Of a stretch of 64,000 nt of DNA, positions 1 to 64,000 are shown in pieces (position 1 is the stretch's first letter; every line of letters begins with the position of its first letter). Origin of the DNA: an uncultured Candidatus Rokubacteria bacterium (GTDB lineage: Bacteria > Methylomirabilota > Methylomirabilia > Rokubacteriales > CSP1-6); assembly GCA_963789955.1 (NCBI GenBank), contig CAWBMV010000001.1, positions 224,001 to 288,000 of the forward strand, read 5' to 3'. Under the pieces are notes generated by a model. It did not search any database and was not told the origin of the DNA. It worked only from the letters and a program-made list of their open reading frames with translations. The translations under genes were made by a program, and so were the position numbers.

Positions 1-1455
1 GCGATCGCGGCCGAGCTGCCGCCGGCCTTGCCGGGCCAGCGCTGGTTCGGCGCCAAGGGCAGGGCGATCACCGGCGCGCGGCTGAGAGATGGCGCCGAGC
101 TCGGGGAGCACGCCTGGCTCGCGCTCGTCGACGTGACGTTCGCCGAGGGCCCCGACGAGTCGTACGCGATCCCGCTCGTGCTCGGGGCCGACTCGAGCGC
201 GGGGCCGAGCACCCTGTCGCTGACGCTCGAGCTGGATGGCGCGCGCGTCCGCGCGACCGATGCGTTCGATCATCCCGGCTTCTGTCTGGGGCTCCTGACC
301 GGGTTCGAGCGCCAGTCGATCCTGTCGACCGTTCGCGGCGGCTCCGTCCGCTTCGTTCGCACCGATCGCTTCCCGCCACTCGCGTCCGCGGCCTCCGTCA
401 CGCCGCGGCGATTGACCGGGGAGCAGAGCAACACCTCCGTGGTCTACGGCGACGTCCTGATCGTCAAGGCCCTGCGAAAGATCCAGCCCGGACCGAATCT
501 CGACCACGAGGTCGGCGATTTCTTGACCTTCCGCGCGGGCTTCCCGCACGTGCCGCCGCTGGCGGGCGTGCTCGAGCACGTCGCGGCGACCGGAGACGTC
601 ACGACGTTGGGTTTGCTCCAGCGCTTTGTCCCGAGCCACGGCGACGGCTGGCGCTGGGCCCTCGATCAGCTCGGGCGCCTGCGACGCGAGCAGGCAGCCG
701 AGGTGTCCGAGCAGGTGTTTCGCGATCTGTCGCGCCTGGGGGTCGTGACGGCCGCCCTGCACGGTGCGCTCGCGTCCGATGCCACCGACCCGGCGTTCGC
801 GCCCGAGCCGCTCACCGCCGCCGACGCGAACGCGTGGAGCGCGCGCGTCGTCGGCGACCTGGGCCGGACGTGTAGCGCGGTCCGCGCCCGTCTTGACGCG
901 CTGCCGCCCGAGGTCGCGGCGGATGCGCGCGCGCTTCTGGCCAGCCAGAGTGCGTTGACCGAGCGGGCGCGCGAGCTCTCCGCGCTCGGTGCGGAGCAAT
1001 GCGCCAAGATCCGCGTTCACGGCGACTACCATCTGGGTCAGACGCTCCGCACCGACGCCGGCTTCGTCATTCTCGACTTCGAGGGCGAGCCGGCGCGGTC
1101 CGTCGCCGAGCGCCGGCAAAAGCAGTGTGTGCTCGTGGACGTGGCCGGCATGCTGCGCTCGCTCGACTACGCCGTGCACACCGCGCTGTCGCCGACCGGC
1201 ACGCCGTCGGAGGCGGGCGAGCGCTGGGTCCGGCGCGCCTCGGCGTCGTTTCTGGAGGGCTATCTGGACGAGATCGCGCGCGTGCCCACGCGGCTCTTGC
1301 CGGCGTCGCCGTCGGCGTTGTCCCGGGCGCTCTCGGTCTTCGAGCTCGATCGCGCGCTCTACGAAGTCCGCTACGAGCTCGACAATCGGCCGGCCTGGCT
1401 CGGCATCCCCTTGCGCGGGCTGGCGCGACTCCTGGCTCGCGAGCGCGCGTCGTGA
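1..1455 (+). CDS. Maltokinase (Mak/Pep2-like, TreS C-terminal type), probably 5'-partial
   Basis: QRWFGAKG N-terminal motif, EQSNTSVVY, RVHGDYHLGQ, DFEGEP, DVAGMLRS, YELDNRP. The frame is open from position 1. Confidence 0.85.
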   Translation, partial: AIAAELPPALPGQRWFGAKGRAITGARLRDGAELGEHAWLALVDVTFAEGPDESYAIPLVLGADSSAGPSTLSLTLELDGARVRATDAFDHPGFCLGLLTGFERQSILSTVRGGSVRFVRTDRFPPLASAASVTPRRLTGEQSNTSVVYGDVLIVKALRKIQPGPNLDHEVGDFLTFRAGFPHVPPLAGVLEHVAATGDVTTLGLLQRFVPSHGDGWRWALDQLGRLRREQAAEVSEQVFRDLSRLGVVTAALHGALASDATDPAFAPEPLTAADANAWSARVVGDLGRTCSAVRARLDALPPEVAADARALLASQSALTERARELSALGAEQCAKIRVHGDYHLGQTLRTDAGFVILDFEGEPARSVAERRQKQCVLVDVAGMLRSLDYAVHTALSPTGTPSEAGERWVRRASASFLEGYLDEIARVPTRLLPASPSALSRALSVFELDRALYEVRYELDNRPAWLGIPLRGLARLLARERAS

Positions 1456-2738
1456 GCTCCGGGCTCCGGCACCCGGCCGCTCGGCTCGCGGTACTGATCG
1501 TCCTTCTGGCACTCGGTGGCTGCGTCGCGGGGCAGGAGAGTGGACCGGTCACGCTCGTGTTCAAGTACGCGCGCATCCTCGGCGACGCCGACCCGCTGCC
1601 CGCGCTCCTGCGCGAGTTCGAGGCGGCGCACCCGGGCGTGCGCGTCAAGGGCGAGGCGTTGCCGTGGGCGTCGGACGACCAGCACCAGTTCTACGTCATC
1701 AATCTGGAGGGCCGGAGCCCCGGGTTCGACGTCATGATGCTCGACTGCATCTGGGTGCCGGAATTCGCCCGTGCGGGGTGGCTGCTCGATCTGACGAAGT
1801 ATCTCGAGCCTGACGAGCTCGCGCCCTACTTTCCGAGCGCGGTGGCCTCGGCAAACTACGGCGGGCGCGTGTGGGCGCTGCCGTGGAACTTCAACGTCGG
1901 GCTTCTGTACTATCGCGCGGATCTGCTGGCGAAGTACGGCCTGCGGCCGCCGGAGACCTTCGAGGAGCTGGTCGAGCAGGTCCACCGCATTCGTGCCGGC
2001 GAGCGCGATCCGTCGCTCGACGGCTACGTGTGGCAGGGCAAACAGTACGAAGGGCTCGTCGTCAACGTCCTGGAGGCGTTCTGGGCGAATGGCGCCAGGC
2101 TCCTGGGCGACGACGACTCCGTGTTCCCCGATCCGGCGCGCGCCGCCGACGCGCTGCGGTTCCTTCGCGGCCTCATCGAGTCGGGCGTGAGCCCGGTGTG
2201 GACGACCGCGGCCGACGAGGAGCTTTCGCGGCGCGCGTTTGGCGACGGCCATGCGATCTTCCTGCGCAACTGGCCGTACGCGATGGATCTGTTCGAGCGC
2301 GAGGGCTCCGCGGTCCGGGGCAAGGTGGCGTTCGCCGCGGTGCCGGGTCGCGCGCGCGGCGAGCGGGGCGTCGGCTCGACCGGGGGCGCACACCTGGGCG
2401 TGTCGCACTGGAGCCGCCATCCGGATCTCGCGGTGGCGCTGGCGCGGCATCTCACCAGCGAAGCCGCGCAGCGCGCGATCGCGATCGGCGCCGCGCTCTC
2501 GCCGACGCGCCAGGCGCTCTACCGCGACCCGGAGGTCGTGCGCGGCCACCCGGCCATGGCGCAGCTACAGACACTCGCGCTGGCCGGACGCCCACGCCCG
2601 GTCACGCCGTACTACCTGCTGCTGTCGGCGACGGTGCAGCCGGAGTTCTCGGCCGCGCTCGTCGGCGTGAAACGGCCCGAGCGCGCGATCGCCGACGCAG
2701 GCAAGCGACTCAACTTTTTCCTGCAGGCGATCCGATGA
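1452..2738 (+). CDS. Sugar (trehalose/maltose-type) ABC transporter substrate-binding lipoprotein
   Basis: GTG overlaps the upstream TGA. Lipobox LGGC, DCIWVPEFA, FLRNWPYA and RPVTPYY motifs, as in LpqY/TMBP-like proteins. Confidence 0.85.
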   Translation: MSSGLRHPAARLAVLIVLLALGGCVAGQESGPVTLVFKYARILGDADPLPALLREFEAAHPGVRVKGEALPWASDDQHQFYVINLEGRSPGFDVMMLDCIWVPEFARAGWLLDLTKYLEPDELAPYFPSAVASANYGGRVWALPWNFNVGLLYYRADLLAKYGLRPPETFEELVEQVHRIRAGERDPSLDGYVWQGKQYEGLVVNVLEAFWANGARLLGDDDSVFPDPARAADALRFLRGLIESGVSPVWTTAADEELSRRAFGDGHAIFLRNWPYAMDLFEREGSAVRGKVAFAAVPGRARGERGVGSTGGAHLGVSHWSRHPDLAVALARHLTSEAAQRAIAIGAALSPTRQALYRDPEVVRGHPAMAQLQTLALAGRPRPVTPYYLLLSATVQPEFSAALVGVKRPERAIADAGKRLNFFLQAIR

Positions 2739-3607
2739 CCGGCCGCGAAGCCGCCGCCCGCCGGCACGCGCTCGTGTGCGTGGCGCCGACCGTCCTGGCA
2801 CTGGGCGCGCTCACGGTCTATCCGGGCATCTGGGTGCTGTGGCTCTCGCTCCAGCGGCGCATCCCGATCTTCGACGTGTCGCGCTTCGCCGGATTCGAAA
2901 ACTACGCGTTCCTGGCCGTCGATCCGCGATTCTGGAGCGCCGCGCACACGACCGCCGTGTTCACGCTCGGGTCGGTAGCGCTCGAGGTCGTGCTCGGCGT
3001 GGCCGCGGCGCTCGCGATCAATGCGCAGCGGCGCGGCCGTCGCGTGGCCATCTCGCTGCTGCTCCTTGCGTGGGCGATGCCGGCCGTCGTGGGCGCGAAG
3101 CTCTTCGAGTGGCTCTATCATCCCGCGGCCGGGCTCATCAACGTGGCGCTCGGCCGGCACTCGATCAACTGGCTCGGCGATCCCGTCGTGGCGCTGCCGG
3201 CCGTCATCCTGGCCGACGTGTGGCGCACGATGCCGTTCGTGGCAATCCTCTGCTACGCGCGGCTCCTGGCGATTCCGGCCGACGTGTACGAGGCGGCGCA
3301 GGTCGACGGCGCCGGCCGGCTCGCGACCTTGACGCGGATCACCCTGCCGATGCTCGGGCGGATCTTGCTGCTGGCGGTCCTGTTCCGCACCCTGGACGCG
3401 CTGCGCGCCTTCGACATCATGTTCGTCCTGACCGGCGGCGGCCCGGCCGGGACGACCGAGACGCTCACGGTCTATGCGTACCGGGCGCTCTTCCAGACCC
3501 TGCAGCTGGGCTTCGGCTCGGCGGTGAGCGTGATCGTGTTCGCCCTGGTCATGACCGTCGCGTGGGCGTACTTGAGACTCCTTCGCACGGGCACGGTCGC
3601 CGCATGA
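2735..3607 (+). CDS. Carbohydrate ABC transporter permease (MalF/SugA-like)
   Basis: ATGA overlap, EAA loop YEAAQVDGA, TGGGP, multiple TM segments. Confidence 0.9.
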   Translation: MTGREAAARRHALVCVAPTVLALGALTVYPGIWVLWLSLQRRIPIFDVSRFAGFENYAFLAVDPRFWSAAHTTAVFTLGSVALEVVLGVAAALAINAQRRGRRVAISLLLLAWAMPAVVGAKLFEWLYHPAAGLINVALGRHSINWLGDPVVALPAVILADVWRTMPFVAILCYARLLAIPADVYEAAQVDGAGRLATLTRITLPMLGRILLLAVLFRTLDALRAFDIMFVLTGGGPAGTTETLTVYAYRALFQTLQLGFGSAVSVIVFALVMTVAWAYLRLLRTGTVAA

Positions 3608-4425
3608 GAGCCCGCATGCGAACACTCGCCGACGTCGCGGTGGTGCTGGCGCTCGCCGCGTACGCGATCCCGTTCTTCTGGCAGCTCCTGACGTCGTTCA
3701 AGCCCGAGGCCGAGCTGCTCCGCGTGCCGCCGCTCCTGCCGAGCCGGCTGACGTTGGCCCACTACGACGTCGTGATCTCGCAGAGCCTGATACCGCGGGC
3801 GCTCGGCAACAGCCTGGGGATCGCCACGCTCACCACGCTCGTGTCGCTCGCCGCCGGGGTGCCGGCCGCGTACGCGGTCGCGCGGCTTCCGCTGCCGGGC
3901 AAGCGCCTCCTGCTGCTGGCGATCGTCGCGAGCACGGCGTTTCCCCAGATCGCGACGGTGAGCCCGCTCTATCTCCTGATGCGGGCACTCGAGCTGCGCG
4001 ACACGTGGGCCGGGCTGGTGCTCGTGCACGCCTCGTTCGCGCTGCCGCTGACCATCTGGCTGCTCGCCGGATTCGTGCGCGAGATCCCGATCGAGGCCGA
4101 GGAGGCCGCGTCCGTCGACGGTGCGGGGCTCGTCGCCATGCTCCGCTGGGTCCTGCTTCCGCTGCTGGCGCCCGGCCTGGCCTCGACGGCGTTGCTGACG
4201 TTCCTCTTCAGCTGGAACGAGTTTCTCTTCGCCTACACGTTCACGGTTTCGGAAGCGAGCCGGACGATTCCGGTCGCGCTGGCGTTGTTCCCCGGCGTCT
4301 TCGAGGTGCCGTGGGGCGACATCGCGGCGGCGTCGATGCTCGCGAGCCTTCCACCCGTCGTGATCGTCATCGCGCTGCAGCGTTTCCTGGTCCAGGGCCT
4401 GGTCGCCGGCGCGGTGAAGGAGTGA
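3604..4425 (+). CDS. Carbohydrate ABC transporter permease (MalG/SugB-like)
   Basis: EEAASVDGA, FSWNEFLFA, QRFLVQGL. Confidence 0.9.
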   Translation: MRARMRTLADVAVVLALAAYAIPFFWQLLTSFKPEAELLRVPPLLPSRLTLAHYDVVISQSLIPRALGNSLGIATLTTLVSLAAGVPAAYAVARLPLPGKRLLLLAIVASTAFPQIATVSPLYLLMRALELRDTWAGLVLVHASFALPLTIWLLAGFVREIPIEAEEAASVDGAGLVAMLRWVLLPLLAPGLASTALLTFLFSWNEFLFAYTFTVSEASRTIPVALALFPGVFEVPWGDIAAASMLASLPPVVIVIALQRFLVQGLVAGAVKE

Positions 4426-4448
4426 GCTAGTATGAGGAGGGGACGACC

Positions 4449-5156
4449 ATGACCGACTTCTGGCGCGACCTCGTTCTGACCGCGATGCACAACATGGGCG
4501 TCACCCTCGGCACCGTGCTGCCGAGCATCCTCGCCATGCTCACGCTGGTAGCGCTCGGCGCCCTGCTGGGGTGGATCGCCGGCACGCTCGTCGGTCGGCT
4601 CGCGCAGGCGCTCCACCTCGACCAGCGGAGCCGCACGTGGGGTATCACGTCCGCCCTCGCGCGCGCCGGCATCTACCGGCCGCCATCCCAGGCGCTGCGG
4701 CTCGTCGCGTTCTGGGGCATCTTCGTGATCTTCGCGACGATGGGCATCGACGCCCTGGCGATCCCCGGCGCCCCCGGTGCGACCAGCATGCTCCTGAGCT
4801 TCCTGCCGCGCCTGCTGTCCGCGCTCCTGATCCTGGTGGTCGGCTGGCTTGCCGCGAACTTCCTCGGGCAGGCAGTGCTGATCACCGCGGTCAACGCCGG
4901 CATCGTCCAGGCGCGGCTTCTGGCGCGCACCACCCGGTCGGTCGTGCTCCTCTTCGCCGTCGCCACGGCGCTCGTCGAGATCGGCATCGGCCGCGACATG
5001 GTGCTGATCGCGTTCGGCGTGCTGTTCGGCGGGCTCGTGCTGGCGCTGGCGCTCGCCTTCGGGCTCGGCGGCCGCCATCTCGCGCGCGAGATCCTCGAGC
5101 GCAGCCGGCGCCGCGAGCGCGAGCCGGCGGCGCAGGATTCGATCACGCACCTGTAG
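4449..5156 (+). CDS. Membrane protein with TM_helix repeats (mechanosensitive channel-associated, CmpX-like)
   Basis: RBS GAGGAGG; FLPRLLSALLILVVG and ALAFGLGGR patterns. Confidence 0.7.
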   Translation: MTDFWRDLVLTAMHNMGVTLGTVLPSILAMLTLVALGALLGWIAGTLVGRLAQALHLDQRSRTWGITSALARAGIYRPPSQALRLVAFWGIFVIFATMGIDALAIPGAPGATSMLLSFLPRLLSALLILVVGWLAANFLGQAVLITAVNAGIVQARLLARTTRSVVLLFAVATALVEIGIGRDMVLIAFGVLFGGLVLALALAFGLGGRHLAREILERSRRREREPAAQDSITHL

Positions 5157-5224
5157 ACTCCTTCAGGCGCGGGCCGTCGAGATAGGCTGCCGGGCCGTGC
5201 GCTCGGGCCAGCTAGACTTTTTCA

Positions 5225-6367
5225 GTGGCGACCCTGGCCGACGCCCACCGGTTCCCCACCGCGATTCCCGTCATCGTCGCCAATTGCGTGCCGATCGTCG
5301 GCGTCCTGGCGTTCGGATGGGATCTCCGGTCCATCATGTTCGTCTACTGGCTCGAGACCGCCGTGGTCGTGTTCTACAGTGTCCTGAAGGTCGTCACGGT
5401 CGGCGGGCCGATCACGTTGCTGTGGATGCCCGGGCACCTCGCCTTCTTCGGCGTGTTCATGAGCTTTCATCTCATGATGATTCTCGCGCTGGGCCCGACG
5501 CCCGGTGGCGGGTTCTTCCCGCCCGACATCATCCGCGAGCTGTTCCGCCGAACCTGGAGCGCCGGCATCGGCCTGGTCGTGAGTCACGGGATCTCGTTCG
5601 TGGTGAACTTTCTGGGGAACGGCGAGTACCGGCACACGACCGTCAACGAGCAGGTCGCCGCGCCGTGGAAGCGCGTGCTGATCATGCATGCCACGATGCT
5701 CGTCGGCGCGTGGTCGGTCATGCTGTTCGAGGCGCCCGTGGGGGCGCTCGTCATGCTGGCGGTGCTGAAAATCGTCGTCGACTTGCATGGGCACCTGCGG
5801 GAGCGTCCGGTGACCTCCGAGGCGGAGCCGTCTCGCTCCGCCCCGGTCCCCGCGACGACGATCGAGGGTGTGCTCGGCCTGTTCGGCGCCTTTCTCGTCT
5901 TCTGCGGCGTGGTACTGGCGGCCGGCAGCGGGGGACAGGTCTTTCGCGCATCGCGAATCAGATCCCAGTGGCCGACCGTGAACGCCGAGGTGGTCGACTG
6001 CCGTGTCCGTGAAGCGGTCGACCGGGCGCCCAACGTCTCGTACGTGCTTCGCTGCCGCTTCCGCTACGACGTCGCCGGGGTCCAGCACGTGGCGGCCTTC
6101 TCCACGCGCCGCACGAGCGATCAGGAGACCGTCGCCGAGATGCGGCGCTGGGTCGCACAGCATCGAAGCGGCACCATGCAGCCGATCCACTATGACGTGC
6201 TGGCCCCGAACCGGATCAGCCTCGGTGAGCTCGGCGAGACCATCGACCCGCCGCTCGTCGGTCAGACCTTGACGGCGGCCGGGGGTTTCGCCGGGGCGGG
6301 CGCTCTCCTTTTGGTGATCGCCCGATGGCGATCGCGCCGATCGCTCGCGCGCCAGGCGGTCGCGTAG
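5225..6367 (+). CDS. Membrane protein: DUF6498-like N-terminal domain plus DUF3592-like C-terminal domain
   Basis: AN.VP..GVL.FGW..YWLE, PWKRVLIMH and K..VDL..HL.E (DUF6498-like). WPTV.AEV and FRYDVAG with a flanking TM (DUF3592-like). Confidence 0.6.
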   Translation: MATLADAHRFPTAIPVIVANCVPIVGVLAFGWDLRSIMFVYWLETAVVVFYSVLKVVTVGGPITLLWMPGHLAFFGVFMSFHLMMILALGPTPGGGFFPPDIIRELFRRTWSAGIGLVVSHGISFVVNFLGNGEYRHTTVNEQVAAPWKRVLIMHATMLVGAWSVMLFEAPVGALVMLAVLKIVVDLHGHLRERPVTSEAEPSRSAPVPATTIEGVLGLFGAFLVFCGVVLAAGSGGQVFRASRIRSQWPTVNAEVVDCRVREAVDRAPNVSYVLRCRFRYDVAGVQHVAAFSTRRTSDQETVAEMRRWVAQHRSGTMQPIHYDVLAPNRISLGELGETIDPPLVGQTLTAAGGFAGAGALLLVIARWRSRRSLARQAVA

Positions 6368-6463
6368 CGAAGTCACTCGAACGGCCGGCCGTTCCCGCGG
6401 GTCGTGGGCCCGTGCTCGTGTGGTGGGGCCGTGCTATGGTGGCTCCGGAGGTTCCGGGCGAAC

Positions 6464-7084
6464 GTGAGCGGCGCACTGATTACGTTCGAGGGCGTCGAAG
6501 GGTCGGGCAAGACGACCCAGATGATGCGGCTCGGGCGATGGCTTCGTCGGCAGGGGCGGAAGGTGGAGCACACGCGCGAGCCGGACGGGACTCGGCTCGG
6601 CGTCGCGGTGCGCGGCCTCTTCAAGCGTCCGGGCATGCAGCCGAAGCCGCTGGTCGAAGTGTTCCTCTTCATGGCCGCGCGTCAGCAGCACGTGGCCGAG
6701 AAGATCCGGCCGTGGCTCGAGCGCGACCGCGTCGTGCTCTGCGATCGCTATGCGGACGCGACGGTCGCCTATCAGGGCTACGGTCGCGGCGTCGATCGCG
6801 ATCTGATCCGTGAGCTGAATGCTCGCGCGACGAGCGGCGTCATGCCCGACCTCACCCTGCTGTTCGATCTCGATCCCGCCGAGGGACTTCGACGAATCCG
6901 CGGGCGGCGTCTGGACAACTTCGAGCGCGAGAAGCTCGTCTTCCATCGGCGCGTGCGCCAGGGGTATCTCGAAATCCTCCGCGCCGAGCCCAAGCGTGTG
7001 CGGTTGATCCGCGCGGCGCAGCCGCCGGACGTCGTTGAACGCGACGTGCGGGCGATCGTCGAGGAGTTCTTCCGTGGCGCTTGA
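6464..7084 (+). CDS. tmk: Thymidylate kinase
   Basis: ITFEGVEGSGKTTQ P-loop, TREP, CDRY, AYQGYGR. Confidence 0.95.
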   Translation: MSGALITFEGVEGSGKTTQMMRLGRWLRRQGRKVEHTREPDGTRLGVAVRGLFKRPGMQPKPLVEVFLFMAARQQHVAEKIRPWLERDRVVLCDRYADATVAYQGYGRGVDRDLIRELNARATSGVMPDLTLLFDLDPAEGLRRIRGRRLDNFEREKLVFHRRVRQGYLEILRAEPKRVRLIRAAQPPDVVERDVRAIVEEFFRGA

Positions 7085-7916
7085 GCGGGTCCTCGACCAG
7101 CCGCGGGCGGTGGATCTGCTTCGCCGCGCGCTGGCGAGCGACCGAGTCGCCCACGCCTACGCCTTCATCGGTCCCACCGGCGCCGGCCGGATGACGACGG
7201 CGCTCGCGTTCGCCGAGGAGCTTCTGGCCAGCCCGGCGCGGCTGCATCCCGACCTGCACGTGATCGTGCCGACGCCGCCCGAATCGAATCCGCGCGGAGC
7301 CCGCGCGATCCGGATCGGCGCGGTCCGCGAGCTCGAGCGGCAGGCCTCGCTCCGGCCCGCGATGGCGCGCCGCAAGGTGTTCATCCTGGACGAAGCCGAG
7401 CGGATGACCGACGACACGCCGCAGGCGTTCCTGAAGACCCTGGAAGAGCCGCCCGCCGCGACCGTGATCATCCTGATCCTGCCGCGGGCGCGGGCGGTCC
7501 CGGCCACCTTGCTCTCGCGCTGCCAGATCGTCCGCTTCGGGGCGCGCGCCGACGCCGGCTCCAATGCGGCTCGGGCGCAGGCGCTCGAGCTCCTCGCCGA
7601 GGTGAAGGCCCAGGGTGTCGACGCGCTGTTCCGCCGCACCGATCGTCTGGAGCGCGAGAAGGCGGAAGGCCTGGTCGACGCCTACTGGCTCTACTGCCGC
7701 GATCTGCTCCTGGCCAAGTCGGGCGCGCCGAACGGTCTGTTGATCGACACCGACCGCGCCGACGAGCTCGCGCGTGAAGCCGAGGGCTGGACCATCGATC
7801 AGATCGTCTCGGCGGTCGACGTCTGCCGGCAGGCGCGCGAGGCGCTGCTGCGCAACGTCGCCCCGCGCCTCACCCTCGAAATCGTATTGAGCCGGCTCGC
7901 CCTGCGGGCGGCATAG
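7074..7916 (+). CDS. holB: DNA polymerase III delta' subunit
   Basis: HAYAFIG, HPDL, AFLKTLEEP, TLLSRCQ; follows tmk. Confidence 0.9.
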   Translation: MALERVLDQPRAVDLLRRALASDRVAHAYAFIGPTGAGRMTTALAFAEELLASPARLHPDLHVIVPTPPESNPRGARAIRIGAVRELERQASLRPAMARRKVFILDEAERMTDDTPQAFLKTLEEPPAATVIILILPRARAVPATLLSRCQIVRFGARADAGSNAARAQALELLAEVKAQGVDALFRRTDRLEREKAEGLVDAYWLYCRDLLLAKSGAPNGLLIDTDRADELAREAEGWTIDQIVSAVDVCRQAREALLRNVAPRLTLEIVLSRLALRAA

Positions 7917-7927
7917 GATAGAGGACC

Positions 7928-8776
7928 ATGGACGAATATCTGATTGGCGTCCGGCTTCGCCCGACGGCCCAGGCCGACGACTATCGGGTCGGCGATCTCG
8001 AGCTCCACGTCGGCGATCTGGTGCTCGTCGAGACGGCGAACGAGACGGTGATCGGCGAGATTCGCCGGCCCCGGCGCGAGATCCCCGAGGCGAAGAAGGA
8101 CCGCGCGTACCCTCGCGTGCTGCGCCTGGCGACCGACGAGGAAGCACGCGCCTATCGTGAACGCCGGGTGCGCGAGGAGCGCGCGATCGAGACCTGCCAG
8201 CGGGTCGCGCGCAGCCGGGGTCTGGTGATGAAGGTGGTCGACGTCGAGATGCACCCGGTGGCGCGCCGGACGACCGTGTACTTCAACGCCGAGGAGCGCA
8301 TCGACTTCCGTGACCTGGTGCGTGATCTCGCGCGCGAGCTGCGCTCGCGGGTCGAGATGCGCCAGATCGGCGCGCGGGACACCACGAAAGTCCTGGACGG
8401 CATCGGACCGTGCGGGCGCCAGCTCTGCTGCACCTCGCACCTGCGGCGCTTCGATCCGATCTCGGTGAAGATGGCCAAGGCGCAGGACATGCCGCTGACC
8501 GACAACCGGCTGCTGGGCAACTGCGGCCGGCTCAAGTGCTGCCTGCTCTACGAGTTCTCGACCTACGAGGAGCTCCGGTCGCGGCTGCCGCGCGTGAACT
8601 CGCCCTGCGAGGCCAACTGCGGCACGAAGGGCTGCATGACGGGCAAGGTGCGGTCGATCCGCGTCCTCAAGCAGAGCGTCGTGGTCGGCTTTCCCGACGG
8701 GACGCAGGCCGAGGTGCCGATCGATCTCGTCACCTGGGAAGGGCGGGCGCACATCAAAGCCCAGCTCGAGCCGTGA
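7928..8776 (+). CDS. ricT: PSP1/YaaT/RicT family Fe-S regulatory protein
   Basis: IDFRDLVRDL, RQIGARD, GPCGRQLCC, GNCGRLKCCL; conserved synteny. Confidence 0.9.
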   Translation: MDEYLIGVRLRPTAQADDYRVGDLELHVGDLVLVETANETVIGEIRRPRREIPEAKKDRAYPRVLRLATDEEARAYRERRVREERAIETCQRVARSRGLVMKVVDVEMHPVARRTTVYFNAEERIDFRDLVRDLARELRSRVEMRQIGARDTTKVLDGIGPCGRQLCCTSHLRRFDPISVKMAKAQDMPLTDNRLLGNCGRLKCCLLYEFSTYEELRSRLPRVNSPCEANCGTKGCMTGKVRSIRVLKQSVVVGFPDGTQAEVPIDLVTWEGRAHIKAQLEP

Positions 8777-10662
8777 CCGCGTTCTACCTGACGACGCCGA
8801 TCTACTACGTGAACGATCGCCCCCACCTGGGGCACGCCTACTCGACGATCGTCGCCGACGCGATGGCGCGCTACCGGCGGATCGCGGGCGACGACGTCTG
8901 GTTTCTGACCGGTACCGACGAGCACGGCGACAAGATCGCGCAGGCCGCGGCCAAGGCCGGCGTGACGCCGCAGGCGATGGCCGATCAGAACTCCGCCGCG
9001 TTCCGCTCGACCTGGCAGGCGCTCGGCATCCAGTACAACGACTACATCCGGACGACCGAGGCGCGCCACCAGAAGGTCGTCCAGGCGATTCTCCAGAAGC
9101 TCTGGGACGCCGGCGAGATCTATCTCGGCAAGTACGGCGGCCACTACTGCTACGGCTGCGAGCGGTTCTACACCGAGAAGGAGATCGTCGACGGCAAGTG
9201 CCCCGATCACCTGACGCCGCTCACGTGGGTCGAGGAAGAGAACTACTTCTTCAAGATGTCGAAGTACCAGAGCTGGCTGATCGACCACATCGAGCGCAAT
9301 CCCGACTTCGTGCGGCCCGAGCGCTATCGCAACGAGGTGCTCGGCTTTCTGCGCGATCCGCTGACCGATCTCTCGATCAGCCGCCCGCGCCGCCGGCTCG
9401 AGTGGGGCATCCCGCTGCCGTTCGACGACAAGTACGTCACCTACGTCTGGTTCGACGCGCTGATCAACTACGTGTCGGCGCTCGGCGGCCCGGGCGATCC
9501 CCGCTTCGAGAAGTTCTGGCCGCACGTCCAGCACGTGATCGGCAAGGACATCGTGAAGCCGCACGCGATCTACTGGCCGTGCATGCTGAAGGCGGCCGGC
9601 ATCGCGCTGTACCGGCACCTCAACGTCCACGGCTACTGGACGCTCGGCGGCCACAAGATCTCCAAGTCCGTCGGCAATCTCGTCGAGGCGCTGGCGTTCA
9701 AGGAGAAGTACGGCAACGACGCCTTCCGCTACTTCGTCCTGCGCGAGATGGTGTTCGGGCTCGACGCCGACTTCTCCGAGGAGGCGTTCGTCGGCCGGCT
9801 CAACGCCGATCTGGCGAACGATCTCGGCAACCTGGTCTCGCGCGCGACGACGTTGATCGTGAACCTCGGCCAGGGCGTGGTACCCGACCGCGCGACCGCG
9901 ACGGCCGTCGAGGACGCCGTGGGCGCGGCCTTCGCCAAGGCCAAAGCCGACGTCGCGACCGCGATGGACGAGTTCGCGTTCCATCGCGCGCTGGCGGCGA
10001 TCTGGGAGTTCGTCGGCGTCGTGAACCGCTACGTCGACACGACCCAGCCGTGGGCGCTCGCCAAGGATCCCGGCAAGAAGGATCGGCTCGACGCGGCGCT
10101 TTCCACCCTGGCCGAGTCGCTGAGGCTCCTCGGGATCGTGCTGACGCCGTTCCTGCCCGACGCGGCCGCGAAAATCCGTGGTGCACTCGGCCGGAGCGGT
10201 GAGCCGAAGCTCGCCGACGCGGTCTGGGGACAGTTCGCCACCGGCGCGCCGGTGCAGAAGGTCTCAGGGCTCTTCCCGCGCATCGACGACAAGAAGGCGC
10301 CGGCTGCCGCGGCGGCCACCGCCACCGCGGACGCGACGTCGCGCATCAAGATCGACGAGTTCGGCAAGGTCGAGCTGCGCGTCGCCGAGGTGATCGCCGC
10401 CGAGCCGCTGCCCAAGTCGAAGAAGCTCCTGAAGCTCACGGTGTCGCTCGGCCAGGAGCAGCGCACCGTGGTCGCGGGGATCGCCGAGCACTACGCGCCG
10501 GCCGAGATCGTGGGCAAGAAGGTCGTCATCGTGGCGAATCTCGAGGCGGCGAAGCTGATGGGCGTCGAGTCGAACGGCATGGTGCTGGCCGCCTCCGCCG
10601 GCGGCAAGCTCTCCGTCCTCACGCTCGACCGCGATCTGCCGCCCGGAGCGAAGGTCACGTGA
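8773..10662 (+). CDS. metG: Methionine--tRNA ligase with C-terminal tRNA-binding domain
   Basis: YLTTPIYYVN..PHLGH, GTDEHG, YVWFDAL, KISKS, C-terminal OB fold (GVESNGM). Confidence 0.97.
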   Translation: MTAFYLTTPIYYVNDRPHLGHAYSTIVADAMARYRRIAGDDVWFLTGTDEHGDKIAQAAAKAGVTPQAMADQNSAAFRSTWQALGIQYNDYIRTTEARHQKVVQAILQKLWDAGEIYLGKYGGHYCYGCERFYTEKEIVDGKCPDHLTPLTWVEEENYFFKMSKYQSWLIDHIERNPDFVRPERYRNEVLGFLRDPLTDLSISRPRRRLEWGIPLPFDDKYVTYVWFDALINYVSALGGPGDPRFEKFWPHVQHVIGKDIVKPHAIYWPCMLKAAGIALYRHLNVHGYWTLGGHKISKSVGNLVEALAFKEKYGNDAFRYFVLREMVFGLDADFSEEAFVGRLNADLANDLGNLVSRATTLIVNLGQGVVPDRATATAVEDAVGAAFAKAKADVATAMDEFAFHRALAAIWEFVGVVNRYVDTTQPWALAKDPGKKDRLDAALSTLAESLRLLGIVLTPFLPDAAAKIRGALGRSGEPKLADAVWGQFATGAPVQKVSGLFPRIDDKKAPAAAAATATADATSRIKIDEFGKVELRVAEVIAAEPLPKSKKLLKLTVSLGQEQRTVVAGIAEHYAPAEIVGKKVVIVANLEAAKLMGVESNGMVLAASAGGKLSVLTLDRDLPPGAKVT

Positions 10663-10964
10663 GCCACCGCGCGTTCGGCCCGGCGCTGAGCCCGGACGAG
10701 TACGTGGACGCCATGGTGCAGGTCGCGGCCCGCGACGCCTCCATCGGCCGCGTGCTGCGGGAGATCCTGAGCCTCGACGGCGCCGTCAGATCGAGCGCCC
10801 TCGATCTGGTCGCCGCGCACCTGCGCGTGCACTCCGCCGCCGGCGACGTGCTCGACTGCATCGACTTGCTCAAGCGCGACGCGATCGCCGAGCGCCTCAG
10901 CGAGCGTCTCGCCGCCGCGCGCACGCCCGATTCGGGCGGTCCGACGACCCCGCCACCCGTGTGA
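10659..10964 (+). CDS. Hypothetical protein
   Basis: GTGA overlaps on both sides within the operon; typical codon usage. Confidence 0.65.
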   Translation: MSHRAFGPALSPDEYVDAMVQVAARDASIGRVLREILSLDGAVRSSALDLVAAHLRVHSAAGDVLDCIDLLKRDAIAERLSERLAAARTPDSGGPTTPPPV

Positions 10965-11951
10965 GCTCCGCGTTCGCGTGGATCGCCGAGTGGGGCGTCT
11001 CGTTCGCCTCGCTGACCGGCGGCGTGCTCACCCTCTTCGTGTTCCGGCGCGGTCTGCCCAACGTCGCCTATATCGTCGGCTATCTGCTGCTGCTGTGGCT
11101 GCTCTTCGCGGTGCTGGTCGAGCTGCGCCAGCCGCTCGCCGAGTCGGGTCGCCGGTCGGGCCGGCTGGTCGTCACCGCGGCCGACTACACGATCCAGACG
11201 CTCTACCACGGCCTGCTCCTGTTCGTGCTGCCCGCGTACTGGGCGAGCACGACGTTGACCTCCCGCAACGTGGTCTTCCTCGGGCTCCTCGTCCTGCTCA
11301 CGCTTGCTGGCGACCTTCGATCCGTGGTATCGCGCGATCGTGCATCCGCGGCCCTGGCTCGGCTACGTGTTCTTCGTCGTCTCGATCTTCGCGGCGCTGA
11401 ACGTCGCGCTGCCGCTCGTCGGGCTGCCGCCGTTCTGGGCGCTCATGGCCAGCGCGTTCGCCGCCTCGCTCGCGATCACGCCGGTGGTCCGGCGCGCCGG
11501 CGACCGGACGTGGGTGGGGGCTCTGCGAGTGACGGTGGCGCTCGGCGTCGTTGCGGTGGCGCTGGCGGCGGTCGGACGCGCGTGGATCCCGCCCGCGCCG
11601 CTCTTCATGGCGCGCGCGGCGATCCTGTGGGATGTGCTCGACCTCGACAACGTCGAGGCGCTGCCGACGACGCTCTCGGCCGCCGAGGTGAAGGAGCGCG
11701 GGCTCGTGGCGTACACTGCGATCTACGCGCCGGCCGGCTTGCGCCAGTCGGTCAGCCACGTCTGGCGGCATCGGGGCCGCGTCATCGAGGTCGTCTCGCT
11801 GGCCCCGGTGCTCGGTGGACGCCGGGAGGGCTACCGCACCTATTCGCGCAAGACGTCGTTTCCCGAAGATTCGGAAGGGCGCTGGTCGGTGGACGTCGTG
11901 ACGGCCTCGGGCCAGCTGATCGGCCGGCTCAGGTTTCGAATCGTTCGATAA
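10961..11951 (+). CDS. DUF2914-family membrane protein (frameshift near 11305)
   Basis: N-terminal TM region in the 10961 frame; C-terminal YTAIYAP..H.W..GGR.EGYRTYS.K..G.W.VDV in the 11304 frame. Confidence 0.7.
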
Positions 11952-11980
11952 CGGTCGACGATCCGACGCGGAGGGATGCC

Positions 11981-12397
11981 ATGGCTGAGATGGTGCGAAC
12001 CGCCGACTACTTCTACGTGATGGTGCCGGACAAGCCGGGCGAGGGCGCCCGGATCCTCGGCGAGCTCAAGCGCGCGGGCGTCAACCTGGTGGCGTATTCG
12101 GGCTTCCCGAGCGGCCGAGGCGCTCAGCTCGATCTGGTCCCGACCGATCCGGCGGCGTTCAAGGCGCTGGCCAAAGAGAAGAAGTGGAAGGTCAAGGGCC
12201 CGAAGCGCACGTTCCTGATCGACGGCGACGATCGGCTCGGCGCCTGCGCCGACGTCCTGGGCCGGCTCGCGGCGGCGAAGATCAACGTGACGGCGATGGA
12301 CGCCGTCGCGCCGCCCGGCGGTGGCCGCTATGCCGCGATCCTGTGGGTGAAGGCGCGTGACGTGAAGAAGGCCGCCGCCGTCCTCGGAGCCAGTTGA
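11981..12397 (+). CDS. ACT-domain repeat protein
   Basis: RBS GGAGG; PDKPGEG..L..L..AGVNL and DD.LGA.ADVL..LA.AKINV. Confidence 0.75.
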   Translation: MAEMVRTADYFYVMVPDKPGEGARILGELKRAGVNLVAYSGFPSGRGAQLDLVPTDPAAFKALAKEKKWKVKGPKRTFLIDGDDRLGACADVLGRLAAAKINVTAMDAVAPPGGGRYAAILWVKARDVKKAAAVLGAS

Positions 12398-13170
12398 TCG
12401 CTCCCGATCTGTTCGACACGCACGCGCACCTGCATTTCCCGGAGTTCGCGGGCGATTTCGACGCCGTGCTCGAGCGCGCGCGCGCCGCGGGCGTGCGGCG
12501 CATTCTGACCATCGGAACCGACGTGCCGACCTCGCGCGCCGCGGCGGAGATGGCCGCGCGCCTGCCGGACGTCTGGGCGGCCGTCGGCATCCACCCGCAC
12601 GAGGCCGCGGAGGCGGACGACGCGGCGCTCGCCGAGATCGAGCGGCTGGCCGGCAGCGCCCGGGTCGTCGCGATCGGCGAGACCGGCCTCGATTTCTTTC
12701 GCAACCTGGCGCCGCGCGACGCCCAGGAGCGCGCGTTCCGCAGCCAGCTCGCGCTCGCGCGCCGAATCCGAAAGCCCGTGCTCGTCCATTGTCGTGACGC
12801 GCACGAAGACACGCTGCGCCTGATCGGCGAGGCGGACGTGCGGGAAGCCGGCGGGATCATGCACTGCTTCTCCGGCGACGTCGGGATCGCGCGCCGGTGT
12901 CTCGACCTCGGGCTGCTGGTCTCGCTCGCGGGGCCGGTGACGTATCCGAAGCCGGGCGCGCTGCCCGAAGTCGCCCGGTTCGTTCCCGGCGATCGCCTCG
13001 TCGTCGAGACCGACTGCCCGTTTCTGCCGCCGCAACCCTATCGCGGCAAGCGCAACGAGCCCGCCTATCTCGCGATCACGGCGGCGCGCGTCGCGGAGCT
13101 GCGCGGCGAGCCGCTCGCCGACCTGGCCGCGCGCATGTCCGAGAACGCTCAGGCGCTCCTGCGGCTGTGA
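12394..13170 (+). CDS. tatD: TatD family hydrolase
   Basis: DTHAHL, GIHPH, IGETGLD, HCR, HCFSG, ETDCP, RGKRNEP. Confidence 0.95.
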   Translation: MIAPDLFDTHAHLHFPEFAGDFDAVLERARAAGVRRILTIGTDVPTSRAAAEMAARLPDVWAAVGIHPHEAAEADDAALAEIERLAGSARVVAIGETGLDFFRNLAPRDAQERAFRSQLALARRIRKPVLVHCRDAHEDTLRLIGEADVREAGGIMHCFSGDVGIARRCLDLGLLVSLAGPVTYPKPGALPEVARFVPGDRLVVETDCPFLPPQPYRGKRNEPAYLAITAARVAELRGEPLADLAARMSENAQALLRL

Positions 13171-14106
13171 ATCGCGGCAGCCCGCTGCGCGACGTCGCCT
13201 TCTACCTGCGCGGACGACTCATCAAGCAGCTGACTCGGCTGGCCAGCGCGCGCGACCGAACCCCTCCGGTGGTGCCCGGCGCCGCTCGACGAGGTCATTC
13301 GCGGCGGGCGGGATCCGCTGGCGCTCTCGCGCCTGCTCGAGGGGAGATCGAACGCGGAGCGCGAGTCGGCGGTCGCGCGCTATCTCGGCGCCCGCGGGAT
13401 TCCGTTCGCCGTCCATCGCTTCGCGTCGAGCGAGGGCTCGGGCGACAACTTCGCCGTCGATCTCGGCGCGGGTGATCGCGTCCTCCTGCTCGCCGCGCAT
13501 CACGACGCGGTGGACGCGAGCCCGGGCGCCAACGACAACGCCGCGGCGGTCGGGATCTTGCTGAACCTGATCGAGCGCCTCGCGGCCTCGCCGCCGACGA
13601 AGCTCCGCCTGAGGTTTCTCTTCACCGCGGCGGAGGAGCGCGGCTATCTCGGCGCCCGCCACTACGCGCGCGAGATCGACGTCGCGGAGCTGGCCGGCGT
13701 CTTGAGCCTCGAGCTGTGCGGCATCGGCGATAGCGTGGTGATCTGGGACGCGCCGGACGCGACCCCGTTCCTCGACACGGTCAGCTCGATCCTCCGGAAC
13801 ATCGGCCTCGCGCGGGACGAGGGCCATCACGTCGTCGGCCGCATTCCCATGTTCGGCAGCGATCATCGCGCGTTCGCGCCGCTCGGGGTGCCGGCGTACG
13901 GGTTCACCCTGGTGCCCTCGGCGAACGCGGAGGCGCTGCGGCAGTTCGTGTTCAGCCCGGTGCGCAGCGCGATTCGTCACCTGATCCGGCGCCCGGTGCC
14001 GTTCGACACGTATCACACGCCGCGCGACCGGGGCAGCACCCTCGAGCCGCAGGCGCTGGCGCTCGCGCTGCGCGCGCTCGAGGCCGTTATTGCGGAAGTG
14101 GCGTAG
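13167..14106 (+). CDS. M28 family peptidase (frameshift near 13280)
   Basis: AHHD, PGANDNAAAV, AAEERG, SDH, YHTP.D; N-terminus in another frame. Confidence 0.8.
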
Positions 14107-14383
14107 GCGGAGTCGTCGCGAGACGGAAGAGCAGGCGCCGGCTCAGCGCGGCTTCACTGGCCGGGACGAGGACGACGACCTCGCCCTGACCGCCGACGCT
14201 GAACGGATAGACCGAGTGAGCCAGCCGTGATCGCAGCAGGGTCGGGATCCCCTGGCTCTCGAAGAGTCCTTTGAGGACCAGCGCTTCCGCCTGATCGCAC
14301 CGGCGCACCTCGACCAGGCCGCGTTCGCCCCCCGGGTCCCTGGGGAATTTCGGAAACGGGATGACCTTCCCGCGCATCGACAT
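14087..14383 (-). CDS. DUF2007 (putative signal-transducing) protein
   Basis: EA..LKGLFES.GIP...G.V.VLVP pattern; TATACT 7 nt upstream of the ATG. Confidence 0.75.
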   Translation of the reverse strand: MSMRGKVIPFPKFPRDPGGERGLVEVRRCDQAEALVLKGLFESQGIPTLLRSRLAHSVYPFSVGGQGEVVVLVPASEAALSRRLLFRLATTPPTPLPQ

Positions 14384-14492
14384 TGCAGTGAGTATAATCC
14401 AAGCCCGCGACCTGTCCACCAGCGCCGCCCACAGCCCGAAAATCGAGGAATTTCGGGGCGTCACGTCTGCCCTGTGCGGGGCTGTCCGATAG

Positions 14493-14515
14493 TGAACACG
14501 GACAAAACACGGACA
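14493..14515 (+). repeat. Arm-site-like repeat, copy 1
   Basis: TGAACACGGACAAAACACGGACA, with tandem CGGACA. Confidence 0.75.
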
Positions 14516-14930
14516 AGCGGGCCGCGCACGTCGGCTTGCCGAGAAACCCGTCGGGTGCTTCAGCACGCTTGCCCTGCGCGCTTCCTGCCGCATCTTCACG
14601 GCGATCGTCCGCGAGACGGAAGGGCAACGCCCAAAGCGGCCGTGCGTCGTTCTAGACGCTAACGCGGCCGGCGAGCGACGTTCTCCACTTGGAGGTACGC
14701 CGTGATGAAACCGGCTGCGCCGGGCTGCATTCAGGTGGATCGTTGAGGAACGACCCACGAGGCTACGGTGTCTCGGCTCGCTGGGCTGGATCTGGAGTAA
14801 GGTCCGACCCGCATCGGCGCAGAACGCGGACGGCCTACCGGACCCCCATGCGCTTGACCGGTGCGCGAGCGGGGTCAGCTACATCGTGACTGCGGCGGCG
14901 CGCGCCTTGAACGGCCGGCGAGAGTCGCGT

Positions 14931-15185
14931 CTAACGCAAGCGCCCAGCACCCCCGGCCAGTAGGAGATCACGAAGCTTCGCCACCTGTTCGGGCTCGAGG
15001 TCGATAATCGTTGTGAACCGGTCCAGCGGTCCGAGAACTTCGTCAGCCAGGCCCGCCGCTTCTGCTTGATCGCCTCGACACAGAATCACGAGCGCCTGAT
15101 GGCAGGTCTCCCAATTCGCTGTGATGGCCTCGAGACCCGTCGGTGGGGCGTCAAGGCTATAAGTCGTCCCTTGAATGCGATGCAT
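14931..15185 (-). CDS. Hypothetical protein (element cargo; start uncertain, possibly a remnant)
   Basis: Protein-like ORF MHRIQGTTYSLDAPP...DLLLAG; no recognisable family. Confidence 0.35.
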   Translation of the reverse strand: MHRIQGTTYSLDAPPTGLEAITANWETCHQALVILCRGDQAEAAGLADEVLGPLDRFTTIIDLEPEQVAKLRDLLLAGGAGRLR

Positions 15186-15529
15186 TGTGAGAGTGTTGGT
15201 GTTCGCGTTACGAGCTGTGCGTTGCGAGAGGGACATTCGTCGTTGGCTCCTTGCAGGTTGATCACCAAGGCCAACGTGCAAGTGCTATACCTCGAACGCG
15301 CCTAGCGCAAACGCAGCAGTTTCGGGTTCATCCGCCGCGGCTCGACTACGAGGCGTCAGATCGAGATCACTTGTGTTCGATTGATGAACGGAAGAGGGCA
15401 TCTTCCTTCGAGCACGTGGCGAGGGGGATCAACACCGAGCAACCGCACAAGTCGCTTGCGGCGCGATCCCTGCGGCAACGTCGTCAAGCCGGCCGATCTC
15501 GACTACGCTGACCGTGCGGAGGTGAAGTG

Positions 15530-15733
15530 ATGTTGAGTGAAGGCTACCAAGACGGGTTCCGCGACGGCTGGTCCGATCAACGCGACGGGCGGAAGCCGAG
15601 CACCGTGCCAACGAACGACTACTACGGCCAGGAGTACCGCCGTGGCTACGAAGAAGGCGCTCGCGCCTACGCGCAGCGCCTTGAAGGCCGCTCCGAACGC
15701 CGCTCCACTGCGTCCCGCGATGAGGTGGCGTGA
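15530..15733 (+). CDS. Small protein with GY..GF.DG / EYRRGYEEG repeats (RMF-like helical hairpin)
   Basis: Strong RBS GGAGGTG upstream; repeated Y-x-x-G-[FY]-x-x-G motif. Confidence 0.65.
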   Translation: MLSEGYQDGFRDGWSDQRDGRKPSTVPTNDYYGQEYRRGYEEGARAYAQRLEGRSERRSTASRDEVA

Positions 15734-15954
15734 TGTTCTCGTGCAAGCAGACCGCCATGGCGGGATGATAGCGCCGATGGGGTTCAGGCTCGCTTCACGC
15801 TGACTTTCTCGTAAGACCCCCACAGCTTTACCTCAGTGACGCCAGGCTGATTCACTCGCTGCACCCGTATGTGGGTGTTCTTGCCATCAGCGGCAGGCGC
15901 TCGGGGCGGCCGAGGCCTATCGTGCCCAGCGGCGGGCCGGCCGGGTGACACACC

Positions 15955-15977
15955 TGAACACGGACAAAAGGCGGACA
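15955..15977 (+). repeat. Arm-site-like repeat, copy 2
   Basis: TGAACACGGACAAAAGGCGGACA; the first 15 bp are identical to copy 1. Confidence 0.75.
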
Positions 15978-15998
15978 GCGAGGCGGGCGATCCGTTCG

Positions 15999-16011
15999 TA
16001 ACAAGCTGATT
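15999..16011 (-). promoter_or_regulatory. IHF-like binding site
   Basis: Minus strand AATCAGCTTGTTA versus consensus WATCAANNNNTTR, one mismatch; lies between the arm repeat and the core repeat. Confidence 0.45.
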
Positions 16012-16086
16012 TTGAATAGTTCAGAGCGCGACGGTCGATTCACAACGAGTATAATCCATGCGCATGGGGCCGCGCCCGTCCACGAC

Positions 16087-16986
16087 GTGAGCCGGGCGAG
16101 CGTCGGCGTCGTCGTCACGTGCCCGTGCGGCGAGGTGTACGAGCTACGGCCGGAGTACGCGGGCCGCCTCCTCGAGTGTCCCGCCTGCCGCCGGCAACTG
16201 CGCGCCGGCCCCCCGCCGAACACCCCGCGCCCGCCGACCCCCGGCGTCGACCGCGCCTTCGATCGCGACGTGTTCCTGTTGCGCCAGCGCGTGTTCACGA
16301 TCACGTCGAAGTACGAGATCTGGGCCCAGGACGGCACGCCGGTGCTCTACGTGGAGCGCCCGACCTATCCGATCCGTACGCTCGTGGCCTATCTGCTCGC
16401 GGTCATCGTGGTTCTGACGATCATGGGCGGCGCGGCCAGGGCCATGGCGCGGGATGACAGCGGGCTGATCGTCCTGCTCTCCGTGCCGGTGGCGGCGTTC
16501 ATCTTCCTGGTGATCTCGATGTCGCTGCGTCCGCGCCGCCACGTGACGATCTATCGCGACGAGTCGCGACAGGAGACCTTGCTCCGGGTGATCCAGGATC
16601 AGCGCGTCGCGTTTCTGACCAGGACCTATACGGTCGTGACGCCGACGGGTGAGACGCTCGCGCTGCTGCGAAAGACGTACCTGCACAACCTCATTCGCAA
16701 GCGCTGGTACGTCACGGGCTCCGGGGGCGAGGCCCTCGCGATGGCGATCGAGGACTCGATCGTGCTCTCGCTGCTCCGGCGGATCCTCGGCCCCTTCTTC
16801 GGATTCCTCCGGACGAACTTCGTGTTCGTCCGCGGCACGGACGCCGAGGTCTTCGGCGAGCTCAACCGCAAGTTCACCTTGCTGGATCGCTACGTGCTCG
16901 ATCTGTCGGCCGACACCGCGCGCGCGTTCGATCGGCGCGTGGCCGTGGCGCTCGGGATCATGCTCGACACCGGCGAGCGCCGCTGA
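16087..16986 (+). CDS. Zn-ribbon plus TM plus LURP-one/scramblase-like protein (start uncertain)
   Basis: CPCG...CPAC; FLLRQRVFTI..KYEI; DRYVLDL..D....DRR.A.ALG..LD. Confidence 0.7.
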   Translation: MSRASVGVVVTCPCGEVYELRPEYAGRLLECPACRRQLRAGPPPNTPRPPTPGVDRAFDRDVFLLRQRVFTITSKYEIWAQDGTPVLYVERPTYPIRTLVAYLLAVIVVLTIMGGAARAMARDDSGLIVLLSVPVAAFIFLVISMSLRPRRHVTIYRDESRQETLLRVIQDQRVAFLTRTYTVVTPTGETLALLRKTYLHNLIRKRWYVTGSGGEALAMAIEDSIVLSLLRRILGPFFGFLRTNFVFVRGTDAEVFGELNRKFTLLDRYVLDLSADTARAFDRRVAVALGIMLDTGERR

Positions 16987-16987
16987 C

Positions 16988-17731
16988 GTGAGCACCTTCC
17001 CGGAAGCGCCGCTACGCATTACGCCGGACATGTTGCTCTCGCGCCGTGTCGATTTCGAGCGGCGCATGAGTCGCGTGCCGCCGGTGACGCTCGCGACGCT
17101 CGCGCTGCTCGTGGTGATCTTCGTCGCCGAGGTCCGGATGGGGGCGCTCGAGTCGCGCGAGTCGATCATCGCGATGGGCGCGCTCGCGCGCGAGCGTGTC
17201 GCCGCCGGCGAGTACTGGCGTCTCCTGACGGCGCCGTGGCTCCACGGCGGCACCGAGCACCTGGTCGGCAACGGGATCGCGCTCTACATCCTCGGCATGG
17301 TGTGCGAGGCCGCGTTCGGCCCGGTCCAGTTCGTCGTGCTCTACGTGCTGAGCGGGCTGGCGGGCTCCATCGTGAGCGTGCTGGTGAGCGCGGGTCCGTC
17401 CGTCGGCGCCTCGGGCGCGATCTTCGGTCTGCAGGGCGCGGCGATCGTGCTCATGCGCCGCGAGCGCGAACGGCTGCTCGTGCGCGACCGGCGCGTCGGC
17501 TTCGTGCTCCTCATCTGGGCGATCTACACGATCGCCGGCGGCCTGACCGATCCGTTCATCGACAACGGCGCCCACATCGGCGGCGCGCTGGGCGGCGCGT
17601 TGCTCGCGAGCCGTCTTCATCCGGTCGTGCTCTCGCCGATGCCGGCCGAGCGCGCCGCGGCGGTGCGCCGCTGGCTCGGGCTCGTCGTCGCGCTCTTGGC
17701 GTACGCGGTCGTGGCCTGGGTCCGCCACTGA
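16988..17731 (+). CDS. Rhomboid family intramembrane serine protease
   Basis: WRLLTA..LH, HL..N, GASGAIFG, AHIGG. Confidence 0.92.
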   Translation: MSTFPEAPLRITPDMLLSRRVDFERRMSRVPPVTLATLALLVVIFVAEVRMGALESRESIIAMGALARERVAAGEYWRLLTAPWLHGGTEHLVGNGIALYILGMVCEAAFGPVQFVVLYVLSGLAGSIVSVLVSAGPSVGASGAIFGLQGAAIVLMRRERERLLVRDRRVGFVLLIWAIYTIAGGLTDPFIDNGAHIGGALGGALLASRLHPVVLSPMPAERAAAVRRWLGLVVALLAYAVVAWVRH

Positions 17732-17751
17732 CGTGCCGAGGCCGCTCCCGC

Positions 17752-18552
17752 CTACCGCCCGGCCTGGCGCGCTTGCAGCGCCGCCAACACGTTCCGCGCC
17801 ACGTCGCGCACGGTGTCGTCCTGATCGGCTAGCGCCGTCTGCGCCACGGCCTCAACCCGTGGATCGTTCCGGGGCAGTTGGGTCAGAGCCTCGGCTCGCA
17901 CCACCGGCGAGGCGTCGTGCTGGGCGCGGTCGAAGAGGATCTCGAGCGGAATGGTCAACGCGGAGGTCAGGATCGCCAGCCGGCCGCGGGGGTCAAAGTC
18001 GCCCAGACCAGCCGCCAGCACGCGATCCACGGGCACCTCGGGGCCTGACCGGCCGAGCGCCTCGATCGAGGCCACCCGCACCGCCGGATCCGCGTCGTGC
18101 AGCCCCTCCAGGAGGACCGCCACGTTGGTGGCGGCCGTCCGCGGGGAGCCGGCCGGCGGCCCCGTGATCCTCGCGGGAGTCGGGAACAGCCGTACCTCTT
18201 GCAGCACCGGGCGCGCCCGAAGGCCACCGTCCGCGGCCGGCCCGAACACTAGGACATGGTCACAGCCGGGTAGGAGTCGGGGGAGGGCAGCTTCGATCTC
18301 CACGTCCGCGATGTCCGCCGTGACGAGCGTTTCCAGTACTGCCGGCGACGCCGAGATGCGGATGCCCGTCAGCCGGGCGATCTCCCCCAGCACCCGGTCG
18401 GCCCGCATGGCCTCGACCTTCACGGTGACCCGCCCGTCCCCCGCAACGACGCGCTCGGCCCGGGCCTCGGCCCGGACCGGGTTCGAGCCCGGTCCCGCCA
18501 GGAGGGCGAGGACCGCCAGGCCGACCGCCAGTCCCCGCGCCGCCGCTATCAC
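17752..18552 (-). CDS. Exported protein with STN-like N-terminal domain and HEAT repeats
   Basis: Signal peptide; VTVKV....ADRVL.EIA..TGI; HEAT repeats DPAVR, SPVVR, DDTVR; GTGA-coupled to the upstream gene. Confidence 0.65.
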   Translation of the reverse strand: MIAAARGLAVGLAVLALLAGPGSNPVRAEARAERVVAGDGRVTVKVEAMRADRVLGEIARLTGIRISASPAVLETLVTADIADVEIEAALPRLLPGCDHVLVFGPAADGGLRARPVLQEVRLFPTPARITGPPAGSPRTAATNVAVLLEGLHDADPAVRVASIEALGRSGPEVPVDRVLAAGLGDFDPRGRLAILTSALTIPLEILFDRAQHDASPVVRAEALTQLPRNDPRVEAVAQTALADQDDTVRDVARNVLAALQARQAGR

Positions 18553-19541
18553 AGCTCGACCTGAACGTCGGAGGACCCGAACGGCGTCACGCTGATCGGC
18601 AGGCAGACGCCGAACTTGATGTTCAGGAAGGCCTGCCCCAGCCGCGGGCCCACGTAATGCCGCACGGCGTCCAGCTCGCCGGACGCGCTGTTTAGGCCGT
18701 CCTGCACAAGCCCGCCGTCGTCCTCTTTCGTCGCCACGATCGCCCCGCCGCTGCAGGAGAGTCGCAGATGCGCCCAGTACAGGACAGCGGTGTCGCCGCA
18801 GCCACCGTCGCCGAGCATCGGGTCGATGCACTTGAAGTCGATCCAGGCCGCGACCTTGATGCCAGTGCTGTCGAGTCGTGTAAGGCCCATGTCCGAGCGC
18901 CAGCTCAGCGAGTGAATGCTCACGACGTTGAAGTCGTACATCCCGGTCCCGACTGCGGTCGCCATTCGACTGCGGATCTCGTCGGCAGCCACGGTCACAG
19001 GGCGGAAACCGGCGGTCCACACCTGCCACGCGGTGTGGCTGCGGAGCGTGGTGCCGGGGATCAGGAGCGTCCGAGAGTCGTAGCTGTAGTACTCGTCGTC
19101 CAGCCACTGCTGGGAGGCCGAGAAGGCCCTGGCGTAGATCAGGTGCTCGTTGACAGACAGGCTCAGCTGGGTGAGACAGACGCCGTCCGAGCCCCCCTTG
19201 AAGATCTTGAGGTACTTGATGTCCGACAGCGTCGCCACGCCGGTCAGCAGGAGGTCGTAAGTGCGCTCGGAAGCCCGCTCGAAATCGTTCACCGGCGAGT
19301 CCATGACCGTGTAGTTGACGTCGTTGAGCGCAGCCAGGACCTTGTTGTCGGTGCCGGCCTCGGAGTAGTCGCAGACCTGCACGGAGAGTTGGACGCGCCA
19401 GACCGGCGTGTACCCGCCCGGTCCCGGCGGCTGCTGGCCCTTGGTGGGGAGGGTGAGGCCGGCAGCCTGGGCGAAGTCGAGCGCCCCCAGCATGGTCAGC
19501 AGCGCGAGGGTGAGGCCGAATCCGATGATGAGCCGTTTCAT
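18549..19541 (-). CDS. Secreted PLAT/LH2-domain protein
   Basis: Signal peptide MKRLIIG...AQA; AGTDNKV, NDFERAS..TY, DI..L.I.K.GSDG.CL..L.L.VN. Confidence 0.7.
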   Translation of the reverse strand: MKRLIIGFGLTLALLTMLGALDFAQAAGLTLPTKGQQPPGPGGYTPVWRVQLSVQVCDYSEAGTDNKVLAALNDVNYTVMDSPVNDFERASERTYDLLLTGVATLSDIKYLKIFKGGSDGVCLTQLSLSVNEHLIYARAFSASQQWLDDEYYSYDSRTLLIPGTTLRSHTAWQVWTAGFRPVTVAADEIRSRMATAVGTGMYDFNVVSIHSLSWRSDMGLTRLDSTGIKVAAWIDFKCIDPMLGDGGCGDTAVLYWAHLRLSCSGGAIVATKEDDGGLVQDGLNSASGELDAVRHYVGPRLGQAFLNIKFGVCLPISVTPFGSSDVQVEL

Positions 19542-19543
19542 TA

Positions 19544-19614
19544 TCGATTCTCCCAGGTGGTGCGCGTTCACTTGGCGGTTCACTGTCGATCCTCCCAGGT
19601 GATGCCCGTTCACT
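19544..19614. repeat. Imperfect direct repeat (29 bp, 42-bp period) spanning the RBS of the PLAT gene
   Basis: 19544-19572 versus 19586-19614, 3 mismatches. Confidence 0.75.
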
Positions 19615-19996
19615 GCCGGTAGGTGCTGGGAGCAACGGCGAGGCCAAGTCCGGAACGGTCGGACAGGCACCCATTGGTGGCGGCGAATCGCCGCGAAACG
19701 CACGCGGACTGCACTGTGCAACGTCCCTCGGGTGGGCGGCCGGGGGTGGCCGAGTTAAACGGGGGGACGGCCGGGCGAAACGCCGGGCGCCGGGCAGGGC
19801 GCCCGGGTCAGCGCGGGTCGGTTCAGAGCCGGCCCGCCATCCGCCTGCGCGCGAAATGGCGGTCGAGCCCCCGGTGCGGCGTCATCGCCGACAGCGCTCG
19901 AAAGGGCGGATCCCTATGGGGCGCCTACGCGGCTGCGATTAGGACTTCGCGACCCGTCCAAGGCTCACGCGCCGCAATAGGAATCGGTGCCGCCGC

Positions 19997-20075
19997 CGAG
20001 CCAGGTGCGCTCGCGCGCGAACGAACTGGGTCTTGAACGGCTTGGTCAGGTAGTCGGTGACATCTGCCGCGAAGC
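19997..20075 (-). repeat. Diverged duplicate of the 3' end of the MBL-REC gene
   Basis: 20032-20061 is identical to 20362-20391 (30 bp), with further partial identity on both sides. Confidence 0.85.
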
Positions 20076-20099
20076 GCCCAAGTGCGGCGTGGGCTCACC

Positions 20100-20309
20100 C
20101 CCATAGATCCCCGGCAGCTTGAAGTTGTATGCCTGCGCATAGGGCGGAATACCCTGGAGCAGGAGTTGTCCGATGTACGCGTACTCGCCCTCATCACGGT
20201 CGAGCGGCACGTCGAGCAGGCGGAGCCGAAGCGCGGCGGCTCCCACGACGGCCAGGCCAACTGCGGCCGCGGCGCCGAGGCCCACCCGCTTACTGACCGG
20301 GGTCGGCAT
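20100..20309 (-). pseudogene. 5' fragment of a GT-C (ArnT/PMT-like) glycosyltransferase
   Basis: TM followed by PLDRDEGEYAYIGQLLLQG.PPY...NFKLPGIY, then abrupt truncation. Confidence 0.7.
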
Positions 20310-21645
20310 CGCCTCCGACCCTCTCGAGCCAGGCACGCACGCGCGCGCGAACGAACGGAGCCTTGAACGGCTTGGTCAGGTAGTCGGTGACGCCCGCGGC
20401 GAAGCCCTCTTGCGTCTTCGCGGCGCCGGCCTCGGCGGTGATCAGCACGATCGGTACGTCGCGAAAGTAGGGATCGCTCTCGGCGCGGAGCGCGCGCGTG
20501 ACGTCGGTGCCGTCGAGCCCGGGCATGAGCCAGTCGAGCAGGATCAGCGACGGGCGCACGGAGCGCGCGATGCGGAGCGCAGTCTCGCCATCGGTGGCCG
20601 TGTACAGGCGAAACGCGTCGGAACGCAACGTCGTCTTCAGGAGTTCCAGGATCACCGGATCGTCGTCCGCGATCAGCACGACGTGAGCCGGTGTCGATCG
20701 CGACACGGTAGACGCCGCGGCGCGACGTCGGGGCCGCGGTGCGCGAGTCTCGCGGCGCGTCAGCTCGATGATCTGGCCTTCGGCGGCGGCGAAGACGTCG
20801 AGCGTGCCTCCGGCCCGCCGGACGCGCTCGCGGCAGACCTCGACCAACTGGTCGACGGCGTCGTCATCGCGGAGCGGATCGTGGTGGGTGAGCGCGAGCC
20901 GACGCACGTGCGCGGCGAGGGCGTAGTCCACCGCGGTCTCGGCGGGCGAGTGACCCCAGTTGACCTTCTCTGGATATTCCGCGGCCGTGTACTGCGCGTC
21001 GTGGATCACGAGATCGGCGCCCTCGAGGAACGCGACATGCCGCGCATCCTCGGCGTGCAGGGCGATCGCGTCCGCCGAGGCGATGCCGCCGCCGTCGGGC
21101 CGGTCGCGCATGTGCGGCTCGTGGTCCACCGCGTAGACGACGGCCGCGCCGTCGGCCTCGAGCCGGTAGCCGAGCGTGAGCGCCGGATGATTCAAGTACT
21201 GGGCGACGACTCGCACGCCGCCGACGGTCAGCGCCCCCTCGACGAGATCGCTATAGCGGATCGTCGCCGACAGCTGCTTGAGCGTGATCGGGAAGTACGG
21301 ATGCTGCATCTGCGCCGACAGGACGGCTTCGAGCCGCTCGCCGAGCCCGCCCGGCGCATAGAGATCCCATTCGCTGCCCACGGTGAAGACCGGGGCGAAG
21401 AAGGGAAAGCCCTGGATGTGATCCCAGTGCGTATGGGTGATCATGAGGTGGCCGCGCACGGGCTGCTGGGCCTCGGCCATCAGCGCCTGCCCGAGACGAT
21501 GAGCCCCGGTGCCACAGTCGAGGACGATCAGGGTTCCGTCGTTGGACCGCGTCTCGACGCAGGACGTATTGCCGCCATAGCGCAAGGTTGTCGGTCCTGG
21601 GGTCGCCAGTGACCCGCGCGTGCCCCAGAAGCGAATACGCATCAT
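20290..21645 (-). CDS. MBL-fold metallohydrolase with C-terminal response-regulator receiver domain
   Basis: FWGTRGS, YGGNTSC, THTHWDHIQG, HDAQY, WGHS, HHDP; REC motifs DDD, LLDWLMP, KPF. Confidence 0.9.
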   Translation of the reverse strand: MMRIRFWGTRGSLATPGPTTLRYGGNTSCVETRSNDGTLIVLDCGTGAHRLGQALMAEAQQPVRGHLMITHTHWDHIQGFPFFAPVFTVGSEWDLYAPGGLGERLEAVLSAQMQHPYFPITLKQLSATIRYSDLVEGALTVGGVRVVAQYLNHPALTLGYRLEADGAAVVYAVDHEPHMRDRPDGGGIASADAIALHAEDARHVAFLEGADLVIHDAQYTAAEYPEKVNWGHSPAETAVDYALAAHVRRLALTHHDPLRDDDAVDQLVEVCRERVRRAGGTLDVFAAAEGQIIELTRRETRAPRPRRRAAASTVSRSTPAHVVLIADDDPVILELLKTTLRSDAFRLYTATDGETALRIARSVRPSLILLDWLMPGLDGTDVTRALRAESDPYFRDVPIVLITAEAGAAKTQEGFAAGVTDYLTKPFKAPFVRARVRAWLERVGGDADPGQ

Positions 21646-21664
21646 CGTCTCCCAGTGCGGATCG

Positions 21665-22615
21665 CTACAGATCCCGCGCCGCCGGCAGACCCGGCAGCGA
21701 TGTCGCCGCGCGCACGCCACGGACGATCGCGTCGGCGACCGCCTCCGCCGCCGCGAGGCCCAGCCGCGTGATGTCGGCGGGCACGGTGCCGACGGAGAGC
21801 GCGAAGAGCGTATCGCCGTCAAAGGCGGTGTGCGGCGGCGACAGCGCGCGCGCAAAGCCGAGCATTCCGAGCGACGCGAGCTTCGCGGCTTCCGGCTTGC
21901 TCAGGCGGGCGTTTGTGGCGATGACACCGATCGTCGTGTGCTCGGGCGCAGCGAACCGCTCGAGGACGCGGCCGCCGGCCAGAGCGCTCGCCGAATCGAC
22001 GAGCCTGAGGCTTTCTGGCGATTCGCGGGCGCCGGCGATCAGCGCGCCCGTACCGGGATCGCGCACGTCGCCGACCGCGTTCACGACCACGATCGCCCCC
22101 ACCACGACGTCGCCGAGCCGTCGCGAGGCGCTGCCGAGCCCGCCGCGCATCGCCCGGGCGATGCGGTACACCTTGCCGACGGTCGCGCCCGTGCCGGCTC
22201 CCACATTGCCCTCGGCCACGGGGCCGGGCGCGGCGCTCGCGGCGGCCTCGGCACCCATCTCGCGAGTCGGGCGCGCGCGGCCGCCGCCCACGTTGAGATC
22301 GAAGATGAACGCGCCCGGGACGTGCGGCACGACGGTCGGCCCGGCCGCGAAGCCGCGGCCCTGCGCCTCGAGCCAGCGCATCACGCCCCAGATCGCTTCG
22401 CCGCCGAATCGGCTGCCTCCGCCCAGCACGACGCCCTCTACGGTCGGCACGAGGTGACGAGGATCGAGATAGTCGAGCCCGACGACGTCGTTGGCGCCGC
22501 CGCGCAGCTCGGCACCGGCGACGGCGGGACGATCGCAGAGCACCACGGTGACGCCGGTGAGTCCCGTGAGATCGGTCGCGTGGCCGACGCGGATCCCGGG
22601 GACGTCGGTGATCAG
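21665..22615 (-). CDS. P1/S58 family peptidase (DmpA-like)
   Basis: ITDVPGIRVGH, TGVTV, GNVGAGTG, VNAVGD, TTIGVIATNA, HT.FDGD; only a CTG is available as start. Confidence 0.85.
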   Translation of the reverse strand: MITDVPGIRVGHATDLTGLTGVTVVLCDRPAVAGAELRGGANDVVGLDYLDPRHLVPTVEGVVLGGGSRFGGEAIWGVMRWLEAQGRGFAAGPTVVPHVPGAFIFDLNVGGGRARPTREMGAEAAASAAPGPVAEGNVGAGTGATVGKVYRIARAMRGGLGSASRRLGDVVVGAIVVVNAVGDVRDPGTGALIAGARESPESLRLVDSASALAGGRVLERFAAPEHTTIGVIATNARLSKPEAAKLASLGMLGFARALSPPHTAFDGDTLFALSVGTVPADITRLGLAAAEAVADAIVRGVRAATSLPGLPAARDL

Positions 22616-23658
22616 GGTTTGCGGCTCACGTCGGCGGCCCGGAGGCGGCCGGCGGCGACTTCGCCCGCCAGCTCGAGCGCGCGCTGCGCGAGCGCCCGCG
22701 CGAGCGGGTGATGCACGAGCGAACCCTGGTCGTCGGTGAATGCCGCGGCCGCGGCCGCCGCGATCGCCGCGTGCTCGCTCCGGTCGATCGCGCCGAAGAT
22801 CCACGCCATCTCGGCGAAGCGACGGCCCCAGCGGCGCCGCGCCTCGGGCGAGAACTCGCGCTCGATCACGCGCGCCAGAATCGCCTCCTGGCGCTCGGCC
22901 TTGATCTGGTCGGAAACCACGAGCCGGCTCTCGCGCGCCTCCTGAACTTCGAGGGCGTCGCTCTGGACCGTCTCGGGATCGAGGAACCAGCCGGCCATCT
23001 CGGGGAGCCCGAGCAGCTCGACCGAGCGATCGGCGAGGGCCGGATCGGCGGCCGGCAGGGACGGCGGCCCGGCCGGCGCGACGTCCGCGAAGAACGGCTG
23101 CCAGCGCCCGAACGTGGCCGGCGGCGACGTGCCACGCTCGCGATGCAGCTCGAGCGCTTCGACCACAAGGCCCAGGGCGCGCGTCGGCTCGGTCTCGACC
23201 CACGGAAGCTTCTGGGCCGCGCGCAGGGAGGCCAGCTCCGCCTCGAGCCGCCGCTTGGTGATGTCGCCACCGGCCACCTCGGCGATGCCGACGACGTCGT
23301 TGACGATCAGCGAGCAGAGCGCCCCGCCCCCGTAGGCGCCCTCGAACAGGATCCACGCGGCGCGAGATCCGCTGCCGTCGATGCCCGAGAGCCAGGCGCG
23401 CACGGCGTGCGGCGTGCCGCGACGAACCACGGGTGCCGTCGGCGGCGTCGGCGCGGGTACGACGCCGCGCTGTGAGAGCCGGTAGAGCGCCCGCTTCGCG
23501 GCGCGGCGCACGACGCGGTCCGCGGCGCGCTCGGCGAGTCCGCCCAGCGCCGGGAGGGCGCCGGCGCCGTGCTCGTTGGCGAACGCGCGCAGCTTCTCGT
23601 CGAGGGCCGCCTCGGACAGGCCGCGCAGCGACGCCGCGTCGAGGCTCGGGTCGCTCAT
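22612..23658 (-). CDS. Hypothetical protein
   Basis: AAKRALYRL, IDGSGSR; ATG at 23658 overlaps a TGA in the alternate frame. Confidence 0.7.
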   Translation of the reverse strand: MSDPSLDAASLRGLSEAALDEKLRAFANEHGAGALPALGGLAERAADRVVRRAAKRALYRLSQRGVVPAPTPPTAPVVRRGTPHAVRAWLSGIDGSGSRAAWILFEGAYGGGALCSLIVNDVVGIAEVAGGDITKRRLEAELASLRAAQKLPWVETEPTRALGLVVEALELHRERGTSPPATFGRWQPFFADVAPAGPPSLPAADPALADRSVELLGLPEMAGWFLDPETVQSDALEVQEARESRLVVSDQIKAERQEAILARVIEREFSPEARRRWGRRFAEMAWIFGAIDRSEHAAIAAAAAAAFTDDQGSLVHHPLARALAQRALELAGEVAAGRLRAADVSRKP

Positions 23659-24177
23659 CCGAATCGCAGCTGGAAGAACGGATGCGTCGGGTGATCGACC
23701 GAAATAGACGCGGCGCGTGTAGTCGAGGGCGCCCGCGTAGCCTTCGAACCGGTCGGCGAGGCGCCGAAAGAGCGGTGCCGCGGCCGCGGCTTCTGCGCGC
23801 GAGGTTGCCCGGCCGTGCTCGGACACGAAATGGTAGGCGCGCTTGCCCTGGCCGACGTAGTAGTCGACCGACGCGGTGCGCTCCACGCGTTCCCGAAAGA
23901 TACCGGTCATGAACAGCGTGAAGTCGCCGATGTGCTGGGACACCGTGACCTCGTGCTCGGGCTGGAAGTAGGACCCGTCCCAGGCGGTGCCGGCTTCGAG
24001 GAGCATCTCGACGACGGTCTCGAGCCGCGGGATCGTCGTGCCACGCGGATAGAGGTTCTCGGTCCGTGCAAAGCGGGTCAGCAGATCGGCGAGGTACGGC
24101 GAGGCCGGGTCGTTGCCGATGGACAGGTCGTGGAAGCTCGCTCGAATCGCCCGCTCGAAGAAGGCGCGAAGCTCCAC
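23655..24177 (-). CDS. Conserved hypothetical protein (probable extra base near 23700 fuses it to the next gene)
   Basis: YLADLL..F, HIGDFTLFMTGIF, YY...GKRAY; the shifted frame ends HPTHPFFQLRFG*. Confidence 0.65.
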
Positions 24178-24184
24178 AGCTCGG

Positions 24185-24214
24185 ATGATAGCAAATTCTG
24201 AATTTTGCTAGAAT
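24185..24214. promoter_or_regulatory. Back-to-back extended -10 promoters
   Basis: TGcTATCAT on the minus strand and TGcTAGAAT on the plus strand, within an imperfect palindrome TAGCAAATTC/GAATTTTGCTA. Confidence 0.55.
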
Positions 24215-24222
24215 TCGAGCCC

Positions 24223-24534
24223 GTGGCCGATCGCCCGAACGCACGGATCCCCTGGTTCCTCGTCGCCGCGAGCGTGGTCCTGCTCTTGCTCGTTCTGTAC
24301 GTGCTGTTCGTCGGCTACGTGCCGTCGAAGCAGCGTGTCGCCGGTCTCGAGGCCGAGCTGAAGGACCTCTACAAGCGCGAGGCGGAGCTCCAGACGCGGA
24401 TCGCCCAGCAGGATCAGCGGTACGCCCTCCGCGAGCGCCAGATTTCCGCGCTGACGAGCGAACGCGACACGCTGATCCGTCGCCTGGAGGAGCTCGAGAA
24501 GCTCCTGGCCGCCGCTCGCAAGCAAGCCCGCTGA
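24223..24534 (+). CDS. Single-TM coiled-coil protein
   Basis: N-terminal TM followed by heptad-rich helix. Confidence 0.7.
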   Translation: MADRPNARIPWFLVAASVVLLLLVLYVLFVGYVPSKQRVAGLEAELKDLYKREAELQTRIAQQDQRYALRERQISALTSERDTLIRRLEELEKLLAAARKQAR

Positions 24535-24598
24535 GCCGCCTAGGACTCTAGGCCAGGTCGCATACTACTTTTCGGTAGTTTCGGGGTTCACGCTATCG

Positions 24599-25063
24599 TG
24601 CGGCGCGCATCCCGACCGGCCGCTGGCGTGCCGCATCTACCCGCTCGCGCGCTGGGTCGATCCCGACGGCCACGAGGGCTTCGGCCATCTGGAGCCGCAT
24701 CCCCAGACGGCCGGCGTCTACGGCGACAAGGGCACCGTTGCCGACTACCTCGCGGCGCAGGGACTGGCCCCGTACTTCGCGATGGGCGATCGCTACGGCA
24801 CCGTGTACGAGCGCATGGTCGACTTGCTGGAGCGCATGGCGCCCGGCGAGAACGAGCGGCGCGCCGAGCGGCGAGCCGAGGTCGACGAGATGGATGCGGG
24901 CGCCGTCGCGACGTCGTTCTTCGACGTCGACGCGACCGTCGCCGACTACTGTCGCGCCCGGAATCTCGCCGTGCCGACGGAGATCGACGCGCTCATCGAC
25001 CTGCACCTGAAGGCCCTCGGCGCATGGCTCGACGAGCTGGAGTCTCGCCTCCCGCCGGGTTAG
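24599..25063 (+). pseudogene. 5'-truncated YkgJ-family cysteine-cluster protein
   Basis: CGAHPDRPLACRIYPL motif; no start codon and no CxxCxxCC N-terminus upstream. Confidence 0.65.
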
Positions 25064-26133
25064 AGCAGCGACAGGAGCTTTTCGTTCGTCTCGCGCAGCC
25101 CGACCGAGAAGCGCAGGTGGCCGGGGAAGCCGATGCCGGCGCCGTCGCGAACCAGGATGCCCGACCGCATCAGGCGCGTGCGGAGGCCCGGAGCGTCCGG
25201 CACGGCGACCAGCAAGAAGTTCGCGTGCGAGGGCGGGAACGCGTACCCGCGCTTGGTCAGCTCCGCGCTGAGATAGGCGCGCTCCTCGAGCACCAGCTGC
25301 TTCGTGTTCTCGGTATGCGCGTGGTCTTCGAGGGCCGCCAGCGCCGCGACCTGGCCGAGCCGGTTCACGTTGTAGGGGGCCCGGACGCGGTTGAAGCGGT
25401 CGATCGTCTCGGCGTTCGCGACCGCGTACCCCACCCGCAGCCCGGCGAGCCCCGCGATCTTCGAGAAGGTGCGGAGCACCACCAGTCGCGGGTAGCGCTC
25501 GAGGAGCCGGATGCCGTCGGCGTGATCGCTGTCGTCGCAGAAATCGATGTACGCCTGGTCGAGGACGACCAGCGGCGAGTCTGAGCCCAGCGCGTCGAGG
25601 AACGCCAGCAGAGGGCCCCGGCGGATGATGGTCGTCGCCGGATTGTGCGGCGAGCAGAGCATCACCGCCTTTGTGCGGTCGTTGACCCGGCGGAGCACGT
25701 CGTCAAGATCCACGTCGTACCCGACCAGGGGGCTCGCGACCACACGGGCGCCGGCCAGCCGCGCCGAGATCTCGTAGGGCTCGAAGGAGGGCGTGGGGAC
25801 GACCACTTCGTCGCCGGGCTCGAACGCCGCCGTGGCGATGAGCGCGATCAGCTCGTCGGCGCCATTACCGACGACAATCTGGTTCGGGGCGATCCCATGG
25901 CTTCGCCCGAGCGCCTCACGCAGGGCGCTCGATCCGCCGTCGGGATAGAGGTGGATCCGGGCCGCCTCGTGCTCGACGGCGGCCACCGCCCGCGGGGAGG
26001 GGCCGAGTGGATTTTCGTTGGCCGAGAGCCGAACCAGGTCGGACCGCCCGAGCTCCCGGGCGAGCGCCTCCAGGGGCAGGCCCGCGTCGTACGGAATGAG
26101 GCCGTCGAGGACGGAGCGCCAGAGCCGTCTCAT
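25060..26133 (-). CDS. hisC: Histidinol-phosphate aminotransferase
   Basis: LSANENPLG, YPD, GNGADE, PHNP, RTFSKIAGLAGLRVGY. Confidence 0.92.
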   Translation of the reverse strand: MRRLWRSVLDGLIPYDAGLPLEALARELGRSDLVRLSANENPLGPSPRAVAAVEHEAARIHLYPDGGSSALREALGRSHGIAPNQIVVGNGADELIALIATAAFEPGDEVVVPTPSFEPYEISARLAGARVVASPLVGYDVDLDDVLRRVNDRTKAVMLCSPHNPATTIIRRGPLLAFLDALGSDSPLVVLDQAYIDFCDDSDHADGIRLLERYPRLVVLRTFSKIAGLAGLRVGYAVANAETIDRFNRVRAPYNVNRLGQVAALAALEDHAHTENTKQLVLEERAYLSAELTKRGYAFPPSHANFLLVAVPDAPGLRTRLMRSGILVRDGAGIGFPGHLRFSVGLRETNEKLLSLL

Positions 26134-26162
26134 CCGCTCATTCTAGTAAGTCTGCGCCGCAT

Positions 26163-26192
26163 TTGACAGTCTTCCCACCGCGTTGCTACGCT
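26163..26192 (+). promoter_or_regulatory. Sigma70-type promoter of glnD
   Basis: TTGACA-N18-TACGCT with an extended TG. Confidence 0.6.
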
Positions 26193-26200
26193 CGTCTGTC

Positions 26201-28885
26201 ATGTCCGTCGAGCTGTTTCGCCGGGCCCGGCGTGCCGAAGCAAGGGCCGAACGCGCCGAAGACCGGCGTCGCCTTCGGCTCGACTTCTTCCGTCAGGCGC
26301 TCGCGCAGGGATTCGACTCCCTGAAGGTGAGGCACGCCGAGGGCGCGTCCGGGCAGGAATCAGTCCGCACGCACGCCCGACTGATGGACGATGTCATCTT
26401 CTCGCTGACCCGGCTCATCGCGGACGACGCCGACCGAGCCGGACTCGCGCCGACCGCCCTCGTCGTCACCGCGCTCGGCGGCTACGGCCGGGGCGAGCTC
26501 CATCCGCTGTCCGACATCGATCTGATGGTGGTCTATGACGGCGCCGAGCTCGCGCCGTACGTGCAGCGCATGATGCAAGAGCTTCTCTACTCGCTGTGGG
26601 ACCTCGGGCTCCAGGTCGGTCACAGCCTGCGCTCGCTCGACGACTGCGTGGCGATGGCGCGGACGGACTTCCCGAGCCGCACCTCGATGCAGGAGGCGCG
26701 GTTCCTGGCCGGCGACCGGCGGCTCTTCGGTCGGTTCCGCAAGGTGCTGCGCGAGAACGTCTACCGGCGCGACTTCGCCCAGTTCCTGGAGACGACCCTG
26801 ACCGAGCGGGACCAGCGCTACCGCCGTTACGGCGCCTCGCCCTACATCGGCGAGCCGAACGTGAAGGAGTCGGCGGGCGGGCTGCGCGACGTCCACACCG
26901 CCATGTGGCTCGGCGCCGCCAAGTTCGGCGCGCGCACGTTGCGCGAGCTCAGCGACAAGGGGCTCATCACGCCGCGCGAGCAGGCATCGACCGACGCGGC
27001 CCTGACCTTCCTCTGGCGCGTGCGCAACGAGCTCCACTTCTTCTCGGGCCACAAGAACGACGTGCTGTCGCGCGATCTGCAGCCGCGCATCGCGAAGAAT
27101 CTCGGCTACGAGAACGACGAGACCTCGCTCGGCGTCGAGCGCTTCATGCGCGACTACTACCTGCACGCGCGCGCGATCCACCGCGTCTCGCGCCGGCTGA
27201 TCGCGCGCTGCCAGGAGACGTTGTCGCGGCGCGGCTCGGCGGGCCGGCGCCAGCGGCAGCAGGCGCTGGCCGATGGGCTCGTGTTCTTCGATGGCCAGCT
27301 CCATCTGGCCGATCGGGATTCCGGCCCGCTGCGCGCCGAGCCCACGCGACTCATGAAAGTCTTCTGGCACTTGCACCGGCTCGGCTGCGAGCTGTCGCTC
27401 GACCTCGAGCGCGCGCTCGAGGATTCGCTGTATCTGGTGGACGGCTCGTTCCAGCGATCGATCGCCGTACGCGATCTGTTCCTCGACATCTGCCGGACGT
27501 GGGGACGCGTGGCGCAGACGTTCAGGGAGATGCACGAGCTCGGGCTGCTGGGACGATTCCTGCCGGAGTTCGGCGCGCTGACGTGCCTCGTGCAGTACGA
27601 CGTCTACCACAAGTTCTCGGTCGACCAGCACTCGCTCCTCGCCGTCGAGCACCTCGAGGCGCTGGCCCCCGGCCAGTCCGCCGAGTCGGAAGGCGCCGCG
27701 CAGGTGCTGAGCGAGGTCGAGAAGCCCGAGCTCCTCATGCTCGGGATGCTGCTGCACGACGTCGGCAAGGCCCGGGGACACGGGCACGTCGCGAAGGGGA
27801 TCCCGCTGATCCGCGAGCTCGTCACGCGCCTCGAGCTCGACCCCGAGGACGGCGCGCTGGTCGAGTTCCTGGTGGCGCACCACCTGACGATGTCGCACAT
27901 CGCCCAGCGCCGCGACATCGACGATCCGAAGACGATCGCCGACTTCGCGGCGACGGTCGGCGATCCGCAGCGCCTGCGGATGCTCTACCTGCTCACGTGG
28001 GCCGACATGCGCGCGGTCGGGCCCGGCGTCCTCACCCCGTGGCAGGCGACGATCCTGCACGAGCTCTACACGCGCAGCGCTCGCCCGGCTCACCGGCGGG
28101 CGGCAGCGAGCGTCCGAGCCGGACGCAGCTCGCCGAGCGGCTGCGGCTGGCGGTCGGCGACGATCTCTCGGCGCAGGCGGTGAAGGCGCACCTGGCGATG
28201 ATGTCCGAGCGGTATCTCGCCACGACCGGCGTGCAGCGGATGGCCGAGCACCTGAGCATGCTCCAGCAGCTCGACAGCACCTCGGTGGTGACGGAGCTGT
28301 TCCATCATCCGGATCTCGGCTCGTCCGACCTGGTCGTGGTCACGCGCGATCTGCCGGGACTCTTCTCGCTGATCGCCGGCACGCTCGCCTCGCAGGGCGT
28401 GAACATCATCTCCGCCCAGATCCACACGCGCGGCGACGGGATCGCGATCGACACCTTCCAGGTCAACGACCCGAGCGGCGATGCGGTGACGTCGCCGGCG
28501 TACTGGGGTCGCACGCTGGACGCGCTTGCGAATGGTGCTGACGGGCGACGCTCAGGTCGCGGCCTTGCTCGAGAAGCGGCGCGCCGCCGGGCGGGCCGCC
28601 GCCGGGGCCGAGGGCTCCGTCAAGATCACCCTCGACAATCACCTCTCCGACGACTACACCGTGCTCGAGGTGAAGTGTCCCGACCGCCTGGGCCTGCTGT
28701 ATCTGGTGACGAAGACGCTCGCCGGATTCGGCCTGGACATCGCGACGGCGCGGATCGCGACCGAGATCGATCACGCGGTCGACACGTTCTACGTCCACGA
28801 CGGCCAGGGCCGCAAGGTCGAGGACGCCGACGCGCTCGGACGCGTTCGCGAAGCGCTCGAGCAGGCGCTCGTTCAGCCGATCTGA
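26201..28885 (+). CDS. glnD: [Protein-PII] uridylyltransferase (frameshifts near 28075 and 28527)
   Basis: GGYGRGEL.P.SDIDL, EPNVKES.GGLRD, HKFSVDQH, LLHDVGK, two ACT domains spread over three frames. Confidence 0.93.
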
Positions 28886-28887
28886 CG

Positions 28888-31489
28888 ATGCTCGGCCGCT
28901 ACCGAGAGCCCATGCGCAGCTGGATCGACCCGATCGGGCTCGCGCTCTATCGGCGGCTCCACCTGCGGCCGAATCATCTGACGCTCATCGGGCTCGGCGT
29001 GAGCCTCCTGGCCGCGACCGCGTTCGGCGCCGGGCGGATTCGAGCCGGCGGCTTCCTCCTCATCCTCGCGGGGCTGTGCGACTTCTTCGACGGCTCGCTG
29101 GCGCGCGCCTCCGGCCAGGTGTCGGCGTTCGGGGCATTCCTCGACTCGGTCATCGATCGGTACTCCGACCTGGTGGTGCTGCTCGCGATCGTCGTGCTCT
29201 ACGCTCAGACGTCCCACACGCGCGGCGCCATCGTCGCGATGGCGGGACTGATCGGCTCGATGATGGTGAGCTACACGAAGGCGCGCGCCGAGTCGATCGG
29301 CGTGCGCTGCACCGTGGGCATGATGGAGCGTCCGGAGCGCATGATCTGCCTGATCGCCGGCGCGCTGCTCGATCTGCTCGAGCCGGCCCTCTGGCTCCTC
29401 GCCGTGCTCTCGAATCTCACCGCGCTGCAGCGGATCGCGTTCACGTGGCGGGCCACGCGCGACGCCGCGCTGCTGCGCGTCCTGCTGGTCGCCGCCGTGC
29501 TGCTGGCGCCGGTCGCGGTCGTGGCGGAATCCGAGGCGCCCGGCACCGACTCGGAGCCCCAGCGGACGTGGGCGGCGGCCGTCGAGGCCTACCAGCTCGG
29601 CGACGTCGACCCGCTGATTCGCGAGTTCAGCACCGACGCGGCCAAGGACAGCGTGATCGGCGATCACGTCCGCTATCTGCTGGCCGAGGCGCTCTCGCGC
29701 GGCGACGATCTCGCCGCGGCCCGCGCGGCCGCGCTGAGCGTCGTCGACCGCTATCCGAAGAGCCGTCTGGCGCCGCGCGCGCTGCTGCTCGCGGCGACGC
29801 TCGACCTGCGCGCGGATCAGGATGCCTCCGCGCAGACCGTGCTGGTGCGACTGATCAACGCGTATCCCGACTCGCCCGAGCTGCCCGACGCGCTCTATCT
29901 GCTCGCGCAGACCGCCGAGGCGCTCGGCCAGCTCGACGCCGCGGCGCTGACCTACCGGGATGTGCGGCTCCTCACGCCGGCGAGCGGCTACGCCGACGGC
30001 GCGAGCGATCGCATCGCCGCGCTGCAGGCCGGGGGTGTTCGCCTGCCGCCGTTGACGGCGACCCAGCGGGTCGAGCGGGCCGAGCGACTGCTCCGCGCCA
30101 ACGTGCCCGATGTGGCCATGAGCGAGGCCCAGTCCATCGTCGACGAGACCAAGGAGGGCGCCGTGGTGACGCGCGCGCTGCGCGTGGTCGTCGACGCCTC
30201 CCGGAATCTCCGGCGCTACGACGTGGCGGTACGCACCCTGGGGCTCGTGATCGATCGCTCGCCCGCCGAGCGTCGCCCCGGGCTCAAGCTCGAGCAGGCG
30301 CGGCTGTACGTGCGCGCGAAGGATCCGAGCCGCGCGCTCACGGCGCTCGACGGGATCGCCGGGACGGGCACCGAGGCCGAGAAGGCCGAAGTGCTCTACC
30401 TGAAGGCGCGCGTGCTCGAGGATGTCAACCGCGAGGCCGACGCGATCACCGCCTACCGCGCGGTCGCCGCGCAGTTTCCGACCCGTGAGGCGGCGGCCGC
30501 GTCGCTCTGGCGGCTCGGCTGGCTCGCCTACGGCAAGCGCGACGCGCACGGCGCTCAGAAGAGCTGGACGCGCCTGGCCGAGCTCGGCAGTGCCGGCGCC
30601 TACCGGATGCCCGCGCTCTACTGGACCGGCCGGGCACGCGAGCAAGCGGGCGGCGCGGGGGCGGCGGACCTCTACAACCAGATTCTCGCCGAGGCGCCCC
30701 GGAGCTACTACGGGATGCTCGCCGCCGGCCGGCTCGGCCGCGTCCAGAGAGGGCGGCGTGCCAGGGCAGATCGTGCTGCCACCCGAGCCTCGCGAGGCGC
30801 TGACCGACGATTCGGGCCTTGCGAGGGTCGTGTTGCTCCGGAGGCTCAATCTGATCGACGAGGCCGCGGCGGAGCTCGATGACGCCGTCCAGGGCGCGGG
30901 GGGCAACCCCGTTCGTCTCTACGGCATGGCGGGCGTGTACATCGAGGCGGAGCGCTATCACATGGCCCTGCGGATCATGCGCCGACACTTCCAGTCGGTC
31001 GCGGCCACCGGCGACCCGACCTTGCCGCGCGCGTTCTGGGAGATGTTCTATCCGTACGCGTGGCGCGACGAGATGCGGGATGCCGCGCAGCGCCGGGGAA
31101 TCGATCCGTATCTGGTCGCCGCGGTCGTGCGCGAGGAGTCGAGCTACTATCCGCGCGCGACGTCACCGGTGGGCGCGCGGGGGCTGATGCAGCTCATGCC
31201 GTCGACCGCGCGCCTGATGGCGCCGACGGGCGACCTCGAAGATCCCGGCTTCAACATCGAGCTCGGCACGCGCTTCCTCGCCGGGCTGATGCGCGAGTTC
31301 AACGATCCGCGGCTGGCGCTGGCCGCCTACAACGCCGGACCCAACCGGGTGCGCCAGTGGCTGAACACGCGGCGCAGCGACGACATGGAGGCGTTCGTCG
31401 AGCAGATCCCGTTCGACGAGACGCGTCTCTACGTCAAGAAGGTCGTGCTCTCCTGGGACGAGTACCGCCGGATCTACGGCAGTCCGTGA
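28888..31489 (+). CDS. CDP-alcohol phosphatidyltransferase fused to TPR repeats and an SLT lytic transglycosylase domain (frameshift near 30745)
   Basis: DFFDGSLAR...GAFLDSVIDRYSD; TPR region; REES, GARGLMQLMP, AAYNAG, ETRLYV. Confidence 0.8.
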
Positions 31490-32901
31490 GCCTCGATCCG
31501 CTTCGCGGAATCTCGACAGTCGTGAACGTCGATCTGCCCTACGGCGAGACCACCCTGACCGCGACGCTCCCCGAGCGCACGCGCGTGTTCTCGAACAGCG
31601 AAGCGGTCGTCCCGGCGCCCGTCAGCGACCTGACGACGGCCGTCGGCGAGGCGCTCGCGCAACCGATCGGCCTGCCACGTCTCGGCGAGCTGGTGAAGCC
31701 GCGCTCGCGGGTGACGATCGCGTTCGATGACGCGACGGTGCCCTCGTATGGGCCGATCCGCACGATCGCCATCGAGGCGGTGCTCGGCGAGCTGGCGGCG
31801 GCCGGCGTCGCGCGAGGGCAGGTCTCGCTCATCTGCGCCAACGCGCTCCATCGAAAGCTTCGCCCGGCCGAGCTCGCGCGAATCATCGGCGCTCCGCTCG
31901 TGGCGCGAGTTCGGGGAACGGCTCTCGTGCCACGACGCGGAGAACCCGGACGGCCTCGTCGATCTCGGACGGACGCCTGAGCACGGCTATCCGGTGGTCG
32001 TGAACCGGTGCGTCACCGAGTCCGACCTTCTCGTCTACGTGAACGCCGGGCACATGCGCGGCTTCAACGGCGGCTGGAAGTCCGTGTGCGTCGGGCTCTC
32101 GACCTACGAATCGATCCGCGTGACCCACACGCCCGACGGCATGTCGATGTCGGTCCACGGTAACCGCATGCACGCCGTGCTCGACGAGATGGGCCGGCAT
32201 CTCGAGCGCCGGCTCGGCCGGCCGGTCTTCAAGATCGACACGCTCGGCGCCGATCCCTTCTCGGTCACCCGGGTCGTCGCCGGCTCGGTCGCCGGGGCGC
32301 GCGGCGCGATCGTGAGCGCGATGGCGGCGATGTTCCCGCCGCGGCGTGACCAGGCGAGCGAGCGCTTCGACGTCATCGTGTACGGGGTGCCCGACGGGAG
32401 CCCGTATGCCGTCTTCTCCCACGTGAACCCGATCCTCACCTTGATCTCGTCGGGGCTCGGCTACCTCGGCGGGCTCGTCGAGGCGATCGGCAAGCCGGGC
32501 TGCACCGTGATCATGGCGACGCCCGTGCCCGAGCGCTGGGATCGGGTCGCGCATCCGTCGTATCCGGACGTGTGGGAGCGCGTGCTCGGAACGACGCGCG
32601 ACCCGCACGAGATCATGCAGCGCTACGCCGACGACTATGCGCGACGCCCGGACTACGTCGAGGCGTACCGCTCGCGGTTCGGGTTCCATCCCGTCCACGC
32701 CATCTTCGCGGTCTATCCGCTCAAGCGACTCGGCCACGTCGGCCGCGTCATCGTCGCCGCGCCGCGCGACCCGGCGATCCCGCGCCATCTGGGCTTCGAG
32801 GTCGCCGGCAGCGTCGAGGAGGCGGTGGCGCTCGCCGAGAAGGCTCACGGCGCGGGCTCGTCGATTGCCTACGTGAAGCAGCCGGCGCCGGCGCGGCCTG
32901 A
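31486..32901 (+). CDS. LarA/DUF2088 lactate-racemase-domain protein (frameshifts near 31900 and 32895)
   Basis: AL..PIG..RL, IAFDD.T, NALHRK, HDAE, GFNGGWKS. Confidence 0.8.
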
Positions 32902-32906
32902 TACTG

Positions 32907-33938
32907 ATGACCTTGCAACGGCTTGCGCTGTCAGTTCCGTTCGACGGCTTCACCTTGGCGGAGCACGCGGAGATCGCACGGGACGCCGAGCGGTTGGGCT
33001 ACGCCGACGCCTGGTCGCTCGAGGCCGACGGCATCGACTGCTTCGCGCCGCTCGCGGTCGTCGGAGCGGCGACGTCGATGCGATTGGGCACGGCGATCGC
33101 GAACGTGTTCACGCGCGGGCCGGCGACCCTGGCGATGTCTGCGGCGGGCATCGCCGAGGTCGCGCCGGGTCGATTCTGTCTCGGCATCGGCGCGGGCTCG
33201 CAGCCGATCGTCGAGTCGTGGAACGGCGGCGTGTTCAGCCGACCCGCGACCAGGGTGCGCGAGACGGCGCAATTCCTGCGCCGCGCGCTCACCGGCGAGC
33301 GCGTCGTGTTCCGGGGCGAGACCTTCTCGGTGGACGGCTTCCGGCTGACGCGACCGCCGGAGCACCCGATCCCGATCTATGTCGCGGCGCTACGGCCCGG
33401 GATGCTGCGCGTCGCCGGCGAGGTCGGGGACGGCGTGATCATCAACTGGCTCTCGGCGGACGACGTGCCGAAGTCGATCGCCGTCTGTCGCGAGGCCGCG
33501 CGTAAGGTCGGCCGGGATCCCGACGCGCTCGAGATCACCGCGCGGCTCTTGATCAACGTCGATCCGCCGAGCCCGCAGTCGGAGCTGGCGGTGCGCCGGC
33601 ACGTCACGGCCTATCTGAACGTGCCCGTCTATCGAGCGTTCCAGGAGTGGCTCGGGCGCGGCGAAGCGCTCGGGCCGATGTGGAATGCCTGGCAGAGCGG
33701 CGATCGCAAGGCCGCGGTGGCGGCGGTGCCCGCAGAGGTCATGAATGACCTGATCATCCGCGGCTCGATGGAGACGATTCGCGCTCACGTCCAGCGCTAT
33801 CTGGACGCGGGCGTCGACACCGCGTTTCTCGCGCTCTCGACCCTCGAGCAGGATCCGGCGCGCCGGCGCTCGATCCAGCTCGACGCGATCCGCGCGCTCG
33901 CCCCCGCTACGCGGCCGGCTCCGACCCGACCACGCTGA
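32907..33938 (+). CDS. LLM-class (possibly F420-dependent) oxidoreductase
   Basis: AE.LGY..AW..E, LGTAI.N.FTR.P, GRF.LGIG, IYVAAL.P.ML..AGE..DG. Confidence 0.88.
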   Translation: MTLQRLALSVPFDGFTLAEHAEIARDAERLGYADAWSLEADGIDCFAPLAVVGAATSMRLGTAIANVFTRGPATLAMSAAGIAEVAPGRFCLGIGAGSQPIVESWNGGVFSRPATRVRETAQFLRRALTGERVVFRGETFSVDGFRLTRPPEHPIPIYVAALRPGMLRVAGEVGDGVIINWLSADDVPKSIAVCREAARKVGRDPDALEITARLLINVDPPSPQSELAVRRHVTAYLNVPVYRAFQEWLGRGEALGPMWNAWQSGDRKAAVAAVPAEVMNDLIIRGSMETIRAHVQRYLDAGVDTAFLALSTLEQDPARRRSIQLDAIRALAPATRPAPTRPR

Positions 33939-35107
33939 CGAACGACACGCACTCGCCGGGCGCCCCGCCGAGGTTGTGGGTGAGGGCGAGCTTGCGGCCG
34001 CGCGCCACCGACGCGATCTGCCGCTTGCCGGCCTCGCCGCGCAGCTGGAGCCACGCTTCGAAGAGCATCCGCAGACCCGAGGCGCCGATCGGATGGCCGA
34101 ACGACTTCAGGCCGCCGTCGGGGTTCACGGCCAGCTCGCCGTCGAGGTCGAACGTGCCGGCGAGGACTTCCTTCCACGCGGTGCCGCGCGAGGCGAAGGC
34201 GAGGTCTTCCATCAGCACGAGCTCGGTCGGCGTGAAGCAATCGTGGACCTCGGCCATCGCGAGCTCTTGCCGCGGGTCCTTGATCCCGGCCTGGGCGTAG
34301 GCATCGACCGCGGACGCGACGACTTCCGGGAACGTCGTGTAGTCGTAGTCGGGATCCAGCGGCCCGGCCGCCGGGCCGGCGATGAACGAGAGCGCCTTCA
34401 CGTAGAGCGGCTTGTCGGTGTAGCGGTGCGCGTCTTCCGCGCGGACGATGATGGCGGCCGCGGAGCCGTCGCTGACGCCGGAGCAGTCGAAGATGCCGAG
34501 CGGGCCGGCGACGAGCGGCGAGCAGGCGATCGTCTCCTTCGGCACTTCCTTGCGGAACTGCGCGCGCGGGTTCAAGGCGCCGTTCTTGTGGTTCTTCCAG
34601 GCGATCCGCGTCATCACGTCCTTCAGGGCCGCGTCCTCGACGCCGTACTTCTTGCCGTAGGCCGGCGCGAGCAGGCTGAACGTGGCGGGGGCGGTGAGAC
34701 CGGCGCGGGTGCCGTCGCCGGGCACGGGCTGGCCGGGAAGACCCGAGATGCCCGGAGTCCTTCAGCTTCTCGACGCCGACGGCCATCGCGATGTCGTAGG
34801 CGCCCGACGCGACCGCGTAGCACGCGTTGCGGAAGGCCTCCGAGCCGGTGGCGCAGTAGTTCTCGAGCCGGCTCACCGGCTTGTAGTCGATTTTCAGCGG
34901 GCGCGAGAGCGTGAGGCCGGACTGGCCCGAGTAGAGCGTGCCGAGCCAGAACGCATCGACGTCGGACAGCGCGATCCCCGCCGACGCGAGAGCGTCCTTC
35001 GTGGAATCGACCAGCAGATCGTTGACGCCCTTGTCCCAGTGCTCGCCGAACGGCGTGCACCCCATGCCGACGATCGCCACCCGGTCGCGGATCCCGTTGC
35101 TCGCCAT
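33907..35107 (-). CDS. SCP-x/archaeal-type thiolase (frameshift near 34750)
   Basis: ENYCATGSEA, SDGSAA, EVHDCF, NPDGGLKSFGHPIGASG, HNLGG. Confidence 0.9.
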
Positions 35108-35193
35108 CGCCTGACCTCCTCGGTCGCCGATCGATCACTACGCGGACATCAATTCTATCAGGGCGCTCGCGAGCGCGCAGGTATGCTTTGGCC

Positions 35194-36426
35194 ATGGCCG
35201 TGAGCGAGTGGAGTCGGGCGATCGCGGTCGCGGCCTTCGTCGCCTCCTACGTCGGGCTGGCCCTCGGACGCGTTCCCGGGTTTCGGATCGACCGCACCGG
35301 CGTCGCGATCATCGGCGCCACCGTCATGGTCGTGTCCGGCGCCGTGCCGTGGACCGACGCCGTGGCCTCGGTCGACGCGCCGACGCTCGTCCTGCTGTTC
35401 GGGATGATGATCGTCACCGCGTACCTGCGTCTCTCCGGCTTCTTCCGGCTCGTGATGACGTGGGCGCTCCGCCGGGCCCGGACGCCGCGGATGCTGCTCG
35501 GGGCAGTCGTCGGGGCCTCGGGGGTGCTGTCGGCGTTCTTCGTCAACGACGTGGTGTGCCTCGTCCTGGCGCCGGTCGTGCTCGAGGCCACGCGCCAGCT
35601 CGCGCTGCCGCCGGTGCCGTACCTGATCGCGCTCGTCACCGCGGCGAACGTGGGGAGCGTGGCGACCCTGACAGGAAACCCACAGAACATGCTCGTCGGG
35701 AGCTTCTCGGGGATCAGCTACCGGACCTTCCTCGCCCGCGAGGCGCCGATCGCCTTCGTGGGCCTCGTCTGCGTGTTCGCGGTCACCGCCCTCGTGTATC
35801 GGCGCCAGCTGCCGAACGCGCCGCTGGAGATCACGCCCGACACGCGGCTGGCCGTGCACTATCCCCTCATGTTCAAGACGATCAACGCGATCCTGGTGAT
35901 GCTGGTCGCCTTCCTGGCCGGCGTGCCGATCGCGATCGTCGCGATCGCGGGCGCCGCGTGGACCCTCTTCACGCGCCGGGTGAACCCCGAGAAGGTCTAT
36001 CGCGAGATCAACTGGAGCCTGCTCGTTCTCTTCGCCGGTCTCTTCGTGGTGACGGCGGGTCTCGAGCACTCCGGGCTGATCGCCGTTCTCCTGCGCTGGG
36101 CGGAGGCCGCGAATCTCCAGAGCCCCGCGGTGCTCACGGTCGTCACCGCGGTGCTCTCGAATCTCGTCTCCAACGTGCCGGCGGTGCTCGTATTCAAGCC
36201 GCTGGTCGCCTCGTTCGACGAGCCGCGGCGTGCGTGGCTCGTGCTCGCGATGGCCTCGACCTTCGCCGGTAACCTGACGATCCTCGGAAGCGTCGCGAAC
36301 CTGATCGTCGTCGAGGCGGCCCGGGCGGGTCGTGTCGAGATCGGCTTCGTCGAGTACTGCAAGGTGGGCGTCCCGGTGACGCTCGCGACCCTGTTCCTCG
36401 GCTGGCTCTTGCTCGCCTGGTTCTAG
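35194..36426 (+). CDS. ArsB/NhaD/CitMHS-superfamily anion transporter
   Basis: DRTGVA, SAFFVND, ANVGS.ATLTGNPQN, SNVPAV, GSVANLIV. Confidence 0.9.
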   Translation: MAVSEWSRAIAVAAFVASYVGLALGRVPGFRIDRTGVAIIGATVMVVSGAVPWTDAVASVDAPTLVLLFGMMIVTAYLRLSGFFRLVMTWALRRARTPRMLLGAVVGASGVLSAFFVNDVVCLVLAPVVLEATRQLALPPVPYLIALVTAANVGSVATLTGNPQNMLVGSFSGISYRTFLAREAPIAFVGLVCVFAVTALVYRRQLPNAPLEITPDTRLAVHYPLMFKTINAILVMLVAFLAGVPIAIVAIAGAAWTLFTRRVNPEKVYREINWSLLVLFAGLFVVTAGLEHSGLIAVLLRWAEAANLQSPAVLTVVTAVLSNLVSNVPAVLVFKPLVASFDEPRRAWLVLAMASTFAGNLTILGSVANLIVVEAARAGRVEIGFVEYCKVGVPVTLATLFLGWLLLAWF

Positions 36427-37832
36427 AATCCGCGGAGCGGGCGGGCCTTCCAGAAGTAGTTGTGGACTCCGCCCGCGGTGAAGAGCCGGCGGAACGTCAT
36501 CTCCACGCGGTCGCCGATCTTCACCGACGCCGGGTCGACGTCGGTCAGCTCGCACTGGAATCGGCCGCCGCCCTCGAAGTCGATGACCGCGGCGACCACC
36601 GGCGGCGAGAGCGAATACGCGAGCCGGTCCACCGTGAACGTCGCGATGGTCGCCGGGACATCGGCGAGTCGCTCGGGGGTCATCCGGTCGACGGCGTGGC
36701 ACTTCACGCACACCCGCTGCGGCGGGACCTGCCTGGCGCCGCACGCCTGGCAACGGCTGCCGGTGAACGCGAACTTCCACGACTCGGCGCGGAACGACGG
36801 CGGCGCCGCGGGGCGCTCCGGATCGGGCCGGCGCGGCGGTTCTCGCGGAAGAAAGCCGCGCCAGGTCAGGAATGTCGCGTAGGTGACGCGCCCGCCCGCC
36901 GCGAGCTGCGCGGCCACCGACGGCGCCGGCCGCCGCGCGGCGATGGCGGCCGTCGCCCGCCAGATCGTGACGTCGCAGCCGTCGGCCAGCGAGACCACGG
37001 CGATCAGCTCGTCGGGCTTCGCGCGGTCGAGCGCATCGGCGAGCATGAGCCCCGCGTGCGCCGTCCCGGTGTTGCCGATGCTCGCGGCGAGATCGTCGGC
37101 GACCGTCCCCTTCGCGGCGCCCACCGCCGAGGCCACCCGACGGCTGGCGCGGCTGTGGGGCCCGGTGACGATCCAGCTCTTGACGGACGCGGCGCTCAGG
37201 CCGGCCTGCTTGAGCGCGTCGGTCACTGCGGCTTCGCCGAGTGGGACGTACGCGTGCTCGCCGAAGCGCTCCTCCCACTGGCGCGAGACCGCGTCGCCCG
37301 GCAGGCGCCAGCGCTCGAGGAACTCCGCCGTGGCCGAGGCGCGCGCCACCGGCTCGGCGAGCACTGAACGATCGCGCGAGTCGGCCAGAAGAAACGCGAC
37401 CGCGCCGTCGCCGCCGTCGCGCTCGTCGCCGCCGCCGGGCAGGCCGGTGCGAATGTCGGCGAGCGCGGCGAGCGTCGGCCGGGACGCGTCGATCGCCGCC
37501 GACAAGGCGCCGGCACCCGAGCGCACCGAGCCCAGCATGTCGAACGCCGGCGCGGTCGCGTCGAGCGCCAGCGCCGCGTGGATCGCGCTCGCGTTGGTCT
37601 TGTCCAGATACCCCGGCGCCGCCGTGGCGAAATAGAGAGCCCCCGGCCGCAGGGTCGGTGCGGCACGCAAGGCCGCGCGGGCCGCCTCGACGGCCATCGA
37701 CGTGGTGTCCTCGTCATAGGAGGCGACGGAGCGCGTGCCGGAGCCGGCCGACGCACCGAGCGACTCCCCGATCGCCTTGCGCTCGAGGCGGAAGTAGGGC
37801 AGGTAGGCGCCGTACGCGACGATCCCGTTCAC
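36423..37832 (-). CDS. HMG-CoA-synthase-like domain fused to DUF35 (Zn-ribbon plus OB-fold)
   Basis: GIVAYGAYLP..RL, DEDTTSMAVEA, GDGAVA; CQACG..PP..C.KC, MTFRR...YFWKA. Confidence 0.88.
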   Translation of the reverse strand: MNGIVAYGAYLPYFRLERKAIGESLGASAGSGTRSVASYDEDTTSMAVEAARAALRAAPTLRPGALYFATAAPGYLDKTNASAIHAALALDATAPAFDMLGSVRSGAGALSAAIDASRPTLAALADIRTGLPGGGDERDGGDGAVAFLLADSRDRSVLAEPVARASATAEFLERWRLPGDAVSRQWEERFGEHAYVPLGEAAVTDALKQAGLSAASVKSWIVTGPHSRASRRVASAVGAAKGTVADDLAASIGNTGTAHAGLMLADALDRAKPDELIAVVSLADGCDVTIWRATAAIAARRPAPSVAAQLAAGGRVTYATFLTWRGFLPREPPRRPDPERPAAPPSFRAESWKFAFTGSRCQACGARQVPPQRVCVKCHAVDRMTPERLADVPATIATFTVDRLAYSLSPPVVAAVIDFEGGGRFQCELTDVDPASVKIGDRVEMTFRRLFTAGGVHNYFWKARPLRGF

Positions 37833-37887
37833 AGGTCGATGATTCTACCCGAGATCGGCGCGATGGGCCGATCTCGACCCCACGGCG

Positions 37888-38580
37888 CTATCGACGCACG
37901 GCGACCTTGCGGACGGCGACGACGGGTGTCGCTTCGAGGGGCTCGAGCGCCGCCAGACGGTCTTCGAGATTGGGCTCACGAGCCAGGATGCGTTGCTCGA
38001 TGAACGGGGACGCGGGCGGATTCGCCGCCGCGGCGGCGCGCAGCGCGCCGGCGAGCGCCTGGCGCGGGGCCGCGTGGCCCATGTCTCGCAAGATTTCGAT
38101 CGTCCGCTGATCGGCGTCGAGCTCTTGCTCGCGCGAGTAGGCCCGAACGACGAGCGGATTCACGACGAAATCGGCGAGCCCGCCCCCCGGCACGAAGATG
38201 CCCAGCACGGCGAACCCCGCCGTGATCGACAGCGAGAGCGTGCGCTGCTTGCCGGTGTGTCCGAGAATCTCGTGCGCCACCTTCTGGGCGACGAGCGCGT
38301 CGACGTGGCGCTGGGGCAGCCGAGCCAGACCGTCGGAGAAATAGAATGTCGCATCGGAGCCGACGAACGACGTGACGATATTCGTCTGGATCAACGCGAA
38401 CGAGTAGTAGTCAGGGTCGTCGCCGACGGCCTGGGCGGCACGGTAGAGCGTGTGAGAGATCTTGATGGCCCCCGGATCGCGCGGCGACGGGTAGTAGGCA
38501 AGATCGGGACGCGAGGGCGGGATCAGGGCGCAACCAGTCGCGAGCGTCAGCACGGTCACGAGGGCGAGCGAGCGAAGCAT
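37888..38580 (-). CDS. M48-peptidase-like lipoprotein with a degenerate Zn motif
   Basis: Lipobox LATGC; YSREQELDAD; QKVAH in place of HExxH. Confidence 0.7.
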   Translation of the reverse strand: MLRSLALVTVLTLATGCALIPPSRPDLAYYPSPRDPGAIKISHTLYRAAQAVGDDPDYYSFALIQTNIVTSFVGSDATFYFSDGLARLPQRHVDALVAQKVAHEILGHTGKQRTLSLSITAGFAVLGIFVPGGGLADFVVNPLVVRAYSREQELDADQRTIEILRDMGHAAPRQALAGALRAAAAANPPASPFIEQRILAREPNLEDRLAALEPLEATPVVAVRKVAVRR

Positions 38581-38656
38581 GGCCGGTCCATCCTATGGAG
38601 GCCCCGGCGAGAATCCGGCCGAAATAACGTCTCGTCGCGCCCGGCGTCTACACGTG

Positions 38657-38698
38657 GGGGCGCGCCCCGCAAGAGACCACAAATGCAAGGCGCACCCC
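38657..38698 (-). other. 15-bp RNA hairpin (terminator-like or ncRNA element)
   Basis: GGGGTGCGCCTTGCA/TGCGGGGCGCGCCCC; the three non-WC pairs are G-U only on the minus strand. Confidence 0.5.
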
Positions 38699-38834
38699 AT
38701 ATCGATGAGCCGCCGTCCGTCCTGACCCGGCGGCGCCGAAATACGGCCGGTCCCCTGCCGAGACATCCGACCCCATCGGTTCCGGCCGCTTGGTTGCTAC
38801 GCGATCGACAGATCAGACGAAGGAGGTGTGCCGA

Positions 38835-39467
38835 TTATTTGACGGGCTTCAGCAAGGGGCGCAAATAGGGCCAGATGTGGTCGGCAATCACCTGCTGACC
38901 GGCCGCGGTGGGGTGGATGCCGTCGGCCTGGTTGAGGCGCGGCACGCCGGCGACGCCGTCCAGGAGGAACGGCATCAAGGTGATCTTCGCGCCTCGAGCG
39001 ACGGCCGGGAATACCGCCTCGAACTCCTTCGTGTACTCGCCTCCGTAGTTCGGAGGCAGGCGCATCCCGGCCAGCAACACGCGGGCGCCGGCCGCCTGGA
39101 GTCGGGCGACGATCTCGTCGAGGTTGGCCCGCATGGCCGGCGGGCTCTGACCGCGCAGGCCGTCGTTGGCGCCGAGCGCGACGATGACGACCTCCGGGCT
39201 CGAGCGGAGCACCCAGTCGACCCGCCGCAAGCCGCCCGCGGTCGTGTCGCCGCTGACCCCGGCGTTGACGACGCGGTAGGCGTAGCCCTCGGCCCGAAGA
39301 CGCGCCTCGAGTCGCGCGGGAAATGCCTCGTCGGCCGCGACGCCGAGCCCGGCGGTGAGGCTGTCGCCGAGCGCGACCACGACGCCCTCGCTCCGCGCTT
39401 CGCCCGGTACCAGGCCCAGCCACGCGACACACCACAGCGCGAGCGCGCCCGCGGAAAGTCGTCTCAC
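38835..39467 (-). CDS. tesA: Arylesterase/acyl-CoA thioesterase I (SGNH hydrolase)
   Basis: GDSL, NAGVSGDTT, LGANDG, DGIHP; divergent from ybbAP. Confidence 0.92.
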   Translation of the reverse strand: MRRLSAGALALWCVAWLGLVPGEARSEGVVVALGDSLTAGLGVAADEAFPARLEARLRAEGYAYRVVNAGVSGDTTAGGLRRVDWVLRSSPEVVIVALGANDGLRGQSPPAMRANLDEIVARLQAAGARVLLAGMRLPPNYGGEYTKEFEAVFPAVARGAKITLMPFLLDGVAGVPRLNQADGIHPTAAGQQVIADHIWPYLRPLLKPVK

Positions 39468-39494
39468 AGGGCCAGTGTAGTATGAGGTTCGACG

Positions 39495-40159
<665 letters not shown>

Positions 40160-40163
<4 letters not shown>

Positions 40164-42703
40164 AGCTCGGGTTTGCCGTCCGCATGGCCTGGCGCGAGAC
40201 CCGCGGCGCCGGGCGCCACTTCGCGGTGCTCTTCGGCTGCGTCGCCCTCGGCGTCGCCGCGCTGGTCTCGGTCGGCACCTTCGCGGCCAACCTCGATCGA
40301 ACCTTGACCCGCGAGGCGCGCGCGCTGACCGGGGGCGACGTCGAGCTGCGTTCGGCGCAGCCGCTCGATCCGACGGCGCGCGGGGCGCTCGATGCGCTCG
40401 CGCGCCGCGGTGCCGTCACGACCACCGTTCGCGAGATGGTGGCGATGGCGCGCACGCCGGGTCGCGGGGCCACGCTTCTGGTGGAGCTGAAAGCGGTCGA
40501 GAGCGCGTATCCGCTGTACGGTCGTGTCGAGACGACGCCGCCGGCGCCACTCGACACCTTGCTCGCCGACCGAGGCGATGCCGGGGGCGCCGTGGTCGAG
40601 TCGTCGCTTCTTCAACGGCTGGGCCTGGCGCTCGGCGATTCGCTGGAGATCGGCTCAGCGCGCTTCACCGTCACCGGAGTGCTCGTGCGCGAGCCGGATC
40701 GCGCCGGCGGTCTGGTGACGCTCGGGCCGCACGTGCTCGTGGGCGATCGCGCGCTCGAGCGGACGGGTCTCCTGCAGATCGGAAGTCGCGTGCGCTACCG
40801 GACGCTCATGCGCCTGCCGGCCGCCGTGACCGCTCGCGCCGCCGCGGATGACCTCGCCCGGACGATCGGCGATCCGGCCGTGCGCATCGCGGCGTTCGAC
40901 GAATCGCAGCCGGGGCTGCGCAAGTTCTTCTCGCAGCTGGCGACCTATCTCGGCCTGGTCGGGCTCGCGAGCCTGCTGGTCGGTGGAGTCGGGATCGCGT
41001 CGACGGTGACCACGTTCCTCCGGCGCCAGCTGGCGACCATCGCGATCCTCAAGTGCCTCGGGGCCAGCTCGCGCGTGCTCCTCGCGACGTACCTGATCCA
41101 GACGCTCGCGCTGGCCCTGGCCGGGAGCCTGGTCGGCGCCGCCTTCGGCGTCGCGGCGCAGCCGCTCCTCGTGCGGGCGCTCGCCCCGTTCGCGCCGTTC
41201 GTGCTCGAGGTGCGATGGGACGTCGCGACCTTGGCGCGCGGGCTCGCGCTCGGCCTGCTCGCCGCGCTGCTCTGCGCGCTCTGGCCGCTCCTGGGGGTCC
41301 GCGGCGTGCCCCCGTCGCTGATTCTCCGGCGCGACGTCGACGAGCGCGGCTGGCGCGCGCGCCGCCCGTGGGCCGCGGCGCTCCCGATCGTCGCGGGCCT
41401 CGCCGCGCTGGCCGTCTGGCAGGCCGGATCGCTCCGGCTCGGCGGTATCTTCGCCGGCGCTGCGCTGGCCGCGCTCGCCGTGTTGCTCGGGCTCTCGCGG
41501 GCGCTGGTGAGGCTGGCCCGGCGGCTTCCGCGTGCGCGCGGGCTCGCGTGGCGTCAAGGGCTCGCCGGGCTCGATCGCCCCGGCGGGCATACCGTGAGGG
41601 TCGTGGTGGCCGTCGGGCTGGGCGTGATGCTCCTGGTCGCGATCGCGCTGCTCGAAGCGAATCTGGGCCGGCAGCTGGCGTACGAGCAGAAGCGTGAGGC
41701 GCCGTCGTTCTTCTTCATCGACGTGCAGCCGGACCAGCGCGAGCCGTTCAGCCGGCTGGTCGGCGACGTGAGCGGCGTCGCGCCCACGGTGACTCCGGTC
41801 GTTCGGGCGCGACTGGCGGCGATCGACGGCAAGCCGGTGACCCGCGAGCTCATCGATCGGCGCAAGCGCGAGTCGCCGGAGAAGAACTGGTACCTGACAC
41901 GCGAGTACATGCTGACGTGGGCGTCGGCGCCGCCGCCGGCGAACGCGATCACCCGCGGGCGCTGGTGGACGGCCGAGGAAGCATCGGCGCGCCCCCGCGT
42001 GTCGGTGGAGGACGAAGCCGCGAAGTACTTCGGGGTCGGCGTCGGCGGGACGCTCACGTTCGACGTGCAGGGCGTGCCGATCGAGGCCGAGGTGGCGAAT
42101 CTTCGCAAGATCGACTGGCAGAGCTTGAGCGCCAACTTCTTCATGGTGCTCTCGCCGGGCGCACTCGACGGCGCGCCGACCGTCTACCTGGCCACCGCGC
42201 GCGTGCCGGCCGACGTCGAGACGCGACTTCAAGACAGCGTGGTCGCGGCGTTTCCCAACGTCACCGCGATCCCGCTGCGAAGCGTCCTCGAGCGCGTCTC
42301 AGAGGTGCTCGCCCAGATCTCCTTCGCCGTGCGGTTCATGGCGCTCTTCAGCATCGCGGCGGGTCTGGTGGTCATGGCGGGGGCCCTCGCGGCGACGCGC
42401 TACCAGCGGCTCTACGAGTCGGTGATCTTGAAGACGCTCGGAGCGACGCGCTGGGCCATCGCGCGCGCGTTCGCGGTCGAATACGCATGTCTCGGCGCGG
42501 TCGCGGGTGTCGGCGGAACGGCGCTGGCCGCGGTGCTCGCCTGGATCGTCCTTCGATTCGTGCTCGACACGCCGTGGACGCTCGAGCCCGAGGCGTTGAT
42601 CCTCGGGGTGGCGTTGACGACCTTCGTCTCGCTGGCGATCGGGCTCCTCGCGACCGTCCGGCTGCTCGGACGCAAGCCGCTCTCGGTGCTCCGCCAGGAA
42701 TGA
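40160..42703 (+). CDS. ybbP: FtsX-like ABC permease (YbbP-like)
   Basis: AWRETR, two FtsX halves, PSFFFIDVQPDQ, LKTLGA. Confidence 0.9.
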
Positions 42704-42795
42704 GCGCCGCGTGCTAGTCTTCTTGCGATCGGGCGCGCCGCGGGCCGTCGCGGAACTGGGCTCCGGCCGGCCGGGTCGCGCCTAACAATCAGGAG

Positions 42796-43173
42796 GTGGC
42801 GATGTTCAAGCCGCTCGGCCTCGATCACGTCGTGTTGCGCGTTCGTGACCAGGAAAAGTCGCGGCGCTTCTACGAAGATGTGCTCGGCTGCACGCTGGCC
42901 AAGTTCAACGAGAGGATCTCGCTGATCCATCTGCGATTCGGCGAGGCGCTGATCGATCTGTTGCCCGCCACCGAGGCGGGACCGGTCGGACCCGACCACT
43001 TCTGTCTATCGATTCACTGCGACGACCTCAAGGCGGTCGCCGAGGAGCTGCGCCGGAAAGCCGTCTCGGTCGAGGGCGACGTGGTCCAGCGCTTCGGCGC
43101 GTGGGGCGACGGACCTTCCATCTATCTGCGCGACCCCGACGGCCACATGATCGAGCTCAAGCCGCGCCTCTGA
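42796..43173 (+). CDS. VOC/glyoxalase family protein
   Basis: LDHVVLRV, DHFCL, YLRDPDGH.IEL. Confidence 0.9.
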   Translation: MAMFKPLGLDHVVLRVRDQEKSRRFYEDVLGCTLAKFNERISLIHLRFGEALIDLLPATEAGPVGPDHFCLSIHCDDLKAVAEELRRKAVSVEGDVVQRFGAWGDGPSIYLRDPDGHMIELKPRL

Positions 43174-43253
43174 GCGCGCCGAGCGCCGTGTAAACGCCCC
43201 ACCCTCTCCCGGCGTCCCACCATCGGGAAACAGCCGGGGGGAGGGTGAGGGAC

Positions 43254-43403
43254 ATGTTGGCGACGGTGCAGCACGCAGTGAAATACCTCATCGTGCTCTA
43301 TCTCGTGACGCACGGCCTCCCGGCCGCCTCCGAAATCGAGCTCCGCGACCTCGCCACCGCAATCGGCTGGAGCCTCCTGGCCTACTTCCGCATTCCCACC
43401 TAA
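43254..43403 (+). CDS. Small hydrophobic protein, 49 aa (not in ORF track)
   Basis: MLATVQHAVKYLIVLYLVTHGLPAASEIELRDLATAIGWSLLAYFRIPT; G-rich RBS lies inside an upstream hairpin. Confidence 0.55.
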   Translation: MLATVQHAVKYLIVLYLVTHGLPAASEIELRDLATAIGWSLLAYFRIPT

Positions 43404-43523
43404 CCCGCCGCAGGCCCCGCCCTCGCAGACGGTCGATCGGGCGCCCGCGCACGCTACGGCATCGAGCTCTGAAGAAATTTTCCGGAAGCTCGCCTCGAAC
43501 GGGCGCTCTAGCGCGCGAAGGGC

Positions 43524-46500
43524 TCAACGGGAGGGCTGCTCAAATAGGCGACGCGCGCTTCGAAGCTGCTTCGCGCAGGCGAGCAGGTCCCCCACCATCC
43601 TCGTCAGTTTGTCCGGCGTGAACGGTTTCTGGAGCAGCACCGTGCCCGGATCCAGCACTCCGTGATGAACGATCGCGTCGTCGGTATAGCCCGACATGTA
43701 CAGGATCTTCATCGCCGGCCGGGCCCGGACGAGACGGTCTGCCAGATCGCGTCCACTCATTTCCGGCATGACCACATCGGTCAGGAGCAGGTGAATCGGA
43801 CCCGCGTGACGATGCGCGATGTCCAGCGCCGCGCTCGGGCTGCCGGCCGAGAGCACCGTATAGCCCGCGATCCCGAGTACCTCGGTGGCCAGGTCTCGGA
43901 GCTCGCCCTCGTCCTCGACTACGAGCACGGTGCCCGATCCGACGGCCGGCGGCGCGTCGGTCGCGGGTGCGGGCGCGGCGTCCGCCAGTGGCGCGACGCG
44001 AGCGAAATAGATCCTCACGGCCGTCCCGGCGCCCGGCGCGCTCTCGATTCGAATGTAGCCGCCGTGCTGCTTGACGATGCCGTACACCGTCGCCAGGCCG
44101 AGCCCGGTGCCCTTGCCGACGCCCTTGGTCGTGAAGAACGGCTCGAAGAGATGCGCCTGAACGTCGGGGCTCATGCCGGTTCCGGTGTCGCGCACGCTGA
44201 GCATGGTGTGTGGCCCGGCACTCGAGCCCGGGTGCGTCTCGACGAACGCCGGGTCGAGCTCGACGTTCCCGGTCTCGATCGTCAGTCGACCGCCCTGGGG
44301 CATCGCGTCCCGGGCATTCACGGCAAGGTTCAGGATGATCTGCTCGATCTGCGCCGGATCGGCCTTCACGCGACCGAGGACCGGGTCGAGCGACGTGTCG
44401 AGCTCGATCGTCTCGCCGATCAGCGGCTTGAGCATCTGGGCCATTCCCGCGACGACGCCGTTCAGGTCGAGCACGCGCGGCTGGAGCATCTGCTTGCGGC
44501 TGAACGCGAGAAGCTGCTGCGTGAGGGCCGCTGCGCGATCGGCGGTCTTCCTCACCAGCTCCACGTCGCGCCGGTGAGGATCGTCGGCCGCCAGGCGCAA
44601 TAGCAGGAGCTCCGTGCGTCCGGTGATGACGGTCAGGAGGTTGTTGAAGTCGTGCGCGACGCCGCCGGCGAGCTGACCCACCGCCTCCATCTTCTGAACC
44701 TGGCGCAGCTGCGCCTCGCTCTGCCGGAGCGCCTGCTCCGCGTGCTTGCGCTCGCTGATATCGAGCACGGTCGACTGGCTGGCCGGCTCACCCGCCCAGA
44801 CGATCTCGGTGACCTGGATCTCGACCCAGATCTGCGAGCCGTCGCGCCGGGTCGCCTGCAATTCGTACCGGGACGGCACCGCTTCGCCCCGAAGCCGCGC
44901 TGCGCGGTCGCTCTCGAGCCGCGCGAGCTCGTGCGGCTCGATCCAGCGGCGGGTGTCGAGGCCGACGAGCTCATCGGCGGTGTCGTAGCCGAGCATCCGC
45001 GCGAACGCCGGGTTGGCGAACAGGGTGACCCAGTCGCGCTGGATGTGCAGGCCCTGGATCGAGCTCTCGACCAGTGTGCGATAGCGGCGCTCACTCTCGC
45101 GCTCGCTCTCGAAGAGCTGGGCGTTTCGGATCGCGACGGCCGCCTCGTCGGCGAGTCGCAGCAAGATCGCCTCGTCGTGATCGCTGAACGGGCGCTTCGT
45201 GCGATTCGCCACATAGAGGAGCCCGACCACGTGATCCTCGCTCTTGATCGGCACGACCATCGCGCTGACACTGTCGTCCCTGACGACGGCGCCGAGGTAG
45301 TCCTTGCTGAAGGCCGGATCGTTCGTGTAGTCGTCGGTCCGTAGCGGGCGTCCGCTCAGCAGCGCCTGACCGCCGAATCCCTTGCCGGGCTCGATGCGGA
45401 ACGTACGGTCGGAGGTGTAGCGCGAACCGACGCGGTGGCGGACCGTCACGGCCTCTGTGTCGCCTTCGCGGAAGCCGATCATCGCCAGGTCGCTGCCGAC
45501 CAGCTCCTTGGCGCTGTCGGTGATCCGGCGCAGCACCGTATCGAGGTCGAGCGACGCGGTGATCGCCTGCGCGACGCCGGCGAACACCTCGGACTCCCGG
45601 CGCCGGCGCTCGCTCTCCTGGTACAGCCGCGAGTTCTCGAGCGCGAGCGCGGCCTGATGCGCGAACGCCTGCATGAGCTCGATCTGCCGAACCGAAAATG
45701 GCCCGACGTCGTCGCGGTAGGTGACGAGCGCGCCGAGCACCCTCTCGCCGACGAGGAGCGGGACGGACAGCACGGCCCGGTAGCCCTCGGCCTCGACGGC
45801 GGCGCGCGTCGACTCCGTGAGATCGAACGCCGGATCGTTCAACAGGTCGGCCGACCAGACCGGGCGGCGCTGGGCAATCGCGGCGGGTGTCGTGCCGTCG
45901 CGCGGATGCAGCGGACGCATGGCCGGGAACGCTCGGGTCATCCCGCGGCTCGCCGCGAAGAGCGTCGCGGTGTCGGGATGATCGGCGTGCACCAGCGCGA
46001 CCGCGGACCGCTGGGTGCCGAGCAGCGAGCAGGCGCGGTCGACGACCAGCGACAAGATCCGCTCGAGCTCCAGCGACGAGGCGATCGCGCCGCCGAGCTC
46101 GGCGAGCGCCTCGGCTTCCTGTCGGCGCGCGGCGTTGTCCGCAAAGAGCCGCGCATTGTGAATCGCGACCGCGGCATGGTCGGCGAGCCGGAGCAGGATC
46201 TGCTCGTCGCGGTCGGTCAGCACTCGGTCGTCACGGTTGGCAACCGAGAGAAATCCCTCGACGCGATCCTCGATCTTGATCGGCACGGCCATGTACGCAT
46301 GCAGGTCTTCCACGCGCGCGACCGCGAGGAACTCCGGCCCGAACCGGGTGTCCTCGAGATAATGGTCGGTGCGAAACGGCCGGCCGGTCGCGAGCACCAG
46401 ACCGCTCGCACCCTGGCCGGGCGCGATCAGGAACGACCGGTAGTCCGCGTAGCGCGCGCCCGGCCACTGACGAAAGGCGAAGATATCGGTGACGACATCG

Positions 46501-47241
46501 CGAAGGGCGATGAACGCCATGTCGGTCCGGCAGACCTCGCGCGCCCCCTCGGCGATCCGCTGCAGCACGGTCGCGAGCTCGAGCGACGTGTTGACCGTGC
46601 GGACGACGTCGGCCAGGAGCTCGGACTCGCGCTGACGCCGCCCGGCCTCCTCGTAGAGTTGCGCGTTCTCGATGGCGATCGCGGCCTGGTCGGCCAGGAG
46701 TCCGGCGAGATTCTTTTCCTCGGCGGTGAAGTCGCCGCGGGAGCCGAACGCGACGATCAACGCGCCGACCGCGCGTTCGTGGTGGATCAACGGTAGCGCG
46801 ATGCAGGCGTGGAGCTCGCTCGTCTCGGCGAGCGCGCGGTGCCGCCAGCGCGGATCTTGCTGCACGTCGGCGAGGTACTCGGGCCGGCGCGAGAGCAGGA
46901 CGGCGCCGGCGATGCTGTTGTTGTCGCGGGGCACGGCTGTGGTGCGCACGATCCGGCCCGCGCGCTCGGGTCCGGCCCAGTAGCTGCCGCCTTCGCGCAG
47001 GGTCTCGGCGCCCTGATCGACCCAGACGTAGGCCATCTTCGCCTTCAAGAGCAGGGTGGCCGCCTCGGCGATGCCGCGGAACGCCGTGGCGCTGTCGGTC
47101 GCCGACGTCATGAGCCGCGTGAGGCGGCTGAGGGTGGTCAGGCGCTCGGCGCGCTCGTCCGCCTGACGCAAGCGTGCGGTGGTGGGGGTCGGGGGCCGTC
47201 CGCGCCCGCTTCGCGGGCTTGGGACGCTGCCGCTTATTCAA
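43524..47241 (-). CDS. Hybrid sensor histidine kinase: 4xGAF-PAS-HisKA-HATPase-REC (probable frameshift near the 5' end)
   Basis: Four GAF repeats ending LA.QAA.A..NA.L; AHDFNNLL, NARDAMP, FFTTK, GTGLGL; LTDVVMP, KPF. Confidence 0.9.
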
Positions 47242-48484
47242 TGGCGAAGTGCAATCGCGCGTGGGCCTTTCGGAGCGCTTGCTCGACCGTGTCCGGCATC
47301 TCGGCGCGGGCGAAGATGAACCCGAGATACTGCCAGCCCTCGGGCAGCGGCACCACGTCCTGTCCCGGGTGCATCGTGATGACGACTTCCTCGATCCCGT
47401 CGATCGCGGCGGCCTCGTCGGTGCCGTGGACCGCCGCGAGCCGGCCCGCGCGCGGGATCGGAATCATCATGACGCCGGCGGCACGTCGCTCGCGCTCGAG
47501 CGATGCGAGGGGACGTCCGAGCGCGTGGCAGAGGATGAGCTCCTCGAGACTCAGGCCCGTCCCGAAGGTCAGGGTGCGCGAGCACAGCCCACCGATCGAG
47601 CGCGCGGCGACCTCGAGCACGACGGGACCGCGCTCGTTCAGGCGGAGCTCGGCGTGGATCGGTCCCTCGGTGAGTCCGAGCGCGGAGCAGGCGTCGCGCG
47701 ATACCGCGGCGACGCGGGTCTGCATGGCCTCGGGGAGGCGCGACGGCGTCACGTAGATCGTCTCCTCGAAGAACGGGCCGTCGAGCGGATCGGGCTTGTC
47801 GAAGATCGCCAGCACGTGGAGCGTGCCGCCGACCAGCAACCCCTCGAGCGCGACCTCGACACCAGGGATGAACTCCTCGACGAGCAGCGCACGGCGCGCC
47901 TCGTCCGGCAAGGACACGTCGGTCATTTCGAGGATCGCCGAGATTCGACGGAAAGCCGCCACGAATTCTCGCGCGTCATTCGCGCGGATGACGCCGCGGC
48001 TGGCCGAGAGCGAGAGCGGCTTCAGGACGCAGGGGTACTCGATCTCGGCGGCGCGGGCGGCGGGGTCGTCCGCCAGGGTCACGAGGCGAAAGCGCGGGAC
48101 GGGCACGCCGGCCTCGGCGAGACAGCGGCGCATCGCGTGCTTGTCGCGCGCCGTGCTGACGGCCGGGAGCGAATTGGCCTTGAGACCAAGCCGTTGGCTG
48201 ATGGTGGCGGCGACGACCGTGGTGAGATCGTCCACCGGAACGACGGCATCGATCGGTCGTCGCTGCGCGAAGCGCGCGATCGTCTCGGCGCTCGCGCGAG
48301 GATCGGCGAAGTCGAGCGTGATGAGGGAGTCGGGGGCCAGGGGCTCGAAGGTGCTCGGCCGCTCGGAGGCACACACGAGCTCGACGCCCAGCCGGGTCGC
48401 GGCCTCGACGAAGGCCTCGGTGCGGTACGTCGTCGTCGGCAGGAGCAACAGTAAACGGCTTGCCGACGACGACACCGGCGTCAA
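47234..48484 (-). CDS. ATP-grasp domain protein (L-amino-acid-ligase-like)
   Basis: RDKHAMR, VLKPL...ASRGV, VEEFIPG.E, HAELR, EVAARSIGG, YLGFIFA. Confidence 0.88.
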   Translation of the reverse strand: MTPVSSSASRLLLLLPTTTYRTEAFVEAATRLGVELVCASERPSTFEPLAPDSLITLDFADPRASAETIARFAQRRPIDAVVPVDDLTTVVAATISQRLGLKANSLPAVSTARDKHAMRRCLAEAGVPVPRFRLVTLADDPAARAAEIEYPCVLKPLSLSASRGVIRANDAREFVAAFRRISAILEMTDVSLPDEARRALLVEEFIPGVEVALEGLLVGGTLHVLAIFDKPDPLDGPFFEETIYVTPSRLPEAMQTRVAAVSRDACSALGLTEGPIHAELRLNERGPVVLEVAARSIGGLCSRTLTFGTGLSLEELILCHALGRPLASLERERRAAGVMMIPIPRAGRLAAVHGTDEAAAIDGIEEVVITMHPGQDVVPLPEGWQYLGFIFARAEMPDTVEQALRKAHARLHFAIE

Positions 48485-48505
48485 CCCCTCACGCCGAGGC
48501 GTGGG

Positions 48506-48787
48506 CTAGGCTTTACCGGGCGTGTAGTAGGGGTTGCTCCCGGCGGAGTGGTCGGTCGCGTCGAGGACTTCGGCGATCTCGGGGATCTCTTCCTTGATCA
48601 GCCGCTCGATGCCCTGCTTGAGCGTGACATCCGCGGCGCCGCAGCCCTGACAGCCGCCACCCATCTGCAGGTACACGCGGTTGTCCTGCACGTCCACGAG
48701 CTCGACGAAACCGCCGTGGCCGGCCACCGCGGGGTTGATCATCGAATCGATCAACTCCTGAACCTTGGTCTTCAGATCATCGCTCAT
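48506..48787 (-). CDS. NifU/NfuA C-terminal Fe-S carrier
   Basis: INP.VA.HGG.V, GGCQGC, TLKQGIE, D.TDH..G.NPYY; RBS GAGGTG. Confidence 0.9.
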   Translation of the reverse strand: MSDDLKTKVQELIDSMINPAVAGHGGFVELVDVQDNRVYLQMGGGCQGCGAADVTLKQGIERLIKEEIPEIAEVLDATDHSAGSNPYYTPGKA

Positions 48788-48797
48788 GCAGCACCTC

Positions 48798-50225
48798 TCA
48801 AATCGATACTGTACCCGAGTTCGTGCTCAGGGCCAACTGGCCCTCCGTGGGCTCCGCTCAGCAAAACCACGGTTCGGTGAGGCGCGGCGGCCGCTTCCGC
48901 TTGGCGTCGGGCGCCGAAATCGGCCGCACGGGGAGGCCGGCGGTCCGGTCCGCCAGCTCCCGGACCCGCTGGAAGGTGACCGCGGCGTCCTCGCGGCGGT
49001 CGGCCGCGCCGGCCACGACGGCCGACACCTCCGCGTGTAGGGCCTCCATGCGTGGGTCGGGGTGGATCCAGCGGTGATAGAACTGTTCTTCGACGAGCTC
49101 GCCCAGGAACGGACGCATGGCGTCGCTCTCGAGCAGGAGCGATCCCGGCGGGATCAGAAGCCGAATCGAGAACTGGACGGGATCGACGGCGTCGACGAGC
49201 CCATGAGCTTCGACGAAGTCCAGTAGCTGTCGGTAGTCCTCGAGCGTCGTCCACGGTGTGAACGCGACCCACGTCGGGCGGAGCGCGATGCCGGCGTCGG
49301 CGGTGACCTGTACCGCCGCCTCGATGTCGGCGCGGGAATGACCCTTGTCGAGGTGCGCCAGGATCTCATCGTTCAGCGACTCGGCGGCCGACACGATGAA
49401 CGCGCATCCGAGCCGCGCGAGCTCCGGCAGCCGGTCGCGATGGCGCAGCAGGTGCTCGATTTTTGCCGTGAAGTCGAAGGTGAGCGTAGGAAACGCTTCG
49501 TGAAGCGCTCGCGCGACGGCCAGCGCGTGGCCGGGACCGTTCAGGAAGTCGGGATCCCCGAACGTGATGTGGGTCGCGCCGGCTTCGACCTGCTGACGGA
49601 TATCCGCGAGCAGCACCTCGACCGGCACCACGAAGAAACGACCGCCGTACACGGGCGGGATCGGACAGTGCCGGCACAGGTGCTTGCAACCTCGACTCGC
49701 TTCGACGTAGCCGACCAGCTCGAGCCCGCCGTCCCGCTCCAGATGCGCGTACTTCTTCAACGAGGGTAAGCTCGCGCGACTCGGCGCGGGAAAGTCGAGC
49801 TTCGCGAGGACGCGCAGAGGCTGGGGGGGCGCCGCCGGTGGGCTCGCGATCTCCAGCGTGCGGACCAGATCGATCAGCGCCCCTTCGGTCTCGCCGCTCA
49901 TGACCGAGTCGGCGATGCCGGCCAGCAGATGCTTCGCGTTGAGCGTCGCATAGAGCCCGCAGAACGCGATATGGCACGCAGGGTTCAAGGCTCGCACGCG
50001 GCGGGCGACGGTGACGCCGAGACGGAGGGCCGTGTGCATCGGCACCGAGATCGCGACGAGCTTCGCGCGCTTGACGCGCTCGGCATCGAAGGGCTCGACC
50101 GATACGTCCATCACCGCCGGCGCGTAGCCCGCGCGCTCGAGAAACGCCGCCGGCCACGCGACGGCCAGCGGCTGATGGCCGAGCTCGTAGCAGGCAACCA
50201 GCAAGATCGCGCCGCGCTCCTTCAT
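48798..50225 (-). CDS. CUAEP/CCAEP-tail radical SAM selenoprotein (Sec encoded by TGA 48858-48860)
   Basis: B12-binding-like N-terminus (CYELGHQP, SVPMHTA), CKHLCRHC, FGDPDFLNG. EPWFC-TGA-AEPTEGQL reads through to the TGA at 48798. Confidence 0.88.
48829..48844 (-). promoter_or_regulatory. Bacterial SECIS-like hairpin
   Basis: AGGGCC-AGUU-GGCCCU; the loop begins 19 nt after the UGA and has G as its second base. Confidence 0.65.
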
Positions 50226-50274
50226 GCTCAAGAGTGTACTCCGCGCAGTGTGCAGCCGCAGAGCCCCGGCGGTG

Positions 50275-50385
50275 CGCGCCGCAGGTCGTCGCGGGGCTGG
50301 GGTCCCCGCCGACCGAGGCGCGCCTATGAACGGACCGCGCCGCAGGTCGTCGGGGGGCTGGGGTCCCCGCCGACCGAGGCGCGCC
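50275..50385. repeat. Two 50-bp palindromic (REP-like) direct repeats, 61-bp period
   Basis: 50275-50324 versus 50336-50385, one mismatch; each unit folds GGTCG..G(C/G)GGGG/CCCCGCCGACC. Confidence 0.85.
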
Positions 50386-50448
50386 GCAGGCATGGTTTGT
50401 GGTGGTATCGTGGGTGGCGCTGCTCAATTCCCAAGGAGGACTCACGCA

Positions 50449-50655
50449 ATGGCCGTCAAGATCACGACCCGGCCGAACGGCCCGTACCTGATCGAGGGTG
50501 AGTGCGAGCTTTACGATCCGACCGGGGCGCCGATCAATACGGCGGGCCAGGCGAGGATTGCGCTGTGCCGGTGCGGGGCGTCGACCAACAAGCCGATGTG
50601 CGACGGCACGCACAACAAGGTCGGCTTCCAGGCTTCGGAGGCCGCGAAGAAGTAG
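50449..50655 (+). CDS. CDGSH iron-sulfur domain protein
   Basis: RBS AAGGAGG; NGPY, LCRCG.S.NKPMCDGTH. Confidence 0.92.
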   Translation: MAVKITTRPNGPYLIEGECELYDPTGAPINTAGQARIALCRCGASTNKPMCDGTHNKVGFQASEAAKK

Positions 50656-50661
50656 CCGAAC

Positions 50662-50949
50662 CTATTCGGGCTGGGTGTCGGGCTCGACGTCGGTCAGGAG
50701 CACCCAGTCGTCTGGCGGCTCGGGAGCAGGCCGCGTCTTCGGCGCCGAGGTGATGGTGCGGCCGCGGCTCGGCGAGAACCACTCCCACACGCCGCTCGGT
50801 GCGCCGGCGTCCTGGGCCTCGCCGACTTCGGGCCCGACAGCGCCGGACTCCGCGCGCTCGGTCTTACGCTGTCGCTTGGCTTCCTGCTTGGCCTTCTGGA
50901 TGTCGGCTCGACGTCGGCGCTCGAAGCCGTAGTGCCCCCCGCGACTCAC
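50662..50949 (-). CDS. Hypothetical protein
   Basis: Basic N-terminus (YGFERRRR), WEWFSPSR; plausible codon usage. Confidence 0.55.
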   Translation of the reverse strand: MSRGGHYGFERRRRADIQKAKQEAKRQRKTERAESGAVGPEVGEAQDAGAPSGVWEWFSPSRGRTITSAPKTRPAPEPPDDWVLLTDVEPDTQPE

Positions 50950-51055
50950 CGAACGCTCACATGTGGTTTCATCGCCGAAATTCTAGCACGTGCCGCTGGG
51001 CAGGCGCCGTCGCGCCCGTACCCCGACGTGAACCCTCGCGACGCCCCGGCGGTCG

Positions 51056-52093
51056 TCATCGAGCGGCCGTCCAATTTCTCCACAGTGTGAGAAGAAGGGC
51101 GATGGCCACCGGGCCGACGAAGAGCCCGATCGGCCCGAACGCTACCAGGCCGCCGAGGACGCCGAAGAATCCGAGCAGGAACGGAATCCGAGCTCCTCCG
51201 CTCAAGAACCACGACTTGATCACGTTATCGGTCATGCTGACCACCAAGACGCCCCATGCCAGAAACAGAAGGCCGCCGCCGATCCGTCCCTGCAGGATGA
51301 GCCAGACGGTTGCGGGTACGTAGACCAGCGGCGGGCCGATCGGCGTCAGCGCCAGGAATCCGGCGACCGCCCCGAGCAGCGCCGGCGAGCCGAGTCCTAT
51401 CGCCCACGCACCGAGCGCTACGAGCAGCGCCTGGGTGAGCGCGGTCGAAAGGGTTCCGTACATCACGGCGCGCACGGTCTCACCGAGCGTGTGGATGAGC
51501 GGGTCCACGCTCCCGCCCGCCACACGCCTCGCCGTGATGTGGATCTGCGGCACCAGCTCCCCGCCGTGGCGGTAGAAGAAGAACAGAGTCAGAAGGGTCA
51601 GGATCGCGTCGAGAGCGAGGCGCCCCACGTCACCGGCCGTCGTCGCGATGAGGCCGGCGAGCAGACCTGTACGGGCGATGACCCACTCCTGCATCTGAGC
51701 CGGGTTGGCGACGACTCCCTCGATCAGTCCGGCTGCCCGCTGGCCGATCCACGGGATGCCGCGAAGCGTCGCGGTGAGCGCGTTGGGGCCGCCGGCGAGC
51801 CAGGCCCGCAGGCCTTCGTACGCGTTCTGGAGCTCCAAAACGAGCGCCGTGGTGATCAGGACGGCTGGCACCACGACCACGAGCACCATGAGACCGGTCA
51901 TCACCGCGGCGCTGAGGCCCACGCGACCGCCCATGACGCGATCGACCCGCACGTGCAGGGGCCAGCTGGCGTATGCGAGGACCGCCGCCCAGGCGATGGG
52001 GACGATGAAAGGCCGCAGAACCACGAAGGACGTGAGCACGATGAGCGCTACTCCCGCGATTTGCGCCCATCGCCGCTCCAGGATCACGCTCAT
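51056..52093 (-). CDS. AI-2E family transporter
   Basis: PF..PI.WA..LA...WP, LFFFYR.G, DNVIK, GVLGG..AFG..GLFVGP. Confidence 0.9.
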   Translation of the reverse strand: MSVILERRWAQIAGVALIVLTSFVVLRPFIVPIAWAAVLAYASWPLHVRVDRVMGGRVGLSAAVMTGLMVLVVVVPAVLITTALVLELQNAYEGLRAWLAGGPNALTATLRGIPWIGQRAAGLIEGVVANPAQMQEWVIARTGLLAGLIATTAGDVGRLALDAILTLLTLFFFYRHGGELVPQIHITARRVAGGSVDPLIHTLGETVRAVMYGTLSTALTQALLVALGAWAIGLGSPALLGAVAGFLALTPIGPPLVYVPATVWLILQGRIGGGLLFLAWGVLVVSMTDNVIKSWFLSGGARIPFLLGFFGVLGGLVAFGPIGLFVGPVAIALLLTLWRNWTAAR

Positions 52094-52273
52094 TCGCAGC
52101 ACTCTAGACCGGCCCGACGCGCTGCGCCACCGTGGTGGCCTGACGCGGGTGGTCCATCGCTGAGCAAACTTCGTCGTTTCAGGGCGGTAAGAATCGCGCC
52201 ACTCGCGGCCCCCTCGTGGCCGGAAATTCGAAAAACATCAACCAATACAGTGTGTTACTGGCGTGGCCTCGAA

Positions 52274-52289
52274 TGGTATCGCCTTTGCG
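52274..52289 (+). promoter_or_regulatory. Sigma54-type promoter
   Basis: TGGTATCGCCTTTGCG (GG-N10-GC), preceded by an AT-rich tract. Confidence 0.5.
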
Positions 52290-52316
52290 TTAGTACCCGT
52301 GCAGGAGGGAAAGGCG

Positions 52317-52505
52317 ATGATCAGCACGATGGTTCGCACGCTCTCACGGGTTCCGATCTCGCTCCGCGGCCTCGCCGTCTGCGTGGCTTGCGAGGAGTGC
52401 TTCGAGCTGGGCGATCCGACCTGCCCGTCTTGCGGCAGCGACGAGTACGTCCCGCTTCTTCATCAGCTCGAGGGCCGCATCCTCAACATGACGAGCAACA
52501 ACTAA
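52317..52505 (+). CDS. Small Zn-ribbon protein
   Basis: RBS GGAGG; CVACEECF...CPSCGS. Confidence 0.7.
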   Translation: MISTMVRTLSRVPISLRGLAVCVACEECFELGDPTCPSCGSDEYVPLLHQLEGRILNMTSNN

Positions 52506-52666
52506 GTGCTGGTTCGGCGCGCCGGGTTGAGATCGCTCGATCGTCCAGCCGACGCTTCAACGGCTCGGAGAGCTGAGCGTTCTGGGGCCCCCGCCAACCA
52601 GCCGGCTGCGGTTTCTCTCGGACCGACCCCTCGATAGTCCGGCCGACCTTCACACCCGAGCAGCGA

Positions 52667-53443
52667 TCAGCGCCCCTGCCAGTCAGGCTTTCGCTTTTCG
52701 AGGAACGAGCGCACGCCTTCGTGGAAGTCTCGGCTCAGATAGCAGGACAGGATGAGATCGTCGAGGTCTCGGGGCGCCAGCACGGCCAGCATCCGGCGCG
52801 TGGCCTCTTTCGTCGCGGCGATCGTGAGCGGAGCCAGCTCGGCCAGGCCCGCGGCGAGCTCCCGCGTGCGTGACTCGAGCTCCGGCGCCGGATGGACACG
52901 ATCGATCAGCCCGATCGTTTTGGCCTCCTGAGCGTCGAGCAGCCGCGCCGTCAGCACGATTTCGCGAGCACGGTTGGGACCGAGCACCGACACGAGCAGG
53001 GTGAGGCTCACCGGCGCCAGGAAATTCCCGAGCGTGCGGGCCACCGGGATGCCGAAGCGCGCGTGCGGGGCGGCCAGCCTCAGATCGCACGCCAGCGCGA
53101 TGAAGAGCCCGCCACCGATCGCGTCGCCCTGCAGCATGGCGATCGTGGGTTTGCTCATGCCGGCCAGCTTCGAGAGCACCCGGGTCAGACGAGCCTCGTA
53201 GTCGAGCGCGTCCTGGCGGGTCTCGAAGTCGAGGAACTGGCGGATGTCGGTGCCGCTCGCGAACGCCTTGTCACCCGCGCCCCGCAAAATGACCGCGCGC
53301 ACGGCCGGATCGGTGTCGAGGGTGGCGCACGCATCGTGCAGCGCCTCGTACATCTCGAACGTCATCGAGTTGCGCGCGTCGGGACGATTGAAGGTGAGCA
53401 GCGCGGTGGGCCCGTCGCGCTCGACGAGGAAGTGGTCCGTCAT
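52667..53443 (-). CDS. Enoyl-CoA hydratase/isomerase family protein
   Basis: TFNRP..RN, AFASGTDI, AIGGG, CDLR, DFHEG..SFLEKR.P.W.GR. Confidence 0.9.
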   Translation of the reverse strand: MTDHFLVERDGPTALLTFNRPDARNSMTFEMYEALHDACATLDTDPAVRAVILRGAGDKAFASGTDIRQFLDFETRQDALDYEARLTRVLSKLAGMSKPTIAMLQGDAIGGGLFIALACDLRLAAPHARFGIPVARTLGNFLAPVSLTLLVSVLGPNRAREIVLTARLLDAQEAKTIGLIDRVHPAPELESRTRELAAGLAELAPLTIAATKEATRRMLAVLAPRDLDDLILSCYLSRDFHEGVRSFLEKRKPDWQGR

Positions 53444-56400
53444 CCGAGCCGTCGCGGGGTCACCCCGAAGCCCCAGTCCCGAAGGTCCTGATCGAGCTGC
53501 TCGCGCCGCCGCTCGGCGCGCCGCCGCTCCTCGGTCAGCTCCTCGAACCGCTGGCGCTGCTCGCCGCGGCGCCGATCGAGGAGCACCCGGATCCTCGCGG
53601 CGCCGGAGAGCTCTTGAGCCAGGAAGTCGTAGAGGTCGGGCTGCGAGCGGGCCACGATGAAGAGGTGCCCGAGCTCGGTCACTTCCTTTTCGGGCTGCTC
53701 CCGGCCGGAGCGCATGTCGAGCTCGTCGAAGGCCCGCTGCGCCTGCGAACGGCGCTGCGCGGCGGCCTCGACGTCGCCCAGCCGCGACTCGAGCGGCGCC
53801 GAGGCTCAGCAGGCACGACGCGACGAGCGGGCGCAGCCCGAGCTCGGCGGCGAGGCGCAGCGCCTCTTCGTACCGCGTGCGCGCTTCGCTCGGGTCCGCG
53901 GGGACGCGGCGGGCGGCGATGTCGCCCAGCACCTGAAGCGCCTGCGCTTCGTGCCCGCGCTCGCCGTGCTCGCGCGCCATGTCCAGAGCCTGGCGCGCCG
54001 TGTCGAGCGCCTTTTGATGCTGACCGTCGGCCAGAAAGCCTTCCGCGAGATTGACGAGCCAGGCGGCGAGATACGCGCGGATGCCCAGCTCACGGCTCAG
54101 GGCCACGCCGTCCTCGAGCAGGCGAAGCCCCTCGGGCACGTGGCCCATGCGGACGAACGCGAGGCCGAGCAGCGAGAGCGGAATCGGCAGCCACACGGTG
54201 AGGTGCTTCTTGCGGCAGGCTTCCAGTCCGCGCTCGAGCGGCATCACGGCGCGCGCCAGGCGCCCGCGCCGGATCCATACGAGCCCGATCAGGGTCCAGG
54301 CGATCAGACGGCCGTACGCGTGCTGCGTGGTCTCGGCGGCGCGTTGCGCCTCGGCCAGGTACGAATTCGCCGCGTCGAACGCGCCGCGGTCGGCGAGGCT
54401 GAAGGCGAGCCACCCGCACGAGGCGACGTACGAGATCGTCGCTTGATCGCCGGCGGTCGTGTCGATGTTCTCGCGGAGCGCGCGTTCGGCCCGGGCGTAG
54501 TCGCCCTGGGCGTGATAGCTCTGGCCCATGTACTGGCGCGCCAGTCCCTGGAGCGCGGCATCGCCGATGGCGCGGCCCACGTCGAGACAGCGCTGGCCGT
54601 ACTCGATCGCCTGCTTCGTCTCGCCCTTGAGATAGTGGTAGTTGATCAGATAGGTGTAGACGCGAGCCAGACGCGCCTCGTCGCCGAGGTCGCCGGCCAG
54701 GCGCTCGGCTTCGCGCGAGACGCTCAGGACGTCGTCGAGCCGGCCGAGCTGCAGGAGCGGCGGGCGCAGGTCCAGGCGAAGGTCGATCGCCTGCTCGCGC
54801 GTCTCACGCGTCTCCGGGAGCCGCTTGAGCGCGGCGAGCGCGTCTTGAAAGGCCTGGACCGCTTCGGTGTTCGCCGCATGCAAGACCGCGCGCGCGCCGA
54901 CCTGCCGGTTGTACACGAGCGCTTTCGCCCACACCTCGCCCCGCGATGCATGGAACGCGAGCTGGTCGATATGGCTCGTGCGACGGTCGTGGTAGAGCCG
55001 CTCGATCGCCTCCACGATCCGCGCGTGCAGGACCCGCCGCTGCTCGCGCAGCAAGCTCGCATAGGCGACGTCGCGGGTGAGCGCGCTCTTGAAGCGGTAG
55101 ACGACGTCGGGGAACAGGCTCGCCTCGTAGAGAAAGCCGGCGCCTTGCAGGCTCGCCAGCGCGCGTCCGACGCTCTCGGCCGGAACGTCCACGATCGCCT
55201 CGAGCAGCGCTTGCGGCACGTCCGAGCCGACCACGGCGGAGGACTGGAGCAAGAGCTTCTCGTCGTGCGGAAGCCGGTCGATGCGGGCGGCCAGGACGGC
55301 CTGGACCGTCAACGGCACCTGGAGCGTCTTGAGCTCGGCGCCCATCCGATAGGCGCCGCGCTCGCCCACGAGCACCTTGGTCTCGACGAGGGTGCGGACG
55401 ATCTCTTCCAGGAAGAACGGGTTGCCGTTGCTCCGCTGGATCAGAAGGTCGCGCAGGGCTCGGAGCGAGCGGCTGTCCCCGAGCAGCTCCCGGAGCAGCT
55501 CGTCGGTCGCCGCCGACGAGAGCGCGTCGATCTCCAGATGATTGAAGCCGGCGCGCCCGGCCCAGTCGTGCTCGTATCCGGGCCGGTAGTCGACGAGCAG
55601 CAGCAGGCGCGCGGTCGGGATCCGGTCGAGGAGGCTATCGAGAAAGGCCTGCGTCTCGGCGTCGACCCACTGGAGGTTCTCGAGAACGAGCACGAGCGGC
55701 TGGCGCTCGGTCTCCTTCAAGAGCACGTGCGTGAGCGCGTCGACCACCCGGTCGTGCCGCTCGCGCGCGTCGAGCTGTCGAAACGGATCGTCCGATGGCA
55801 ACGCGTCGAGCAGCGACAGGGTCGGCGCCACCGCCTCGCCCAGCCCGGGATCGAGCTCGCGGATGATCGCGGCGATCTTCTCGGCCACCCGTGAGGCCGG
55901 GTCGAGCGCGTCGAGCTCGAAATACGATCGGAGCAGCTCGATGATCGGGCGATACGACGCCGCTCGCTCGTACGAGTGCGAGCGGCCTTCGAGGATGCGC
56001 CACGTCTGGGTCTTCGCCGAGCGAAGGAACTCGTGGATGAGCCGGGTCTTGCCGACACCCGCCTCCGAGCTGACCGCCGCGATCTGACCGTGGCCGGTGC
56101 GCGCGAGCTCGAGCAGCGTGTGCAGCCGGTCGAGCTCCGCGACGCGCCCGATGAATCGCGAGAGCTGCTGCGTGTCGGCGGAACGCAGCCTCGAGCGCGC
56201 CGGCGCCCCGCCGACGAGCTCGGAGACCTCGACGGCCGCGTCGAGTCCTTTGACCGGCCGGGCGCCGAGTGCAGTGACCTGCACGGCGCTCTCCGCGAGC
56301 CGGACCGTGCTCGGCGCGACGAGGATGGTGCCCGGGTCCGCCATCTGCTCCATGCGGGCCGCCAGGTGGGTGGTTTGACCCACCGCCGAGTAGTCCACCT

Positions 56401-56923
56401 TGAGGTCGCTCCCGATCGAGCGCACCACGACCTCGCCGGAGTTGAGACCGACGCGGATCCTGACCGAGATGCCCTCGGTCTTCTGGATCAGCTCGGCGTA
56501 GCGCCCGACGGATTCCTGCATCCGCAGCGCGGCGTAGCAGGCGCGCACCGCGTGGTCCTCGTGCGCGAGCGGCGCGCCGAAGAGCGCCATGATGCCGTCG
56601 CCCATCACCTGGTTGACCGTGCCTTCGTAGCGGTGGACCGCCTCCATCATGCGCTCGAGGACGGGGTCGAGCAGCCGGCGAGCCTCCTCGGGATCGCGGT
56701 CGACGAGGAGCTCCATCGAGCCCTTGAGATCCGCGAAGAGGACGGTGACCTGCTTGCGCTCGCCGATCATCGCGGCGCGCGAGGTCAGGATCTTGTCGGC
56801 GAGGTGCGGCGGCGTGTAGGCCTTGGGTACGGCGGTGGGTGTCGCCGCCGTGAGGCTGGTGCCGCAGCCGTTACAGAATCGGGCGCTGTCCGGGTTGTCC
56901 TGCTGGCAGGCCGGACACTTCAT
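53440..56923 (-). CDS. Double Zn-ribbon - class III adenylate/guanylate cyclase - AAA ATPase - TPR protein (frameshift near 53800)
   Basis: CPAC..FCNGCG, VLFADLKGS, GDGIMALFGAP, AARMEQ, EAGVGKTRL, GNPFF.EE. Confidence 0.9.
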
Positions 56924-57759
56924 CCTTTGACGCTCCCGGCCGTGAGCCCTTCCACCATATAGCGCTGGAGGTAGGTATAGACGAGGATGACCGGGAGTGT
57001 GGTGAGGACGGCGCCGGCCATCAGGTAGCCCCAGCCGTAGACGTCGCCCGTAATGAACGTGGAAAGGCCGACCGGCAGCGTCCGCTGCTTGACGTCGCTG
57101 ATGAACACGAGGGCGTACAGGAATTCGTTCCAGGCCTGCGTGAACGCGAAGAGGCCCGCCGCCAGCACGCCGGGCGCCGCGAGCGGCAGGATGATGCGCC
57201 GAAACGCGCCGAAGCGCGTGGCGCCGTCGATCATCGCCGCCTCTTCCAGCTCCTCCGGGATCGAGCCGAAGTACCCCATGAGGAGCCACGTCACGAACGG
57301 CACCGTGAAGGACGGGTAGGCGGCGATGAGCCCGGCCAGGCTGTCGGCCAGCCCCATCGTGCGAATCTGCGCGTAGAGCGGGATGAACAGGATCGACGGC
57401 GGCACCAGGTACGTGATCAAGGTCGCGCTCGACAGGAAGGCGCGGCCCAGGAAGCGCAGCCGCGCCAGCGCGTAGGCGCCGAGGGTGCCGATGGCCGTCG
57501 CGACGAGCGTGCTCGACACCGCGACGAGCGCGCTGTTGCGGAACCAGACCGCGAAGTCGGTCTTGGTCAGGAGCTGGGTGTAGTTCTCGAGCGCGAACGG
57601 CGAGGGCCAGAACATCGAGACCAGGCTGCGCATCTGGTCCTCGGTCTTGAACGACGTGACCGTCATCCAGTAGAACGGAAACAGGACCAGCAGCAGCAGG
57701 AGGCCCAGGAACGTATAGGCGACCGCGGTCTGGAGCCGTTCGATCGCGTCCCGGTTCAC
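56920..57759 (-). CDS. Carbohydrate ABC transporter permease
   Basis: EEAAMIDGA, AWNEFLYAL, GLTAGSVKG. Confidence 0.9.
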   Translation of the reverse strand: MNRDAIERLQTAVAYTFLGLLLLLVLFPFYWMTVTSFKTEDQMRSLVSMFWPSPFALENYTQLLTKTDFAVWFRNSALVAVSSTLVATAIGTLGAYALARLRFLGRAFLSSATLITYLVPPSILFIPLYAQIRTMGLADSLAGLIAAYPSFTVPFVTWLLMGYFGSIPEELEEAAMIDGATRFGAFRRIILPLAAPGVLAAGLFAFTQAWNEFLYALVFISDVKQRTLPVGLSTFITGDVYGWGYLMAGAVLTTLPVILVYTYLQRYMVEGLTAGSVKG

Positions 57760-58700
57760 TTCGCGTGACTCCGGCGCATGTACCGCGAGAGCACGATGAT
57801 CACCATCGCGAGCGCCGGCAGCATGTAGAGCGCGGCGGCGATCGCCTCGCCGAGCCGCTGGGCACCGAAGGCCATCTCGTAGGTGAAGACCGGGATCACC
57901 TGCGTGGCGCCGCCCGGACCGCCCTTGGTCAGGATGTAGACGATCGCGAAGTCGTTGAAGGTCCAGATCGTCGACAGCAGCATCACGATGATGATGATGT
58001 TGCGGAGCGCCGGCAGCGTCACGTGGCGGAAGCGCTGGACGATGTTGGCGCCGTCCACCGACGCGGCCTCGTACTGCTCGCCCGGAATCGCCTTCATCCC
58101 GGCCAGGAACGAGATCCCGAAGAACGGAAACCCGCGCCAGATGTTGACGAAGATCACCGACGCCATCGCCGTGCCGGCCTCGCTGAGCCAGCCGACGCCC
58201 TGCGGCAGGATGCGGAAGACCTTGACCAGGAGATAGTTCAGGACGCCGAGGCTCGCGTCGAAGATCCAGAGGAAGTTCAGCGCCGACACGACGGTCGGCG
58301 CGACCCACGGGATCAGCAGGAGGCCGGTGAAGAGATTGCGGTAGCGGATGCGCGAGGTCAGCACCAGCGCCATCACCATGCCCAGGACGAGCTTGAAGCC
58401 GACCGAGGCGAACGTGAAGACGAACGAGTTCCAGACGGCGCGCCGGAAGAAGCCGTCGTAGGCCAGGCGCACGTAGTTCTCGAAGCCGACGAAGACGGGC
58501 GGCACGCCGACGTACTTGCGGGTCAGGCTCAGGTACACCGCGTAGCAGAACGGATAGGCGACCAGCGCCAGCACCATGACCACGATCGGCAGCACGAAGA
58601 GGTAGCCCAGATGCCAGTCGGCCCCGAGCCGGCGCCGGAGCGCGGTGCGCGGTCGGGCCGCGCGCGCTCGCTCGACTGGGATCTGGGCGACGGTAGCCAT
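57756..58700 (-). CDS. Carbohydrate ABC transporter permease
   Basis: YEAASVDGA, TKGGPG. Confidence 0.9.
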   Translation of the reverse strand: MATVAQIPVERARAARPRTALRRRLGADWHLGYLFVLPIVVMVLALVAYPFCYAVYLSLTRKYVGVPPVFVGFENYVRLAYDGFFRRAVWNSFVFTFASVGFKLVLGMVMALVLTSRIRYRNLFTGLLLIPWVAPTVVSALNFLWIFDASLGVLNYLLVKVFRILPQGVGWLSEAGTAMASVIFVNIWRGFPFFGISFLAGMKAIPGEQYEAASVDGANIVQRFRHVTLPALRNIIIIVMLLSTIWTFNDFAIVYILTKGGPGGATQVIPVFTYEMAFGAQRLGEAIAAALYMLPALAMVIIVLSRYMRRSHAK

Positions 58701-58720
58701 GGGTCGGCGCGCGCTCGCCG

Positions 58721-60091
58721 CTACTTGCCTCCTCTGATCTTGTAGACTTCCTCGATGCGGCCGTGCGTTTCCTTCAGCGCGGCCTCGAGCGAGAGCCCGG
58801 CCGTCACGACGCGGCCCGCCATGTCGCACAGCATGTACTGCGCCTGCACCTCGATGGCCGCGGGCGTGATCGGGCCGGGATAGCCGGGCCACATGCTGCG
58901 CAGGATGTTCTGCAGCATGCCCTCGTAGTTCGGGTCGCTCTTCCAGTACGGATGCTCGGCGCGCGACTTGTACACCGGGCCGGCCTGGCCGCTGCACGCC
59001 TTCATGTACTCCTCGAAGCGCTTCTCGTCCTCGACCCAGCGGATCATGTCCTCGGCCAGCTCGTGGTGCTTCGACTTCTGGAAGACGCCCCAGTTGTAGG
59101 CGCCGGCGAAGACGAACGAGCCGGCCGGCCCGCCCGGCGTGAGGATGACCTGGGTTTTCTCGAACAGCGGGTGCTTCTTCGCCACCATCGCGTAGAAGAG
59201 GCTGGCGCCGTTGTTGGTGGTGACGAGCTTGCCCGCCATGTACGCCTCGTTGTTGCTCGCGTCGTTCCAGCCCATGACGCCGGGCGGCTGGACCTTGTGC
59301 TTCTGGATCGTGTCGACCGCGAACTGGAGCGCCGCCATGTTCGCCTTGAGATTCGACGTCGCGAGCGCGGGCTTACCGTCCTTGTCCCAGGCGCTCCCGC
59401 CGTAGTTCCACAGGATGTTCTGCATGAAGCCGTTGCCGTCGTCGCACCGGTTGAGCGTCTGGCCGAAGCCCCAGATGTCCTTCGACGGGTCCTGGCACTT
59501 CTTGGCGACGTCGATCACGTCGGGGTCGTACACCTTCGGCATCTTGAGGCCCTTCTCCGCGAGCAGGTCCTTGCGGACGTGCAGCCCGCCGCCGAAGGCC
59601 AGGCGCGCGATGCCGAAGTACTGGCCGTTGAACTGCACGACCCGATCGGCGTACGGCAGGAGACCGCCGCGCGCCGCCGCGAGCTCCTTGGCCAGCTTGG
59701 TCACGTCGCGCAGCGCCGCCTTGTAGCGCATCGGTCCCTGGTAGTTCATCTCGGCGACGTCGGGCGGGTTGCCGGCCTCGATGGCGGCGACGAACTTCTG
59801 CTCGCGGTCGCCGAAGGTGGCCCAGTCGAACTCGGGCTCGACGTTGCGCTCCTTCGCCCAGGCCTCGACGTGCTTGGCGAGGATGTCGTTGCCGCCGGTC
59901 ACGTAGCTCTTGAAGAGCCAGATGCGGAGCTTGGTCTTCGGCTGCGCCGACGCCATGCCGCGCAGCACGGCCAGGCCGGCGGCGGTGCCGCCGGTGAGCA
60001 CGGCGGATTTCCGGAGGAACTCGCGGCGGGCGATCAGGCCCGCGTCGAGCTCGGCGGCGAGCCCCTTCAGGCGCGCGTCGGTCGTGATCAT
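58721..60091 (-). CDS. Tat-exported extracellular solute-binding protein (family 1)
   Basis: RREFL twin-arginine signal; AG.PPDV, WNDASNN. Confidence 0.85.
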   Translation of the reverse strand: MITTDARLKGLAAELDAGLIARREFLRKSAVLTGGTAAGLAVLRGMASAQPKTKLRIWLFKSYVTGGNDILAKHVEAWAKERNVEPEFDWATFGDREQKFVAAIEAGNPPDVAEMNYQGPMRYKAALRDVTKLAKELAAARGGLLPYADRVVQFNGQYFGIARLAFGGGLHVRKDLLAEKGLKMPKVYDPDVIDVAKKCQDPSKDIWGFGQTLNRCDDGNGFMQNILWNYGGSAWDKDGKPALATSNLKANMAALQFAVDTIQKHKVQPPGVMGWNDASNNEAYMAGKLVTTNNGASLFYAMVAKKHPLFEKTQVILTPGGPAGSFVFAGAYNWGVFQKSKHHELAEDMIRWVEDEKRFEEYMKACSGQAGPVYKSRAEHPYWKSDPNYEGMLQNILRSMWPGYPGPITPAAIEVQAQYMLCDMAGRVVTAGLSLEAALKETHGRIEEVYKIRGGK

Positions 60092-60276
60092 TTGGAGTCG
60101 CTCGCCAGCTTTCCGTTGACGCCCCAGTTCGACCGCTCCACGTCCTGGAAGACGATCTGAACCTGGTCGGCGGTCGTCTTGCCGATCTTCACCATCGCTT
60201 CGGTGATCGCGGCGGTGATCTCGCGCTTCTGCTGGTCGGTGCGTCCTGCGTACCACTGGATCGTGATGTTGGGCAT
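60088..60276 (-). CDS. 4-oxalocrotonate tautomerase family protein
   Basis: N-terminal Pro, GRT.QQK, NWGVNG; RBS GAGGAG. Confidence 0.9.
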   Translation of the reverse strand: MPNITIQWYAGRTDQQKREITAAITEAMVKIGKTTADQVQIVFQDVERSNWGVNGKLASDSK

Positions 60277-60518
60277 GGCCTCTCTCCTCGATTTATCGGC
60301 ACGCCTCGACCGGCGGAGCCTGAGCCCCGCGACGGCCTGCAGCGCGCACGTCCGGGTGCTGCGTGGCAGCGATTATCGCAGTGGGCCGTCCGCCGGGCAA
60401 GGCAGCGTCACGCCGGGAACTGTGGCGCGGCGGCTGCGCGAGAAGATGCTCGAGCGCAGCGATCAGCGTCGAAGCGTACCGGCGCAGGATCGCCGAACCC
60501 TGACGAGAGCCGGCTCGG

Positions 60519-61328
60519 TCAGGCGCGGTGTCGGCGCCGGGTGGCTCGTCGAGCTCCGGATGTGTCGCGCGACGGGCTCGGCGCTCGTCGCCGAGAGTCA
60601 GGTCGTGCACGTGGCGATGATCTGACGGGCGGCGCCTCCGGCGTGCGGCCAGCCCGGAGCAGGAAGAGGCGTAGCATCCGCTCGTCGAAGTCCGCGTCGA
60701 ACGTCGGCGTCGGCGGATACCGATGGTAGAGCGAGTGTGCCTCGAGCACCTGGAGTCCTGACGATCGGGTCAGGCGGGCCAGATCGTCGAAGCCCGGCAG
60801 GACGTGCAGGATGTCGGCCCAGATCGACCGGGGATGACCGGCGAACATCTCGCTGAGCATGACGTCCACGATCAGGAGCGCGCCGGGGGCCGCGAGCGTC
60901 ACGAGGTGGCCGAAGCCCCGCGCGAGCTCGCGGTGATCGCGCGCGTGGTTGAGCACGGCGCCGAGCGCCGCCACGATCGAGAACGGGCCGCGCGCCCCGA
61001 GCGCGGCGACGTCTCGCGCGTCGAAGATGTCGGAGCGCTCGAGCCGGCCGGCGAGGCGCGGATGGCGCGCGGCCGCGCTTTCCAGGAGCTCGGGCTGAAC
61101 GTCGGTCATCAGGACGTCGTAGCCGTGATCGAGCGCGGTCACGGCCAGATCGCCCAGGCCGCCGCCGATCTCGAGCCACCGGGCGCCGATCCCAAGCTCA
61201 CGACGATATCGGGCGACGGACTGCCAGAGGTCGAACGACGCCGGGGTGAGGTAGGAGGTGATCTCGTCGGCGGAGATGCCGAGGTAGTAGTCCTTGATCT
61301 CCCGCCGCCGCTGTCTATCGGAGCGCAT
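60519..61328 (-). CDS. Class I SAM-dependent methyltransferase
   Basis: LEIGGGLG motif I, TDVQPELL, PGALLIVD; 3' end uncertain. Confidence 0.75.
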   Translation of the reverse strand: MRSDRQRRREIKDYYLGISADEITSYLTPASFDLWQSVARYRRELGIGARWLEIGGGLGDLAVTALDHGYDVLMTDVQPELLESAAARHPRLAGRLERSDIFDARDVAALGARGPFSIVAALGAVLNHARDHRELARGFGHLVTLAAPGALLIVDVMLSEMFAGHPRSIWADILHVLPGFDDLARLTRSSGLQVLEAHSLYHRYPPTPTFDADFDERMLRLFLLRAGRTPEAPPVRSSPRARPDSRRRAPSPSRDTSGARRATRRRHRA

Positions 61329-61408
61329 GCTGTGTAGCGGGGTCCGCGAGTTCGGCTCGGGCCGAGGGTGGCCTGAGATAGGTGCGTGTGGCTCCGACAC
61401 GCCCGAAC

Positions 61409-62568
61409 TCACGTTGACGCTGTTCGGCCCGTCTCGGCGATCTTGTAGACGCGCCGCACGTTGTCCCAGAGCATCTTCGACTGGATCGCGGGCGCGATGC
61501 CGCGGAACTGCTCCTCGATCGCCTTCTGCGAGAAGGGCCAGGTGCCGTCGCGGTGGGGATAGTCCGAGCCCCACATGACGTTGTCGGGCGCGATCTCCGC
61601 CATCGCGCGCACGCCGTGGAAGTCCTTCTGGAACGTCGCGTACATCTGGCGCTTGAAGTAGGCGCTCGGCGGCAGCGTGAGTCCGAGATCGTCGGCCAGG
61701 CGCTCCTCGTACGTGTCGTCGAGGCGCTCGAGCATGTACGGCAGCCAGCCGATCCCGCTTTCGCCGAGCACCAGGGTGAGCTTCGGATGGCGCTCGCAGA
61801 CGCCGGACAGGATCACCGAGGCGCAGATCTCGTCCATCTGAAGCGGCGCGACCACGGTCCAGGAGCCGGCGGACGCCGGGCTCTGGATGCCCTGGACGGC
61901 GTAGCCGACGGTCGCGGCGCCGCCCTCGAAGACGTGAAACGAGATCGACGAGATCGGTCTCCTCCGCGGCCGTCCACAGAGGCTCCCATTCCTGATGCCA
62001 CACCGGGAGCTTCGAGCCCCACGGAACGAAGACGGCGCCACGCAGCCCGAGCTCGGCGCAGTGACGCACCTCGTCGGCCGCCGCGCTCGCGTCGTGATTC
62101 GGCAGACAGCCGAGGCCGAAGAAGCGTCCGGGCTGGGATCGATTGAAGTCGGCGATGTAGTCGTTGTACGCACGGTACACCGCGGCCAAGGTCTCGTGAT
62201 CGGCGATGCCGCTGTGCGTGAACAACCCGCGCGAGATCCCGATGATGCCGTAGATGATCTCGGCCTCGACGCCGTCGCGCTCCTGATCCTGGCGCCGCTC
62301 GGCGGGATTCGAGGGCCGCGTCTGCGTGCCGGAGGCGAAGCCGGCGTCGGCCAGGATGCGGCCGCGCCGTCCACCGGTCACGCCCGGGACCGTACACGCC
62401 CCACGGCCCGAGCACGGCGTCGCCGGACACCCACACCTTGCGTCCATCGCGCTCGACCACCTTCGGCGCGCGGTCGCGCCACGTCGACGCCATGCGCGAG
62501 GTGAAGGTATCGGGCGGGAGGTAGATGAGATCCATGTGGCTGTCGGCCGACATCGCTCTGAGAGACAT
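61409..62568 (-). CDS. Amidohydrolase_2 family protein (several frameshifts)
   Basis: SADSHM, DGVEAE, YNDYIA, ESGIGWLP, MWGSDYPH.DGTWP, spread over three frames. Confidence 0.85.
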
Positions 62569-62776
62569 GGGCGACTCCTCTGTTTCGAGCGGACGCGAGT
62601 GAGGGCGAGCGTAGTCCCAGTCTTGCGCGAACGCAAGAATCCGGAATCTCCCGTGGCACGGTCAGACTGACCAGAAGCGGACAGTCTGGCTCGCACGTGA
62701 CCAGCGCGCATTCGTGGCCGGTGGTCCAAATCTACAAAAACCTTTGGGTCTGTTTTTTCGGAAATCCGGAATCGCG

Positions 62777-62792
62777 TGGCATTTCGCTTGCT
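62777..62792 (+). promoter_or_regulatory. Sigma54-type promoter
   Basis: TGGCATTTCGCTTGCT, near consensus; AT-rich tract upstream. Confidence 0.65.
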
Positions 62793-62862
62793 CTATCAGC
62801 ACTTCGCCGCGCGCACCGAAGCCGACCGAGACGTGAAACGTGGCGACGGCGGGGGAGATCGA

Positions 62863-63911
62863 ATGAGCCTCGTGAAGCGAGTCATCGCAGCCTTGCTGCT
62901 CACCGGCGCCGCGGCGCTGCTGCTGGCGTCCTCCACTCTCGCGCAAGAGCGGGTCGGAGTGGTGACGAACATCGAAGGGTTCGCGACGGTGGCGCGCGTG
63001 GCGCTGCCGGAACCCAAGCCGCTTCATTTCAAGGACGACCTCTTTCTCCGTGATCGCATCACGACCGGCGAGCGCTCGATCGTGCGCGTGCTGCTGGGCG
63101 GCAAAGCCACCGTCACCGCCCGCGAGCGCTCCGTGCTGACGATCACCGAGGTGCCGGGTGTCGCCACCATCAACCTCGGCGCCGGGCGCATCGCGGTCGC
63201 GGTCGCCAAGGGCCTGATGAAGCCGGGCGAGGTCATCGAGATCAAGACGCCGAACGCCGTCACGGCGATTCGCGGCACCGTCGTCATCGCCGAGGTCGAG
63301 CCGGCGCCCGAGGGCAACCAGTCGACGATCACGATCCTGCGCGGCCTGGTCGACGTGACGAAGCTCGATCCGGCCGGCACGCTCACCGGCCCCGCCGTGA
63401 AGGTCGGAGCTCTCGAGCGGGTGACAGTGGTCGACGCCCAGCCCGTGCCCGCGCCGCAGAAGATCACGCGGGATGCCGCGGCCCGGCTTGCCGCCGACTT
63501 CAGCTTGCGTGCCGAAGAATGCCCCCGCCGCCAGCGCCGAGGCGCTCTGCGCCGAGGTGAAGGACATCACGATGCGGGACGCGATGCAGATCATCGGCGC
63601 GGTGATTCCGACCCCGCCGACGGCGACGGCATGACCGGCCCGAGCAGCGCTCAACGCCGTGAGCCGGCGGCACGACGGGCGCGCTCGGTGCCGTGACCGG
63701 CGGCGTAACGGGCACCCTCGACGGCGTGACGGGTGCCGCGACCGGTGCGGTGACGGGTCTGACGAGCCCGGTGACTCAGACCGTCGCGCCGGTGGTCAAC
63801 CCGGTGACGAGCCCCGTGACGAATCTGGTGACGACGGTCACGAACACCGTGAACAACGTGACGAACCCGGCCACGAACCCCATCCTACCGGGTCTCTTGC
63901 GCAGGCCGTAG
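62863..63911 (+). CDS. Exported FecR-domain protein with a Thr/Val/Pro/Gly-rich tail (frameshifted 3' part)
   Basis: Signal peptide; D.ITTG, IKTPNA..AIRGT; low-complexity tail VT-x-x-VT ends at 63911. Confidence 0.7.
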
Positions 63912-63959
63912 CGGACGAGGATCGTCGTCGTCGTAGGACGCAGCTGAAGGGAAGTAGCG

Positions 63960-63992
63960 CTTCCCGTCGCCGGCTCATCCGGCGACGGGAAG
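63960..63992 (+). terminator. Perfect 14-bp inverted repeat (putative terminator)
   Basis: CTTCCCGTCGCCGG-ctcat-CCGGCGACGGGAAG; no U-tract. Confidence 0.55.
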
Positions 63993-64000
63993 ATCCTGCC

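Follow-up and report, generated by a model that had tools for sequence, protein, structure and literature searches.

What does a radical SAM selenoprotein make when its gene is followed by those for a NifU-type carrier and an ATP-grasp ligase? The question arises from a locus in a 64,000-nucleotide stretch of DNA (hereafter, the window) from an uncultured Candidatus Rokubacteria bacterium, for which a metalloid or small-molecule biosynthetic system had been proposed (hereafter, the original prediction). All five genes named in that proposal were found at or near their predicted positions. The radical SAM gene occupies positions 48801..50225 on the minus strand and stops at a second TGA (48798-48800). 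With the preceding in-frame TGA read as selenocysteine (U), the translation is 475 amino acids long and has the C-terminus ...PWFC-U-AEPTEGQLALSTNSGTVSI.

By profile match, this protein is a member of the CUAEP-tail family NF040546, as had been predicted. It scored 684.8 bits over model positions 1-467 of 468, where the curated whole-protein cut-off is 500 bits, and the gene scored 678.3 bits in a six-frame search of the genome. The predicted architecture was likewise recovered: a B12-binding-like N-domain (PF02310, 34.2 bits against a cut-off of 32.1), the cluster motif CxxxCxxC (C180-x3-C184-x2-C187) and a Cys-Sec tail (C455-U456, reading ...EPWFC-U-AEPTEGQ), together with a radical SAM domain scoring 45.8 bits in the Pfam scan (PF04055). 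C180, C184 and C187 were invariant in an alignment of 34 sequences, and C455 was the only other invariant Cys of the family; beyond the cluster ligands, only two chalcogen residues were conserved. The family shares the tail consensus E-x-W-F/Y-C-U/C-A-E-P-T-x-x-Q, and C-[U/C]-A-E-P was also seen in 75 readable homologues. The window protein matches NF040546 over its full length, including CxxxCxxC and the C-U-A-E-P tail, with no structural difference. Haft's 2022 preprint calls the family uncharacterised, and we found no function for it in the literature on CUAEP-tail proteins and ArsL-like or aminocarboxypropyl radical SAM enzymes.

The Cys-Sec tail depends on how codon 456, an in-frame UGA (48858..48860, minus strand), is read. 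Among the 75 readable homologous tails, this codon was TGA in 60 and TGC/TGT in 15. Because TGA and Cys codons swap at this one position with AEPT..Q kept after both, the selenocysteine reading exceeds chance. Such exchange occurred repeatedly on the family tree, with at least six changes, at least three of them forced by well-supported branches. The genome encodes the selenocysteine machinery, with selB (358.9 bits), selA (592.2 bits) and selD (304.3 bits) each above cut-off and a tRNA-Sec gene at C1:731972-732069; in the carriers of Cys forms, selD was mostly absent. A SECIS-like hairpin, AGGGCC-AGUU-GGCCCU (48829..48844, minus strand), lies 16-31 nt past the U of the UGA. Stems of at least 5 bp at nt 16-32 were present in 57 of the 60 Sec forms, where they comprised about 50 different sequences with compensatory changes and a GU-containing loop. 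The stem averaged 6.1 bp in the Sec forms, compared with 2.6 bp in the 15 Cys forms, which had no counterpart of the hairpin, and 2.8 bp in shuffles. An Rfam search returned no family at gathering score. At the level of sequence, these features establish codon 456 as a site of predicted selenocysteine insertion through the SECIS hairpin.

The two genes that follow would supply a helper and a ligase. Ten nucleotides past the radical SAM stop, exactly the predicted distance and across a gap that contains GAGG, begins the gene for a 93-aa Nfu-type NifU-domain protein (48506..48787, minus strand; PF01106, 86.9 bits) with a GGGCQGCG (CxxC) motif. Its match to the NfuA model covered the C-terminal half, at 96.8 bits, below the whole-protein cut-off. 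After a further 21 nt comes the gene for a 416-aa L-amino-acid-ligase (Lal)-type ATP-grasp enzyme (47234..48484, minus strand), in which ATP-grasp_4 (116.7 bits), LAL_C2 (69.1 bits) and ATPgrasp_N (42.4 bits) all scored above gathering, and which fell below the cut-off of every NCBIfam model. Its closest solved relatives, the Lal enzyme BL00235 (3vot, E 4e-43) and BacD (E ~1e-21), have the same three-domain Lal architecture, although the window ligase belongs to a separate clade, 50-60% identical across phyla. From this architecture and homology, we infer a putative dipeptide-forming activity. BL00235, the closest characterised Lal, makes Met-Gly and Met-Met (PMC6920838).

Co-occurrence of the radical SAM gene with this ATP-grasp clade and NifU was borne out by neighbourhood and profile counts. 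We sampled 30 own-phylum loci, 80 genome loci and 80 metagenome loci of WYCCAEP forms, and ligase orthologues (50-87% identity) adjoined the radical SAM gene in 18, 28 and 62 of them, respectively. The 28 linked genome loci came from Methylomirabilota, Acidobacteriota, Nitrospirota, Planctomycetota and Chloroflexota and showed three gene orders. In 52 of the 80 genome loci, the ligase was not found within 6 kb (0/8 in Gemmatimonadales and 0/9 in Poribacteria). All five genomes checked among those with no adjacent ligase encoded an orthologue elsewhere (51-56% identity), which adjoined an Nfu gene in two of the five. Among 251 genomes of the phylum, 174 had both genes, 12 the radical SAM gene only, 20 the ligase only and 45 neither, a table that overstates independence, given the relatedness of the genomes and the many incomplete MAGs among them. 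Joint absence extended to whole families (radical SAM and ligase, 5 and 7 of 21 in family f7 and 5 and 6 of 20 in family f13). One sequence, P0255, is a natural ligase-radical SAM fusion, the radical SAM part of which scored 317.7 bits on NF040546, below the cut-off.

Nfu adjoined the radical SAM gene in 20 of the 30 own-phylum loci and 25 of the 80 genome loci. Iron or Fe-S helpers lay within 6 kb in 43 of these 80 (Nfu 25, YggX 13, IscA 6), and the three substitute for each other beside the gene in different phyla. The three genes are linked across phyla, and the radical SAM-ligase link is real. The conserved core has three parts: a CUAEP radical SAM enzyme, an iron/Fe-S helper (here Nfu) and a Lal-type ligase. 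No efflux, transporter or regulator gene was consistently linked to it across the loci.

To our knowledge, ArsL is the only CxxxCxxC radical SAM enzyme known for aminocarboxypropyl transfer, and its single known use is in a rare antibiotic (arsinothricin). The relation to ArsL in the original prediction held up: the ArsL model NF040542 was the second-best NCBIfam match of the window protein, at 321.5 bits (next family, 49.9 bits), and ArsL proteins reached 340-362 bits on the CUAEP model. Judged by these profile scores, ArsL is its closest characterised relative. The match missed the ArsL cut-off of 450 bits and spanned residues 7-401, with the tail uncovered by the model. On the tree, ArsL and one CCAEP-tailed protein formed a clade (99% SH-aLRT) within the unresolved base of the family. 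The two proteins are alike in domain order, cluster motif and Cys-rich C-terminal tail, but the tail of the window protein carries two chalcogens (Cys-Sec) rather than three Cys, lies about 50 residues further out and sits in another conserved context; the RCCLKC motif and a third conserved Cys are absent from it (WFCUAEP). The partner genes differ as well, being a Lal ligase and an Fe-S helper rather than arsM and arsQ. A further difference is that whole phyla carry the family almost universally; it is far commoner than ArsL and occurs, mostly in selenoprotein form, in 186 of the 251 phylum genomes and in ten or more other phyla. As described in two reports (10.1101/2024.02.01.577332; 10.64898/2026.04.29.721666), ArsL splits SAM into methylthioadenosine and a 3-amino-3-carboxypropyl (ACP) species, forms a C-As bond and holds its substrate by the Cys tail, with As(III) bound by the three tail cysteines of RCCLKC (10.64898/2026.04.29.721666). 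A PDB search found no ArsL structure.

A further clue to metal(loid) handling came from five distinct proteins in which a family-type radical SAM domain is joined to a C-terminal MerB-like domain with a conserved WCWCAWD. Four of them scored 614-623 bits on NF040546; the fifth, N-terminally truncated, scored 455.7 bits, below the cut-off. The MerB-like domain matches PF03243 and keeps the C-x-x-D motif (WCAWD), and its likeness to known organometallic lyases is weak (MerB models 44-65 bits, SaoL 27-39 bits, all below cut-offs). The window protein itself has no MerB/SaoL-type domain, none is encoded beside its gene, and no MerB-like gene lay beside any locus examined. A Pfam scan of flanking ORFs in the window returned no arsM or ars permease families, and no ars, mer or sel genes were among the neighbour families found in at least 3 of the 80 loci.

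Our preferred reading, drawn by analogy and held at somewhat below an even chance, is that the enzyme performs an ArsL-like ACP transfer to a soft atom on the Cys-Sec pair, after which a dipeptide is formed, with an Fe-S helper in support. SAM would be cleaved as by ArsL, giving methylthioadenosine and an ACP species that may be a radical or bound to cluster iron. A soft atom on the vicinal Cys455-Sec456 pair would capture the ACP group. The product would be an amino acid resembling methionine or glutamate, namely a gamma-hetero-substituted 2-aminobutyrate, which the ligase would couple to a second amino acid. Nfu, or YggX or IscA in other phyla, would resupply or protect the [4Fe-4S] cluster. 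Among candidates for the captured atom, arsenic has precedent; a broader carbon-metal(loid) chemistry is, however, suggested by the two-ligand site, the MerB-like fusions and the lack of recurrent ars neighbours. SelD-delivered selenium is unlikely to be obligatory for the enzyme. A more far-reaching version, in which the module runs constitutively in many soil and marine phyla and yields a previously undescribed organo-element amino acid, together with the dipeptide built from it, by forming a carbon-metal(loid) or carbon-chalcogen bond on the Cys-Sec tail through ArsL-type chemistry, seems to us possible but on balance doubtful. If it is true, the MerB-like fusions would represent the family's carbon-metal(loid) bond chemistry beyond arsenic. 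Several observations count against our preferred reading: the tail has two chalcogens where ArsL has three Cys, and the ArsL model stops short of it; no recurrent ars, mer or sel neighbour, no MerB-like neighbour and no consistently linked efflux or regulator gene was seen; and the ligase was missing within 6 kb in 52 of the 80 loci, with a single, sub-cut-off fusion.

The Cys-Sec pair might instead be a redox arm: a mobile selenenylsulfide, as thioredoxin reductase has at its C-terminal Cys-Sec, that passes on electrons or an H atom. The enzyme would then carry out canonical 5'-deoxyadenosyl chemistry, with an amino acid or the dipeptide made by the ligase as its substrate. A tail with only two conserved chalcogen residues, the repeated Sec/Cys exchange on the tree and the lack of recurrent metal(loid) genes near the 80 loci would all suit such an arm. 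The closest fold would too: an AlphaFold2 model of the window protein (pLDDT 94, pTM 0.92) best matched AprD4 (6fd2, TM 0.66), a 5'-dA-type enzyme with a B12-like domain, ahead of OxsB (0.63-0.65) and MiaB (0.56-0.61). The modelled overall fold resembles those of AprD4, OxsB and TsrM (B12-binding-type N-domain) and of MiaB, which are 13-20% identical to the window protein and have no Cys-Sec tail. However, ArsL, by far the closest characterised relative, makes methylthioadenosine and holds its substrate by the Cys tail, and the MerB-like fusions suggest metal(loid) handling. We consider a redox arm unlikely.

Somewhat less likely still is a sacrificial enzyme that inserts Fe-S cluster sulfur into its substrate in the manner of LipA, MiaB and RimO, and has the spent cluster rebuilt by Nfu, IscA or YggX. 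The auxiliary cluster of LipA is rebuilt by NfuA in this way, helpers lie near the radical SAM gene in 43 of the 80 loci, and the fold matches include MiaB and RimO (TM 0.53-0.61). Yet the invariant Cys residues (C180, C184, C187 and C455) include no conserved set for an auxiliary cluster, and the helpers may do no more than shield an oxygen-labile cluster, the lineages being mostly aerobic. Rrf2 and Hsp70 genes also recur near the radical SAM gene, in three loci each, which would be in keeping with cluster repair.

An arsinothricin-like antibiotic cluster, in which an arsenic-containing amino acid from the radical SAM enzyme is built into a Trojan-horse peptide by the ligase, appears improbable. 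The homology of the enzyme to ArsL and of the ligase to BacD would favour it, given that BacD and other Lal enzymes assemble warhead dipeptides, and an ATG22-type MFS gene adjoins the module in five Blastocatellia loci. Against an arsinothricin-type arsenic system nevertheless stand the sub-cut-off ArsL score, the missing RCCLKC tail with its third Cys, the lack of arsM or an ars permease among recurrent neighbours and the lack of a consistently linked transporter. Moreover, the gene is near-universal in the phylum (186/251 genomes; 82/104 high-quality ones), so a housekeeping role fits better than an antibiotic cluster. Chance neighbours with no shared function, already disfavoured, are the least credible explanation: many genomes carry the ligase apart from the radical SAM gene, but the adjacency of the two survives rearrangements in at least five phyla, both are jointly absent in whole families (f7 and f13), and one natural fusion exists.

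Whether the ACP-transfer reading or another applies, this family goes together with a dedicated amino-acid ligase and with iron-sulfur helpers. Knowing its substrate would bring to light either an organo-element metabolite of wide occurrence or a role for a Cys-Sec pair that is new to radical chemistry. With Cys forms found in nature, MerB-like fusions and a ligase partner to work with, the module lends itself directly to in vitro tests.

The two remaining genes at the locus, which had been counted as parts of the system, are Methylomirabilota-specific neighbours outside the module core. The first encodes a 68-aa CDGSH iron-sulfur protein (50449..50655, plus strand, divergent; PF09360, 67.1 bits). 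Fe-S supply had been assigned to NifU and CDGSH together; it is supported for NifU, with Nfu, YggX and IscA interchanging beside the gene, and not for CDGSH, the divergent copy of which occurred in 7 of the 30 own-phylum and 8 of the 80 genome loci, all Methylomirabilota. The second encodes a hybrid sensor kinase with Pfam domains 4 GAF + PAS + HisKA + HATPase + REC (43524..47171, minus strand). It does not overlap the ligase gene as had been thought: with ATG, GTG and TTG starts allowed, its first start is a TTG at 47171, 62 nt past the ligase stop (47234-47236), and an in-frame TGA (47238-47240) lies upstream. The kinase is probably a mere local neighbour of the module, and a long kinase ORF followed the ligase only at loci L055-L058.

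The conserved unit at this locus is a radical SAM selenoprotein accompanied by an iron or Fe-S helper and an L-amino-acid ligase (Lal) of the ATP-grasp type. The radical SAM gene runs on the minus strand from 50225 to 48801 and, with an in-frame TGA read as selenocysteine (Sec), encodes a 475-aa protein ending in ...RLTEPWFC-U-AEPTEGQLALSTNSGTVSI; a second TGA (48798-48800, minus strand) is the stop codon. In a profile search, this protein matched the NCBIfam model NF040546, that of the already named CUAEP/CCAEP-tail radical SAM (seleno)protein family, at 684.8 bits over model positions 1-467 of 468 (cut-off 500 bits), and Pfam assigned it a Radical_SAM domain and a B12-binding-type N-domain. 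Ten nucleotides downstream, after GAGG, lies the gene for a 93-aa NifU-domain protein (PF01106, motif GGGCQGCG), followed by that for a 416-aa ATP-grasp enzyme with ATPgrasp_N, ATP-grasp_4 and LAL_C2 domains. The next gene encodes a hybrid kinase (four GAF, PAS, HisKA, HATPase and REC), and a 68-aa CDGSH protein is encoded divergently. The original prediction had the kinase overlapping the ligase and counted the kinase and CDGSH protein as parts of the system. The overlap was not confirmed, because the first ATG/GTG/TTG start of the kinase is at 47171, 62 nt beyond the ligase stop, with an in-frame TGA just upstream; both proteins were rejected as members because they are lineage-specific.

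The window's genome carries Sec machinery, with selA, selB and selD scoring 592, 359 and 304 bits, respectively, all above their cut-offs. The tRNA-Sec gene, selA and selB form a cluster roughly 460 kb distant on the contig of the window (G000 C1:731972-736707), and selD sits on a different contig. We read 80 homologous loci in a species-level collection of genomes: W-F/Y-C was followed by TGA in 60 and by TGC or TGT in 15, with 5 cut off or unreadable, and AEPT..Q came next in the TGA and TGC/TGT forms alike. We then compared hairpins between 60 Sec forms (59 TGA loci plus the window, leaving out one TGA locus too near a contig end) and the 15 Cys forms. Of the 60 Sec forms, 57 had a hairpin with a stem of no fewer than 5 bp, its 5' arm ending 20-22 nt past the U of UGA. 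This SECIS-like hairpin had the loop AGUU(N) and about 50 distinct stem sequences among the Sec forms. Stems averaged 6.1 bp in the Sec forms, against 2.6 bp in the Cys forms and 2.8 bp in shuffled sequences, 9.8% of which attained a 5-bp stem. The arrangement agrees with the usual bacterial SECIS geometry. Searching the entire window against Rfam at the gathering score gave nothing, which leaves no curated SECIS family that fits, and the single-sequence fold of the 71 nt after UGA was not significant (z -0.51).

Close relatives of the window are named Rokuibacteriota or Methylomirabilota by the sources. Across 251 genomes of this phylum, including the unpublished genomes G076, G034 and G217, the family model matched in 186 (E up to 1e-60), 176 of them above the cut-off; the count for high-quality genomes was 82 out of 104, and nearly all family matches among those listed contained one in-frame TGA. 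The ligase query matched in 194 of the 251 genomes. Genomes with both genes numbered 174; a further 12 had only the radical SAM gene, 20 only the ligase and 45 neither one. We claim no probability for this co-presence, given that the set consists of related genomes, many of them incomplete. The two genes are missing jointly from entire families of the phylum. Among the best 30 own-phylum loci, taken with a 1.5-kb flank, 20 had NifU following, 18 had the ligase, 7 had CDGSH and 8 had none of the three.

In the species-level collection, the ligase lay within 6 kb of the radical SAM gene at 28 out of 80 loci: 10/11 in Methylomirabilota, 7/9 in Acidobacteriota including Blastocatellia, 4/9 in Planctomycetota, 3/10 in Nitrospirota, 3/17 in Chloroflexota and one in an oddly labelled bin, with 0/8 in Gemmatimonadales and 0/9 in Poribacteria. 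Its position relative to the radical SAM gene varied (downstream, upstream or convergent). Each of five genomes lacking an adjacent ligase had an unlinked orthologue of it (51-56% identity), which in two cases came immediately behind an Nfu-type gene. At L138, a locus of the Manganitrophus genome G252, the stretch 5155-7752 holds an NfuA-type gene (Fe-S_biosyn plus NifU), the unlinked ligase orthologue and a rhodanese gene, in that order; this ligase has a second partial match with four TGA codons and may be frameshifted. A second sample, 80 metagenome contigs picked by the WYCCAEP motif and therefore biased, had the ligase directly downstream at 62 loci, YggX at 42, DUF169 at 9 and NifU at 2. 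In a single sequence, P0255, a Lal ligase is fused to a CCAAP-tailed radical SAM domain that scores under the family cut-off. The predicted co-occurrence of the radical SAM gene with the ligase was borne out within the phylum and in both samples, as was that with NifU in the phylum loci and the species-level collection.

NifU, YggX or IscA was found at 43 of the 80 loci in that collection (NifU 25, YggX [Iron_traffic] 13, IscA-type 6). Other recurrent neighbours were DUF169 (17/80), formyl transferase (8/80, Chloroflexota), CDGSH (8/80, all Methylomirabilota), an ATG22-type MFS protein (5/80, Blastocatellia), and Rrf2, Hsp70 and an AI-2E transporter (3/80 each). None of the neighbour families present in at least 3 of the 80 loci was an ars, mer or selenium-metabolism family. 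The DUF169 protein (PF02596), which is Cys-rich, adjoins the radical SAM gene at loci L068, L072, L076, L083, L085, L106 and others.

Kinship with ArsL, the arsinothricin C-As bond enzyme, had also been proposed and was supported: the ArsL model NF040542 was the runner-up for the radical SAM protein at 321.5 bits (next family 49.9), a score under the ArsL cut-off of 450 bits. Three RCC[I/L]KC-tailed proteins found alongside the window's protein scored 477-656 bits with the ArsL model and 340-362 bits with the CUAEP model, and they formed a clade with one CCAEP-tailed protein (99% SH-aLRT) in a 56-row tree. Because the family base did not resolve in this tree and outgroup branches were very long (6-9 changes per column), the ArsL-family branching is unrootable, and ArsL may be sister to the family or nested inside it. 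The Sec label changed at least six times on the tree. According to two reports, ArsL splits SAM into methylthioadenosine and a 3-amino-3-carboxypropyl (ACP) species, and its three tail cysteines bind As(III) (10.1101/2024.02.01.577332; 10.64898/2026.04.29.721666). By contrast with this three-Cys tail, the CUAEP family keeps only C455 and U/C 456 beyond the three cluster ligands. An AlphaFold2 model of the radical SAM protein was confident (pLDDT 94, pTM 0.92; 81-90 for residues 441-470), and its nearest folds were AprD4, OxsB, TsrM and MiaB; the PDB copy searched held no ArsL structure.

The reading that we consider most likely, and hold only tentatively, is an ArsL-type ACP transfer to a soft atom on the Cys-Sec pair, after which the product is ligated into a dipeptide. 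The Cys-Sec pair would hold the soft atom, which would capture the ACP group; the ligase would join the ACP product into a dipeptide, and the helper would keep the cluster of the radical SAM enzyme supplied. Among relatives with solved structures, the ligase is closest to BL00235 (E 4e-43), which makes Met-Gly and Met-Met (PMC6920838, Table 2); methionine is itself an ACP-thioether, no more than a mild hint. Arsenic specifically is less likely to be the captured atom, because the site has two ligands, no ars context was seen and the distribution is housekeeping-like. Alternatively, the Cys-Sec pair could work as a TrxR-like redox arm, or the protein could be a sacrificial sulfur-inserting enzyme. 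The antibiotic cluster of the original prediction is the remaining rival to ACP transfer.

Selenium is unlikely to be an obligatory substrate. Four out of five Cys-form genomes, one of the four recorded as complete, had no selD above the cut-off (best scores 51-80 bits vs 125), so SelD-supplied selenium is probably not obligatory for the pathway.

Five distinct proteins from two sources (P0137 and P0272-P0275; 584-737 aa) combine a family-type radical SAM part with a C-terminal MerB-like domain. Four scored 614-623 bits on NF040546, and the fifth is N-terminally truncated. The C-terminal domain matches PF03243, scores 44-65 bits with MerB models and 27-39 bits with SaoL, and keeps WCWCAWD and further Cys residues. 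All five are Cys-Cys forms with CCAEP tails and fall in one clade. The fusion is natural and recurrent. No MerB-like gene lay beside the radical SAM gene at any examined locus, and only two MerB-like matches, both of them weak and unlinked, occur in the genome of the window. A metagenome scan for such fusions returned only unfused WYCCAEP forms (MerB-like, 0/80).

We found no description of the module in the literature searched, subscription journals being outside its coverage. What we add is one more member of the family, the phyletic profile, a comparison of SECIS hairpins, the fusions to MerB-like domains and the test for selD. In a word search of RNA runs, the share of sampled words contained in soil and sediment metatranscriptomes was 0.12-0.26.

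The region from which the radical SAM and CDGSH genes diverge holds two 55-nt GC-rich direct repeats (50270-50324 and 50331-50385; 95% alike), and 89 BLAST hits genome-wide mark the unit as a dispersed REP-like element. A 95-aa ORF at 50662-50949 (minus strand; start MSRGGHYGFERRR) has no Pfam match, and its homologues (cluster 13) occupy the same position beyond CDGSH in six Methylomirabilota loci. At 52667-57289 (minus strand), a 1540-aa open frame with zinc-ribbon, adenylate/guanylate cyclase, AAA_16, TPR and terminal enoyl-CoA hydratase domains may be two genes merged by the ORF listing.
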